Part shown: piece by piece, positions 1 through 64,000 of the stretch
Layout: every line of letters starts with the position of its first letter
How positions within the stretch are numbered: position 1 is the stretch's first letter
Source of the DNA: Escherichia coli
GTDB lineage: Bacteria > Pseudomonadota > Gammaproteobacteria > Enterobacterales > Enterobacteriaceae
Length of the DNA: 64,000 bases
Assembly: GCF_003334255.1 (NCBI RefSeq)
Contig: NZ_QOWU01000004.1
Strand: one strand, 5' to 3'
The notes under the pieces: model-generated
Told to the model about the DNA's origin: nothing
Seen by the model: only the letters and a program-made list of their open reading frames with translations
Databases searched by the model: none
Position numbers and translations under genes: made by a program

Positions 1-9484: not shown

Positions 9485-9516
9485 TGAACAAAGCGCAATT
9501 TGCCAGCAATAGTGAA

Positions 9517-10521
9517 TTACGGCTTCGCCACAAAACCAATCGCTTCGTACACCGCTTTTAGCGTACGGGAAGCGTGCGCGCTGGCTTTTTCCGCGCCATC
9601 TTTCATCACCTGTTGCAGGAAGGCTTCATCGTTGCGGAAACGGTGATAGCGTTCCTGCAATTCAGTCAGCATACCGGAAACGGCATCAGCCACTTCACCT
9701 TTCAGATGACCATACATCTTGCCTTCGAACTGTTTTTCCAGTTCTGGGATGCTCTGGCCCGTTACCGCTGAAAGGATATCCAACAGGTTGGAAACACCCG
9801 CTTTGTTCTGCACATCGTAGCGAACTACCGGCGGCTCGTCGGAGTCAGTGACCGCACGTTTGATTTTCTTCACTACCGATTTCGGATCTTCCAGCAGGCC
9901 GATAACGTTATTGCGATTATCGTCAGACTTGGACATCTTCTTGGTCGGCTCCAGCAGCGACATTACGCGCGCGCCAGATTTCGGAATAAACGGCTCCGGC
10001 ACCTTAAAGATCTCGCCATACAGCGCGTTGAAACGCTGGGCAATATCGCGGCTCAGTTCGAGGTGCTGTTTCTGGTCTTCACCCACCGGTACCAGATTAG
10101 TTTGATACAGCAGGATGTCCGCTGCCATCAGCACCGGATAGTCAAACAGACCAGCGTTGATGTTCTCGGCATAACGCGCAGATTTATCTTTAAACTGCGT
10201 CATGCGACTCAGTTCGCCGAAGTAGGTATAGCAGTTCAGTGCCCAGCCTAACTGTGCATGTTCCGGCACGTGGGACTGAACAAAAATGGTGCTTTTCTCA
10301 GGATCGATACCACAAGCCAGATACAAGGCCAGCGTATCCAGCGTCGCTTTACGCAGCTTCTGTGCATCCTGGCGCACGGTGATCGCGTGTTGGTCAACGA
10401 TACAGTAAATGCAATGGTAGTCATCCTGCATGTTTACCCACTGACGCAGCGCACCCATGTAGTTACCAATGGTCAATTCACCTGAGGGCTGTGCGCCACT
10501 AAAAACGATGGGCTTAGTCAT
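9517..10521 (-). CDS. trpS: Tryptophan--tRNA ligase
   Basis: 334-aa ORF; class I aaRS HIGH-type (TIGNYMG) and KMSKS motifs visible. Confidence 0.96.
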
Positions 10522-11272
10522 TTTTCGATTCCTGATTTTCGCTATGCGGAAGCCCTAATGCGGGCAGAAGGTCATTTATAGACTGATAAATTACATCAGG
10601 CTGGCTGAGATCGATAGCCTCGCCGTAGTTATATCCGTAGGTTAAGCCAACTGATGGGCAACCTGCCGCTTTTGCCGCCTGAATATCATTGCGTGAGTCG
10701 CCGACAAACAGCATCTGTTGTGGGGCAATTCCCATCCGCTCAGCCACCAGTAACAGCGGGTCCGGATGCGGTTTTTTGTTTTGCACATCATCACCACCAA
10801 TCACCACGCTGAAGTATTTGGCGATATCTAAGGCTTCGAGCAGCGGCGCGACGAACGGCGTCGGTTTGTTGGTGACCAGGCCTAGCGGCAGGCCTTTAGC
10901 CTGCAACGCGCCCAACGTATCGGCAACGTGCGGGAACAAAAACGTCCCCTCTTCGGCAACCTCGCCATAGTAGCGATCGAACAGTTTACGCAGAATACGT
11001 ACCTGTTCTTCTGCCGGAATGTCGTCATCAACGGGCGGTTTACCCATTGTTTTACGCTGAGTCGCACGTTCCTGACGCGCCCAGGTCAATGCGCGCTCCA
11101 TCAGAACATCTGCGCCGTTACCAATCCAGGTAATAACGCGTTCTTCACCTGCGACGGGCAACTCCAGCGCATACAGCGCCATATCTACCGCAGCAGCAAG
11201 ACCAGGAGCACTGTCGACCAGCGTACCATCAAGATCAAAAGCGACGCCGCGAATATCTTCAAACTTATTCAT
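10514..11272 (-). CDS. gph: Phosphoglycolate phosphatase (HAD superfamily)
   Basis: 252-aa ORF; HAD motif I ([10 protein letters not shown]) seen; 8-nt overlap with trpS. Confidence 0.95.
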
Positions 11273-11942
11273 GACTTACCTTTGCCAGTTCACTGCGCAT
11301 TTCATCAATGACTTTTTTGTAGTCTGGCTGGTCGAAGATTGCCGAACCGGCGACGAACATATCCGCGCCCGCCGCAGCGATTTCGCCAATGTTGTTCACC
11401 TTCACGCCACCGTCCACTTCTAGTCGAATGTCAAAGCCAGACTCGTCGATACGGCGACGTACTTCGCGCAGTTTATCCAGTGTTTGAGGAATGAAAGACT
11501 GACCGCCGAAACCAGGGTTGACGGACATCAGCAGGATCACATCCAGCTTATCCATCACGTAATCCAGATAGCTCAGAGGTGTCGCCGGGTTAAATACCAG
11601 ACCCGCTTTACAGCCATTTTCTTTAATCAGTTGCAGCGTGCGGTCAACATGCTCGGAGGCTTCTGGATGAAAGGTAATGATGCTGGCACCAGCGGCAGCG
11701 AAATCAGGCACAATGCGATCGACGGGTTTCACCATCAGGTGTACGTCGATAGGGGCGGTAATGCCATAGTTACGCAAGGATTTCAGCACCATTGGCCCAA
11801 TCGTCAGATTGGGAACATAGTGGTTATCCATGACGTCAAAATGCACGACATCAGCGCCAGCTGCCAGGGCTTTTGCGGTATCTTCACCCAGGCGGGCAAA
11901 ATCAGCCGACAGAATTGAGGGGGCAATCAAATACTGTTTCAT
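11265..11942 (-). CDS. rpe: Ribulose-phosphate 3-epimerase
   Basis: 225-aa ORF ([21 protein letters not shown]...); 8-nt overlap with gph. Confidence 0.96.
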
Positions 11943-11959
11943 CCGCTTCTCCTTGAGAA

Positions 11960-12796
11960 TTATTTTTTCGCGGGTGAAACGACTCCTGGTTTGTACAAAG
12001 CCAGCAGTTCGTCCACCTTTTTACGTGTGCCGCCGTTGCTGCTTATACTGCGTCGAACTTTGACGACATGCAATTTTGCGCGCTGATACCACTCACGCGT
12101 TAACATCGTATCGTGATTGGAGATCAGCACTGGAATATGGCGCTCAACCAGACCTTCGGCGATCTCCGCCAGATGCGCTTGTTGTTCAAGCGTAAAACTG
12201 TTTGTGTGATACGCCGTAAAGTTGGCGGTCGCAGACAGCGGTGCATAAGGCGGATCGCAATAGACGACGGATGCATCATCTGCGCGCGCCATGCTATCGG
12301 CGTAAGACTCACAATAGAAAAAGGCATTCTGCGCTTTTTCAGCGAAGTGATACAACTCTGCTTCCGGGAAATAGGGTTTTTTGTAGCGGCCGAACGGCAC
12401 GTTAAACTCACCGCGCAGATTGTAACGACACAGGCCGTTGTAACCGTAGCGGTTCAAATATAAAAACAGTACCGCCCGACGGAACGGATCCTGGCTTTTG
12501 TTGAACTCTTCGCGGAACTGATAGTAAACCTCGGCGCAATTTGTTTCGGGAACAAACAGCTCGCGTGCGGCCTGTACGTACTCATCAGTACGCATCTTCA
12601 CAATGTTATAGAGACTGATCAGGTCGCTATTGATATCGGCAAGGATATAACGAGAAAAGTCGGTGTTGAGAAACACCGACCCGGCACCTACAAAAGGCTC
12701 AACCAGACATTCGCCCTTGGGCAAATGCCGTTTAATATCATCAAGCAGGGGATACTTGCCCCCTGCCCACTTCAAAAAAGCGCGATTTTTCTTCAT
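11960..12796 (-). CDS. dam: DNA adenine methyltransferase (GATC N6-adenine MTase)
   Basis: 278-aa ORF; DPPY catalytic motif ([10 protein letters not shown]) and an N-terminal AdoMet-binding region visible. Confidence 0.96.
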
Positions 12797-12902
12797 GCTG
12801 ACTAACTAATTACACCTTCTCCGGCTGTGGAGAAAGCTCCGACAGCATCCAGCGCTTCAGGCAACTCCCGCAACGATAAACCATTGCGGGAGATAACCTT
12901 GA

Positions 12903-14189
12903 TTACTTCAGATCGGCCTGTACCTGACGCAGCGGTTTCGCCCACGGGTTTTTGGCCTGGACATCTGCTGGCAATGTAGATACCGCTTTTTTCGCCTCTT
13001 CTTTCGAAGCGTACACGCCAGAAACCAGGACATACCACGGCTGACCATTACGCGTCGTTTCATAGACAACGTAGTTTTTCAGATTCTCTTTCTTCGCCCA
13101 ACCGTTCAGGTTGTCGTAGTTAGAGGAACTGCTCAGCTGCAGAGTGTAATGGCTGGACGGTGCCGATTTCAACGAACCAACATTACCTGCGGTCTTCGCC
13201 CCAGCAGCGGGTGTTGCCGTGGTTTGCGCCGGGGATGCCGTCTGTACTGGAGCCGTAGTCGCCGTCTCTTTTGGTGCTGGCGTAGAAGTCGCAGCCGGTG
13301 CCTTCGTGCTCGCCACAGGGGCAGCTGGTTCAGTACGCTTCGGCGTCTGTGCTACCGGCTTCGGCTCCGTTTTCACGGTTGCTTGCGGTTTTTTCGGTTC
13401 AATCACCGCCTGCTGACGAGCTGGGCGCGTAGTGGACGGACGTTCAGCGGTTTGCGTTTTCGCCGTGTCACGCGATGCATTGCCATTGCGAACAGGCGCA
13501 ACCGTTGCGGGTTCAGTCGGCAACGTGGAATTGACCGCCACATTGTTCAGCTGTTGCTGATTTTGTGGCTGGGTCAGCGCATTGTTCAGGTCACCCTGCA
13601 CTTCAACACGTTGTTGACCATCCGTTGCCACCGGGGTTTGCCCTTGAGTCGGCGTAGAAGAGATCGGTGGCAGAGAAACATCCTGCTGAGTATTTTCCGC
13701 AGACGTGGTTCCCGGCGCTGGCTGCACGCCATTCGCCTGATCGGTCGCATTGCCAGCAAGATCAATACTCTTCTCGCCAGACGCGGTTTGATCGCTGGAT
13801 GTGGTCGAGGGGGCTTTTAGCGCAGAACCGATACCGATGATCAACAGCAGTAGAACCAGAATGCCGACGCCCATCATCATATACTGACGAGAAGCGGGTT
13901 TACTGGCTGCTTTTTTGCGCTTACGCGGACGACGCTCTACGCGCTCTTCATCCACGGTTTCATCTTCGGATTCGTCAATTTCTTCTTCGATTTCCGGTTC
14001 CTCATTGCGCTCTTTTTGCGCACGAGTCGGACGGCGATCGTCAGTGTCATCAAGTTCAATATCATCAAAATTGATCTGCGGTTCGCCACGTTCAGTACGC
14101 TCAGAACGTTCAGAAGATTGACGAGAACGACCAGTACGACGATCGCTGGGATCGGGTTTCAGCTCGTCTTCTGGTTTGAATTCATCCAT
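12903..14189 (-). CDS. damX: Cell-division protein DamX (SPOR-domain protein)
   Basis: 428-aa ORF; acidic N-terminus, a single TM segment ([21 protein letters not shown]), a long Pro/Thr/Ala/Gln-rich low-complexity linker and a C-terminal SPOR-like domain. Confidence 0.93.
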
Positions 14190-14280
14190 TTAACACCCCA
14201 CTAAAAGGTTAATGCTTACCACGTTGCAATTAACCTGAAGCTAATAGACCGCTTGATAAGCGGCCTGACCTTTCTTGTTG

Positions 14281-15369
14281 TTACGCTGATTGACAATCGG
14301 CAATGGCGTTAAGAACAAGCTCGTGCGAAACGCCGCTGCGAACTTCACTCTTACCAATTGCCAACGGAAGAATTAAGCGCATCTCTCCCGCAAGGACTTT
14401 CTTGTCACGCAGCATATGCGGTAAATACGCCTGCGCGGACATTTCGCGCGGCCCATTGACCGGTAACCCAGCCCGCTTGAGCAGGGTTATAATACGCTGC
14501 GTTTCGGCAGAACTAAACTGCCCGAGACGTTCCGACGTCCGCGCCGCCATCACCATACCCGCAGCGACCGCTTCACCATGTAACCAATTGCCATACCCCA
14601 TTTCAGCTTCAATGGCATGACCAAAGGTGTGTCCCAGATTCAGTAAAGCACGTAACCCGGTTTCGCGCTCGTCGGCGGCGACAACTTCTGCCTTCAGTTC
14701 ACAACAACGGCGAATACAGTACGCCATTGCCGGACCGTCCAGACGCAACAACGCATCCAGATTCTCTTCCAGCCAGTTAAAAAACGCACCGTCAAGAATA
14801 ATGCCGTATTTGATGACTTCTGCCAGCCCCGACGCTAACTCACGCGGGGGAAGCGTTTTCAGACAGTCGAGATCCACCACCACTGAAGCAGGTTGGTAGA
14901 ACGCGCCAATCATGTTTTTACCGAGGGGATGGTTGACCGCAGTTTTGCCGCCAACGGAGGAATCGACCTGCGACAGTAACGTCGTCGGGACTTGAATGAA
15001 ACGGACACCGCGCTGATAACTCGCCGCCGCGAAGCCGGTCAGATCGCCCACTACGCCGCCGCCAAGCGCCACCAGCGTAGTATCGCGACCATGCGGTTTT
15101 TGTAACAACGCCGTAAAGACGGTATCGAGTACAGCCAGGCTTTTATACTGCTCGCCGTCAGGGAGGATAACGCTATCGACGTTAACACCCGCCTGTTCAA
15201 GTACGCCGCGGACCTTATCGAGATACAGAGGAGCCAGGGTTTCGTTGGTGACCAACATGACCTGCTCGCCCGATTTCAGCGGTAAGAATGAAGCTGGTTC
15301 ATTAAACAAACCAGATGCGATGGTAATTGGGTAACTACGTTCCCCGAGAGTAACGACAATCCTCTCCAT
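14281..15369 (-). CDS. aroB: 3-dehydroquinate synthase
   Basis: 362-aa ORF ([20 protein letters not shown]...). Confidence 0.96.
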
Positions 15370-15425
15370 AACGCGACATCCACCTTAATTACTGTACCCG
15401 CAGACGAGTGTATATAAAGCCAGAA

Positions 15426-15947
15426 TTAGTTGCTTTCCAGCATGTGAATAATCTGGTTTGCAACCACTTTAGCGCTTTGATCATCAGTACGAATGGTCAC
15501 GTCGGCAATCTCTTCATACAGCGGATTGCGTTCATTGGCCAACGCTTCCAGAACTTCACGCGGCGGTGTTTCAACGTGCAGCAACGGGCGTTTTTTATCA
15601 CGCTGCGTGCGTGCAAGTTGCTTTTCGATGGTCGTTTCAAGATAAACGACAACGCCACGAGCGGAAAGACGGTTACGCGTTTCACGGGATTTCACAGAGC
15701 CGCCGCCAGTAGCCAGCACAATACCCTGTTTCTCGGTCAACTCATTGATGACCTTTTCTTCGCGATCGCGGAAGCCTTCTTCGCCTTCTAAATCGAAAAC
15801 CCAGCCCACATCAGCTCCGGTTCGTTTCTCAATCTCTTGATCGGAATCGTAAAATTCCATATTGAGTTGTTGAGCTAACTGGCGCCCAATAGTGCTTTTT
15901 CCGGCACCCATAGGCCCAACCAGAAAGATATTGCGTTTCTCTGCCAT
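15426..15947 (-). CDS. aroK: Shikimate kinase 1
   Basis: ORF track 15426..16148; internal ATG at 15945-15947 gives the 173-aa protein with a P-loop (GPMGAGKST). Confidence 0.92.
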
Positions 15948-16347
15948 TTTTTCGGTACTACTAAGACTATTCGTTAATGATAAACCCGCTTCGCTCAGAG
16001 AGCGCCGCAGGACATGAACTGAAACCTCATAAGATATTGCGAGAGTCAGACTGAAAATTATCTCAATACTCCAGCGGGTTTGGCAACTGAATAAATCACC
16101 CATCCCTCTGCATATCTGGTCGCTGCAAGCGCGCTGCCTTGCTACCACCGCTCTGGCGATAAATCACCGGGTAAGATTAGCGTAAAAAAGACAGCAAAAT
16201 GCCGCCTGAATGATAAATCATCATCATGGAACGCAGGCAGCGAAGAGCACCAACTCTCAAATCGGTACTCCTTGTATGCTAAATACCTGCGCGCGTCAAA
16301 TAGATGAAACACGTTCAGCGTAAAAACATTACCGCTTTTACGGCTGT

Positions 16348-17586
16348 TTACTCACTGGAAACCAGTCGTGGCGTGATAAACACCACTAACTCGCGTCGTT
16401 CATCTTCTTTTCCGTCATGACGAAATAATTGCCCGAACCAGGGAATGTCGCCAAGCAACGGTACGCTATCCTGACCCGATTTATTTTTACGGGTAAAAAT
16501 GCCGCCCAGCGCCAACGTTTCTCCGCTTTTGACCTCGACCTGCGTTTCGATCTCCTGCTTATCAATCGCCAGCACTTCGCCATCGGCCTGCTGTAGCACC
16601 TGCCCCGGAACGTTCTGGCTGATGTGTAATTTCAGCCGGATGCGACCTTTTTGTAACACCGTGGGCGTGACCTCCATCCCCAGGACGGCCTCTTTAAATT
16701 CCACCGACGTCGCGCCACTTTCCCCGCTGGAAACCTGATATGGAATTTCGCTCCCCTGTTTAATGCTGGCAGGCTGAAGATGTGAGGCCAGCAGACGCGG
16801 ACTGGCGATAATATCCAGCTGCTGTTTTTGTTCGAGCGCGGAAAGCTCAAGATCCAGCAAGCGTCCGTTGATGCGCCCAATGTTAAAACCGACATGCGTT
16901 GTCGCCGTCGCTACGGAGAGGTCGCTACCAAGCGTGGTGACTTGCCCAACGCCACCAGCGTGTTGCGCATCGGCCAGCGTCCATTTCACGCCTAACTCAC
17001 GCAAACTTTTTTCATTAATGGTGACAATATGCGCCGACAGCTCAACCTGCCCGACCGGCAGATCCATTTGCGCTACCCACTGTTCAAGCGCGCTTAACGC
17101 CGTTTTGTTATCTCGTAGCAAAAGGCGATTGGTGCGTTTATCGACGGTCATACTCCCTTTGGCACTCAGTAGCTTCTCCCCCGCTTTCGCCAGTTCTCCC
17201 GCGTCGGCGTATTGCAGGGTTATACTGCGATTTTCCAGCGGCAGATTTGCCTGCGCCCGCGCCTGCTCCGCCTCCTGGCGGGCGATATTGTTATTCTGCC
17301 AGGCAATGGAATGCACTGAGAGAATGTTGCCTTCCTGCCGCGTTATCAGTCCGGCGCTTTTCACTACAGTTTGTAGTGCCTGCTTCCAGGGAACATCTGT
17401 TAGATGTAACGACACCGTACCGCTGACGTCTGGCGACACGACCAGGTTCAACTTCTCCTGTTCAGCCAGCGCCTGCAACACCTGAGCTACCGGAACGTCA
17501 TCCACCATCAGCGTCACTTTTTGCGGCTTTGCCGCCTGTACGCCGGGTATCAGCATCAACAGTAGTGCGGCTATCCATTGCTTCAT
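16348..17586 (-). CDS. hofQ: Outer-membrane secretin of the Hof DNA-uptake / type IV pilus-like system
   Basis: 412-aa ORF with an N-terminal signal peptide (MKQWIAALLLMLIPGVQA) and a C-terminal secretin domain. Confidence 0.93.
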   Translation of the reverse strand: MKQWIAALLLMLIPGVQAAKPQKVTLMVDDVPVAQVLQALAEQEKLNLVVSPDVSGTVSLHLTDVPWKQALQTVVKSAGLITRQEGNILSVHSIAWQNNNIARQEAEQARAQANLPLENRSITLQYADAGELAKAGEKLLSAKGSMTVDKRTNRLLLRDNKTALSALEQWVAQMDLPVGQVELSAHIVTINEKSLRELGVKWTLADAQHAGGVGQVTTLGSDLSVATATTHVGFNIGRINGRLLDLELSALEQKQQLDIIASPRLLASHLQPASIKQGSEIPYQVSSGESGATSVEFKEAVLGMEVTPTVLQKGRIRLKLHISQNVPGQVLQQADGEVLAIDKQEIETQVEVKSGETLALGGIFTRKNKSGQDSVPLLGDIPWFGQLFRHDGKEDERRELVVFITPRLVSSE

Positions 17587-17902
17587 TTGTATCTCCTTGC
17601 CGTTGCCACAACCATTGTGGCGGTTCGCAGTTTGTCCCGGTACCCAGCGTTAGTACGTCTGGCGTCAGCTGTAAAATTGTCCAGCCGTTTTCCAGCACAT
17701 CGTTTTGCTGCACCCGTCGCCATTTCTTTTGCCCGTCTTTTATTACACCGATGATGCGCTCGCCTCGCCCTACCATCCCCTGATAGCGCCACTGGCTAAG
17801 TTCGCTAATCCGGCATAGATCTTCCGGCGGTTTAAAAGGGTCACGCATACCGGTTAAAAGGCACAATGCAATACCTGCCAACAACCAGCGTTTAACCCTC
17901 AT
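17498..17902 (-). CDS. hofP: PilP-like DNA utilization protein
   Basis: ORF track 17498..17941; internal ATG at 17900-17902 (MRVKRWLLAGIALC...) gives the 134-aa lipoprotein-like product; overlaps hofQ by 89 nt in another frame. Confidence 0.8.
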   Translation of the reverse strand: MRVKRWLLAGIALCLLTGMRDPFKPPEDLCRISELSQWRYQGMVGRGERIIGVIKDGQKKWRRVQQNDVLENGWTILQLTPDVLTLGTGTNCEPPQWLWQRQGDTNEAMDSRTTVDADTRRTGGKAAKSDADGG

Positions 17903-18332
17903 GCGGCGTCTCCAGTTGTAGCGTGAACAAAAGATCATCACCTTCCACGCTTAACGAAAAACGGCTCACGCTGACGTTGCGCTCTGCCAGCCGTGTAAAT
18001 GCCGACGGCACTGCTTCCCACAGCGTTTTCAACGCCAACTCGCCTCCCTGCGCGGATGGATGCCAGGAAACCAGTTGCGCGCCGGATAACTGAAAATCCA
18101 GTGGCGAAAAGGGCAGCGTTTTTTCCTCGCTGAAGGGAGTGGTGTCTACCAGGCGATACAGTGCGGCCCACTGCTGGTGATGACTTGCCCGTAGTCGAAT
18201 TAATGCGTCGCGCTCTTCATGGTGTGTCGATGACAGAAAAATGAGCGTAACTAACATCAGCAACCAGAATGCCCAGCAAAGCTGGCGGAGGCGGGGTGAT
18301 GTGGCGAACCACCAGTCAAAGAACATGTTCAT
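17892..18332 (-). CDS. hofO: PilO-like DNA utilization protein
   Basis: 146-aa ORF with one N-terminal TM helix; 11-nt overlap with hofP. Confidence 0.85.
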   Translation of the reverse strand: MNMFFDWWFATSPRLRQLCWAFWLLMLVTLIFLSSTHHEERDALIRLRASHHQQWAALYRLVDTTPFSEEKTLPFSPLDFQLSGAQLVSWHPSAQGGELALKTLWEAVPSAFTRLAERNVSVSRFSLSVEGDDLLFTLQLETPHEG

Positions 18333-18855
18333 CGCTAACCTTCCTTGTTAACTGATACTCAAATTGCCAGCGTCCCTGCGCATCCTGCTGCGTGGCTCCC
18401 CGCTGATTGAGATGAAAAGATGCATCCTGGCGGAGTGACGTTTCTAGTGCGTTTAACGCGGTAATGCTTGTTGTCAGCCCCTTGATCTCCAGCGTTCCCT
18501 GCTGCCAGCTTATCGTTGTCAGCCAGGCGTGCTCGGGTAAAAGCGCCGCCAGTGCTTCCAGCGCAGATTGCCAGTCGCGGGTAAATTGTCGCTGGCGCTG
18601 CCGTTGCGAACGCTGTTCGCGTAACTGCTGTTGCTCCAGCAAACGTGGCTTCGTTATCTGTAAGCTGCGGGCGAGTTGTTGTTCCGCCTGAAGCAAAACT
18701 GCGTCTATGCGCGCTTCGGCGCTGCCTGTCAGACGCAGTATTAGCGTTATCCCGACGGCCAGCAGCAGAGGCGCAACGAACATCAGCAACCAGAAACGCA
18801 GAAAAGCGGTCCGGCGTTGCTGTCGCCAGGGCAAAAAATTAATTGGCGGGTTCAT
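18316..18855 (-). CDS. hofN: PilN-like DNA utilization protein
   Basis: 179-aa ORF, N-terminal TM helix followed by a coiled-coil-like Q/R-rich segment; 17-nt overlap with hofO. Confidence 0.85.
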   Translation of the reverse strand: MNPPINFLPWRQQRRTAFLRFWLLMFVAPLLLAVGITLILRLTGSAEARIDAVLLQAEQQLARSLQITKPRLLEQQQLREQRSQRQRQRQFTRDWQSALEALAALLPEHAWLTTISWQQGTLEIKGLTTSITALNALETSLRQDASFHLNQRGATQQDAQGRWQFEYQLTRKVSDEHVL

Positions 18856-19634
18856 CAGTACGCCTTCCCAAGCGCCAGCCCCAGCGCGATGGCAAAGTCT
18901 CCACCTGGCGGCGGTAGCGGCGGCTGACGAACAGAAACGGCCTCCCAGGGATCAAATCCGCCTTCGCCACATATCGCGACGCTTTCGGGATCAACGGATA
19001 ACGCTGCCGCCAGCTCCTTCGCGCTAGTCATCCCCACCGCCAGTTTGCGCCCCCAGCTATAGCGCGTCGCCCACAGCCACTGTTCGTTATCACGCCAGGC
19101 CAGACATTGCTGATGAGAAGGTAAAAAAGGCAGGAATCGCTGTAATGCACTGGCATCCGGGGTGATCGCGCTCACATGAACACGCAACCTTTCTGCCAGA
19201 GTAAGCAGCGTTGCCAGCTCTTTGCTTTGCGCGGCAGTCACGTTATAGGCGGGACTGAGTGAGTCTTCGCTGTAATCGAAGCGCAGGGAGTCCGGATCCA
19301 TATCCAGCTCGCGGGCCATCGTCCCTGACAGCCAGGCCGTTTGCTCCCGCTCACCAAGGGACATCGACGGGCGCGGAAATGACCGCTGTAATGTGCGACT
19401 GGCGGGAAACGCCAACATAATGTGATGACGCTGCGGCAGTTCGCGACTCCACGGTAACAACGTTTTAGCCAGCTGCTGCGCATCAACAATCCGCCCATCT
19501 TTGATAATGTCGTTCTCCAGCGGCAACCGCCACCAGCGTTGCAAAAAGCATTCTTTTGCGCCCCGCACGATCGCAACCGCTACCGCTTCTTGCTGTTGTA
19601 AATGCAAACCAATTTGCCAGATCTTAAATGCCAT
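18855..19634 (-). CDS. hofM: PilM-like (actin-fold) DNA utilization protein
   Basis: ORF track 18855..19661; ATG at 19632-19634 (MAFKIWQIGL...) gives the 259-aa form; 1-nt overlap with hofN. Confidence 0.85.
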   Translation of the reverse strand: MAFKIWQIGLHLQQQEAVAVAIVRGAKECFLQRWWRLPLENDIIKDGRIVDAQQLAKTLLPWSRELPQRHHIMLAFPASRTLQRSFPRPSMSLGEREQTAWLSGTMARELDMDPDSLRFDYSEDSLSPAYNVTAAQSKELATLLTLAERLRVHVSAITPDASALQRFLPFLPSHQQCLAWRDNEQWLWATRYSWGRKLAVGMTSAKELAAALSVDPESVAICGEGGFDPWEAVSVRQPPLPPPGGDFAIALGLALGKAY

Positions 19635-19753
19635 TGTGATGATCTCCTTATCACCCGTCACTCTGACGGGTATATCAATGCGTCTGGCTTGCCTTTATAC
19701 TACCGCGCGTTTGTTTATAAACTGCCCAAATGAAACTAAATGGGAAATTTCCA

Positions 19754-22306
19754 GTGAAGTTCGTAAAGTATTTTTTGATCCTTGCAGTCTGTTGCATTCT
19801 GCTGGGAGCAGGCTCGATTTATGGCCTATACCGCTACATCGAGCCACAACTGCCGGATGTGGCGACATTAAAAGATGTTCGCCTGCAAATTCCGATGCAG
19901 ATTTACAGCGCCGATGGCGAGCTGATTGCTCAATACGGTGAGAAACGTCGTATTCCGGTTACGTTGGATCAAATCCCACCGGAGATGGTGAAAGCCTTTA
20001 TCGCGACAGAAGACAGCCGCTTCTACGAGCATCACGGCGTTGACCCGGTGGGGATCTTCCGTGCAGCAAGCGTGGCGCTGTTCTCCGGTCACGCGTCACA
20101 AGGGGCAAGTACCATTACCCAGCAGCTGGCGAGAAACTTCTTCCTCAGTCCAGAACGCACGCTGATGCGTAAGATTAAGGAAGTCTTCCTCGCGATTCGC
20201 ATTGAACAGCTGCTGACGAAAGACGAGATCCTCGAGCTTTATCTGAACAAGATTTACCTTGGTTACCGCGCCTATGGTGTCGGTGCTGCGGCACAAGTCT
20301 ATTTCGGAAAAACGGTCGACCAACTGACGCTGAACGAAATGGCGGTGATAGCCGGGCTGCCGAAAGCGCCTTCCACCTTCAACCCGCTCTACTCGATGGA
20401 TCGTGCCGTCGCGCGGCGTAACGTCGTGCTGTCGCGGATGCTGGATGAAGGGTATATCACCCAACAACAGTTCGATCAGACACGCACTGAGGCGATTAAC
20501 GCTAACTATCACGCGCCGGAGATTGCTTTCTCTGCGCCGTACCTGAGCGAAATGGTGCGCCAGGAGATGTATAACCGTTATGGCGAAAGTGCCTATGAAG
20601 ACGGTTATCGCATTTACACCACCATCACCCGCAAAGTGCAGCAGGCCGCGCAGCAGGCGGTACGTAATAACGTGCTGGACTACGACATGCGCCACGGCTA
20701 TCGCGGCCCGGCAAATGTGCTGTGGAAAGTGGGCGAGTCGGCGTGGGATAACAACAAGATTACCGATACGCTGAAGGCGCTGCCAACCTATGGTCCGCTG
20801 CTGCCTGCCGCAGTCACCAGCGCCAATCCTCAGCAAGCGACGGCGATGCTGGCGGACGGGTCGACCGTCGCATTGAGTATGGAAGGCGTTCGCTGGGCGC
20901 GTCCTTACCGTTCGGATACTCAGCAAGGACCGACGCCGCGTAAAGTGACCGATGTTCTGCAAACGGGTCAGCAAATCTGGGTTCGTCAGGTTGGCGATGC
21001 ATGGTGGCTGGCACAAGTGCCGGAAGTGAACTCGGCGCTGGTGTCGATCAATCCGCAAAACGGTGCCGTTATGGCGCTGGTCGGTGGCTTTGATTTCAAT
21101 CAGAGCAAGTTTAACCGCGCCACCCAGGCACTGCGTCAGGTGGGTTCCAACATCAAACCGTTCCTCTACACCGCGGCGATGGATAAAGGTCTGACGCTGG
21201 CAAGTATGTTGAACGATGTGCCAATTTCTCGCTGGGATGCAAGTGCCGGTTCTGACTGGCAGCCGAAGAACTCACCACCGCAGTATGCTGGTCCAATTCG
21301 CTTACGTCAGGGGCTGGGTCAGTCGAAAAACGTGGTGATGGTACGCGCAATGCGGGCGATGGGCGTCGACTACGCTGCAGAATATCTGCAACGCTTCGGC
21401 TTCCCGGCACAAAACATTGTCCACACCGAATCGCTGGCGCTGGGTTCAGCGTCCTTCACCCCAATGCAGGTGGCGCGCGGCTACGCGGTCATGGCGAACG
21501 GCGGCTTCCTGGTGGACCCGTGGTTTATCAGCAAAATTGAAAACGATCAGGGCGGCGTGATTTTCGAAGCGAAACCGAAAGTAGCCTGCCCGGAATGCGA
21601 TATTCCGGTGATTTACGGTGATACGCAGAAATCGAACGTGCTGGAAAATAACGATGTTGAAGATGTCGCTATCTCCCGCGAGCAGCAGAATGTTTCTGTA
21701 CCAATGCCGCAGCTGGAGCAGGCAAATCAGGCGTTAGTGGCGAAGACTGGCGCGCAGGAGTACGCACCGCACGTCATCAACACTCCGCTGGCATTCCTGA
21801 TTAAGAGTGCTTTGAACACCAATATCTTTGGTGAGCCAGGCTGGCAGGGTACTGGCTGGCGTGCAGGTCGTGATTTGCAGCGTCGCGATATCGGCGGGAA
21901 AACCGGGACCACTAACAGTTCGAAAGATGCGTGGTTCTCGGGTTACGGTCCGGGCGTTGTGACCTCGGTCTGGATTGGCTTTGATGATCACCGTCGTAAT
22001 CTCGGTCATACAACGGCTTCCGGAGCGATTAAAGATCAGATCTCAGGTTACGAAGGCGGTGCCAAGAGTGCCCAGCCTGCATGGGACGCTTATATGAAAG
22101 CCGTTCTTGAAGGTGTGCCGGAGCAGCCGCTGACGCCGCCACCGGGTATTGTGACGGTGAATATCGATCGCAGCACCGGGCAGTTAGCTAATGGTGGCAA
22201 CAGCCGCGAAGAGTATTTCATCGAAGGTACGCAGCCGACACAACAGGCAGTGCACGAGGTGGGAACGACCATTATCGATAATGGCGAGGCACAGGAATTG
22301 TTCTGA
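19754..22306 (+). CDS. mrcA: Penicillin-binding protein 1A (bifunctional glycosyltransferase/transpeptidase)
   Basis: ORF track begins at ATG 19730; GTG at 19754 gives the 850-aa form (MKFVKYFLILAV...). GT motif (EDSRFYEHHGVD) and a transpeptidase-type SxxK (SNIK) motif are present. Confidence 0.93.
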   Translation: MKFVKYFLILAVCCILLGAGSIYGLYRYIEPQLPDVATLKDVRLQIPMQIYSADGELIAQYGEKRRIPVTLDQIPPEMVKAFIATEDSRFYEHHGVDPVGIFRAASVALFSGHASQGASTITQQLARNFFLSPERTLMRKIKEVFLAIRIEQLLTKDEILELYLNKIYLGYRAYGVGAAAQVYFGKTVDQLTLNEMAVIAGLPKAPSTFNPLYSMDRAVARRNVVLSRMLDEGYITQQQFDQTRTEAINANYHAPEIAFSAPYLSEMVRQEMYNRYGESAYEDGYRIYTTITRKVQQAAQQAVRNNVLDYDMRHGYRGPANVLWKVGESAWDNNKITDTLKALPTYGPLLPAAVTSANPQQATAMLADGSTVALSMEGVRWARPYRSDTQQGPTPRKVTDVLQTGQQIWVRQVGDAWWLAQVPEVNSALVSINPQNGAVMALVGGFDFNQSKFNRATQALRQVGSNIKPFLYTAAMDKGLTLASMLNDVPISRWDASAGSDWQPKNSPPQYAGPIRLRQGLGQSKNVVMVRAMRAMGVDYAAEYLQRFGFPAQNIVHTESLALGSASFTPMQVARGYAVMANGGFLVDPWFISKIENDQGGVIFEAKPKVACPECDIPVIYGDTQKSNVLENNDVEDVAISREQQNVSVPMPQLEQANQALVAKTGAQEYAPHVINTPLAFLIKSALNTNIFGEPGWQGTGWRAGRDLQRRDIGGKTGTTNSSKDAWFSGYGPGVVTSVWIGFDDHRRNLGHTTASGAIKDQISGYEGGAKSAQPAWDAYMKAVLEGVPEQPLTPPPGIVTVNIDRSTGQLANGGNSREEYFIEGTQPTQQAVHEVGTTIIDNGEAQELF

Positions 22307-22308
22307 TT

Positions 22309-22334
22309 AAAAAGGCGCTTCGGCGCCTTTTCAG
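22309..22334 (+). terminator. Rho-independent terminator of mrcA
   Basis: aaaggcgc-ttcg-gcgccttt stem-loop followed by T-rich tail, 3 nt after the mrcA stop. Confidence 0.8.
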
Positions 22335-22360
22335 TTTGCTGACAAAGTGCACTTGTTTAT

Positions 22361-22458
22361 GCCGGATACGGCGTGAACGCGTTATCCGGCTAACAAAATC
22401 GTGAAAACTCAATAAATTGCAGAAACCCCATAAGCCTGATAAACATTGTGCATCAGGC
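22361..22458. repeat. REP elements (gccggatacggcgtgaacgcgttatccggc and gcctgataaacattgtgcatcaggc)
   Basis: Palindromic REP-consensus units between convergent mrcA and nudE. Confidence 0.6.
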
Positions 22459-22471
22459 AAACTTCACGCAT

Positions 22472-23032
22472 TTACACTCGCCCCTTCCCTTTCAACCATT
22501 CGCGCACGAGGAACAGCGCACTGACATTGCGCGCTTCATTGAAGTCAGGGTCTTCCAGCAAATCCATCATATGCGCCAGCGGCCAGCGCACCTGTGGTAG
22601 CGGCTCTGGCTCATCGCCTTCCAGTGATTCCGGGTAGAGATCTTGCGCTACCACGATATTCATTTTGCTGGAAAAGTAAGACGGTGCCATGCTGAGCTTC
22701 TTCAAAAAAGTCAGATCGTTCGCTCCAAATCCAACCTCTTCTTTTAGCTCGCGGTTAGCGGCTTCGTAGACGCTTTCACCCGGATCAATTAATCCTTTCG
22801 AAAAACCTAATTCGTAGGATTCAGTTCCCACTGCGTATTCGCGGATCAGGATCAGGTGATCGTCCACAATCGGCACAATCATCACTGCTTCCCGGTTGGT
22901 TGGACGCATTCGTTCATAAACACGCCGCACGCCATTGCTGAACTCCAGATCCACGCTCTCGACGGTAAACAGTCGGGAACGGGCTACAGTTTCAACATTC
23001 AGAATGGTGGGTTTTTGTAATGATTTGCTCAT
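22472..23032 (-). CDS. nudE: ADP-compound hydrolase (Nudix)
   Basis: 186-aa ORF; Nudix box (GLIDPGESVYEAANRELKEEVG) visible. Confidence 0.95.
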   Translation of the reverse strand: MSKSLQKPTILNVETVARSRLFTVESVDLEFSNGVRRVYERMRPTNREAVMIVPIVDDHLILIREYAVGTESYELGFSKGLIDPGESVYEAANRELKEEVGFGANDLTFLKKLSMAPSYFSSKMNIVVAQDLYPESLEGDEPEPLPQVRWPLAHMMDLLEDPDFNEARNVSALFLVREWLKGKGRV

Positions 23033-23351
23033 CGTGGGATCTATGCTGTGAAATCAGCGGTTATTGTGCGATATCGGACACGCTTTCGGCAATGTGAATT
23101 GCATGTTATTTACATTTATGTAACTTAATAAATAATCGTCCTCAAATCAAATTAAAAGTCAATAGGTTGAAATAACTCCAGGAATTTGCTGATATTCCGC
23201 CTTCAGAGGGTTTGCTATGATCAGCGGTTACTGTGATGTGCTTAATGATGCTCAAGTTAAACTCCACGCTTGCCGATAGCCAACCGCAGAATCATGTATT
23301 GTGTCCGGTGCGACTGACCACGCCTGACAGACTAAGTAAGATGGGGAAAGC

Positions 23352-25487
23352 ATGAGCACCATTGTGATTTTTTTAGCTGCTTTGCTGGCCTGCTCACTAC
23401 TTGCGGGATGGCTGATAAAAGTGCGATCCAGACGGCGTCAGCTGCCCTGGACCAACGCCTTCGCGGATGCGCAAACGCGTAAACTCACACCTGAAGAACG
23501 TAGCGCCGTTGAAAATTATCTTGAGAGCCTGACGCAGGTATTACAGGTGCCTGGCCCAACGGGAGCCAGCGCGGCACCGATCTCTCTGGCGCTGAATGCC
23601 GAAAGCAACAACGTCATGATGCTGACACACGCTATCACGCGTTACGGCATCTCTACCGACGATCCGAATAAATGGCGTTACTACCTCGATTCGGTAGAAG
23701 TCCACCTGCCCCCTTTCTGGGAACAGTACATCAACGATGAGAATACCGTTGAACTGATTCATACCGATTCGCTGCCGCTGGTTATTTCACTCAACGGTCA
23801 TACGCTGCAGGAGTACATGCAGGAAACTCGCAGCTATGCCTTGCAACCTGTTCCGTCAACGCAGGCGTCGATTCGCGGGGAAGAGAGTGAGCAAATCGAG
23901 CTACTCAATATTCGCAAAGAAACGCATGAAGAATATGCGCTGAGTCGTCCGCGCGGGCTGCGTGAAGCGTTGCTGATCGTCGCCTCCTTCCTGATGTTCT
24001 TTTTCTGCCTGATTACCCCGGATGTATTTGTTCCGTGGCTGGCAGGCGGCGCGTTACTGCTGCTGGGCGCAGGTCTGTGGGGGCTATTCGCGCCCCCGGC
24101 AAAATCCTCCCTGCGGGAAATTCATTGTCTGCGCGGTACACCCCGTCGTTGGGGATTGTTTGGCGAAAACGATCAGGAACAGATCAACAATATTTCACTC
24201 GGTATTATCGACCTGGTCTATCCCGCACACTGGCAGCCATACATTGCTCAGGATCTCGGTCAACAAACCGATATCGATATCTATCTCGACCGCCATGTAG
24301 TGCGTCAGGGACGATATCTTTCGCTGCATGATGAAGTAAAAAACTTTCCGTTACAGCACTGGCTGCGCAGTACGATTATCGCTGCGGGCTTGCTGCTGGT
24401 GCTGTTTATGCTGTTATTCTGGATCCCGCTGGATATGCCGCTGAAATTCACTCTCTCATGGATGAAAGGCGCGCAGACCATTGAAGCCACCAGCGTAAAA
24501 CAACTGGCTGACGCTGGCGTGCGGGTAGGCGATACATTGCGTATTAGCGGTACGGGAATGTGTAATATTCGAACTTCCGGAACCTGGAGCGCGAAAACCA
24601 ATTCACCTTTTTTACCGTTTGACTGCTCGCAGATCATCTGGAACGACGCCCGCTCATTGCCATTACCAGAATCTGAACTGGTCAACAAAGCGACGGCATT
24701 GACTGAAGCAGTTAATCGCCAGCTGCACCCTAAACCGGAAGATGAATCTCGCGTCAGTGCCTCATTACGTTCAGCAATTCAAAAATCCGGCATGGTATTG
24801 CTTGATGATTTTGGCGACATTGTACTGAAGACAGCGGATTTATGTTCTGCCAAAGATGACTGTGTGCGACTGAAAAATGCGCTGGTCAATCTCGGCAACA
24901 GTAAAGACTGGGACGCGCTGGTAAAACGCGCCAACGCCGGGAAGCTCGATGGCGTGAATGTGTTATTACGCCCGGTGAGTGCGGAATCGCTGGATAACCT
25001 GGTGGCAACCTCCACCGCGCCGTTTATCACGCATGAAACGGCGCGAGCGGCACAATCACTAAACAGTCCGGCCCCCGGCGGATTCCTGATTGTCAGCGAC
25101 GAAGGCAGCGATTTTGTTGATCAGCCCTGGCCTTCGGCATCACTTTACGACTACCCGCCGCAAGAACAGTGGAACGCTTTCCAGAAACTGGCACAAATGC
25201 TGATGCATACGCCGTTTAACGCCGAGGGTATCGTCACAAAAATCTTCACTGACGCCAATGGTACGCAGCATATTGGCCTTCATCCGATCCCGGATCGTTC
25301 CGGCCTGTGGCGCTATCTCAGCACCACATTGCTGCTACTGACGATGCTGGGTAGCGCCATTTACAATGGCGTACAGGCCTGGCGTCGTTACCAGCGTCAT
25401 CGCACTCGCATGATGGAGATTCAGGCCTATTATGAAAGCTGCCTGAACCCGCAACTGATCACCCCTTCAGAAAGCCTTATCGAATAA
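23352..25487 (+). CDS. igaA: Inner-membrane attenuator of the Rcs phosphorelay
   Basis: 711-aa ORF with several TM segments; length and context match igaA (yrfF). Confidence 0.93.
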   Translation: MSTIVIFLAALLACSLLAGWLIKVRSRRRQLPWTNAFADAQTRKLTPEERSAVENYLESLTQVLQVPGPTGASAAPISLALNAESNNVMMLTHAITRYGISTDDPNKWRYYLDSVEVHLPPFWEQYINDENTVELIHTDSLPLVISLNGHTLQEYMQETRSYALQPVPSTQASIRGEESEQIELLNIRKETHEEYALSRPRGLREALLIVASFLMFFFCLITPDVFVPWLAGGALLLLGAGLWGLFAPPAKSSLREIHCLRGTPRRWGLFGENDQEQINNISLGIIDLVYPAHWQPYIAQDLGQQTDIDIYLDRHVVRQGRYLSLHDEVKNFPLQHWLRSTIIAAGLLLVLFMLLFWIPLDMPLKFTLSWMKGAQTIEATSVKQLADAGVRVGDTLRISGTGMCNIRTSGTWSAKTNSPFLPFDCSQIIWNDARSLPLPESELVNKATALTEAVNRQLHPKPEDESRVSASLRSAIQKSGMVLLDDFGDIVLKTADLCSAKDDCVRLKNALVNLGNSKDWDALVKRANAGKLDGVNVLLRPVSAESLDNLVATSTAPFITHETARAAQSLNSPAPGGFLIVSDEGSDFVDQPWPSASLYDYPPQEQWNAFQKLAQMLMHTPFNAEGIVTKIFTDANGTQHIGLHPIPDRSGLWRYLSTTLLLLTMLGSAIYNGVQAWRRYQRHRTRMMEIQAYYESCLNPQLITPSESLIE

Positions 25488-25551
25488 CACGTTTGCGCGG
25501 CAGGTTATGCTACCCTGTCGCGCAAATTGCTTCACTCTGGAGATTTCCCTC

Positions 25552-26220
25552 ATGCATATCAACATTGCCTGGCAGGACGTAGATACCGTTCTGCTGGATA
25601 TGGACGGCACGTTGCTCGACCTCGCCTTCGATAACTATTTCTGGCAAAAGCTGGTGCCTGAAACATGGGGCGCGAAAAACGGGGTTACGCCACAGGAAGC
25701 GATGGAATATATGCGCCAGCAATATCACGACGTACAGCATACGCTAAACTGGTACTGTCTTGATTACTGGAGTGAGCAACTGGGTCTGGATATCTGTGCG
25801 ATGACCACCGAGATGGGACCGCGTGCCGTACTGCGTGAAGATACCATTCCGTTTCTTGAGGCACTGAAAGCCAGCGGTAAGCAGCGAATTTTGCTCACCA
25901 ATGCGCATCCGCACAACCTGGCGGTAAAACTTGAGCATACCGGTCTGGACGCACACCTTGATTTATTACTTTCCACCCACACATTTGGTTATCCGAAAGA
26001 GGATCAGCGGTTATGGCATGCGGTGGCCGAAGCTACGGGTCTGAAAGCTGAAAGAACGCTGTTTATTGATGACAGCGAAGCGATTCTCGATGCTGCCGCG
26101 CAATTTGGTATTCGTTACTGCCTCGGCGTGACTAATCCTGATTCCGGGATTGCCGAGAAACAGTATCAACGCCATCCGTCACTGAATGACTACCGCCGCC
26201 TGATCCCCTCGCTAATGTGA
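25552..26220 (+). CDS. yrfG: HAD-family nucleotidase (GMP/IMP phosphatase)
   Basis: ORF track starts 25507; ATG at 25552 gives the 222-aa product with HAD motif I (LLDMDGTLLD). Confidence 0.9.
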   Translation: MHINIAWQDVDTVLLDMDGTLLDLAFDNYFWQKLVPETWGAKNGVTPQEAMEYMRQQYHDVQHTLNWYCLDYWSEQLGLDICAMTTEMGPRAVLREDTIPFLEALKASGKQRILLTNAHPHNLAVKLEHTGLDAHLDLLLSTHTFGYPKEDQRLWHAVAEATGLKAERTLFIDDSEAILDAAAQFGIRYCLGVTNPDSGIAEKQYQRHPSLNDYRRLIPSLM

Positions 26221-26230
26221 AGGAGACGCC

Positions 26231-26632
26231 ATGAAAGAGAAACCTGCTGTTGAGGTTCGACTGGATAAATGGCTATGGGCTGCCCGTTTTTATAAAACCC
26301 GCGCGCTGGCCCGTGAAATGATTGAAGGCGGTAAGGTGCATTACAACGGGCAGCGCAGCAAGCCGAGCAAAATCGTCGAGCTGAATGCCACGCTCACTCT
26401 GCGCCAGGGAAATGACGAACGCACGGTGATTGTAAAGGCGATTACTGAACAGCGTCGCCCCGCCAGCGAGGCAGCCTTGCTGTATGAAGAGACTGCGGAA
26501 AGTGTAGAGAAACGCGAAAAAATGGCGCTGGCACGTAAACTTAATGCCTTAACCATGCCGCACCCGGACCGACGCCCGGACAAAAAAGAGCGCCGCGACC
26601 TGTTACGATTTAAACACGGCGACAGTGAATAA
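26231..26632 (+). CDS. hslR: Heat-shock protein Hsp15 (ribosome-associated, S4-like RNA-binding)
   Basis: 133-aa ORF (MKEKPAVEVRLDKWLWAARFYKTRALA...). Confidence 0.95.
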   Translation: MKEKPAVEVRLDKWLWAARFYKTRALAREMIEGGKVHYNGQRSKPSKIVELNATLTLRQGNDERTVIVKAITEQRRPASEAALLYEETAESVEKREKMALARKLNALTMPHPDRRPDKKERRDLLRFKHGDSE

Positions 26633-26656
26633 CTGTCACCTGCAAGAGAGATGATT

Positions 26657-27535
26657 ATGCCGCAACATGACCAATTACATCGCTATCTGTTTGAAAACTT
26701 TGCCGTGCGCGGCGAACTGGTAACCGTTTCGGAAACCCTGCAACAGATCCTTGAGAACCACGATTATCCGCAGCCCGTTAAAAACGTGCTGGCAGAACTG
26801 CTGGTTGCGACCAGCCTGTTAACCGCTACGCTGAAGTTTGATGGTGATATCACCGTACAGCTGCAGGGCGACGGTCCGATGAATCTGGCGGTTATTAACG
26901 GTAACAATAACCAGCAGATGCGCGGTGTGGCGCGCGTGCAGGGCGAAATTCCAGAAAATGCCGACCTGAAAACGCTGGTCGGCAATGGTTACGTGGTGAT
27001 CACCATTACCCCGAGCGAAGGCGAACGCTATCAGGGCGTAGTTGGTCTGGAAGGTGATACCCTGGCGGCCTGCCTGGAAGATTACTTTATGCGTTCTGAA
27101 CAGCTGCCGACGCGCCTGTTTATTCGCACCGGCGACGTAGACGGCAAACCGGCTGCAGGCGGTATGTTGTTGCAGGTAATGCCTGCGCAAAATGCCCAGC
27201 AGGACGACTTTGACCACCTGGCGACGCTAACCGAAACCATCAAAACCGAAGAACTGCTGACCTTACCGGCAAACGAAGTGTTGTGGCGTTTGTATCACGA
27301 AGAAGAGGTGACGGTTTACGATCCGCAGGATGTGGAGTTCAAATGCACCTGCTCGCGTGAACGTTGCGCCGATGCGCTGAAAACGCTGCCTGATGAAGAA
27401 GTTGATAGCATCCTGGCGGAAGATGGCGAAATTGACATGCATTGTGATTACTGCGGTAACCACTATCTGTTCAATGCGATGGATATTGCTGAAATCCGCA
27501 ACAACGCGTCTCCGGCAGATCCGCAAGTTCATTAA
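26657..27535 (+). CDS. hslO: Redox-regulated chaperone Hsp33
   Basis: ATG at 26657 gives 292 aa; C-terminal zinc-binding CxC...CxxC (CTCSRERC ... CDYCGNHY) visible. Confidence 0.95.
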
Positions 27536-27543
27536 TGAGTATG

Positions 27544-27571
27544 TCCGGCAGAGAGGGCTCTGCCGGATTTT
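27544..27571 (+). terminator. Rho-independent terminator of hslO
   Basis: ccggcagag-aggg-ctctgccgg stem-loop followed by attttt. Confidence 0.8.
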
Positions 27572-27597
27572 ACGACTAATACACCTGATGCGCTTTG

Positions 27598-29322
27598 TCA
27601 CTCATTCAGATTCACATTCAGCCTTTCACCATCCACTACAAGATCGCGCCACGCTTTAGGCTTCGTCCCCAGTTTTCCATCCTTCGCAGCTGTGAGTAAT
27701 TTTTCTTTCGTTATTTCGTTCGGAAGTAAACTCATATCAAGCGCGTCCCATTCTTTTCTGTCTGAGTCAAAGCCATAGACAATGACTCTGTCATCATTAA
27801 AAGCAAACAGGATCCGCTCCGCCTGACCATCACTATTCAGATCTTGCTCGACCAGGACGCAGGCGTCTTTTTCAATACAGGTCATCACGTTATAGCGATC
27901 CTGGATTAAGGCCGACCAGAATGTCGCATCAGGTTTAACAGAACCAGGGGCAATTAACACATTATCGGCTAATACTTTTTCCGATACCTGTTGCTGAAGA
28001 TGTTGCTCTCCATCTAACGCCATCAGCAGATCCCGCGCGCGTTTCGGGTCTTTCATAAACCCGGCATCGCTTTTCAGCGACTCAAGCGCAGCACGTCCAT
28101 AGCGACCGCTCTGCTCGAGCATGTAGATAGTTACCTGGTCTGACGTGTTTTTGCCGCTCTGATAACGCGCCATATGGCTGTTCACGCTAATGCGCATACT
28201 GTCCAGCACCGGCGAATTAAGAAGCACCAGTATCACCAACACCAATAACGAAACCGCAAGGTTCACTTTGCCCTGAAGAACAACGGGATTTTGCCCTTTA
28301 CGCCAGACGATGCTGACAAAATACCCCAGCGACCACACCAGTAACACCAGCACCGCCAGCACGCCCTGCAAGCGGTCGACAGTCCAGCCGTACTGAGCGA
28401 CCCGCAGCCATAACGCCCAGGCGGCGACGAACACATACAGCGGAGCAACCAGCAAAGCGGTTTTAATCAGGCAACGCAACGGCCCTGTCCAGGGAAGTGA
28501 CGCTTTTTGCGGATCGCGGACAATAGCCATTAAGATCAATTGCAAAAAGGCCAGCGTCAACAGCAACCCGGCGGCGGAGATGTGGCGAGAAATCGCGCTC
28601 AGGCCCGTAAACGGCAGGGTGATGATAAACATCAGGGTTAGCAATGATACTAACGGCAGCAACCCCGTGGCGATTAACGTGAACAACTTTTGAATAGAGT
28701 CGATTAAACGTGACTGTGTTCGCGCGAGGATCACCGCCAGCGCGGTAACCAGACCTAACGTGAGATAAATAAACCAGTCGGTTGCAAAAAAGAGCGTATT
28801 GAAAAACGTGATGCCAACAAGTTTAAACAACTCACTCCACAGTAAAAGCACCAGCCACGTCAAGCCATTGGCGAGAAAAATCACCAGTAATATAAGTACG
28901 TTATGCCATACTGACTGGTAAAAATAGCGATAGCGGCTACTGTCATTGCGGATGCGAAGGCTTTGTTGTATCCACGGTAGCAACAACATTGCCATCAACA
29001 GCAGATAGCAACCAAAATCCCAAAGCGCCTTTTCAGCTCTCCAGGGGTTCATGCCATCAGTTTGCCACTTCAGCCAGCCGCTCATCCCCAGCGTGGCAAT
29101 AAACACTAGCGCCAGCCATCCCCAAAGGCGCTTCTGTTTAAAAGAGATCACGGAGAAGAGTAAAACGGATGAAAACGCGACGGTCGCAGGCACGCCATAA
29201 ACAATCCAACTGTGATTTTTTCCGGAAAGCCAGGCGATCAGCAGGTAGCAAACCAGACCCTGAAGTAATCCGGTAGCAATCATCCCCCAGCGTGTTGCGG
29301 GTGAAAGTTCAACGTTATCCAT
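27598..29322 (-). CDS. yhgE: Uncharacterized polytopic inner-membrane protein
   Basis: 574-aa ORF with many hydrophobic helices in the N-terminal two-thirds and a soluble C-terminal domain. Confidence 0.88.
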
Positions 29323-29700
29323 GTTGGTTATCCAGAATCAAAAGGTGGGTTAATTATCGCATCCGGGCAGTAGTATTTTGCTTTTTTCAGAAAATAATCA
29401 AAAAAAGTTAGCGTGGTGAATCGATACTTTACCGGTTGAATTTGCATCAATTTCATTCAGGAATGCGATTCCACTCACAATATTCCCGCCATATAAACCA
29501 AGATTTAACCTTTTGAGAACATTTTCCACACCTAAAATGCTATTTCTGCGATAATAGCAACCGTTTCGTGACAGGAATCACGGAGTTTTTTGTCAAATAT
29601 GAATTTCTCCAGATACGTAAATCTATGAGCCTTGTCGCGGTTAACACCCCCAAAAAGACTTTACTATTCAGGCAATACATATTGGCTAAGGAGCAGTGAA

Positions 29701-31323
29701 ATGCGCGTTAACAATGGTTTGACCCCGCAAGAACTCGAGGCTTATGGTATCAGTGACGTACATGATATCGTTTACAACCCAAGCTACGACCTGCTGTATC
29801 AGGAAGAGCTCGATCCGAGCCTGACAGGTTATGAGCGCGGGGTGTTAACTAATCTGGGTGCCGTTGCCGTCGATACCGGGATCTTCACCGGTCGTTCACC
29901 AAAAGATAAGTATATCGTCCGTGACGATACCACTCGCGATACTTTCTGGTGGGCAGACAAAGGCAAAGGTAAGAACGACAACAAACCTCTCTCTCCGGAA
30001 ACCTGGCAGCATCTGAAAGGCCTGGTGACCAGGCAGCTTTCCGGCAAACGTCTGTTCGTTGTCGACGCTTTCTGTGGTGCGAACCCGGATACTCGTCTTT
30101 CCGTCCGTTTCATCACCGAAGTGGCCTGGCAGGCGCATTTTGTCAAAAACATGTTTATTCGCCCGAGCGATGAAGAACTGGCAGGTTTCAAACCAGACTT
30201 TATCGTTATGAACGGCGCGAAGTGCACTAACCCGCAGTGGAAAGAACAGGGTCTCAACTCCGAAAACTTCGTGGCGTTTAACCTGACCGAGCGCATGCAG
30301 CTGATTGGCGGCACCTGGTACGGCGGCGAAATGAAGAAAGGGATGTTCTCGATGATGAACTACCTGCTGCCGCTGAAAGGTATCGCTTCTATGCACTGCT
30401 CCGCCAACGTTGGTGAGAAAGGCGATGTTGCGGTGTTCTTCGGCCTTTCCGGCACCGGTAAAACCACCCTTTCCACCGACCCGAAACGTCGCCTGATTGG
30501 CGATGACGAACACGGCTGGGACGATGACGGCGTGTTTAACTTCGAAGGCGGCTGCTACGCAAAAACTATCAAGCTGTCGAAAGAAGCGGAACCTGAAATC
30601 TACAACGCTATCCGTCGTGATGCGTTGCTGGAAAACGTCACCGTGCGTGAAGATGGCACTATCGACTTTGATGATGGTTCAAAAACCGAGAACACCCGCG
30701 TTTCTTATCCGATCTATCACATCGATAACATTGTTAAGCCGGTTTCCAAAGCGGGCCACGCGACTAAGGTTATCTTCCTGACTGCTGATGCTTTCGGCGT
30801 GTTGCCGCCGGTTTCTCGCCTGACTGCCGATCAAACCCAGTATCACTTCCTCTCTGGCTTCACCGCCAAACTGGCCGGTACTGAGCGTGGCATCACCGAA
30901 CCGACGCCAACCTTCTCCGCTTGCTTCGGCGCGGCATTCCTGTCGCTGCACCCGACTCAGTACGCAGAAGTGCTGGTGAAACGTATGCAGGCGGCGGGCG
31001 CGCAGGCTTATCTGGTTAACACTGGCTGGAACGGCACTGGCAAACGTATCTCGATTAAAGATACCCGCGCCATTATCGACGCCATCCTCAACGGTTCGCT
31101 GGATAATGCAGAAACCTTCACTCTGCCGATGTTTAACCTGGCGATCCCAACCGAACTGCCGGGCGTAGACACGAAGATTCTCGATCCGCGTAACACCTAC
31201 GCTTCTCCGGAACAGTGGCAGGAAAAAGCCGAAACCCTGGCGAAACTGTTTATCGACAACTTCGATAAATACACCGACACCCCTGCGGGTGCCGCGCTGG
31301 TAGCGGCTGGTCCGAAACTGTAA
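29701..31323 (+). CDS. pckA: Phosphoenolpyruvate carboxykinase (ATP)
   Basis: ORF track starts 29632; ATG at 29701 ([17 protein letters not shown]...) gives 540 aa; kinase-1a P-loop (GLSGTGKTT) visible. Confidence 0.96.
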
Positions 31324-31367
31324 TGATTTGAAGCTGGAGAATATCTATCCAGTATCTTATAGAAAGC

Positions 31368-31398
31368 AAAACGGGAGGCACCTTCGCCTCCCGTTTAT

Positions 31399-31400
<2 letters not shown>
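31368..31400. terminator. Bidirectional rho-independent terminator (pckA on plus, envZ on minus)
   Basis: aaacgggaggc-accttc-gcctcccgttt with T-rich tails on both strands; the envZ stop codon (31399-31401) abuts it. Confidence 0.8.
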
Positions 31401-33467
<2,067 letters not shown>

Positions 33468-33694
33468 TGTTTGTACTCCCAAAGGTTCGCAACAATTTGT
33501 AAGCGTGTATTCTTAAAAAAGCTCACGTTCGTCACCAGCTAAATCTGGTATGAATTTCAGCCTAAATTGTTACAAAGCATATTAAACAGCAGCTTAAGTA
33601 TACAATTTATTCGGCGAAACATTATTGATTCTGTTGATATGATCACGTTATACCCAATGTGCGCATTATCAAACAGACAAAGGGAATCAACGAG

Positions 33695-34171
33695 ATGAAA
33701 ACGCCCCTGGTTACCCGGGAAGGGTATGAAAAACTCAAACAAGAGCTTAATTATCTCTGGCGTGAAGAACGCCCGGAGGTCACAAAAAAGGTGACCTGGG
33801 CCGCAAGTCTGGGCGACCGCAGCGAAAATGCTGACTATCAGTATAATAAAAAGCGTCTGCGTGAAATCGACCGTCGCGTGCGCTATCTCACTAAATGCCT
33901 GGAAAATCTCAAAATCGTCGATTACTCCCCTCAGCAGGAAGGCAAAGTCTTTTTTGGCGCGTGGGTGGAGATTGAAAACGACGATGGCGTGACTCACCGT
34001 TTCCGTATTGTCGGCTACGATGAAATTTTTGGCCGTAAAGATTACATCTCTATCGATTCCCCGATGGCCCGCGCATTGCTGAAAAAAGAAGTCGGCGATC
34101 TGGCGGTGGTGAATACCCCTGCCGGGGAAGCGAGCTGGTATGTTAATGCTATCGAGTACGTGAAACCGTAA
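33695..34171 (+). CDS. greB: Transcription elongation factor GreB
   Basis: ORF track starts 33659; ATG at 33695 (MKTPLVTREGYEKLKQEL...) gives 158 aa. Confidence 0.95.
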   Translation: MKTPLVTREGYEKLKQELNYLWREERPEVTKKVTWAASLGDRSENADYQYNKKRLREIDRRVRYLTKCLENLKIVDYSPQQEGKVFFGAWVEIENDDGVTHRFRIVGYDEIFGRKDYISIDSPMARALLKKEVGDLAVVNTPAGEASWYVNAIEYVKP

Positions 34172-34267
34172 GGAAGAGTCTTAACCTCCTGCCGATGGCT
34201 GGCATTTTTGCCAGCCAGTCCGTATAACTATCCCCTGATTTTTGATCCGAAAAGATGAACTCAAACC

Positions 34268-36589
34268 ATGATGAATGATTCGTTCTGCCGCATTATTGCG
34301 GGTGAAATTCAGGCGCGCCCGGAACAGGTTGACGCTGCCGTTCGCCTGCTTGACGAAGGGAATACCGTGCCGTTTATCGCACGTTATCGTAAGGAAATCA
34401 CCGGCGGTCTGGATGACACGCAGCTGCGTAATCTGGAAACGCGTCTGAGCTATCTGCGCGAGCTGGAAGAGAGACGTCAGGCGATCCTCAAGTCCATTTC
34501 CGAGCAAGGCAAACTCACCGATGATCTGGCGAAGGCCATCAACGCCACCCTAAGCAAAACCGAACTCGAAGACCTCTACCTGCCCTACAAACCTAAACGC
34601 CGCACCCGCGGGCAAATCGCCATTGAAGCAGGGCTTGAGCCGTTGGCTGACCTGCTGTGGAGCGATCCGTCACACACGCCAGAAGTCGCCGCTGCACAAT
34701 ATGTTGATGCCGATAAAGGCGTGGCAGATACCAAAGCCGCGCTGGATGGCGCGCGCTATATCCTGATGGAACGGTTTGCCGAAGATGCCGCGCTGCTGGC
34801 GAAAGTGCGTGATTATCTGTGGAAGAACGCGCATTTGGTTTCTACGGTGGTGAGCGGTAAAGAAGAGGAAGGGGCGAAATTCCGCGACTATTTCGATCAT
34901 CACGAACCGTTGTCCACGGTGCCTTCTCACCGCGCGCTGGCGATGTTCCGTGGGCGTAACGAAGGCGTACTTCAGCTTTCGCTGAATGCCGATCCACAGT
35001 TCGATGAGCCGCCCAAAGAGAGCTATTGCGAGCAAATCATCATGGATCACCTTGGCCTGCGCCTGAACAATGCCCCGGCGGATAGCTGGCGCAAAGGCGT
35101 GGTGAGCTGGACGTGGCGCATCAAGGTGCTGATGCATCTGGAAACCGAACTGATGGGCACCGTGCGCGAACGTGCGGAAGATGAAGCAATCAACGTCTTT
35201 GCCCGTAACCTGCACGATCTGCTGATGGCGGCCCCTGCCGGACTGCGTGCAACGATGGGCCTCGATCCGGGTCTGCGTACTGGGGTAAAAGTGGCGGTGG
35301 TCGATGCCACTGGCAAACTGGTGGCGACCGACACCATTTACCCGCACACCGGACAGGCCGCAAAAGCAGCGATGACCGTTGCTGCGCTGTGTGAAAAACA
35401 TAACGTTGAACTGGTAGCGATCGGTAACGGTACAGCTTCCCGCGAAACTGAGCGTTTCTATCTCGATGTGCAGAAGCAGTTCCCGAAAGTGACCGCGCAG
35501 AAAGTAATCGTCAGCGAAGCAGGCGCGTCGGTTTACTCGGCTTCCGAGCTGGCTGCACAGGAGTTCCCGGATCTCGACGTTTCGCTGCGTGGCGCGGTGT
35601 CTATCGCCCGCCGTTTGCAGGATCCGCTGGCGGAGCTGGTGAAAATCGATCCGAAATCTATCGGCGTAGGTCAGTATCAGCATGACGTCAGCCAGACGCA
35701 ACTGGCCCGCAAACTGGACGCAGTAGTAGAAGACTGCGTAAACGCCGTTGGCGTCGATCTCAACACTGCTTCTGTTCCGCTGTTAACCCGCGTGGCGGGC
35801 CTGACGCGCATGATGGCGCAAAACATCGTTGCCTGGCGCGATGAGAACGGTCAGTTCCAGAACCGTCAGCAACTGTTAAAAGTGAGCCGTCTGGGGCCGA
35901 AAGCCTTCGAGCAGTGCGCGGGCTTCTTGCGCATTAACCACGGTGATAACCCGCTGGACGCGTCTACCGTTCACCCGGAAGCCTATCCGGTGGTGGAACG
36001 CATTCTGGCAGCAACACAGCAGGCACTGAAAGATCTGATGGGTAACAGCAGCGAACTGCGTAACCTGAAAGCGTCTGACTTTACTGATGAGAAATTCGGT
36101 GTGCCGACGGTAACCGACATCATCAAAGAGCTGGAAAAACCGGGTCGCGATCCGCGTCCGGAATTTAAAACCGCTCAGTTTGCCGATGGCGTCGAGACAA
36201 TGAACGACCTGCAACCGGGTATGATCCTCGAAGGCGCAGTGACCAACGTCACCAACTTTGGCGCGTTTGTCGATATTGGCGTGCATCAGGACGGCCTGGT
36301 TCACATCTCTTCATTGTCGAACAAGTTTGTGGAAGATCCGCATACCGTGGTGAAAGCGGGCGACATTGTGAAGGTGAAAGTGCTGGAAGTGGATCTTCAG
36401 CGTAAACGTATCGCCCTGACTATGCGCCTGGATGAGCAGCCTGGCGAAACCAACGCTCGTCGCGGCGGCGGTAATGAACGCCCGCAAAACAACCGCTCGG
36501 CAGCCAAACCACGCGGTCGTGAAGCGCAGCCTGCCGGTAATAGCGCGATGATGGATGCGCTGGCGGCGGCAATGGGCAAAAAACGTTAA
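34268..36589 (+). CDS. tex: Tex-like transcription accessory protein (S1-domain RNA-binding)
   Basis: 773-aa ORF (yhgF); a C-terminal S1 domain followed by a basic tail is visible. Confidence 0.93.
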
Positions 36590-36600
36590 ACGCCCGTACT

Positions 36601-36664
36601 GGCCTACGGTTCGAATTTGCACGAAATCGTAGGGCAGATAAGGCGTTCACGCCGCATCTGGCAA
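36601..36664. repeat. REP/BIME-like palindromic element
   Basis: ggcctac...gtagggcagataaggcgttcacgccgcatctggc downstream of tex. Confidence 0.55.
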
Positions 36665-36687
36665 CGAACGCCTTGCCTGACATAAAA

Positions 36688-36718
36688 GTGCCGGAGAATA
36701 TCTCCGGCATTTTTATTC
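36688..36718 (+). terminator. Rho-independent terminator downstream of tex
   Basis: gccggaga-atat-ctccggc stem-loop followed by atttttatt. Confidence 0.7.
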
Positions 36719-36842
36719 CACAGCCAAACTCATAATATATTCCGGCAATATTTATCATTTCATTAACAACTGAAACCTTAATTAAACATTAGCCAGTCCG
36801 GGTAATTCACTATTCGAATTATATTTTCGCTGCGATATAACC

Positions 36843-36856
36843 TTGAGCCACATCAA
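36843..36856 (+). promoter_or_regulatory. FNR-type binding site upstream of feoA
   Basis: TTGAG-CCAC-ATCAA matches the FNR consensus TTGAT-N4-ATCAA with one mismatch; feoABC is known to be FNR-activated. Confidence 0.55.
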
Positions 36857-36910
36857 CATTGAGTCAGATTATTATTCAAACCAACATTCGCACACATTTT
36901 AAGTATTGCT

Positions 36911-36937
36911 GATAGAAACCATTCTCATTATCATTGT
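36911..36937 (+). promoter_or_regulatory. Fur-box-like element upstream of feoA
   Basis: gatagaaaccattctcattatcattg contains a TCATTATCATT core resembling the Fur consensus GATAATGATAATCATTATC. Confidence 0.5.
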
Positions 36938-37045
36938 GTTGTTGATTATTTAATCTCTCCTTTGTTGGCAAATCATCTGGTCTCATGTCGCTGTCAAACG
37001 CCCCATGAGGTAGTTATCCAGTTAATGAGAAACAAGTAGGCACCT

Positions 37046-37273
37046 ATGCAATACACTCCAGATACTGCGTGGAAAATCACTGGCTTTTCCCGTGAAATCA
37101 GCCCGGCATATCGCCAAAAACTGCTTTCTCTTGGCATGTTACCTGGCTCCTCTTTTAATGTGGTGCGCGTCGCTCCACTCGGCGACCCCATTCATATCGA
37201 AACCCGTCGTGTGAGCCTGGTATTACGCAAAAAAGATCTGGCCTTATTAGAAGTGGAAGCGGTTTCCTGTTAA
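37046..37273 (+). CDS. feoA: Ferrous iron transport protein A
   Basis: 75-aa ORF ([37 protein letters not shown]...). Confidence 0.95.
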
Positions 37274-37289
37274 TACGGTGATAACAACA

Positions 37290-39611
37290 ATGAAAAAATT
37301 AACCATTGGCTTAATTGGTAATCCAAATTCTGGCAAGACAACGTTATTTAACCAGCTCACTGGCTCACGTCAGCGTGTAGGTAACTGGGCTGGCGTTACC
37401 GTCGAACGTAAAGAAGGGCAATTCTCCACCACCGATCATCAGGTCACGCTGGTGGACCTGCCCGGCACCTATTCTCTGACCACCATCTCATCGCAGACCT
37501 CGCTCGATGAGCAAATCGCCTGTCACTACATTTTGAGTGGCGACGCCGACCTGCTGATTAACGTGGTGGATGCGTCTAACCTTGAGCGTAACCTGTACCT
37601 GACGCTACAACTGCTGGAACTCGGCATTCCCTGCATTGTGGCACTGAACATGCTCGACATTGCCGAGAAGCAAAATATTCGTATTGAAATTGATGCTCTG
37701 TCGGCGCGTCTGGGCTGTCCGGTGATCCCGCTGGTTTCAACCCGTGGTCGCGGTATTGAAGCGCTCAAGCTGGCGATTGATCGCTATAAAGCTAACGAGA
37801 ATGTGGAACTGGTGCATTACGCACAGCCGCTGCTCAACGAAGCAGATTCACTGGCAAAAGTGATGCCTTCCGACATCCCGCTGAAACAACGTCGCTGGCT
37901 GGGCCTGCAAATGCTGGAAGGCGATATCTACAGCCGCGCCTACGCCGGTGAAGCGTCGCAGCATCTGGATGCCGCCCTCGCCCGTCTGCGTAATGAGATG
38001 GACGATCCGGCGCTGCACATTGCCGATGCGCGTTACCAGTGCATTGCTGCCATCTGTGATGTGGTAAGCAACACCCTGACGGCAGAACCCAGCCGTTTCA
38101 CCACTGCGGTAGATAAAATCGTGCTCAACCGTTTCCTCGGTCTGCCGATTTTCCTCTTTGTGATGTACCTGATGTTCCTGCTGGCTATCAACATCGGCGG
38201 GGCGTTACAGCCGCTGTTTGACGTCGGCTCCGTGGCGCTATTTGTGCATGGTATTCAATGGATTGGCTACACGCTCCACTTCCCGGACTGGCTGACTATC
38301 TTCCTCGCCCAGGGCCTGGGTGGCGGCATTAACACCGTGCTGCCACTGGTGCCGCAGATTGGCATGATGTACCTGTTCCTCTCCTTCCTTGAGGACTCCG
38401 GGTATATGGCGCGTGCGGCGTTTGTGATGGACCGTCTGATGCAGGCGCTGGGCTTGCCGGGGAAATCCTTTGTGCCGCTGATCGTCGGTTTCGGTTGTAA
38501 CGTACCGTCGGTAATGGGTGCACGTACGCTTGATGCACCGCGTGAACGTCTGATGACCATCATGATGGCACCGTTTATGTCCTGCGGCGCGCGTCTGGCT
38601 ATCTTCGCAGTATTCGCGGCTGCCTTCTTCGGGCAGAACGGTGCGCTGGCGGTCTTCTCGCTGTATATGCTGGGTATTGTGATGGCGGTGCTGACTGGCC
38701 TGATGCTCAAGTACACCATCATGCGCGGTGAAGCGACGCCGTTTGTCATGGAGTTGCCGGTCTATCATGTACCACACGTTAAAAGCCTGATTATCCAGAC
38801 CTGGCAGCGTCTGAAAGGCTTCGTTCTGCGTGCTGGTAAAGTGATCATCATCGTCAGCATTTTCCTGAGCGCTTTCAACAGCTTCTCGCTGAGCGGGAAA
38901 ATCGTCGATAACATCAACGACTCGGCGCTGGCGTCCGTCAGCCGGGTGATCACCCCGGTCTTCAAGCCAATTGGCGTGCATGAAGATAACTGGCAGGCAA
39001 CGGTTGGCCTGTTTACAGGTGCCATGGCGAAAGAAGTGGTAGTGGGTACGCTCAACACCCTCTACACCGCAGAAAATATTCAGGACGAAGAGTTCAATCC
39101 GGCAGAATTTAACCTCGGTGAAGAGCTGTTCAGTGCGATAGATGAAACCTGGCAGAGCCTGAAAGACACCTTCAGCCTTAGCGTACTGATGAACCCCATT
39201 GAAGCCAGCAAAGGCGACGGCGAAATGGGTACCGGGGCGATGGGCGTGATGGATCAGAAATTCGGTAGCGCAGCAGCAGCTTACAGCTACCTGATTTTCG
39301 TCCTGCTGTATGTACCATGTATCTCGGTGATGGGGGCTATCGCCCGTGAATCAAGCCGTGGCTGGATGGGCTTCTCCATCCTGTGGGGGCTGAATATCGC
39401 TTACTCACTGGCAACATTGTTCTATCAGGTCGCCAGCTACAGTCAGCATCCAACTTACAGCCTGGTGTGCATTCTGGCGGTTATCCTGTTTAACATCGTG
39501 GTTATCGGTCTGCTGCGCCGCGCGCGTAGCCGGGTGGATATCGAACTGCTGGCAACCCGCAAGTCGGTAAGCAGTTGCTGCGCAGCCAGCACCACCGGTG
39601 ATTGCCATTAA
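37290..39611 (+). CDS. feoB: Ferrous iron transporter B (N-terminal GTPase plus membrane permease)
   Basis: ORF track starts at GTG 37278; ATG at 37290 gives 773 aa; G1 P-loop (GNPNSGKTT) at the N-terminus and a polytopic membrane domain. Confidence 0.95.
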
Positions 39612-39847
39612 TGGCTTCACTTATTCAGGTGCGCGATTTGCTGGCGTTACGGGGCCGTATGGAAGCGGCCCAGATAAGCCAGACATTGAACACTCCACAG
39701 CCAATGATTAACGCCATGCTGCAACAACTGGAAAGTATGGGCAAAGCCGTGCGGATTCAGGAAGAACCTGACGGCTGCCTCTCTGGCAGTTGTAAAAGCT
39801 GCCCGGAAGGAAAAGCCTGTCTGCGCGAGTGGTGGGCGCTGCGTTAA
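39611..39847 (+). CDS. feoC: Ferrous iron transport protein C (winged-helix, Cys-rich)
   Basis: ATG at 39611 overlaps the feoB TAA by 1 nt (TAATG); 78 aa; four-cysteine motif [15 protein letters not shown] visible. Confidence 0.9.
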
Positions 39848-39870
39848 CCTTACTCCATCGCCTGTTTTGG

Positions 39871-39905
39871 AAAGCCCGGTATGCGTCTGCATCCGGGCTT
39901 TTTTG
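39871..39905 (+). terminator. Rho-independent terminator of feoABC
   Basis: aaagcccggtatgc-gtct-gcatccgggcttt followed by tttt. Confidence 0.85.
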
Positions 39906-40049
39906 CGTGCGGCTTTCCATAAAAATGCAACTCTTGCAGCACGGCGTAAGTTCCTTTGAAAGCATCTCGCAGGGATGAAAACTCGCTAATACACAGGTGT
40001 GGAGTGGCGCGTAGAGTCGCGGCATTCAAACAACAGGTGAAGGAACGCC

Positions 40050-40928
40050 ATGAGCAAAAAGCAGAGTTCCACCCCACACGATGCGCTGTTCAAACTCTTT
40101 TTACGCCAACCGGACACGGCTCGTGATTTTCTTGCGTTTCATTTACCGGCACCCATTCACGCGCTTTGTGATATGAAAACCCTCAAGCTGGAGTCGAGCA
40201 GCTTTATTGATGACGATCTGCGTGAAAGCTATTCCGATGTGCTGTGGTCGGTGAAAACGGAACAAGGACCAGGATACATCTATTGTCTGATTGAACATCA
40301 AAGCACCTCAAACAAACTGATCGCATTTCGCATGATGCGTTACGCTATTGCCGCAATGCAAAATCACCTTGATGCTGGATACAAAACGTTGCCGATGGTG
40401 GTGCCATTGTTGTTTTACCACGGTATTGAAAGCCCCTATCCCTATTCGCTGTGTTGGCTGGATTGTTTCGCCGATCCCAAACTGGCAAGGCAGCTTTATG
40501 CCTCCGCATTTCCGCTGATTGATGTCACCGTCATGCCTGATGATGAAATCATGCAGCACCGACGTATGGCGCTGCTGGAGTTAATTCAAAAACATATTCG
40601 TCAACGCGACCTGATGGGGCTGGTAGAGCAAATGGCCTGCTTATTAAGTAGTGGATACGCTAATGACAGACAAATCAAAGGGCTGTTTAATTACATACTG
40701 CAAACTGGCGACGCTGTACGTTTTAACGATTTTATCGACGGCGTTGCCGAACGTTCACCGAAACACAAGGAGAGTTTAATGACTATTGCGGAAAGATTGC
40801 GGCAGGAGGGGGAACAATCCAAAGCCCTGCATATAGCCAAAATAATGCTTGAATCCGGAGTTCCTCTTGCAGACATCATGCGCTTTACCGGGCTGTCAGA
40901 AGAAGAGTTGGCTGCGGCGAGTCAGTAA
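40050..40928 (+). CDS. rpnA: Recombination-promoting nuclease RpnA (YhgA-like, transposase_31 / PD-(D/E)XK family)
   Basis: 292-aa ORF ([28 protein letters not shown]...); the N-terminal region typical of the Rpn/YhgA family is recognisable. Confidence 0.88.
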
Positions 40929-40956
40929 AGTTCTGTCTCGCCATTTCAAAAGCCAC

Positions 40957-42448
<1,492 letters not shown>

Positions 42449-42506
42449 AGCCTCGATGATGGGCGTATTATAACCAACTAAAATAGTCAACTATTAGGCC
42501 ATTACT

Positions 42507-43082
42507 ATGATCCGTATTTCCGATGCTGCACAAGCGCACTTTGCCAAACTGCTGGCAAATCAGGAAGAAGGGACACAAATCCGCGTATTTGTGATTAACC
42601 CTGGCACGCCTAACGCTGAATGTGGCGTTTCTTATTGTCCGCCGGACGCTGTGGAAGCCACCGACACAGCCCTGAAATTTGACCTGCTGACCGCGTATGT
42701 TGATGAGTTAAGCGCACCATACCTGGAAGATGCAGAGATCGATTTTGTTACCGACCAGTTGGGTTCCCAGTTAACGCTGAAAGCCCCGAACGCCAAAATG
42801 CGTAAAGTGGCAGACGATGCACCGCTGATGGAGCGCGTGGAGTATATGCTGCAGTCGCAGATCAACCCACAGCTTGCTGGTCACGGTGGTCGCGTTTCGC
42901 TGATGGAAATCACCGAAGACGGTTACGCCATTCTGCAATTTGGCGGCGGCTGTAACGGTTGTTCCATGGTCGATGTGACGCTGAAAGAAGGGATCGAGAA
43001 GCAGCTGCTGAACGAATTCCCGGAGCTGAAAGGTGTGCGCGATCTCACCGAACACCAGCGCGGCGAACACTCCTACTACTAA
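42507..43082 (+). CDS. nfuA: Fe/S biogenesis protein NfuA
   Basis: 191-aa ORF; C-terminal CxxC (GGGCNGCSM) Nfu motif visible. Confidence 0.95.
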
Positions 43083-43138
<56 letters not shown>

Positions 43139-43265
43139 ACGTTGAACATGTGCCAGACGTTGGCGCAGCATTGCTTTGTCAAATCCTCGGTTCGTTTCCC
43201 CGCGATAATATGACCAACCTCTCATAATTTAAATTTACCCCGCTCTGGTGATTCTCAAACGCCAG

Positions 43266-43281
43266 ATGTTACCCGTATCAT
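43266..43281 (+). promoter_or_regulatory. GntR operator (upstream of gntT)
   Basis: ATGTTA-CCCG-TATCAT resembles the GntR operator consensus ATGTTA-N4-TAACAT. Confidence 0.6.
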
Positions 43282-43406
43282 TCACATGGGTACCAAACAT
43301 ACTCCTGACATCTGACTACAATAATTAGTTTTAGTGGGTATCAGTCGTGGTGCCGCAATATCTCTGTTCCCGATTGGGATAATTAGAGTTTGTCGTCAGA
43401 AAATTG

Positions 43407-43422
43407 ACGTTACCCATAACAA
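43407..43422 (+). promoter_or_regulatory. Second GntR operator-like site upstream of gntT
   Basis: acGTTA-CCCA-TAACAa, 20 nt upstream of the gntT ATG. Confidence 0.5.
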
Positions 43423-43441
43423 ATGAAAGGCCAGGTAAATC

Positions 43442-44758
43442 ATGCCATTAGTCATTGTTGCTATCGGTGTAATCTTGTTGTTGCTCCTGATGATCCGCTT
43501 CAAAATGAACGGCTTCATCGCTCTCGTCCTCGTGGCGCTTGCTGTTGGATTAATGCAAGGAATGCCGCTGGATAAAGTTATTGGCTCCATCAAAGCCGGT
43601 GTCGGCGGGACGCTCGGTAGCCTTGCCCTGATCATGGGTTTTGGCGCAATGCTGGGCAAAATGCTGGCAGACTGCGGTGGCGCACAACGTATCGCCACCA
43701 CGCTGATTGCCAAATTTGGTAAAAAACACATCCAGTGGGCGGTGGTACTGACCGGTTTTACCGTTGGTTTTGCCCTGTTCTATGAAGTGGGCTTTGTGCT
43801 GATGCTGCCGCTGGTGTTTACCATCGCGGCTTCTGCGAATATTCCACTGCTGTATGTTGGTGTACCAATGGCGGCTGCACTGTCTGTGACCCACGGCTTC
43901 CTGCCACCGCATCCGGGTCCGACTGCGATTGCCACCATTTTCAATGCCGATATGGGTAAAACCCTGCTGTACGGTACTATTCTGGCAATCCCGACCGTGA
44001 TTCTCGCCGGTCCGGTTTACGCTCGCGTGTTGAAAGGTATCGATAAGCCAATTCCGGAAGGTCTCTACAGCGCGAAAACCTTCAGCGAAGAAGAGATGCC
44101 GAGCTTTGGCGTCAGCGTCTGGACCTCTCTGGTGCCGGTAGTACTGATGGCGATGCGTGCGATTGCCGAAATGATCCTGCCGAAAGGTCACGCTTTCCTG
44201 CCGGTAGCGGAGTTCCTCGGTGACCCGGTAATGGCAACGCTGATTGCCGTGCTGATTGCGATGTTCACCTTTGGTCTAAACCGTGGTCGTTCAATGGATC
44301 AGATTAACGACACGCTGGTTTCTTCCATCAAAATCATTGCGATGATGCTGTTGATCATCGGTGGTGGCGGTGCGTTCAAGCAGGTGCTGGTAGACAGCGG
44401 CGTGGACAAATACATTGCTTCCATGATGCACGAAACCAACATTTCTCCGCTGCTGATGGCCTGGTCGATTGCTGCCGTACTGCGTATCGCGCTGGGTTCC
44501 GCAACCGTTGCGGCAATCACTGCGGGTGGTATCGCGGCACCGCTGATTGCAACGACGGGTGTTAGCCCGGAGCTGATGGTTATTGCGGTTGGTTCCGGTA
44601 GTGTGATTTTCTCTCATGTGAACGATCCGGGCTTCTGGCTGTTCAAAGAGTACTTTAACCTGACTATCGGCGAGACCATCAAATCCTGGTCGATGCTGGA
44701 AACCATTATCTCGGTGTGCGGTCTGGTAGGCTGTCTGCTGCTGAATATGGTGATTTGA
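43442..44758 (+). CDS. gntT: High-affinity gluconate:H+ symporter
   Basis: 438-aa polytopic membrane ORF (MPLVIVAIGVILLLLLMIRFK...). Confidence 0.95.
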   Translation: MPLVIVAIGVILLLLLMIRFKMNGFIALVLVALAVGLMQGMPLDKVIGSIKAGVGGTLGSLALIMGFGAMLGKMLADCGGAQRIATTLIAKFGKKHIQWAVVLTGFTVGFALFYEVGFVLMLPLVFTIAASANIPLLYVGVPMAAALSVTHGFLPPHPGPTAIATIFNADMGKTLLYGTILAIPTVILAGPVYARVLKGIDKPIPEGLYSAKTFSEEEMPSFGVSVWTSLVPVVLMAMRAIAEMILPKGHAFLPVAEFLGDPVMATLIAVLIAMFTFGLNRGRSMDQINDTLVSSIKIIAMMLLIIGGGGAFKQVLVDSGVDKYIASMMHETNISPLLMAWSIAAVLRIALGSATVAAITAGGIAAPLIATTGVSPELMVIAVGSGSVIFSHVNDPGFWLFKEYFNLTIGETIKSWSMLETIISVCGLVGCLLLNMVI

Positions 44759-44769
44759 TAACACTGACT

Positions 44770-44856
44770 GCCGGATGCGGCGTGACCGCCTTATCCGGCC
44801 TACGATTCGGGATGAATTAGTAGGCCGGATAAGACGCGTCAAGCATCGCATCCGGC
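44770..44856. repeat. BIME (two REP elements)
   Basis: gccggatgcggcgtgaccgccttatccggcctac ... gtaggccggataagacgcgtcaagcatcgcatccggc between convergent gntT and malQ. Confidence 0.7.
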
Positions 44857-44868
44857 ATCAACCGCACT

Positions 44869-64000: not shown

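Follow-up and report, generated by a model that had tools for sequence, protein, structure and literature searches.

The periplasmic linker of Escherichia coli DamX: a predicted disordered, two-part tether of nearly fixed length

The SPOR domain of the Escherichia coli cell division protein DamX directs the protein to septal peptidoglycan and binds denuded glycans, according to literature on the K-12 protein, which is identical to the one described here. Published work describes the periplasmic tract of DamX as a mostly unstructured linker. This linker is the longest among the inner-membrane SPOR proteins, and its equivalent in DedD is flexible by NMR (PMC7642682).

We analysed damX in a window of 64,000 nucleotides, which is the whole stretch of E. 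coli DNA under study (NCBI RefSeq assembly GCF_003334255.1, contig NZ_QOWU01000004.1). Compared with K-12 DamX (NF008153 / PRK10905; SPOR structure PDB 2LFV), the locus encodes the same protein with the same domain order and operon context, and no difference was seen. The literature already covers the gene, the arrangement of its domains and the lack of structure in its linker. The sole item absent from the literature searched is the presence of conserved motifs in the membrane-proximal part of the linker. Our preferred reading, which we consider very probable, is that residues 125-337 form the disordered periplasmic tether of a bitopic DamX, that this tether has two parts and a nearly fixed length, and that a long antisense ORF opposite it is a by-product.

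Gene identity and domain layout

The ORF listing of the window holds a 428-aa ORF exactly at the position of the gene:

12903..14189, minus strand: damX coding sequence, cell division protein DamX, 428 codons plus TAA (ORF list, NCBIfam and synteny)

The original prediction, made from the letters of the DNA, had named this gene damX, and its full-length profile match, SPOR domain, identity to the K-12 protein and synteny all agree with that name. The DamX equivalog of NCBIfam (NF008153) scored 848.8 bits, above its cut-off of 256, aligning residues 1-428 to positions 1-424 of a 424-position profile. The window gene and damX of E. coli G1/2 have 100% identical DNA, and the encoded protein, WP_000343215.1, is that of K-12; a K-12 derivative carries this same accession. 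Annotated neighbours in matching genomes give the gene order hofQ-aroK-aroB-damX-dam-rpe-gph-trpS; in the ORF list of the window, damX is flanked by aroB (14281..15369, minus strand) and dam (11960..12796, minus strand), with rpe beyond dam. damX is annotated in all 5426 of 5426 complete E. coli genomes. A single one of the 5426 matches lies on a plasmid-labelled record, which is probably a mislabelled replicon. An NCBIfam match to OapA, whose 17.8 bits (E-value of 0.0017) fall short of the cut-off of 400, was dismissed as low-complexity matching, and an Rfam scan of 12700..14400 returned no RNA family.

Outside the linker, DamX comprises the following parts:

13893..14189, minus strand: residues 1-99, N-terminal region on the cytoplasmic side, rich in charged residues (E 21%, R 16%, D 13%)
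14088..14115, no strand assigned: imperfect tandem repeat of 9 nt x 3.1, ACGTTCAGA on the plus strand (TRF score 42)
13818..13892, minus strand: residues 100-124, single transmembrane helix after RKRKK (hydropathy and AlphaFold2)
12906..13178, minus strand: residues 338-428, SPOR domain for binding to septal peptidoglycan (Pfam, PDB and AlphaFold2)

Half of residues 1-99 (50%) are D, E or R. Residues 1-20 are conserved family-wide and residues ~25-95 are variable; occupancy among 50 family members is as low as 0.2-0.35 at residues 31-90. Most family members lack residues ~25-95 altogether and have N-termini of ~38 aa. AlphaFold2 (AF2), which we ran on DamX with a 50-sequence family alignment, predicted disorder in residues 1-99 as well as in the linker: the N-terminal residues received pLDDT values of 42-57 and no secondary structure. 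PMC7642682, by contrast, describes the N-terminal region as 'likely folded'. The 9-nt x 3.1 repeat codes for SERSERTER in this region, outside the linker, and is the only tandem repeat that TRF found in damX. Five residues are absent at the repeat site in Salmonella and others.

DamX has one hydrophobic segment, at residues 101-124; its Kyte-Doolittle hydropathy peaks at residues 106-124 (2.66), and AF2 places a helix at residues 101-121 (pLDDT 85-90). These features are consistent with a bitopic protein whose N-terminus is cytoplasmic; the RKRKK preceding the helix fits the positive-inside rule, and the orientation is predicted. At the other end of the protein, Pfam PF05036 (SPOR) matched residues 345-418 with an E-value of 3.7e-14, the only Pfam match in DamX. 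The PDB entry 2LFV, 'Protein damX', covers residues 335-428, and AF2 modelled the SPOR domain with a pLDDT of 94-96 and a beta-alpha-beta-beta repeat pattern. Across 13 E. coli damX alleles, the SPOR domain carries no non-synonymous polymorphism.

Composition, predicted disorder and conserved motifs of the linker

Between the transmembrane helix and the SPOR domain lies the linker, residues 125-337, which we divide in two:

13500..13817, minus strand: residues 125-230, membrane-proximal half of the linker, predicted disordered and motif-bearing (alignments, dN/dS and pLDDT 38-54)
13179..13499, minus strand: residues 231-337, distal Ala/Thr/Pro/Lys-rich low-complexity tether (composition and family alignment)

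The linker was originally described as a Pro/Thr/Ala/Gln-rich low-complexity tract making up the middle third of DamX. Its composition was described correctly, its extent was not: at 213 of 428 residues the tract is about half of the protein. Residues 123-337 consist of 16.7% A, 16.3% T, 12.1% P and 10.2% Q, which together make up 55%, and residues 125-337 are devoid of F, W and Y. The window holds 45 non-overlapping ORFs with a length of 150 aa or more. Of these, DamX had the lowest 60-residue entropy (2.75, median 3.62), the highest fraction of P, T, A and Q (0.73, median 0.35) and the longest stretch free of bulky hydrophobic residues (76, median 13). Because DamX ranks first on all three measures, its bias lies far above the local background. 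The strongest low complexity is confined to about residues 251-340. Within the distal tether, entropy falls to 2.64 and the PTAQ fraction rises to 0.80, and the family alignment is gap-rich, with an occupancy of 0.3-0.7 and an identity of 0.12-0.29 among the 50 members.

Linker residues 125-334 received AF2 pLDDT values of 38-54 (39-54 in the distal half), although low values may also stem from a shallow alignment in gap-rich columns, and DSSP assigned no secondary structure over residues 122-336. Apart from one chance match, a PDB profile search with the 50-sequence alignment returned only 2LFV, and thus no solved structure beyond the SPOR domain. A charge-hydropathy (Uversky) calculation was set aside as uninformative, since it classed even the folded SPOR domain as disordered. 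The linker is predicted to be disordered, a reading that draws on the AF2 model and on the analogy with DedD. This agrees with what a disorder prediction was originally expected to show.

The original prediction had treated the linker as a single low-complexity segment. It is not uniform: the first half carries four strongly conserved motifs, EKSIDL at residues 139-144, one at 173-182, one at 192-205 and STLPTEPAT at 221-229. Among the 50 family members, which are 33-93% identical to DamX, the consensus forms are EKxIDL, QxRxExxGDLNxAL and SxLPTxPAT, plus the motif at 173-182. The motifs are conserved in 60-98% of these members, and single positions reach 98% (P224), 90% (P180), 88% (L144 and L205) and 84% (G199). 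In ten-residue blocks, the three motifs that lie in residues 171-230 had identities of 0.48-0.67 and the EKxIDL block 0.37, compared with 0.54-0.81 for the SPOR domain. In the Escherichia-Salmonella alignment, residues 173-184, 215-236 and 253-267 are invariant islands and residues 191-206 are at least 90% conserved. The dN/dS ratio for residues 173-269 was 0.05 against both E. albertii and Salmonella; the SPOR domain had ratios of 0.00 and 0.03, respectively. Judged from these alignments, the four motifs of the proximal half are about as conserved as the SPOR domain, and the distal half alone is a variable tether.

This conservation raises the possibility that residues ~139-229 act as a functional module, in which the motifs dock divisome or peptidoglycan-synthase partners (PBP1B, FtsQ, FtsN) and fold on binding, with the distal half serving as a length-selected spacer. 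We regard this as conceivable but somewhat short of likely. Besides motif conservation on par with the SPOR domain in 60-98% of members, and a dN/dS of 0.05 at residues 173-269 next to 0.03 for the SPOR domain, such a module would be in keeping with the interactions of DamX, which is reported to bind and stimulate PBP1B (PMC7642682) and to interact with FtsQ and FtsN (cited in PMC4981707). It would also resemble the FtsN linker, whose essential domain acts similarly. Conversely, the motifs received AF2 pLDDT values of 47-54, too low for a confident local structure, the Pfam and PDB profile searches of the proximal motifs had no match, and no experiment places any of the interactions at motif residues. 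Transmembrane regions may instead mediate such contacts, as PMC7642682 suggests for DedD and PBPs. The DamX literature searched contained no functional role for the proximal motifs. A functional module of this kind would complement the disordered tether that we favour rather than exclude it, and we consider the motifs a modest lead, as cheap, testable candidates for the interaction sites of DamX.

Linker length, polymorphism and the antisense reading frame

As low-complexity tracts were originally expected to vary in length between strains, the linker was compared across the 5426 complete E. coli genomes. Length differences centre on one region:

13209..13328, minus strand: indel hot spot, residues 288-327 (alignments), with a 12-nt (TPAA) site between 13275 and 13276

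For this census, which resolves indels of ~3 aa or more, the long form of the hot-spot tile (residues 277-337) was used as the query; matches with at least 95% identity were scored as long, and those with 90-95% identity and 12 gap columns as short. By this measure 5386 of the 5426 genomes (99.3%) have the short form and 40 (0.7%) have the long form with its additional 12 nt (TPAA), corresponding to linkers of 213 and 217 aa. None of the 5426 genomes fell below 90% identity to the long-form tile, and none had a further indel of at least 9 nt in it. Likewise, no indel of at least 9 nt (at least 3 aa) was found in residues 123-225, where the tiles had at least 95% identity in all 5426 genomes. 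For residues 226-276 (tile 13362-13515), in which SNPs blur the identity bands, length was taken from eight sampled genomes and was equal in all of them. Forty genomes, spread by rank over the 5426, were sampled for gene length: 39 had a gene of 1287 bp and one a gene of 1299 bp.

The 1299-bp allele, found in GF4-3, HS and relatives, has the extra TPAA after residue 302. One of the 40 long-form genomes, PCN061, additionally has one residue fewer in the N-terminal region. At the DNA level, ACGCCAGC occurs twice, at a spacing of 12 nt, in the long allele ACGCCAGCCGCA-ACGCCAGCACCA, and once in the short allele of the window. Since the long form is also carried by E. albertii, E. marmotae and another Escherichia species (432-433 aa), the 428-aa form of E. 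coli is probably a derived 12-nt deletion. Salmonella DamX likewise exists in two forms, of 425 and 429 aa, that differ at the site polymorphic in E. coli. The shorter form is the commoner one in both genera, and the longer form is carried by S. bongori and the non-coli Escherichia.

Larger changes are rare. Protein-database clusters from E. coli, Shigella and E. albertii, nearly all of them singletons and derived from draft and metagenome data, contain in-frame deletions of 13-40 aa that leave proteins of 389-415 aa. Six of these 11 deletion variants fall in residues 288-327, and the others lie at residues 137-162, 186-213 and 201-213, with two at residues 60-81 of the acidic N-terminal region. 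The deletion ends share 0-10 nt of exact microhomology, an approximate figure with the window allele standing in for the parental alleles. Either the tether tolerates some shortening or the strains carrying these deletions are impaired. Between E. coli and Salmonella, six small indels in the linker result in a net difference of only +3 or +7 residues, and among family representatives at 50% identity the linker ranges from ~100 to 265 aa. Linker length is plastic over long evolutionary distances and tightly held within species. Two metagenomic DamX proteins of 421 aa, from ENA contigs of 6.6 and 1.8 kb, combine a Salmonella-like N-terminus (SERDN, DVDL-DADD) with an E. coli-like linker and SPOR domain, and may be natural recombinants or chimeric assemblies.

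Under the alternative view, the linker would be a hypervariable, slippage-prone tract whose length commonly differs between strains. The recurrent 12-nt indel at residue ~302 and its polymorphic counterpart in Salmonella fit this description, as do the rare in-frame deletions, where these are flanked by microhomologies of 4-10 nt, and the range of linker lengths in the wider family. Against these stand the presence of only two length classes among the 5426 complete genomes and the total length of DamX, which is kept at 425-433 aa in both Escherichia and Salmonella even though their linkers are only 64-81% identical (64% with Salmonella for distal residues 270-337). Moreover, TRF found no tandem repeat in the linker (13179..13817), and a repeat search of the linker DNA found one 11-nt pair as its only hit and no long direct repeats. 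This lack of tandem repeats makes slippage rare and the length nearly fixed in E. coli, and the bias of the linker lies at the protein level only. We therefore consider a hypervariable tract very improbable. Strain-to-strain length variability within E. coli, as originally proposed, is largely refuted; what stands of the expected variation is the difference among distant genera and the rare singleton deletions. More generally, biased composition in a protein does not imply variable length if the underlying DNA is non-repetitive, and "low-complexity means strain-variable" is an unsafe inference.

Sequence variation within the linker is largely silent. Among the 13 E. coli alleles, third codon positions account for 59 of the 74 segregating sites in damX, whose piN/piS of 0.07 is equal to that of the linker (0.07). 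Purifying selection acts on the damX frame along the whole linker.

The amount of polymorphism differed along the gene. The linker (13179..13817) holds 58 segregating sites in 639 nt, compared with 16 in 645 nt elsewhere in damX (Fisher p = 2.6e-7), and nearly all of the linker polymorphisms are synonymous. Synonymous diversity (piS) is 0.093 in the linker, 0.12 in codons 173-269 and 0.017 in the N-terminal and SPOR parts, a trend repeated between species. Haplotype blocks are shared around codons 229-253, which suggests recombination mosaics. In 1609 of the 5426 genomes, the 154-nt tile 13362..13515 differs by 5-8% (up to 7.8%) from the window allele at unchanged length, an unusually deep divergence for a segment of a core E. 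coli gene.

Opposite the linker, the ORF list contains a long open frame:

13149..13820, plus strand: 'phantom' antisense ORF, 223 aa, 25.6% Arg, not a gene (ORF list)

This frame shares its codon register exactly with damX. Its Arg codons correspond, in reverse complement, to ACG (16), GCG (15), CCG (14), TCT (6), TCG (4) and CCT (2); as the Ala, Thr and Pro codons GCG, ACG and CCG read backwards as Arg, the antisense ORF becomes Arg-rich. It is long because TTA, CTA and TCA, which read backwards as stops, are almost absent from damX: the antisense stops come from only two codons in the whole gene, CTA at positions 113 and 124.

A real Arg-rich protein overlapping damX might be proposed from the 223 codons with an ATG start and from the frame, which is in register and open in 13 of 13 E. 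coli alleles. Its length, however, is what damX codon usage leads one to expect, with 35% of synonymous codon shuffles giving an equally long or longer open run. In its own frame piN/piS is 3.2, compared with 0.07 in the damX frame of the same 13 alleles. The frame is also interrupted in relatives, by stops at codon 214 in E. albertii, 176 and 337 in Salmonella, and 136, 179, 222 and 248 in a 63%-identical orthologue. The ORF had no NCBIfam match and no RefSeq annotation in matching genomes. An antisense gene is, on these grounds, exceedingly improbable. The ORF is a mechanical artefact of the damX reading frame, much as the original prediction had labelled it a phantom, and should stay unannotated.

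Proposed role of the tether and comparison with known systems

If residues 125-337 are the disordered two-part tether that we favour, they would bridge the transmembrane helix and the SPOR domain at the C-terminus and let that domain reach and bind denuded glycan strands in septal peptidoglycan. By polymer scaling, a random coil of 213 residues has a contour length of ~81 nm and a root-mean-square end-to-end distance of ~12 nm. The latter is of the order of the gap between membrane and peptidoglycan. Within such a tether, the proximal half (residues 125-230) would contribute short linear motifs, probably contact sites for the divisome or peptidoglycan synthases, and the distal half (residues 231-337) would be a freely drifting Ala/Thr/Pro/Lys-rich spacer. 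The single recurrent indel would arise between the two 8-nt direct repeats of ACGCCAGC, which are spaced 12 nt apart. Tether length is probably under stabilising selection, and selection of this kind on reach would account for a constant length combined with a drifting distal sequence.

In some respects the linker resembles simple-sequence contingency tracts, as it is a biased coding segment in which a 12-nt indel recurs, in frame, between short direct repeats. Unlike these tracts, it has no tandem array, its length is fixed in more than 99% of strains, and no phase-variable frameshifts were seen. Among the SPOR proteins, DedD has a linker of about half the length (residues 36-141), whose flexibility is known from NMR, whereas the disorder of the DamX linker is predicted only. 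FtsN differs from DamX in being essential and in that the function of its embedded motif has been demonstrated, and no sequence relationship between the two proteins was found outside the SPOR domain. Like DamX, however, FtsN is bitopic and has a periplasmic linker that is long, Gln/Pro-rich, mostly unstructured and followed by a SPOR domain, and in FtsN this linker has a short functional segment, the essential domain, embedded in it (bioRxiv 10.1101/2022.07.01.498525).

Follow-up and report, generated by a model that had tools for sequence, protein, structure and literature searches.

The hofMNOPQ operon and its proteins

The window, which is the whole stretch of 64,000 nucleotides of Escherichia coli DNA that was analysed, carries hofMNOPQ on the minus strand at 16348-19634, with 100% identity to RefSeq E. 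coli. Each of the five genes is an open reading frame that is also annotated by PGAP in a 100%-identical RefSeq genome:

18855-19634, minus strand: hofM, 259 aa
18316-18855, minus strand: hofN, 179 aa
17892-18332, minus strand: hofO, 146 aa
17498-17902, minus strand: hofP, 134 aa
16348-17586, minus strand: hofQ, 412 aa

The role of hofMNOPQ as a DNA-uptake operon is already known, and every one of the 5,426 complete E. coli genomes has the region. Across the loci compared (81, the window plus 80 related species), the co-directional order M-N-O-P-Q ending in a secretin is present in 79-81 of 81, and likewise in metagenomic relatives. This gene order is common to PilMNOPQ of Pseudomonas, Neisseria and Myxococcus and to ComABCDE of Haemophilus influenzae. 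The initial annotation had assigned the cluster to hofMNOPQ, of the pilMNOPQ/comABCDE type, and this is upheld by RefSeq annotation, family matches and Foldseek fold matches. HofM, HofN, HofO and HofP are the inner-membrane alignment proteins of the type IV pilus/DNA-uptake machine, and HofQ is its outer-membrane secretin.

The AlphaFold model of HofM (pLDDT 90.8) points to a cytoplasmic protein with a PilM/GspL-like actin fold. Its best Foldseek matches are Pseudomonas aeruginosa PilM (E 3e-13), Thermus thermophilus PilM-PilN, the cytoplasmic domain of EpsL/GspL and FtsA, with the top PilM structures 5eoy, 5eou and 2ych giving E values from 3e-13 to 6e-11. Sequence-only tools gave weak or negative results for HofM, including weak Pfam matches, and no hydrophobic segment was found in it. 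Compared with PilM, HofM is shorter by approximately 100 residues and its size is nearer to that of the GspL cytoplasmic domain. HofN is a PilN-like bitopic protein, with a match to the Pfam family PilN (PF05137, E 3e-9), a single hydrophobic helix at residues 22-40 and, at residues 5-11, the sequence INFLPWR, which reads like the N-terminal INLLP motif of PilN. HofO has one hydrophobic, membrane helix at residues 18-36, and matches its own family, PF25319 (HofO EspM-like domain, E 2e-25), with no match to the PilO family seen.

HofP is a PilP-like periplasmic protein that matches PF10748 (E 4e-80). The PilM fold of HofM, the PilN family and motif of HofN and the PilP beta domain of HofP are points of resemblance to PilMNOPQ; a point of difference is that HofO and HofP fall in Pfam families of their own. 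HofP is made of a signal-like helix (residues 2-17), a beta domain (approximately 32-101) and an unconserved tail (104-134), with a pLDDT of approximately 90 for the core and of 39-47 for the tail in the AlphaFold model. Foldseek places it with PilP (3jc8_P, E 1.6e-4; 2ivw, 2lc4, 2y4x) and with the GspC HR domain (3oss_C, TM 0.74, rmsd 2.7 Å), indicating that the modelled beta domain is of the PilP/GspC-HR type, which in PilP is the binder of the secretin N0 domain. Two cysteines, C30 and C92, are invariant among the 52 HofP sequences aligned. C14 of E. coli is not conserved, and no conserved lipobox cysteine follows the hydrophobic segment, where the conserved residues are instead L-T-G-M-R-D-P-F. 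Judged by this missing cysteine, HofP would not be a lipoprotein in the manner of PilP. The earlier description of HofN, HofO and HofP as single-pass proteins holds for the first two, with one helix each, but less clearly for HofP, which has a short signal-like N-terminal helix.

HofQ is a PilQ-type outer-membrane secretin. It scores 855 bits with NCBIfam NF007851 (cut-off 598) and 449 bits with the PilQ model TIGR02515 (cut-off 284), its precomputed Pfam matches are STN, Secretin_N and Secretin, and in the PDB its sequence matches the PilQ secretins 6w6m, 6ve2 and 4av2. HofQ is without the long N-terminal region of PilQ, and in 6w6m its alignment spans residues 158-569.

Regulation of the operon

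A link of the cluster to DNA uptake under Sxy/CRP-S control had been proposed in the initial annotation, and is already in the literature (PMC1635313, PMC3330819). The hof operon is turned on by CRP together with Sxy. Its expression requires Sxy induction, yrfD (hofM) being induced 16-fold by Sxy, with a gel shift on its promoter fragment, and CRP-S/Sxy control is common to the hof operon and to comA-E of H. influenzae (PMC1635313). hofQ is needed for Sxy-dependent DNA uptake in E. coli, where neither a pilus nor natural transformation has been seen without forced expression of Sxy (PMC3330819). In laboratory culture, the hof operon is barely expressed. Two features outside the operon belong to this context:

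19785-19910: hofM (yrfD) promoter fragment known from the literature, within the coding region of the divergent gene mrcA; the primers of PMC1635313 map uniquely
41765-42448, plus strand: gntX (comF-like), an unlinked member of the same regulon; open reading frame, 'DNA utilization protein GntX' in RefSeq

The position of gntX is as first given, and is confirmed by the open reading frame and by the RefSeq annotation at the corresponding position. CRP-S sites had been expected in the intergenic region 19635-19753, which appears to be the wrong location: the fragment used for the gel shift lies within mrcA. This fragment binds CRP weakly and has two predicted CRP-S sites, one of them reported at -246 (PMC1635313). 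A candidate for this site is TGCAAATTCCGATGCA at 19884-19899, with three mismatches to TGCGA-N6-TCGCA; the motif scan yielded at best candidates with three mismatches.

Junctions between the genes

All five hof genes are chained by overlaps, of 1 nt between hofM and hofN (TGATG), 17 nt between hofN and hofO, 11 nt between hofO and hofP and 89 nt between hofP and hofQ (17498-17586). The open reading frame coordinates and the annotation give these lengths exactly as claimed at the outset; the claim that the overlaps are unusually long is borne out for the 89 nt and not for the 11 and 17 nt. Among the 72 species used for the first three junctions, the M/N junction is of 1 or 4 nt in 61, the N/O overlap is of 17 nt in 43 and the O/P overlap is of 11 nt in 59. 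The overlaps of 1, 11 and 17 nt are ordinary operon junctions, the latter two being the commonest state in related species. The stop of hofN, TGA, is supplied by the HofO codons TTT-GAC, and the 11- and 17-nt junctions follow the same rule of stop formation as hofP/hofQ, described below. The sole unusual junction of the operon is that of 89 nt, which belongs to the size class of co-directional overlaps above 60 nt and yet is conserved throughout the family.

The hofP/hofQ overlap

The features of this junction were read from the sequence, with conservation and frame-specific selection signatures as further evidence for the overlap as a whole:

17593-17598, minus strand: hofQ Shine-Dalgarno sequence AAGGAG, 6 nt 5' of the ATG
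17533-17586, minus strand: coding region of the HofQ signal peptide, 18 codons, MKQWIAALLLMLIPGVQA
17498-17586, minus strand: hofP/hofQ overlap, 89 nt
17498-17500, minus strand: hofP stop TGA, across the HofQ codons GAT-GAC, D29-D30 of the conserved V-D-D-V-P motif

The overlap comprises HofP residues 106-134 with the stop, and HofQ residues 1-29 with two bases of codon 30. Of the 29 complete HofQ codons, 18 are for the signal peptide and 11 for the N-terminus of the mature protein. Position 1 of the hofP codons coincides with position 3 of the hofQ codons. The initial annotation had placed the codons of the HofQ signal peptide within the 3' end of hofP, and the sequence bears this out.

In E. 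coli, the 141 nt around the overlap show at least 99% identity in 4,854 of 5,427 matching records. Among Enterobacteriaceae, hofP runs 38-140 nt into hofQ in 76 of the 79 scorable species, most often by 89 nt, although the species are related, so that such counts are not independent events, and thinning reduces this problem without removing it. Overlaps of 44-74 nt are also present in Pantoea-like (Erwiniaceae-like) and other distant contigs, and two lineages have a plain ATGA junction. HofP ranges from 117 to 151 aa in the species compared, with HofQ at approximately 410 aa throughout.

The hofQ ATG (17586-17584) opens a typical signal peptide, MKQWIAALLLMLIPGVQA, with mature HofQ beginning AK; its n-, h- and c-regions and cleavage site were judged by eye. 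The Shine-Dalgarno sequence sits where hofP encodes R-Q-G, the conserved residues at the end of the HofP core. The start codon and ribosome-binding site align across 77 species, and the signal peptide is conserved too. The aligned start is ATG or GTG in the species compared, preceded in nearly all loci by AGGAG, GGAG or AGGA, and codon periodicity changes to the hofQ frame at the annotated start. These four lines, the conserved start, the ribosome-binding site, the signal peptide and the switch in periodicity, independently support the hofQ start at the level of sequence. The overlap is genuine and not an annotation error, because the ATG, the AAGGAG and the signal peptide of hofQ are all conserved.

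What sets the length of the overlap

No in-frame hofP stop was found upstream of the hofQ start, nor before 17500. Ribosomes on hofP therefore continue, one base out of step, through the ribosome-binding site, the start and the signal-peptide codons of hofQ. In the hofP frame, a stop arises where hofQ has a T-ending codon and the codon after it reads AAN, AGN or GAN. The hydrophobic codons of a signal peptide can never provide the latter. The first likely stop is the TGA formed by the two conserved Asp codons (GAT GAC) with which mature HofQ sets out, and this fixes the overlap at approximately 89 nt. The hofP stop is exactly at this V-D-D anchor in 57 of 77 species, and synonymous resampling of hofQ placed the first hofP-frame stop at a median of 89 nt.

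Constraint on the two reading frames

The tail of HofP within the overlap is hydrophilic and 29 residues long. Beyond W-x-W-x-R-[QE]-G, no positional conservation was found in the alignment of 52 sequences, and the tail varies from 0 to 46 codons (absent in loci L049 and L051, short in L042, L044 and L047). Before the hofQ start, the most variable codon position is hofP position 3; inside the overlap it is hofQ position 3. Changes silent for HofQ were accepted at 36 of 60 possible sites and those silent for HofP at 20 of 61, with odds ratios for synonymy of 5.3 (p 1e-6) in HofQ and 1.7 (p 0.15) in HofP. These substitution patterns show that the overlap evolves mainly as HofQ-coding DNA. The tail is unconserved in sequence and predicted to be disordered, and is probably a floppy appendage.

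The composition of the overlap is nevertheless under selection. T at hofQ third positions amounts to 4.2% inside the overlap versus 19.9% outside, the depletion being limited to the overlap, and in the window the HofQ signal peptide has no T-ending codon versus 3.1 expected. T that would create Cys in HofP was observed 0 times versus 98 expected, T creating Tyr 6 versus 50, and T creating Trp 2 versus 9; early hofP stops were seen in 17 loci, against an expectation of 43. None of the three controls had such a depletion, and the avoidance persists in the 32 loci sharing less than 65% identity (Cys 0 versus 40 expected). A mild depletion of T (ratio 0.67) is seen even where it would create a harmless Ser, so that a small frame-independent bias at the hofQ 5' end may contribute. 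Nonetheless, the aligned codons show that silent third positions of hofQ avoid T where Cys, Tyr, Trp or an early stop would enter HofP. Because this avoidance depends on context and is absent from the controls, it indicates that the hofP frame is read, that both frames are likely translated and that the HofP tail is made and policed by selection. Stray cysteines in the tail would presumably interfere with C30 and C92, the invariant pair of HofP, in the periplasm.

Taken together, the reading that we favor, with a probability of roughly 70%, is that of a known operon with a genuine 89-nt overlap whose length is set by HofQ, and with a HofP tail that is unconserved yet made and policed.

Alternative explanations

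The tail could instead be functional, for example as a flexible arm touching HofQ, peptidoglycan or DNA, with selection keeping the overlap for its sake. In line with this, about 96% of scorable species have kept the overlap, as have Erwiniaceae-like contigs; premature stops are in deficit, composition is strongly policed and the Pfam HofP model extends across the tail. A functional arm is nonetheless improbable, given that the tail lacks positional conservation, is predicted to be disordered, is wholly absent in two lineages and has no significant excess of HofP-silent changes. Stops are, moreover, avoided less strongly than Cys and Tyr codons, which fits a requirement to do no harm better than one to be full length. 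The overlap might also be an expression device, in which hofP ribosomes crossing the hofQ ribosome-binding site set the HofP:HofQ ratio, because they either unfold the mRNA or stand in the way of initiation. The chain of overlaps through all five genes and the complexes of HofP-like proteins with secretins in related machines (PilP-PilQ and GspC-GspD structures) would suit such a device, but the region folds no more strongly than shuffled sequence does (z -0.57), and the minimum-energy fold leaves the ribosome-binding site unpaired. Coupling by termination-reinitiation is lost once the stop and the next start are approximately 20 nt apart (PMC10666635), and the hofP stop lies 89 nt past the hofQ start. 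With the strong AAGGAG of its own, hofQ would initiate there and not through termination-reinitiation, and two lineages have a plain ATGA junction. An expression device is quite unlikely.

An annotation artefact would mean that hofQ really starts downstream or that hofP is shorter than annotated. Precedent is on its side: a survey of 715 co-directional overlaps above 60 nt judged all of them to be annotation artefacts, most annotated cases of this size are such (PMC2478687), and hofQ has in-frame ATG or GTG at codons 11, 24 and 27. However, a HofQ start downstream of 17498 is very unlikely because a secretin depends on its signal peptide, and the product would be without this conserved part; any shorter HofQ also runs against the ATG and ribosome-binding site aligned in 77 species and the turn of periodicity at this ATG. 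A shorter hofP is opposed by the T avoidance, which is the signature of a frame that is read, and, because hofP has no in-frame stop before 17500, any translation of hofP covers the overlap. An artefact is therefore highly improbable. Least probable of all is programmed frameshifting within the overlap to give a HofP-HofQ fusion. Fusions joined inside the overlap do exist in the public protein clusters P0075 (29 members) and P0004 (72), one with its junction at a run of five A, but they require an insertion or deletion in the DNA and so resemble mutations or homopolymer sequencing errors. No canonical slippery heptamer with a stimulatory structure was found in the overlap, and a fusion would be without the HofQ signal peptide.

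Comparison with known overlaps and implications

Compared with PilP, HofP bears a C-terminal tail that is coded within hofQ. A close likeness to the hofP/hofQ arrangement is holD/rimI of the 2008 overlap survey, where co-directional genes of an enterobacterial operon also overlap; the overlap is conserved in several genera, and both lengths are consistent among orthologs. The hofP/hofQ overlap, which is not in the supplementary lists of that survey, is longer (89 nt, and up to 140 nt in relatives), beyond the limit of 60 nt past which no real case came out of the survey. The holD/rimI overlap is reported to be highly similar at the nucleotide level, in contrast to the unconserved protein part that hofP has in its overlap. 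What marks a genuine overlap of more than 60 nt was found here: lengths consistent among orthologs, a conserved overlap, a supported downstream start and selection detectable in both frames.

The junction also fits the neutral model of 3' elongation (Fonseca, Harris and Posada 2013), in that its frame is 3n+2, a relation that, given an ATG start, excludes short overlaps and so makes the overlap necessarily long, and its length is the distance to the first chance stop, as modelled. It departs from the model in that the HofQ signal-peptide codons render the hofP frame nearly free of possible stops. The extension of hofP is not purely neutral, because its composition is under clear selection.

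For E. coli K-12 and its relatives, we give about even odds to hofP/hofQ being truly dual-coding, with the signal-peptide codons of the secretin shaped to keep the HofP tail without Cys, aromatic residues and stops. If this is true, hofP/hofQ would be an example of the longest kind of co-directional overlap, a kind whose existence has been denied. A general principle may be at work, given that no stop can arise in this frame within a hydrophobic 5' coding region, and long overlaps would then be expected wherever the gene of a secreted or membrane protein follows a gene that has lost its own stop.

The hofMNOPQ operon

The operon lies on the minus strand, with aroK downstream and the divergent mrcA upstream. 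The coordinates were transferred to the window from an identical genome annotated with PGAP, and the open reading frames agree with them. Standard E. coli annotation already includes this operon and its coordinates, and the identities of the genes are not new.

Genes and their positions in the window
16348-17586, minus strand: hofQ (PGAP and open reading frame)
17498-17902, minus strand: hofP (PGAP and open reading frame)
17892-18332, minus strand: hofO (PGAP and open reading frame)
18316-18855, minus strand: hofN (PGAP and open reading frame)
18855-19634, minus strand: hofM (PGAP and open reading frame)
41765-42448, plus strand: gntX

Sequence and annotation both give the junction overlaps of 1, 17, 11 and 89 nt reported in the initial annotation, and gntX lies where it had been placed. 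Its description of these overlaps as unusually long holds for the 89 nt shared by hofP and hofQ, and not for the junctions of 1, 11 and 17 nt, which are ordinary, compatible with coupling and conserved in most species. Several RefSeq E. coli chromosomes match positions 16000-20000 with 100% identity, and none of the 5,426 complete E. coli genomes lacks this region; of 5,429 matches to the hof region, one falls on a record labelled as plasmid, and two copies occur in one genome. No Rfam family reached the gathering score in the whole window (1-64000), and a promoter and terminator scan gave nothing remarkable.

The genes differ sharply in rate. Between E. coli (16348-19634) and the Citrobacter and Salmonella loci (L007-L023), identity is 83-86% for HofQ, 63-68% for HofM, 45-54% for HofN, 39-48% for HofO and 54-63% for HofP. 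In Citrobacter amalonaticus AUH_CA_2023_1 (L013:2933-4249) the hofM frame has 439 codons and extends through hofN, pointing to either a fusion of hofM with hofN or a frameshift in the assembly.

The HofQ scores for 'DNA uptake porin HofQ' and for the PilQ secretin subfamily far exceed the curated cut-offs, and the protein matches solved PilQ secretins. HofN matches Pfam PilN, and HofO and HofP each match a Pfam family of their own. The only curated NCBIfam model within the operon is that covering HofQ; HofM, HofN, HofO and HofP (17892-19634) have no NCBIfam family, though they are named in RefSeq. Given that these searches, and PDB sequence searches with HofM and HofP, returned no matches, structure prediction and fold search were used. 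HofM, whose similarity is barely detectable at the sequence level, gave a confident model (pLDDT 90.8) matching PilM first, followed by the cytoplasmic domains of GspL/EpsL and by FtsA. The HofP model contains a beta domain (residues ~32-101, pLDDT ~90) that matches the GspC HR domain as well as PilP of three species. A single strong hydrophobic helix is present in HofN and in HofO and absent from HofM; the hydrophobic segments of HofP and HofQ are short, N-terminal and signal-like. The HofP alignment contains no conserved lipobox cysteine. Cysteines C30 (17813-17815) and C92 (17627-17629) are invariant in 52 species, which suggests that they form a periplasmic disulfide; conservation does not extend to C14, a third cysteine that E. 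coli HofP carries within its signal-like helix.

Regulation

The operon, formerly named yrfD-hofQ, is almost silent in ordinary culture; Sxy raises its expression 16-fold, an effect that depends on CRP and cAMP (PMC1635313), and hofQ is required for Sxy-dependent DNA uptake in E. coli (PMC3330819). The 119 nt separating hofM from mrcA (19635-19753) had been expected to hold CRP-S sites. The fragment used in the published gel shift, located by its primers, instead spans 19785-19910, entirely inside the 5' part of the mrcA coding sequence, which begins at 19754. [quoted passage not shown] A search of the whole window for TGCGA-N6-TCGCA with up to two mismatches gave fewer matches than shuffled sequence and none near hofM, and our own scan found only weak CRP-S candidates, such as TGCAAATTCCGATGCA at 19884-19899. 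Given that the CRP-binding fragment of the hofM promoter is inside mrcA, the membrane-anchor codons of mrcA double as hofM regulatory DNA. Apart from the location of these sites and the plural 'unusually long overlaps', the initial interpretation was essentially right, and the observation behind it was borne out.

The hofP/hofQ overlap is genuine on comparative evidence

The usual artefact behind long co-directional overlaps is a downstream start that has been called too early. For hofQ this explanation was rejected on the basis of its conserved start, ribosome-binding site and signal peptide, and of a hofP frame that has no in-frame stop until 17500. The hofQ ATG at 17586 has AAGGAG six bases upstream and opens MKQWIAALLLMLIPGVQA followed by AK, a signal peptide judged by eye; in alignment, the Enterobacteriaceae species compared share this start, the ribosome-binding site and the signal peptide. 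In 76 of 79 scorable loci (the window and 78 other species, which are related to one another), the hofP frame continues past the hofQ start for 38-140 nt; the relative frame never varies, and the length is 89 nt in 38 of these 76. Of the exceptions, two Leclercia-like loci have an ATGA junction and no long overlap, and in one E. albertii genome hofP stops prematurely. Distant HofP homologues found by profile search, in clusters whose named members include Pantoea, Atlantibacter and Cronobacter, lie on contigs where the overlap with the secretin gene is 44-74 nt. The comparison covered Enterobacteriaceae, the one family reached by a single contig scan, and Pantoea-like contigs. The 89-nt overlap is genuine and family-wide, and the selection evidence below indicates that each of its frames is read. 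A published survey examined 715 cases of co-directional overlap longer than 60 nt, judged none to be real and gave holD/rimI, at 32-56 nt, as the longest genuine overlap; hofP/hofQ is absent from its lists (PMC2478687).

Two loci show disruptions. In E. albertii NBRC 107761 (L004:4685-5086) hofP has an in-frame stop at about L004:4786 and the remainder aligns at 83% identity, so that hofP may be a pseudogene in this strain. In Citrobacter koseri NCTC10786 (L039:4891-5116) the 5' end of hofQ is disrupted, with no start near the expected place and a match only from residue 76.

Determinants of the overlap length

A stop in the hofP frame requires a hofQ codon with a final T followed by AAN, AGN or GAN, and this second part is impossible from codons for hydrophobic residues, Ala, Pro or Thr. 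The signal-peptide region is therefore almost without possible hofP-frame stops, which provides a code-level reason for the length of the overlap. When synonymous hofQ codons were resampled with the protein sequence fixed, the window and most of the species gave a median first stop of exactly 89 nt. The hofP stop in 57 of 77 loci is a TGA spanning the two codons of the conserved Asp-Asp pair (V-D-D-V-P), and the stops of hofN (TTT-GAC) and hofO (GTT-AAA) follow the same rule. The length is thus dictated by the HofQ sequence, in line with a neutral model in which overlaps of this phase arise by 3' elongation (PMC3887535).

Selection in the two frames

The HofP alignment has zero positional conservation past W-x-W-x-R-[QE]-G, the codons of which also spell the hofQ ribosome-binding site, and the tail (residues 104-134) is modelled at pLDDT 39-47. 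In a set of 18 sequences from Escherichia, Citrobacter and Salmonella (the window and 17 other species), variability upstream of the hofQ start is maximal at hofP position 3, whereas inside the overlap it is maximal at hofQ position 3 and minimal at hofP position 3.

Changes within the overlap, accepted/possible
Silent in HofQ only: 36/60
Silent in HofP only: 20/61
Silent in neither: 28/127

The effect of HofQ synonymy on acceptance is strong (odds ratio 5.3, p 1e-6), while that of HofP synonymy falls short of significance (odds ratio 1.7, p 0.15), indicating that hofQ coding chiefly governs how the overlap evolves. A first test for selection on the open hofP frame, comparing the observed overlap with synonymous resamplings, looked neutral (mean P 0.59) and suggested that this frame is a pure passenger. 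This statistic proved insensitive, and the purely passenger reading was overturned by an anchor-based stop count and by a context-specific analysis of T. Stops ahead of the Asp-Asp anchor occur in 17 loci versus 43 expected, 8 of the 17 just one codon early. None of hofQ codons 1-28 in the window ends in T, and across 77 loci a T at hofQ position 3, which is hofP position 1, makes up 4.2% in the overlap versus 19.9% in the remaining hofQ. The overlap count is 84 versus 332 expected from each gene's own synonymous usage, with 74 of the 77 loci under expectation, and the deficit varies with the hofP-frame codon that the T would make.

T at hofQ position 3 in the overlap, by hofP-frame residue created
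Cys: observed 0, expected 98
Tyr: observed 6, expected 50
Trp: observed 2, expected 9
Phe: observed 8, expected 17
Leu: observed 6, expected 11
Ser: observed 62, expected 92

The same context classes in non-overlapping hofQ do not show this pattern (ratios 0.78-1.39), nor do N-terminal hofQ codons past the hofP stop in species with a short or no overlap (T 20 versus 22.6 expected) or the mrcA codons for the hydrophobic N-terminal anchor, taken from the same genomes (T 645 versus 519 expected; Cys-class ratio 1.90). In a thinned set of 32 loci less than 65% identical in this segment, the counts remain at 0 versus 40 for Cys and 4 versus 24 for Tyr. This evolutionary evidence argues that ribosomes translating hofP continue across the overlap. 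The HofP tail, unconserved and probably disordered, is to all appearances policed in the hofP frame for a cysteine-free, aromatic-poor composition; a plausible reason would be that a stray tail cysteine could disturb the periplasmic pair C30-C92, which is invariant.

Expression of hofQ

Termination-reinitiation coupling is lost at a distance of about 20 nt (PMC10666635), and coupling from hofP to hofQ was rejected given that the hofP stop lies 89 nt past the hofQ start. Folding of the RNA around this start gave no structure above that of shuffled sequence and left the ribosome-binding site unpaired. Taken with the 89-nt distance, this means that hofQ most likely initiates independently. Programmed frameshifting at the junction was also rejected.

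Public protein clusters P0075 (517 aa, 29 members), P0004 (72 members) and P0043 contain HofP-HofQ fusions with small insertions or deletions inside the overlap. The sequence linked to them lies at about 17520-17532, in a five-A run and neighbouring GC. The fusions are either real variants or homopolymer sequencing errors.

Implications

As a rare annotated co-directional overlap above 60 nt that is real and ancient and, on the selection evidence, dual-read, hofP/hofQ contradicts the working assumption that every overlap of this kind is an annotation error. The tail of a neighbouring gene can constrain silent sites in a signal-peptide region, and recoding, deleting or tagging the 5' end of hofQ or the 3' end of hofP, as in the Keio hofQ deletion, changes both proteins.

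Follow-up and report, generated by a model that had tools for sequence, protein, structure and literature searches.

yhgE, a rapidly diverging core gene of Escherichia coli for a predicted DUF4153 inner-membrane protein

What kind of protein does yhgE encode, and how has a gene that keeps its place between hslO and pckA come to diverge as fast as it does? yhgE is one of the remaining uncharacterized core genes of E. coli K-12, and its family comprises >2000 clusters at 50% identity in Gamma- and Betaproteobacteria. We analyzed the gene within a window of 64,000 nucleotides from one E. coli assembly (contig NZ_QOWU01000004.1). It occupies positions 27598..29322 on the minus strand and forms an ATG-to-stop open reading frame of 574 codons plus stop. 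The initial annotation had called this 574-amino-acid frame yhgE, and both the open reading frame listing and RefSeq agree: The identical stretch is annotated there as yhgE, "DUF4153 domain-containing protein." The start codon at 29322 is backed by 123 homologs, in which M1 (93%) and the N-terminal segment are conserved.

The locus and its control regions

A megablast search (query 27300-29900) finds yhgE in 5426 out of 5426 complete E. coli genomes, presence being counted where at least 80% of the gene is covered, and several of the matches, laboratory strains among them, are 100% identical to the window. yhgE is an already known core gene, already flagged as of "unknown function," and its occurrence here adds nothing new to the databases. 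Its GC content (0.47-0.54) is ordinary for E. coli, and we reject horizontal acquisition on grounds of base composition. IS insertions are found in yhgE of some strains, and truncated forms occur in databases.

The gene order is igaA, yrfG, hslR, and hslO on the plus strand, yhgE on the minus strand, pckA on the plus strand, and envZ-ompR on the minus strand. hslO is convergent with yhgE across a spacer of 62 nt, and pckA is divergent across a spacer of 378 nt. Since neither flanking gene is co-oriented with it, yhgE has no operon partner, as had been proposed, and is monocistronic. Enterobacterales keep the order hslO/yhgE/pckA, and this synteny extends out to Cronobacter. The neighbors in other lineages are unrelated: The gene is mostly solitary there, and we found no conserved gene partner. 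The only recurrent neighborhood feature outside Enterobacterales is a 4-nt overlap with tag at the stop codon in Stenotrophomonas-type loci, which we judged uninformative as a clue to function.

The initial annotation also described the locus as insulated by terminators, which is overstated. What stands is one hairpin followed by TTTT (27543..27571, plus strand) in the convergent spacer, which resembles an intrinsic terminator of hslO. The hairpin itself (27543-27568; -23.5 kcal/mol on the plus strand and -24.8 on the minus strand, z -3.0 and -4.8) is the only structured element downstream from yhgE; a simple terminator scan did not score it. Its T-run (27568-27571) is present on the hslO strand only; read on the strand of yhgE, the hairpin runs into ACAUACUCAUU and lacks a U-run. 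The hairpin, shared by the two genes, therefore looks like the terminator of hslO and not like a canonical yhgE terminator. There is no terminator on the pckA side: The sole terminator-like match in the yhgE-pckA spacer (29563-29586) coincides in part with CGTGA-N6-TCACG, a palindrome of CRP type located upstream of pckA.

The divergent control region between yhgE and pckA (29323..29700, no strand assigned) holds two CRP-type sites. One, at 29464-29479 (TGCGATTCCACTCACA), is the reverse complement of an ETEC CRP ChIP-seq site listed for yhgE/pck (PMC4287617); the other, at 29567-29582 (CGTGACAGGAATCACG), is a candidate that we put forward on our own reading of the palindrome. The sigma-70 candidates before yhgE are all weak, with -10 boxes near 29391 and 29372, and a search of Rfam gave no match in or around the gene, control region included. 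In published surveys, two minor sigma factors give genomic SELEX peaks within the convergent spacer (PMC5493296), and GalR gives a weak ChIP signal within the divergent one (PMC5110547); neither is informative on function.

The searchable literature contains no functional study of E. coli yhgE, and mentions of the gene are incidental; most "yhgE" papers concern unrelated Gram-positive genes (YhgE/Pip and a lactococcal pilin). A transposon mutant in yhgE showed a long lag, deletion and transposon mutants both being viable (PMC5996734). A mutation of the yhgE start codon was found in an ampicillin-tolerant evolved line, the phenotype of which its authors ascribe to cyaA (PMC7394356). Expression of yhgE in O157 depends on growth phase and drops 3.3-fold at a growth-phase transition (PMC2241611), and Salmonella yhgE belongs to the SprB regulon (PMC6726612).

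Family, predicted fold, and conserved sites

Pfam assigns YhgE to DUF4153 (PF13687) only (residues 52-415; E 2.6e-31, 109.6 bits, model positions 3-372 of 373), and 113 out of the 123 aligned homologs match this model as well. By searching 1.84 billion cluster representatives with phmmer, we found 2043 relatives at E<=0.001, of which 418 remain at E<=1e-30. These relatives, each a cluster at 50% identity, are nearly all 560-630 amino acids long, and most align end to end with YhgE, so the architecture of a membrane domain plus a C-terminal domain is conserved. The named members come from Enterobacterales, Xanthomonadales (Stenotrophomonas, Xanthomonas, Lysobacter), Comamonas, Herbaspirillum, and others. 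Longer homologs carry no added Pfam domain, apart from one DUF6624-DUF4153 fusion. A single-protein scan of genome contigs gave six loci. We rejected apparent phage-borne homologs, since the tblastn matches in the phage collection are misfiled bacterial contigs.

None of the searches links YhgE to a characterized family, in keeping with the initial statement that the protein had no functional assignment. Among NCBIfam models at E<=1, the sole match is the unrelated YitT model (E 0.079, 11.8 bits against a cut-off of 550), and no PADLOC anti-phage defense family matches at E<=1. Searches of PDB sequences with the single sequence, a whole-protein profile, and a C-terminal profile returned chance-level matches only. 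Curated transporter models (MFS, APC, DMT, RND, ABC-2, and others) do not match either, and the HMM search that had been suggested as a check on the gene thus assigned no characterized transporter family, only DUF4153. At the level of predicted structure, a Foldseek search of AFDB50 recovered only unannotated members of the DUF4153/DUF7057 family, and a fold search found no similarity to solved transporter folds. The full-length DUF4153 proteins listed among the AFDB50 matches have query-normalized TM-scores of ~0.7-0.86, down to 20-30% sequence identity, and YhgE shares its predicted fold with these other members. As far as these searches reach, YhgE is therefore without a characterized relative by sequence, and its predicted fold is without one that is solved or functionally annotated.

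The membrane domain (residues 1-370; 28213..29322, minus strand) is predicted to contain 11 transmembrane (TM) helices with a cytoplasmic N-terminus. By Kyte-Doolittle hydropathy, there are 11 hydrophobic segments, all between residues 12 and 375, and the AlphaFold2 model, for which the alignment of 123 sequences served as input, has 11 long helices at these segments (8-32, 38-57, 64-87, 93-122, 127-168, 182-202, 204-239, 250-268, 280-311, 315-340, and 346-368) together with two short helices. The mean pLDDT of the whole protein is 94.5 and its pTM 0.88. An earlier estimate of about ten or more hydrophobic helices is thereby made precise. No internal sequence repeat was found by hhalign of alignment segments (probabilities 0.6-3.8%), a comparison at sequence level only, with structural pseudo-symmetry outside its reach.

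The predicted orientation of the protein rests on charge and on cysteines. Over the 123 homologs, Lys plus Arg amount to 11.6 in the even, putatively cytoplasmic loops versus 5.3 in the odd, putatively periplasmic ones. To the latter sum, loop 9 contributes two arginines, the conserved R307 and R317. Because the positive-inside rule holds over these homologs and a near-invariant Cys pair in the C-terminal domain fits an oxidizing compartment, we infer that the N-terminus is cytoplasmic and the C-terminal domain periplasmic. Topology and fold prediction had been proposed for this protein from the start; their outcome is a predicted N-in/C-out arrangement and an AlphaFold2 fold without a solved relative.

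Conservation in the 123-sequence alignment concentrates in a few blocks. The most conserved family motif, L-R-V-x-Q-Y-G-W-T-x-x-R (residues 306-317; 28372..28407, minus strand), lies in the predicted periplasmic turn between TM9 and TM10: R307 is invariant, R317 is conserved at 98%, and Q310, Y311, G312, and W313 are also among the top-conserved positions. Orthologs with an overall identity of 36-86% retain 55-82% identity over this block. Next to the membrane after TM11 is a conserved juxtamembrane helix (residues 371-390; 28153..28212, minus strand; AlphaFold2 helix 375-388) with the consensus P-L-L-D-P-x-R-I-S-V-x-S-Q-x-A-R-L, in which P371 (98%), D374 (83%), Q383 (93%, His in E. coli), and R386 (93%) stand out and which is 70-100% identical across orthologs from Enterobacteriaceae. 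Further top-conserved positions are W156, W162, L165, F166, F174, F179, and F184, at the end of TM5, in the short helix 173-180, and at the start of TM6; P223, F232, and L236-P-F-T-G-L241 at the end of TM7; and G406 and G409, both invariant. On the predicted topology, almost all of the top-conserved positions would lie at the periplasmic surface of the membrane. A smaller conserved set is on the cytoplasmic side (Q119, Y131, W139, N141, and R201). Except for N354, every position with >=70% conservation in the predicted helix cores is hydrophobic or aromatic.

The existence of a soluble C-terminal domain, noted in the initial annotation, is borne out, but the soluble part is ~200 amino acids (residues ~372-574) and not ~150, and it is probably periplasmic. 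AlphaFold2 divides it into the juxtamembrane helix, a helical sub-domain, and an alpha/beta sub-domain; the domain proper (residues 391-574; 27601..28152, minus strand; predicted periplasmic) comprises the last two, at 391-455 and 456-574, and modeled in isolation has a pLDDT of 94.0. It carries (27817..27879, minus strand) a conserved Cys pair, C482 and C488, each present in 113 of 123 homologs, a pattern that is compatible with a disulfide in an oxidizing compartment. The pair is followed by a D-L-N-S-D-G-Q-A-E loop (494-502), of which D494 is found in 103, D498 in 104, and E502 in 93 of the 123 homologs. This loop resembles the calcium-binding loop of FG-GAP/VCBS repeats. The corresponding profile matches are sub-significant: FG-GAP_3 in seven homologs (best E 3.7e-03), FG-GAP in two (best E 8.5e-03), and a weak match of the C-terminal region to the CRTAC1 propeller repeat (E 0.01). 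In Pfam, the E. coli domain itself matches nothing even at E<=10. Among its homologs, four out of 35 homologous domains match DUF7057 (PF23167) at E<=0.001 (best 2e-09), as do 16 out of 123 homologs at E<=0.1, and a RefSeq fragment of an Erwinia homolog is named after DUF7057. The link of E. coli YhgE to DUF7057 is transitive only, via the alignment and the shared predicted fold.

Divergence between and within species

Judged by sequence comparison, fast and mosaic divergence is the most distinctive result on yhgE. We compared the syntenic hslO/yhgE/pckA position of other genera with that of the window. YhgE of Cronobacter is only 36% identical, versus 69% for IgaA, 79% for YrfG, 84% for HslR, 85% for HslO, 90% for PckA, and 93% for EnvZ. 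The same holds for Huaxiibacter (YhgE 46%, other neighbors 77-95%) and, less steeply, for Pseudocitrobacter (68%, other neighbors 73-93%). Salmonella YhgE is 56-57% identical (AFDB fragments 53-56%), and the AFDB50 Foldseek search gives 57% for Citrobacter and 43% for Enterobacter. At shorter distance, the comparison with E. marmotae yields a dN of 0.074 and a dN/dS of 0.22 for yhgE, versus a dN of 0.004-0.009 and a dN/dS of ~0.02 for hslO and pckA; the nonsynonymous divergence of yhgE is eight to 20 times that of these two neighbors.

The difference is visible within E. coli as well. YhgE of EDL933, BEC1, and CUVET17-1418 differs from the window allele by 24-29 amino acids, the products of yrfG, hslR, hslO, and pckA by 0-3. 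From dS and dN between alleles, we delimit a hypervariable, mosaic part at residues 495-574 (27601..27840, minus strand). Between the K-12-type allele and that of EDL933, residues 495-540 have a dS of 0.43 and a dN of 0.16, versus a dS of 0.045 in the TM domain; in the comparison with CUVET17-1418, it is residues 541-574 that have a raised dS (0.45). On these values, the hypervariable C-terminal blocks were imported by recombination from far more distant alleles. Such import agrees with published observations: The YhgE region is among the E. coli hotspots of phylogenetic incongruence (Touchon et al. 2009; PMC2617782), and yhgE is among the core genes most useful to discriminate Salmonella lineages (PMC3575412).

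Over short distances, the C-terminal domain is the most divergent part (~80% identity among species of Escherichia); over long ones, in orthologs that are 36-46% identical overall, loops 5, 7, and 9 and helix 371-390 survive. By crude Nei-Gojobori windows, dN/dS ranges from 0.10 to 0.76 among segments, all below one but for a single exception, residues 541-574 against E. marmotae (1.08, from ~6 nonsynonymous and 2 synonymous changes). With dN/dS <1 in every segment except this small-count value, we make no claim of positive selection on yhgE. Relaxed constraint and recombination would explain its variability equally well.

Possible roles and known systems

Our main reading, to which we give a probability of roughly 30%, is that YhgE is an envelope-facing binder of, or enzyme for, an amphipathic anionic molecule and not a classical solute transporter. 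Its working site would lie at the periplasmic leaflet, where most of the strongest family-wide conservation falls. This site would be formed by the end of TM5 with helix 173-180 (W156, W162, F166, F174, F179, F184), the L-P-F-T-G-L turn after TM7, the R307-x-x-Q-Y-G-W-T-x-x-R317 turn, and the D374/Q383/R386 helix after TM11. Where an aromatic groove at the membrane surface contains two fixed arginines, one would expect binding or processing of a molecule that is amphipathic and has an anionic head group; the groove is itself deduced from sequence position and predicted topology. Such a ligand might be a phospholipid, an intermediate linked to polyprenyl phosphate, or a glycan with a lipid anchor. 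The exposed and exchangeable part would be the C-terminal domain, which has the motif like a calcium loop. That this domain diverges fastest at short distance and is reshuffled within E. coli suggests contact with something variable, such as polymers of the envelope or a phage, colicin, or contact-dependent toxin exploiting YhgE. It counts against an envelope-facing binder that several residues conserved in the family are replaced in Escherichia YhgE (N266 to A, W346 to P, Q383 to H, and D398 to T) and that the neighborhoods of distant homologs contain no envelope-related partner. In a more far-reaching form, which we regard as a long shot, DUF4153/YhgE would be an unrecognized class of inner-membrane proteins with a fold outside the PDB, whose Arg/aromatic site at the periplasmic leaflet binds, flips, or modifies a lipid-linked envelope molecule and whose DUF7057 domain is under diversifying pressure driven by phages or toxins.

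The old names "putative transport protein" and "Transport" express another reading, that YhgE is a secondary transporter or exporter of a small solute; some AFDB entries of the family are likewise named "Transport protein." The protein is indeed polytopic, with 11 TM helices, one of which (TM11) contains the conserved N354, and conserved polar residues lie on both faces (Q119, Y131, and N141 cytoplasmic; R307, Q310, R317, and D374 periplasmic). The cytoplasmic-side set, W139 and R201 included, would also fit a trans-membrane conduit and so speaks against placing the site at the periplasmic leaflet. We nevertheless find transport possible but doubtful, since no internal sequence repeat was detected and N354 is the only polar residue among the conserved helix-core positions. 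The divergence of yhgE bears on two further readings. YhgE may be a periplasm-exposed docking or scaffold protein without catalysis or transport that serves phages, colicins, or CDI toxins as a receptor for entry at the inner membrane, its rapid mosaic evolution being a reflection of such use. The excess of nonsynonymous divergence over hslO and pckA, the 24-29 substitutions between strains versus 0-3 in neighbor genes, and the imported blocks in the exposed C-terminal domain would all suit such a role, and Touchon et al. ascribe the incongruence at YhgE and other membrane-protein loci to diversifying selection (PMC2617782). We hold it to be unlikely: dN/dS is <1 in nearly every segment, the searchable literature contains no phage, colicin, or CDI screen that names E. 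coli yhgE, and the family is also found in Xanthomonadales and Burkholderiales, with a different ecology. Invariant arginines and aromatic motifs over >2000 clusters argue for an intrinsic biochemical role too.

Alternatively, yhgE may be under relaxed constraint in Enterobacteriaceae, the dispensable remnant of an ancestral function that stays intact mostly by inertia. A dN/dS of 0.2-0.3 versus ~0.02 in the neighbors points in this direction, as do the viability of deletion and transposon mutants (PMC5996734), the IS insertions and truncated forms mentioned above, and the loss in Enterobacterales of motifs kept elsewhere, such as N-A-V-x-Q-D-G (266-272) and Q383. Yet the core motifs are retained in E. 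coli (R307, Q310, G312, R317, P371, R386, G406, G409, C482, and C488), all 5426 complete genomes carry 80% or more of the gene, synteny is kept to Cronobacter with dN/dS still well below one, and expression is regulated by growth phase in O157 (PMC2241611), so we consider a mere remnant improbable. The four readings, of an envelope-facing binder, a transporter, a docking protein, and a gene under relaxed constraint, are not mutually exclusive.

Should the inferences made for an envelope-facing binder be right, YhgE would pair a membrane fold that has no solved relative with a conserved site facing the periplasmic leaflet, a location at which several steps of lipid handling in envelope biogenesis still await the assignment of a protein. 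For a core gene in conserved synteny, its divergence is extreme; YhgE of E. coli and that of Salmonella, for instance, share ~56% identity. It is a reasonable orphan target for structure determination and envelope-focused genetics.

How does YhgE compare with known systems? The "phage infection proteins" of the YhgE/Pip family (B. subtilis YhgE, L. lactis Pip) have the gene name alone in common with it and form a different family, the model of which is absent both from the NCBIfam matches at E<=1 and from the Pfam matches of E. coli YhgE; the literature on Pip and phage adsorption is therefore not transferable. In general architecture, YhgE would resemble polytopic, periplasm-facing envelope enzymes such as the O-antigen ligase WaaL and the GT-C glycosyltransferases, which likewise combine many TM helices and a periplasmic domain with conserved Arg and aromatic positions in their periplasmic loops. 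GT-C enzymes carry a catalytic acidic residue in the first periplasmic loop, whereas this loop is short and unconserved in YhgE, and no similarity in sequence or fold was found. The D494-x-N-x-D498-G-x-x-E502 motif, placed between two strands, is close to the DxDxDGxxD calcium loop of FG-GAP/VCBS proteins (the propellers of integrin alpha and CRTAC1). Those propellers are seven-bladed, whereas YhgE has a single motif and one small sheet in an alpha/beta domain, and its matches to them stay below significance. Homologs that align end to end with YhgE match DUF7057 in their C-terminal domain, although the E. coli domain itself does not. The family of which YhgE is a member is DUF4153, formerly assigned to the Cache clan, since judged to have no relation to it (PMC4822843), and otherwise absent from the searchable literature; the membrane domain of YhgE matches its model over the full length.

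Intergenic variation around yhgE

The convergent spacer between hslO and yhgE varies in length among Escherichia. It is 62 nt in the window (27536-27597) and 133 nt in E. coli CUVET17-1418 (locus L022, 2047-2179), and it reaches approximately 145-150 nt in both E. marmotae (locus L016) and a related Escherichia lineage (locus L017). The added DNA in CUVET17-1418 resembles a REP-type palindrome (GCCTGATGCGCTGCGCTTACCAGGCCTA), and the final seven codons of the yhgE allele in this strain are also unlike those of the window allele. Genomic SELEX has placed binding peaks of two minor sigma factors in the same convergent spacer (window 27536-27597), at K-12 coordinate 3528652 (PMC5493296), a location where no promoter is expected; antisense transcription might explain these peaks, as might non-specific binding.

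The spacer between envZ and pckA is a variable spot across the Escherichia loci compared. E. marmotae carries an extra 130-aa ORF there (L016, 2534-2926), the other Escherichia lineage a 346-aa ORF (L017, 1906-2946), and CUVET17-1418 a RelE/ParE toxin gene (L022, 6020-6104); none of these three is found in the envZ-pckA spacer of the window.

Within the divergent yhgE-pckA region, a terminator-like hairpin (29563-29586) lies upstream of pckA, where it coincides in part with a palindrome of the CRP type, CGTGACAGGAATCACG. Another CRP site, at 29464-29479 (TGCGATTCCACTCACA), matches a published ETEC ChIP-seq site. The longest reading frame of pckA opens at a TTG 23 codons 5′ of the annotated ATG at 29701 (window 29632-29700); we took the ATG as the start, as in RefSeq.

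Divergence and disruption of coding sequences

The igaA gene (window 23352-25487) ranks second in evolutionary rate within the gene block, with 69% identity to its Cronobacter counterpart. Against other Escherichia species its dS is 0.65-0.81, compared with 0.14-0.37 for its neighbors. This combination of fast divergence and high dS hints at an unusual recombination history for the entire igaA-yhgE stretch.

Interrupted alleles of yhgE itself occur in other E. coli: at the position corresponding to window 27598-29322, the gene carries an inserted IS1414 in one matching record (H1, NZ_OZ547038.1) and an inserted IS1 in another (H9, NZ_CP022912.1). A third match (H32) spans just 85% of yhgE, and truncated YhgE fragments are also common in the protein databases.

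DUF4153 genes in other genomic settings

In Stenotrophomonas-type loci, tag, encoding DNA-3-methyladenine glycosylase I (L011, 6755-7300; L008, 2397-2921), shares 4 nt with the end of the DUF4153 gene, at its stop codon. This arrangement suggests that the two genes are translationally coupled; they have no evident link in function.

A yhgE-like fragment of 79 codons, with 50.6% identity to residues 26-104 of E. coli YhgE, is carried by plasmids. It appears in at least eight plasmid records (including H50-H57), from Klebsiella, Enterobacter, and E. coli hosts, and a tally of the matching records finds these plasmids mostly typed as conjugative. On plasmid pJIE137 (L023, NZ_EF219134.1) the fragment occupies 3343-3534 and follows, in order, ISEcp1, blaCTX-M-62, and an oppositely oriented cupin-like ORF, which is probably the gene commonly named orf477. 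Apparently, the ISEcp1 unit that moved this CTX-M gene took with it the 5′ end of the DUF4153 gene on the donor chromosome.

Follow-up and report, generated by a model that had tools for sequence, protein, structure and literature searches.

What does the DNA between yhgF and feoA contribute to the expression of the feoABC operon, and does the transcribed part of it carry a function beyond that of the promoter upstream? We examined this question in a 64,000-nt stretch of an Escherichia coli contig (referred to here as the window), in which a first-pass annotation, made from the sequence alone, had described positions 36719 to 37045 as a long AT-rich feoA leader with FNR-like and Fur-like sites. 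The region is very probably the sigma-70 promoter/control region of the feoABC ferrous-iron uptake operon, subject to FNR, Fur, and ArcA/OmpR control. This control region, with its FNR and Fur sites, is already known; the annotation was the rediscovery of a textbook control region, whose true FNR and Fur operators proved to be recognizable from raw sequence. The transcribed leader is a different matter and is taken up below, after the promoter and its sites.

The 456 bp at 36590-37045 are 100% identical to the sequence of E. coli K-12 MG1655, and a search of 5,426 complete E. coli genomes found this stretch in every one. Published positions were converted to window positions using two offsets (NC_000913.3 = window + 3,503,117; U00096.2 = window + 3,501,139), the second of which was confirmed with one published site. 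The full gap before feoA is 456 bp (i.e., 36590-37045), and the approximately 330 bp of noncoding sequence reported at first pass correspond to the count from the yhgF terminator. The first ~127 bp of the gap are made up of a REP-like element and the yhgF terminator hairpin, which was called on the - strand by a terminator scan; this terminator marks the upstream boundary of the feoA control region. Of the 330 bp that had been taken as leader, ~220 bp are upstream regulatory/promoter DNA. The AT-rich part is real (GC content of 0.30 to 0.35 at 36700-36950), but it is this promoter DNA, and the GC content of the 3' half of the transcribed leader is 0.44. The features of the region are listed in Table 1.

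The spacer on the yhgF side has some peculiarities of its own. The REP-like palindromic element lies at ~36620-36670, and its match to Rfam naRNA4 was weak and below the threshold. In approximately 70% of the E. coli genomes, the alignment begins only at query base 46-48 and the sequence 3' of the yhgF stop is a different one, so this side of the spacer is polymorphic among strains.

Table 1. Features of the yhgF-feoA region in window coordinates; signed positions are relative to the feoA transcription start site unless otherwise indicated.
Feature	Position	Strand	Description
yhgF (Tex family protein)	ends 36589		5' neighbor of the feoA control region
yhgF (tex) terminator	36689..36716	+	Hairpin TGCCGGAGA-ATA-TCTCCGGCA, then TTTTTAT; by sequence reading
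ArcA-P binding site	36749..36769	.	TTGTTAATGAAATGATAAATA on - strand; -191 to -171
OmpR motif TTATCAtttcaTTAACA	36752-36768		Overlaps the ArcA site; gel shift; -294 to -278 from ATG (Gerken 2020, PMC7315122)
FNR site TTGAGCCACATCAA	36843..36856	.	Center ~-90.5 from the start site
Weaker upstream Fur hexamer cluster	36855..36885	.	Three registers 6 bp apart, each 11/19; abuts/overlaps the FNR site
Candidate RstA/OmpR-like direct repeat CCAACAttcgCACACA	36881..36896	.	-59 to -44; proposed in Gerken 2020 (PMC7315122)
-35 hexamer TTGCTG	36906..36911	+	3/6 to consensus; 17 bp to -10; near-invariant block in 78 species
Fur operator (ChIP-exo footprint)	36908..36941	.	Spans -35, -10, and start site; includes the Fur-like element of the first-pass annotation
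-10 hexamer TATCAT	36929..36934	+	5/6 to consensus; by sequence reading
feoA transcription start site	36940 +/-1	+	Derived from Park 2013 Table S6; 6 nt past -10
feoABC 5' untranslated leader	36940..37045	+	106 nt
Candidate outer helix P1, 5' arm	36960..36969	+	CUU.GUUGGC; RNAalifold
Candidate hairpin P2	36981..37010	+	UCUCAUG / CAUGAGG, inner GC/GC pair, 8-nt loop
Candidate outer helix P1, 3' arm	37021..37029	+	GUUAAUGAG; RNAalifold
Ribosome-binding region AAGUAGG	37034..37040	+	5 nt before ATG; near-invariant across genera, including short-leader species
feoA coding sequence	37046..37273	+	ATG at 37046; followed by feoB and feoC
Short-leader loci (L040, L041, L042, L048, L056, L060, L063, L069, L072, L073, L076-L079, L081)	~1460-1500 in each standard locus

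The feoA loci of 80 Enterobacteriaceae species were compared, with spacing and footprint counts made over 78 species. The sequence ACCATTCTCATTATCAT around the -10 hexamer was recovered with <=3 changes in all 80 loci, and the block TTGCTGATAGAAACCATTCTCATTATCATTG, which holds the -35, Fur, and -10 elements, is near-invariant across species. A consensus promoter scan found no promoter on the + strand at feoA, having overlooked it because the -35 hexamer matches the consensus at only three of six positions. The single - strand promoter call of the scan (36763..36734) was at chance level and was discarded.

The transcription start site was back-calculated from the study of Park 2013 (PMC3798270), in which an ArcA site is given as -191 to -171 from the mapped start; this corresponds to 3538079, i.e., window position 36940. 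The start thus derived lies 106 nt upstream of the ATG rather than right beside feoA, and the untranslated leader of roughly 110 nt anticipated at first pass comes to 106 nt (36940..37045). Alternative hexamers 20 bp downstream (TTATCA-15-TTTAAT), based on SELEX, were given by Shimada 2014 and correspond to a leader of ~85 nt. As for independent start-site records, feoA is absent from the supplements of Kim 2012, and the Cappable-seq files examined contain no nearby coordinates.

The FNR element read at first pass as TTGAG-CCAC-ATCAA was placed exactly, at 36843-36856, and agrees with the consensus (TTGAT-N4-ATCAA) at 9 of 10 positions. Five one-mismatch FNR patterns were observed in the 64-kb window, where 2.3 were expected, and 11 of 100 shuffles did as well. 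This count alone is not significant, so the reality of the site rests on its conservation and on published ChIP data. The half-sites (TTG...TCAA) are kept across the 78 species, with variation at the four bases between them; the FNR center and the predicted start are 90 to 91 bp apart in 75 of the 78; and the phylogenetic footprint of these Enterobacteriaceae contains no indels between the FNR site and the -10 hexamer. Such fixed spacing, together with the conservation of the sites, provides independent support for the FNR and Fur sites and for their coupling to the TATCAT promoter. The same 14-mer, TTGAGCCACATCAA, is listed at 3537982 with a PatSer score of 14.6 in Table S6 of Myers 2013 (PMC3688515), where it is flagged "+" (i.e., beneath an FNR ChIP-seq peak). 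The feoABC operon is described in that study as a known case in which Fur masks FNR activation, and its fnr-dependent anaerobic expression is given as known both there and by Beauchene 2015 (PMC4676285).

From where does FNR act? With -41.5 taken as the class II position and -61.5, -71.5, -82.5, and -92.5 as class I positions, the FNR center at feoA falls at -90.5, or at -91.5 given the +/-1 nt on the derived start site, and the class I position at -92.5 is close by. We infer that FNR activates feoA from upstream, at a class-I-like location. Most natural FNR-activated promoters belong to class II and have the site at -41.5, and a site at -90.5 is thus unusual. Were FNR to occupy a class II position here, a second FNR-dependent start would be expected near 36891 (site center 36849.5 + 41.5), with a leader of ~155 nt. 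We consider such a start very unlikely, given that the hexamer at the corresponding place (AACCAA, 36879-36884) is no usable -10 and lies in a poorly conserved stretch, while the invariant -10 is TATCAT at 36929-34. The Fur ChIP-exo footprint is also centered on the downstream promoter, Park 2013 relies on one mapped start, and Myers 2013 gives one feoA promoter.

The Fur-like element noted at first pass (~36911..36937) resolves into two overlapping 13/19 matches to GATAATGATAATCATTATC, which start at 36914 and 36920, six bases apart. The two account for 2 of the 14 matches of that quality (<=6 mismatches) in the 64-kb window, and a third register in the operator matches at 12/19. In supplementary file 3 of Gao 2023 (PMC10164565), a feoA Fur ChIP-exo peak (P104) is reported at 3538047-3538080 (window 36908-36941) under iron-replete conditions only. 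Relative to the start site, this footprint extends from -32 to +2, which points to direct occlusion as the mechanism of repression. Fur sites were also predicted by Chen 2007 (PMC2189734) at 3538059 and 3538065 in the operator (window 36920 and 36926; 10.9 and 13.4 bits) and at 3538006 (window 36867; 10.5 bits), and the predicted clusters were matched to the two Fur boxes of Kammler. The operator is near-invariant across the 78 species. Repression of a feoA-lacZ fusion by Fur was observed only anaerobically (Beauchene 2015). Both motifs seen in the raw sequence are thus the documented feoABC FNR and Fur sites (Myers 2013; Gao 2023), as the first-pass annotation had supposed in referring to known anaerobic and iron control.

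Just past the ChIP-exo footprint, at 36944-36955 (+5 to +16), lies a palindrome, GATTATTTAATC, which is kept even in short-leader species. Another protein may bind there, or the palindrome may represent one more pair of Fur hexamers.

The FNR and Fur elements were the only sites listed at first pass; an ArcA/OmpR site at 36749-36769 and the weaker Fur cluster at 36855-36885 had been overlooked. The ArcA site is backed by ChIP and is found at U00096.2 3537888-3537908 in Tables S3, S4, and S6 of Park 2013, where feoABC expression is reported to be changed 3.7-fold in an arcA mutant. OmpR shifts a fragment bearing TTATCAtttcaTTAACA (Gerken 2020), and the direct repeat shared by ArcA and OmpR is conserved across genera. 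Nearer to the promoter, the candidate RstA/OmpR-like repeat CCAACAttcgCACACA is moderately conserved across species; a short fragment containing it was not shifted by unphosphorylated OmpR in the same study.

The DNA between the ArcA/OmpR and FNR sites (36795-36842) is the fastest-evolving part of the region, with ~25% divergence within Escherichia. In most lineages its predicted fold is more stable than that of shuffled sequences (mean z = -1.4), owing in part to an AATTCG...CGAATT palindrome.

Taken together, these elements suggest the following course of events. Transcription would start at 36940 +/-1 from a weak promoter (TTGCTG, 17 bp, TATCAT) in need of activators. Under iron-replete conditions, Fe2+-Fur would sit on 36908-36941, over the -35 hexamer, the -10 hexamer, and the start, and would block RNA polymerase; the weaker Fur cluster at 36855-36885, beside the FNR site, may also hinder activation. 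When oxygen is lacking, FNR would bind TTGAGCCACATCAA, centered near -90.5, and ArcA-P (and OmpR) bound to the direct repeat at -191 to -171 would raise transcription. Given activation by FNR and ArcA and the block by Fur, the operon would be on only at low oxygen and with scarce iron. The resulting feoABC mRNA would carry a 106-nt leader ahead of a modest ribosome-binding site.

The sequence divergence of this leader shows that it is subject to strong purifying selection. Only 1 of its 106 positions differs between K-12 and E. albertii, versus 100 of 370 third codon positions in feoB (Fisher p ~1e-11) and 31 of 124 positions in the distal promoter. Compared with Citrobacter and Salmonella, the leader has diverged at about half the synonymous rate, similar to the core promoter.

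A block of 150 nt (36964-37113) contains zero substitutions between K-12 and E. albertii; the corresponding block for E. whittamii is 36984-37113. It reaches into feoA and covers its first 68 nt, a stretch in which one would expect several synonymous changes; another Escherichia lineage (L015) has three changes in this feoA part. The block could reflect a recombination tract held in common or constraint on the RNA near the start codon.

Leader length differs sharply in one group. The distance from the -10 hexamer to the ATG is 104 to 116 nt in most genera, but it is only ~40 nt in Enterobacter, Leclercia, Lelliottia, Silvania, and Huaxiibacter, in which ~65 nt, including both arms of the predicted helix P1 and the hairpin P2, are gone. 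These species keep the same FNR/Fur/-10 core, and the neighboring genera all have the long leader. The leader module is thus dispensable in the Enterobacter clade. At the other extreme, the distance is 240 nt in Klebsiella indica (L071, ~1260-1500) owing to a ~135-nt insertion, the ends of which are terminal inverted repeats (ATTCGAGTTGC...GCAGCTTGAAGTAT) and which resembles a small mobile palindromic element.

One addition to the model of transcriptional control is that the 106-nt leader is a cis-regulatory RNA, in which P2, with or without P1, tunes feoA translation or mRNA stability or provides a dock for an sRNA or protein. We regard this as possible rather than probable. Besides the purifying selection (1/106 versus 100/370 between K-12 and E. 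albertii) and a leader length held at 104 to 116 nt in most genera, the case for it is structural. RNAalifold, applied to the Escherichia, Citrobacter, and Salmonella leaders, predicted the G-U-rich outer helix P1 and the inner hairpin P2, with pair probabilities in K-12 of ~0.23 and ~0.82, respectively. In an alignment of 22 species made blind to structure, 84.6% of the cells pair, versus 27 to 49% with slid partners; 20 cells are compensatory, and compensatory changes occur at 4 of the 11 pairs of P2, whereas the variation in P1 is all one-sided. By a more robust measure of covariation, however, pairs changed on both sides are no more frequent in the leader than in shuffles (4 versus 3.6; 272 of 500 shuffles). 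When 57 leaders were aligned with a covariance model, 90.6% of the alignment was paired and 13 of the 18 pairs had changes on both sides; such a model-fitted alignment is biased to the structure, however, and in this one the hairpins of Klebsiella and Kluyvera ended up in the loop insert.

In 10 of 11 sequence clusters, the central leader was more stable than its shuffled versions (p = 0.006), with a mean z of -1.2 to -1.4 for the central 40 nt, but control regions give similarly negative z scores, which weakens this test. For the leader as a whole, the folding energy is unremarkable: z is +0.63 in E. coli, and the mean z of 59 leaders is -0.05. In other genera, different and often GC-rich hairpins occupy the position of P2. 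The hairpin arms do not line up from genus to genus in a plain MAFFT alignment of the full set of 59 long leaders, and for this reason RNAalifold returned no structure on it. Weakening changes in E. whittamii and Salmonella, and the ~65 nt missing from the leader in the Enterobacter clade, also argue against an RNA element. The search of 36300-37400 against Rfam 15, with E values up to 10, gave no match in 36940-37045 and only weak REP- or sRNA-like matches upstream. Of the additional RNA structure envisaged at first pass, what has held is the strong constraint and a recurring hairpin; the leader has no Rfam match and an ordinary folding energy, and the covariation is only suggestive.

The leader could instead be conserved by constraint at the DNA level, through extended binding of Fur, H-NS, or NagC or through an operator (e.g., for FeoC), with no RNA function. 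The persistence of palindrome GATTATTTAATC at +5 to +16 even with short leaders would fit this explanation, as would the flagging of H-NS in the feoA spacer by Shimada 2014 and the inclusion of NagC among the feoA regulators in Myers 2013. The hairpin energy, too, lacks a sense-strand preference, as for a DNA palindrome, although this comparison of sense with antisense (23 versus 36) is uninformative as to an RNA fold or a DNA palindrome. On the other hand, the Fur ChIP-exo footprint stops at +2, no evidence for FeoC-DNA binding was found in the literature examined, and the central palindrome varies between genera yet stays self-complementary, a pattern more in keeping with a nucleic-acid fold than with a protein site. 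We therefore consider conservation at the DNA level unlikely.

A second alternative is that the leader encodes a small regulatory peptide, an idea also raised at first pass. E. coli does have an ATG-MSLSNAP-stop reading frame at +46 to +69 and a 25-codon TTG open reading frame at 36962-37039, but the leader open reading frames are not conserved between genera: the MSLSNAP peptide has another sequence and length in Citrobacter and is absent from Salmonella, Klebsiella, Kluyvera, Raoultella, Pluralibacter, and Cedecea. Its ATG simply belongs to the hairpin arm CUCAUG and has no ribosome-binding site before it, and NC_000913.3 has no small gene annotated in the leader. An upstream open reading frame with such a role is highly improbable.

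There is no U-run past P2 and no + strand terminator was called by the scan in the leader, and in the predicted folds the ribosome-binding site AAGUAGG is unpaired or trivially paired rather than sequestered, all of which count against an RNA element with an expression platform of these kinds. The leader contains no GGA motif, and CsrA effects on feoABC have been reported as indirect. Inspection for pairing of the leader with RyhB, FnrS, and OmrA/B yielded nothing convincing or conserved.

Two boxes that flank the hairpin in most genera, at 36963-36971 (CGTTGGCTA) and 37019-37028 (CAGTTAGCGA), are alike as a direct repeat and are also able to pair via G-U wobbles. Because of this likeness, the "outer helix" could be a repeated recognition sequence instead.

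The fuller proposal is that the leader represents an undescribed, selectively maintained cis-acting RNA module (P2 with or without P1, flanked by CGUUGGCUA and CAGUUAGCGA), which would bring ferrous-iron uptake under additional post-transcriptional control in the Escherichia, Salmonella, Citrobacter, and Klebsiella lineages, and which the ancestor of the Enterobacter clade would have lost by deletion. This is somewhat more speculative than the general idea of a cis-regulatory leader. Our literature search found no paper on the conservation of the feoA leader or on its hairpin, and the known control of FeoABC in the literature examined is all transcriptional or proteolytic. In enteric bacteria, iron import under anaerobic conditions depends mainly on FeoABC, which is important for colonization of the gut. 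With its near-frozen state in Escherichia and its clean loss from one clade, the leader provides an inexpensive natural experiment on post-transcriptional control.

Comparison with known systems places both the promoter and the leader in context. The promoter of yfiD has a distal FNR site near -90, approximately nine helical turns upstream of the start, as at feoA. It also has a site at -40.5 that activates, whereas feoA has the upstream FNR site only, plus ArcA and OmpR sites. With regard to the leader, the RyhB-activated leaders of shiA and cirA suggest, by analogy only, that an iron-acquisition mRNA with a long, structured 5' leader could be controlled post-transcriptionally; no sign of sRNA pairing was found for the feoA leader. 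RyhB-activated leaders of iron-uptake genes are mentioned in Beauchene 2015.

The feoA promoter (feoAp) of E. coli K-12 (Kammler 1993; Myers 2013; Park 2013; Gao 2023) is the same locus, with an identical sequence, the same FNR, Fur, and ArcA coordinates, and nothing different. The feoABC operon of Yersinia pestis (O'Connor 2017, PMC5519574) is the same operon and is repressed by Fur, and it has putative FNR and ArcA motifs. However, that study reports that its promoter DNA has no similarity to that of E. coli, that fnr and arcA have no effect on it, that it has two promoters, and that iron represses it only microaerobically. The feoA promoter of Salmonella enterica (L008, L016) is close to that of E. 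coli; the hairpin in its leader is imperfect (z = +1.1). According to the account given in Gerken 2020 (citing Jeon 2008), S. enterica feoA has an RstA box, i.e., an RstA/OmpR-type repeat upstream of the promoter, as in E. coli; the fragment bound by OmpR in E. coli is, in contrast, distal (-188 to -172), and the proximal CCAACA..CACACA did not shift. The -35/Fur/-10 core and the FNR spacing of the Salmonella promoter are as in E. coli.

Follow-up and report, generated by a model that had tools for sequence, protein, structure and literature searches.

The feoC gene of Escherichia coli K-12, its four-cysteine winged-helix product, and the two forms of the feoB-feoC junction

Analysis of a 64,000-nucleotide stretch of E. 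coli DNA (GCF_003334255.1, NZ_QOWU01000004.1; the window) placed the three genes of the feo operon in succession on the plus strand: feoA, the first gene (37046-37273; NCBIfam NF007106, 161 bits); feoB, encoding the Fe(2+) transporter permease/GTPase that is the partner of FeoC (37290-39611; NF007105, 1642 bits); and feoC, also called yhgG (39611-39847; 78 codons plus the stop). FeoA and FeoB score above their own NCBIfam equivalog cutoffs and are annotated as such in RefSeq, and the feoC assignment agrees among translation, RefSeq, a solved structure, Pfam, and NCBIfam. Directly 3' of feoC lies a strong predicted intrinsic terminator of feoABC, a GC-rich hairpin followed by a U run (39869-39905, plus strand); its fold energy of -28.9 kcal/mol (z = -3.9) was equaled by 0 of 200 shuffled sequences, and its core was also recovered by a terminator scan. 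The gene adjoining feoC is annotated as rpnA, encoding a recombination-promoting nuclease (40050-40928). The stretch from 36900 to 40100 has 100% DNA identity to E. coli K-12 MG1655, and this region, annotated with feoA, feoB, feoC, and rpnA, was found in 5,425 of 5,426 complete E. coli genomes.

According to PMC7762939, FNR and ArcA activate the feo operon and Fur represses it. An FNR-like site upstream of feoA, TTGAGCCACATCAA (36843-36856, plus strand), has one mismatch to TTGATNNNNATCAA, and this candidate site fits the reported FNR/ArcA/Fur control. The 456-bp tex-feoA intergenic region that holds it also contains an AT-rich stretch resembling a Fur box, GATAGAAACCATTCTCATTATCATT (about 36912-36936), recognized by eye only; a consensus search for Fur boxes across the 64-kb window, allowing up to three mismatches, returned no match. 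An Rfam scan of the window (1-64000) found no family at the gathering score.

The product of feoC matches PDB entry 1XN7 ("hypothetical protein YhgG," determined by NMR) in 78 of 78 residues, and the RefSeq protein for K-12 FeoC is WP_000157586.1; protein, DNA, annotation, and position after feoB are identical to those of K-12, with no difference detected. The 1XN7 structure has been described as a helix-turn-helix with a winged beta-sheet (bioRxiv 10.1101/2022.02.26.482101; PMC7762939). Membership in the FeoC family is further supported by the Pfam FeoC profile (PF09012, E = 5.3e-13, residues 3-68), by the NCBIfam FeoC equivalog NF011960 (176.3 bits against a curated cutoff of 111, full length, 1-78 of 78), by the small (~8 kDa) winged-helix fold, and by the feoA-feoB-feoC gene order, which is kept in 80 species loci. 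The protein also matches the Klebsiella pneumoniae FeoC entries 2K02, 4AWX, and 7WQU (E ~ 1e-33 over the full length), which share the winged-helix fold, the cysteine motif discussed below, and [4Fe-4S] binding. The first-pass annotation, which named the gene feoC and its product a winged-helix protein, was therefore correct, and the finding is an ordinary one: this is the feoC gene of E. coli K-12, well studied, annotated, and with its structure solved.

Translation of 39611-39847 also bears out the four-cysteine stretch quoted in that annotation. The motif, C56-LSGS-C61-KS-C64-PEGKA-C70, occupies the wing (39776-39820, plus strand), with cysteine codons at 39776-39778 (C56), 39791-39793 (C61), 39800-39802 (C64), and 39818-39820 (C70), and according to the literature it ligates a [4Fe-4S] cluster. 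Its spacing, C56-x4-C61-x2-C64-x5-C70, fits the archetype CxxGxCKxCPx4-7C of the cluster-binding subclass, which was defined in PMC8749426 for the Enterobacterales-type FeoC with four cysteines. Salmonella enterica FeoC, about 88 to 90% identical to that of E. coli, has the same motif and spacing, whereas Klebsiella FeoC has one extra residue before the fourth cysteine (x6 instead of x5). The four cysteines were found in 111 of 120 close relatives, with the exact x4/x2/x5 spacing in 107. In a cleaned set of 21 homologs that share 33 to 71% identity with the query, every sequence has C61, C64, and C70, conservation of C56 reaches at least 90%, and the mean column identity is 44%; the motif is therefore more than a product of chance. 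A rougher set of 40 near-full-length representatives, which includes visibly frameshifted sequences, retains C61 in 39, C64 in 38, C70 in 33, and C56 in 27. The family itself is small, since only 74 clusters at E <= 0.001 emerged when 1.84 billion representatives were searched exhaustively.

Two side observations arose from these searches. A few E. coli and Salmonella FeoC cluster representatives lack one cysteine (P0007, P0014, P0023, and P0051); P0007 carries C64G and represents a 167-member cluster named FeoC by NCBI, while P0051 carries C56Y. Such variants could reflect natural loss of the cluster or sequencing errors. In addition, two very long proteins, P0166 (2,574 amino acids) and P0187 (2,510 amino acids), contain 4 and 8 separate FeoC-matching stretches, with E values of 3e-7 and 6e-4, respectively; they would represent giant proteins with reiterated winged-helix modules of the FeoC type.

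The first-pass proposal that the cysteines hold an Fe-S or other metal cluster, to be examined by Cys-to-Ser mutants, has already been answered in print. In the FeoC proteins of E. coli and Klebsiella, the wing cysteines bind an O2-sensitive [4Fe-4S] cluster, as stated in bioRxiv 10.1101/2022.02.26.482101 with reference to Smith 2019 and Hsueh 2013; the Klebsiella cluster (Hsueh 2013) is also cited in PMC10710835, and the E. coli cluster (Smith 2019) in PMC8749426. The cluster decays fast in O2, and the protein becomes more compact on binding it (bioRxiv 10.1101/2022.02.26.482101). E. coli FeoC C61S/C64S, assayed for iron uptake in a heterologous system, gave the same phenotype as deletion of feoC, a deletion that impairs Feo only in part in this assay (PMC8749426). 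Structure, [4Fe-4S] binding by the four cysteines, and the need for C61 and C64 have thus been demonstrated for this very protein. The complex with the N-terminal FeoB domain (Klebsiella) and the FtsH/Lon circuit (Salmonella) have been demonstrated in relatives only and would apply to E. coli by analogy.

The NCBIfam and RefSeq product name presents FeoC as an [Fe-S]-dependent transcriptional repressor, which would use its winged helix to bind DNA and, depending on iron or O2, regulate feo or other genes. The fold agrees with such a role, as do the matches of FeoC to the Pfam TrmB-type winged helix-turn-helix (E = 7e-6) and to HTH_24, and the function was first proposed from likeness to LysR- and DtxR-type regulators (bioRxiv 10.1101/2022.02.26.482101; PMC7762939). 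[quoted passage not shown] We regard a repressor function as highly improbable. To our knowledge, no DNA binding by FeoC is on record; FNR, a regulator to which FeoC has been likened, is a CRP-family DNA-binding dimer. The analogy, taken from bioRxiv 10.1101/2022.02.26.482101, lies in four cysteines that hold an O2-labile cluster altering conformation and activity; the difference is that FeoC appears to exert its effect by way of protein-protein interaction and proteolysis, and that FeoC has no sequence relationship to FNR.

Evidence that FeoC acts on FeoB itself comes from relatives. The Klebsiella crystal structure 4AWX contains FeoC in complex with the N-terminal GTPase domain of FeoB (bioRxiv 10.1101/2022.02.26.482101). 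In Salmonella, FtsH degrades FeoB, whose level falls when FeoC is missing but not when FtsH has been depleted as well, and FeoC is itself a substrate of Lon in high O2 (PMC10710835, PMC12288459); a Cys-to-Ala FeoC is more stable in high O2 (PMC12288459), which implies that the cluster serves as a degradation signal and not as a stabilizer. The suggestion in the first-pass annotation that FeoC senses redox state or iron on behalf of FeoB stability is thus upheld by published work on Salmonella, while for E. coli we did not find it reported in the searchable literature, where no FtsH or Lon data on E. coli FeoB or FeoC were found. The four-cysteine Fe-S hypothesis, the cysteine mutants, and the link to FeoB stability are all already known from the literature.

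The identity of the gene as feoC, the third of feoABC, is effectively beyond dispute, and we consider it probable that its 78-residue winged-helix product with an O2-labile [4Fe-4S] cluster exerts O2-gated control over FeoB and is synthesized from the same mRNA as feoB. C56, C61, C64, and C70 in the long wing jointly ligate the redox-active, O2-labile cluster. In the mechanism that we hold most likely, holo-FeoC would be compact at low O2 and bind FeoB at its cytoplasmic N-terminal GTPase domain, where it would support transporter function and, as in Salmonella, shield FeoB from FtsH. When O2 rises, the cluster would decay, Lon would remove FeoC, and FeoB activity or abundance would drop, limiting Fe(II) uptake.

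How far such sensing extends across the family is a separate matter. According to the literature, V. cholerae FeoC resembles that of E. coli in Pfam family, operon position, helix-turn-helix core, and interaction with the N-terminal FeoB domain but differs in being free of cysteines and of a cluster and in having a short wing; a phmmer search with E. coli FeoC as the query did not reach the V. cholerae protein. Vibrio FeoC is nevertheless essential (bioRxiv 10.1101/2022.02.26.482101; PMC8749426), so cluster sensing is not a universal function of FeoC. Stabilization of FeoB is likewise not the whole role of FeoC, since in V. cholerae restoring the level of FeoB without FeoC did not restore transport, and suppressors acted without raising FeoB (PMC8749426). 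These results could also be read to mean that the main role of FeoC is that of a constitutive structural subunit within Feo, coupling NTP hydrolysis to pore opening, with the cluster as a lineage-specific modulator or an aid to folding of the wing. The 1:1:1 ratio of FeoA, FeoB, and FeoC and the FeoA point mutations that bypass the need for FeoC without raising FeoB (PMC8749426) accord with such a subunit, as does the proposal that the short Vibrio wing mimics the compact, cluster-bound form (bioRxiv 10.1101/2022.02.26.482101). Against it stand the E. coli SxxS mutant, which behaves like the deletion (PMC8749426), and the strong conservation of the four cysteines outside Vibrio; we think a mainly structural role rather unlikely, while noting that it is compatible with O2-gated control of FeoB and does not exclude it.

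The remaining question is how synthesis of FeoC is related to that of FeoB. The first-pass annotation described an overlap of the feoC ATG with the feoB stop codon and translational coupling of the two genes, and it placed the start of feoC at 39602. The overlap was confirmed, in agreement with RefSeq: in the junction sequence ...GATTGCCATTAATGGCTTCA..., the TAA of feoB (39609-39611) and the ATG of feoC (39611-39613) share one nucleotide within TAATG (39609-39613, plus strand). The start coordinate has to be corrected. The TTG at 39602, the first in the maximal open reading frame, is in frame with the annotated ATG at 39611 and precedes it by 9 nt; it was rejected as the true start because it directly abuts the Shine-Dalgarno (SD) sequence, because RefSeq and the solved protein (MAS) begin at the ATG, and because M1 is invariant in the alignment of 21 diverse FeoC homologs. 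The overlap by itself is unremarkable, since at least six other adjacent same-strand open reading frame pairs in the window overlap by 1, 4, or 8 nt.

The SD-like element lies within feoB. In the sequence from 39597 to 39619, ...GGTGATTGCCATTAATGGCTTCA..., the hexamer GGTGAT (39597-39602, plus strand) occupies the Gly-Asp codons of feoB and ends 8 nt before the feoC ATG; its best duplex with the 3' end of 16S rRNA has an energy of -9.9 kcal/mol, and it probably functions as the SD of feoC. These Gly-Asp codons belong to the last 11 residues of FeoB (39579-39608 in the window), a Cys-rich tail. The Cys-rich C-terminal tail of FeoB has been studied as an Fe(II), Mn(II), and Zn(II) site (PMC10647171), so the codons that carry the feoC SD would be under two constraints together.

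To place this arrangement in the family, 80 loci of distinct species were surveyed with a search pattern from a seven-sequence alignment. The feoB stop was assignable in 77 of these loci (3 unassigned), and because the pattern required the Cys motif, the set is biased toward Cys-containing Enterobacterales and is uninformative on Vibrio-type FeoC. An 8- to 12-nt spacer separates the two genes in 61 of the 77 loci, Escherichia albertii and Escherichia whittamii among them, with a TAAGGAG-like SD overlapping the feoB stop. In Salmonella the two genes lie 12 nt apart, with TAAGGG in the spacer, compared with the 1-nt overlap of K-12, and the junction of K. pneumoniae, unlike K-12, has no overlap but a 9-nt spacer, the SD TAAGGAGG, and a GTG start; in Yersinia, 17 to 69 nt lie between feoB and feoC. 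The 1-nt overlap is confined to 7 of the 77 loci, five of them from Serratia and one each from Superficieibacter and an Escherichia sp., and is not a family trait. The Serratia junctions read TGATG (loci L072, L074, L075, L077, and L079) and the Superficieibacter junction TAATG (L066), with SD-like GGGAG or GGGTGA inside feoB. Judging from these comparisons, the overlaps in Serratia and Superficieibacter arose independently.

Within E. coli, the junction takes more than one form. A 45-nt probe for the K-12 junction matched 4,595 of the 5,426 complete genomes (~85%), a probe for the spacer form of the ST131 type matched 814 (ST131, APEC O18, and others; ~15%), and a probe for an E. albertii-like spacer matched 48 E. 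coli genomes; the three counts total 5,457, 31 above 5,426, an excess at odds with the mutual exclusivity expected of these probes under megablast seeding. In an alignment (A3), the K-12 junction equals the spacer form minus 11 nt (CACTA[AGGATACAGCA]ATGG to CATTAATGG). This deletion is linked to the changes GGC>GGT, CAC>CAT, TCG>TCA, and CTC>CTT (loci L082-L085 and L002-L004; window 39597-39622), and GGTGAT is present in 3 of 3 overlap alleles, while the corresponding sequence is GGCGAT in 5 of 5 Escherichia spacer alleles. In the latter, TAAGGA serves as a weak SD, with an anti-SD pairing of -5.7 to -5.8 kcal/mol, and the spacer of the ST131 type is 10 nt long. The idea that the 11-nt deletion left feoC without an SD was rejected, since the overlap allele pairs at -9.9 kcal/mol, compared with -5.7 to -5.8 kcal/mol for the Escherichia spacer alleles. 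In E. coli the overlap is a derived and polymorphic allele whose SD was relocated into feoB by the change from GGC to GGT, the 10-nt spacer being the ancestral form.

The surrounding DNA differs between the lineages as well. K-12 and ST131 strain 4433 (L086) are 91 to 92% identical over 39484-39922, a tract that takes in ~130 nt at the 3' end of feoB, feoC, and the spacer beyond it, compared with 97 to 100% across most of feoA and feoB; the two FeoC proteins differ only by Q38K and R72H. Strain AB_24_S34 (L084) has the overlap junction together with an ST131-like feoC body (97.9%), a combination that suggests a recombination mosaic. Downstream, rpnA is intact in K-12, and the annotations of ST131 strain 4433 and AB_24_S34 list it as a pseudogene truncated at the N terminus (loci L083, L084, and L086); about 340 bp are missing at rpnA in the ST131 alignment.

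Whether the K-12 arrangement couples translation of feoC to that of feoB can be judged from its geometry, which makes coupling plausible; no coupling experiment on feoB-feoC was found in the searchable literature. The junction has the stop/start overlap of coupled pairs, but the arrangement is not conserved among orthologous loci. A hairpin that could mediate coupling by burying the SD and start codon (GGUGA/UCACU plus GCCA/UGGC, 39597-39621) was considered and rejected as a selected structure. The region is no more stable than shuffled sequences (z = -0.04). Only one pair joins two positions that are both synonymous and free to vary; it shows no covariation, being complementary in 50 of 83 loci, compared with 50.6 expected; the other pairs are accounted for by conservation of the G-D-C-H and M-A-S-L codons. 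The failure of this hairpin favors the alternative that feoC is translated independently, by initiation at the GGUGAU SD, with the 1-nt overlap as a neutral by-product of the 11-nt deletion. Independent initiation would also draw on the good anti-SD match and usable spacing of the overlap allele and on the normal SD found in the 8- to 12-nt spacer of most relatives. On the other hand, stop and start share a base, so that terminating ribosomes arrive directly on the start codon, and termination-reinitiation at such bacterial junctions is documented (PMC6728339); furthermore, the SD sits within translated feoB, so feoB ribosome traffic must affect access to it. Fully uncoupled translation seems to us possible but somewhat doubtful. 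Under co-synthesis of the two proteins, feoC would be translated from the feoB mRNA, either by reinitiation at UAAUG or by initiation at the GGUGAU SD within feoB, and either route on the shared mRNA would tie FeoC synthesis to FeoB synthesis. We infer that E. coli uses the same O2-gated control of FeoB as its relatives, with the addition of co-synthesis through the overlap and the embedded SD.

No mention of the dimorphism of the E. coli feoB-feoC junction was found in the searchable literature, and it is the sole point in this analysis that goes beyond the textbook. We speculate, as a long shot, that the two junction forms might yield differing ratios of FeoC to FeoB synthesis and that lineages might thereby vary in the tightness of O2 control on ferrous iron uptake. 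If so, a transporter relevant to virulence would carry a natural cis-regulatory polymorphism; the dimorphism in any case provides natural variants that bear on feoB-feoC coupling and on FeoC:FeoB stoichiometry.
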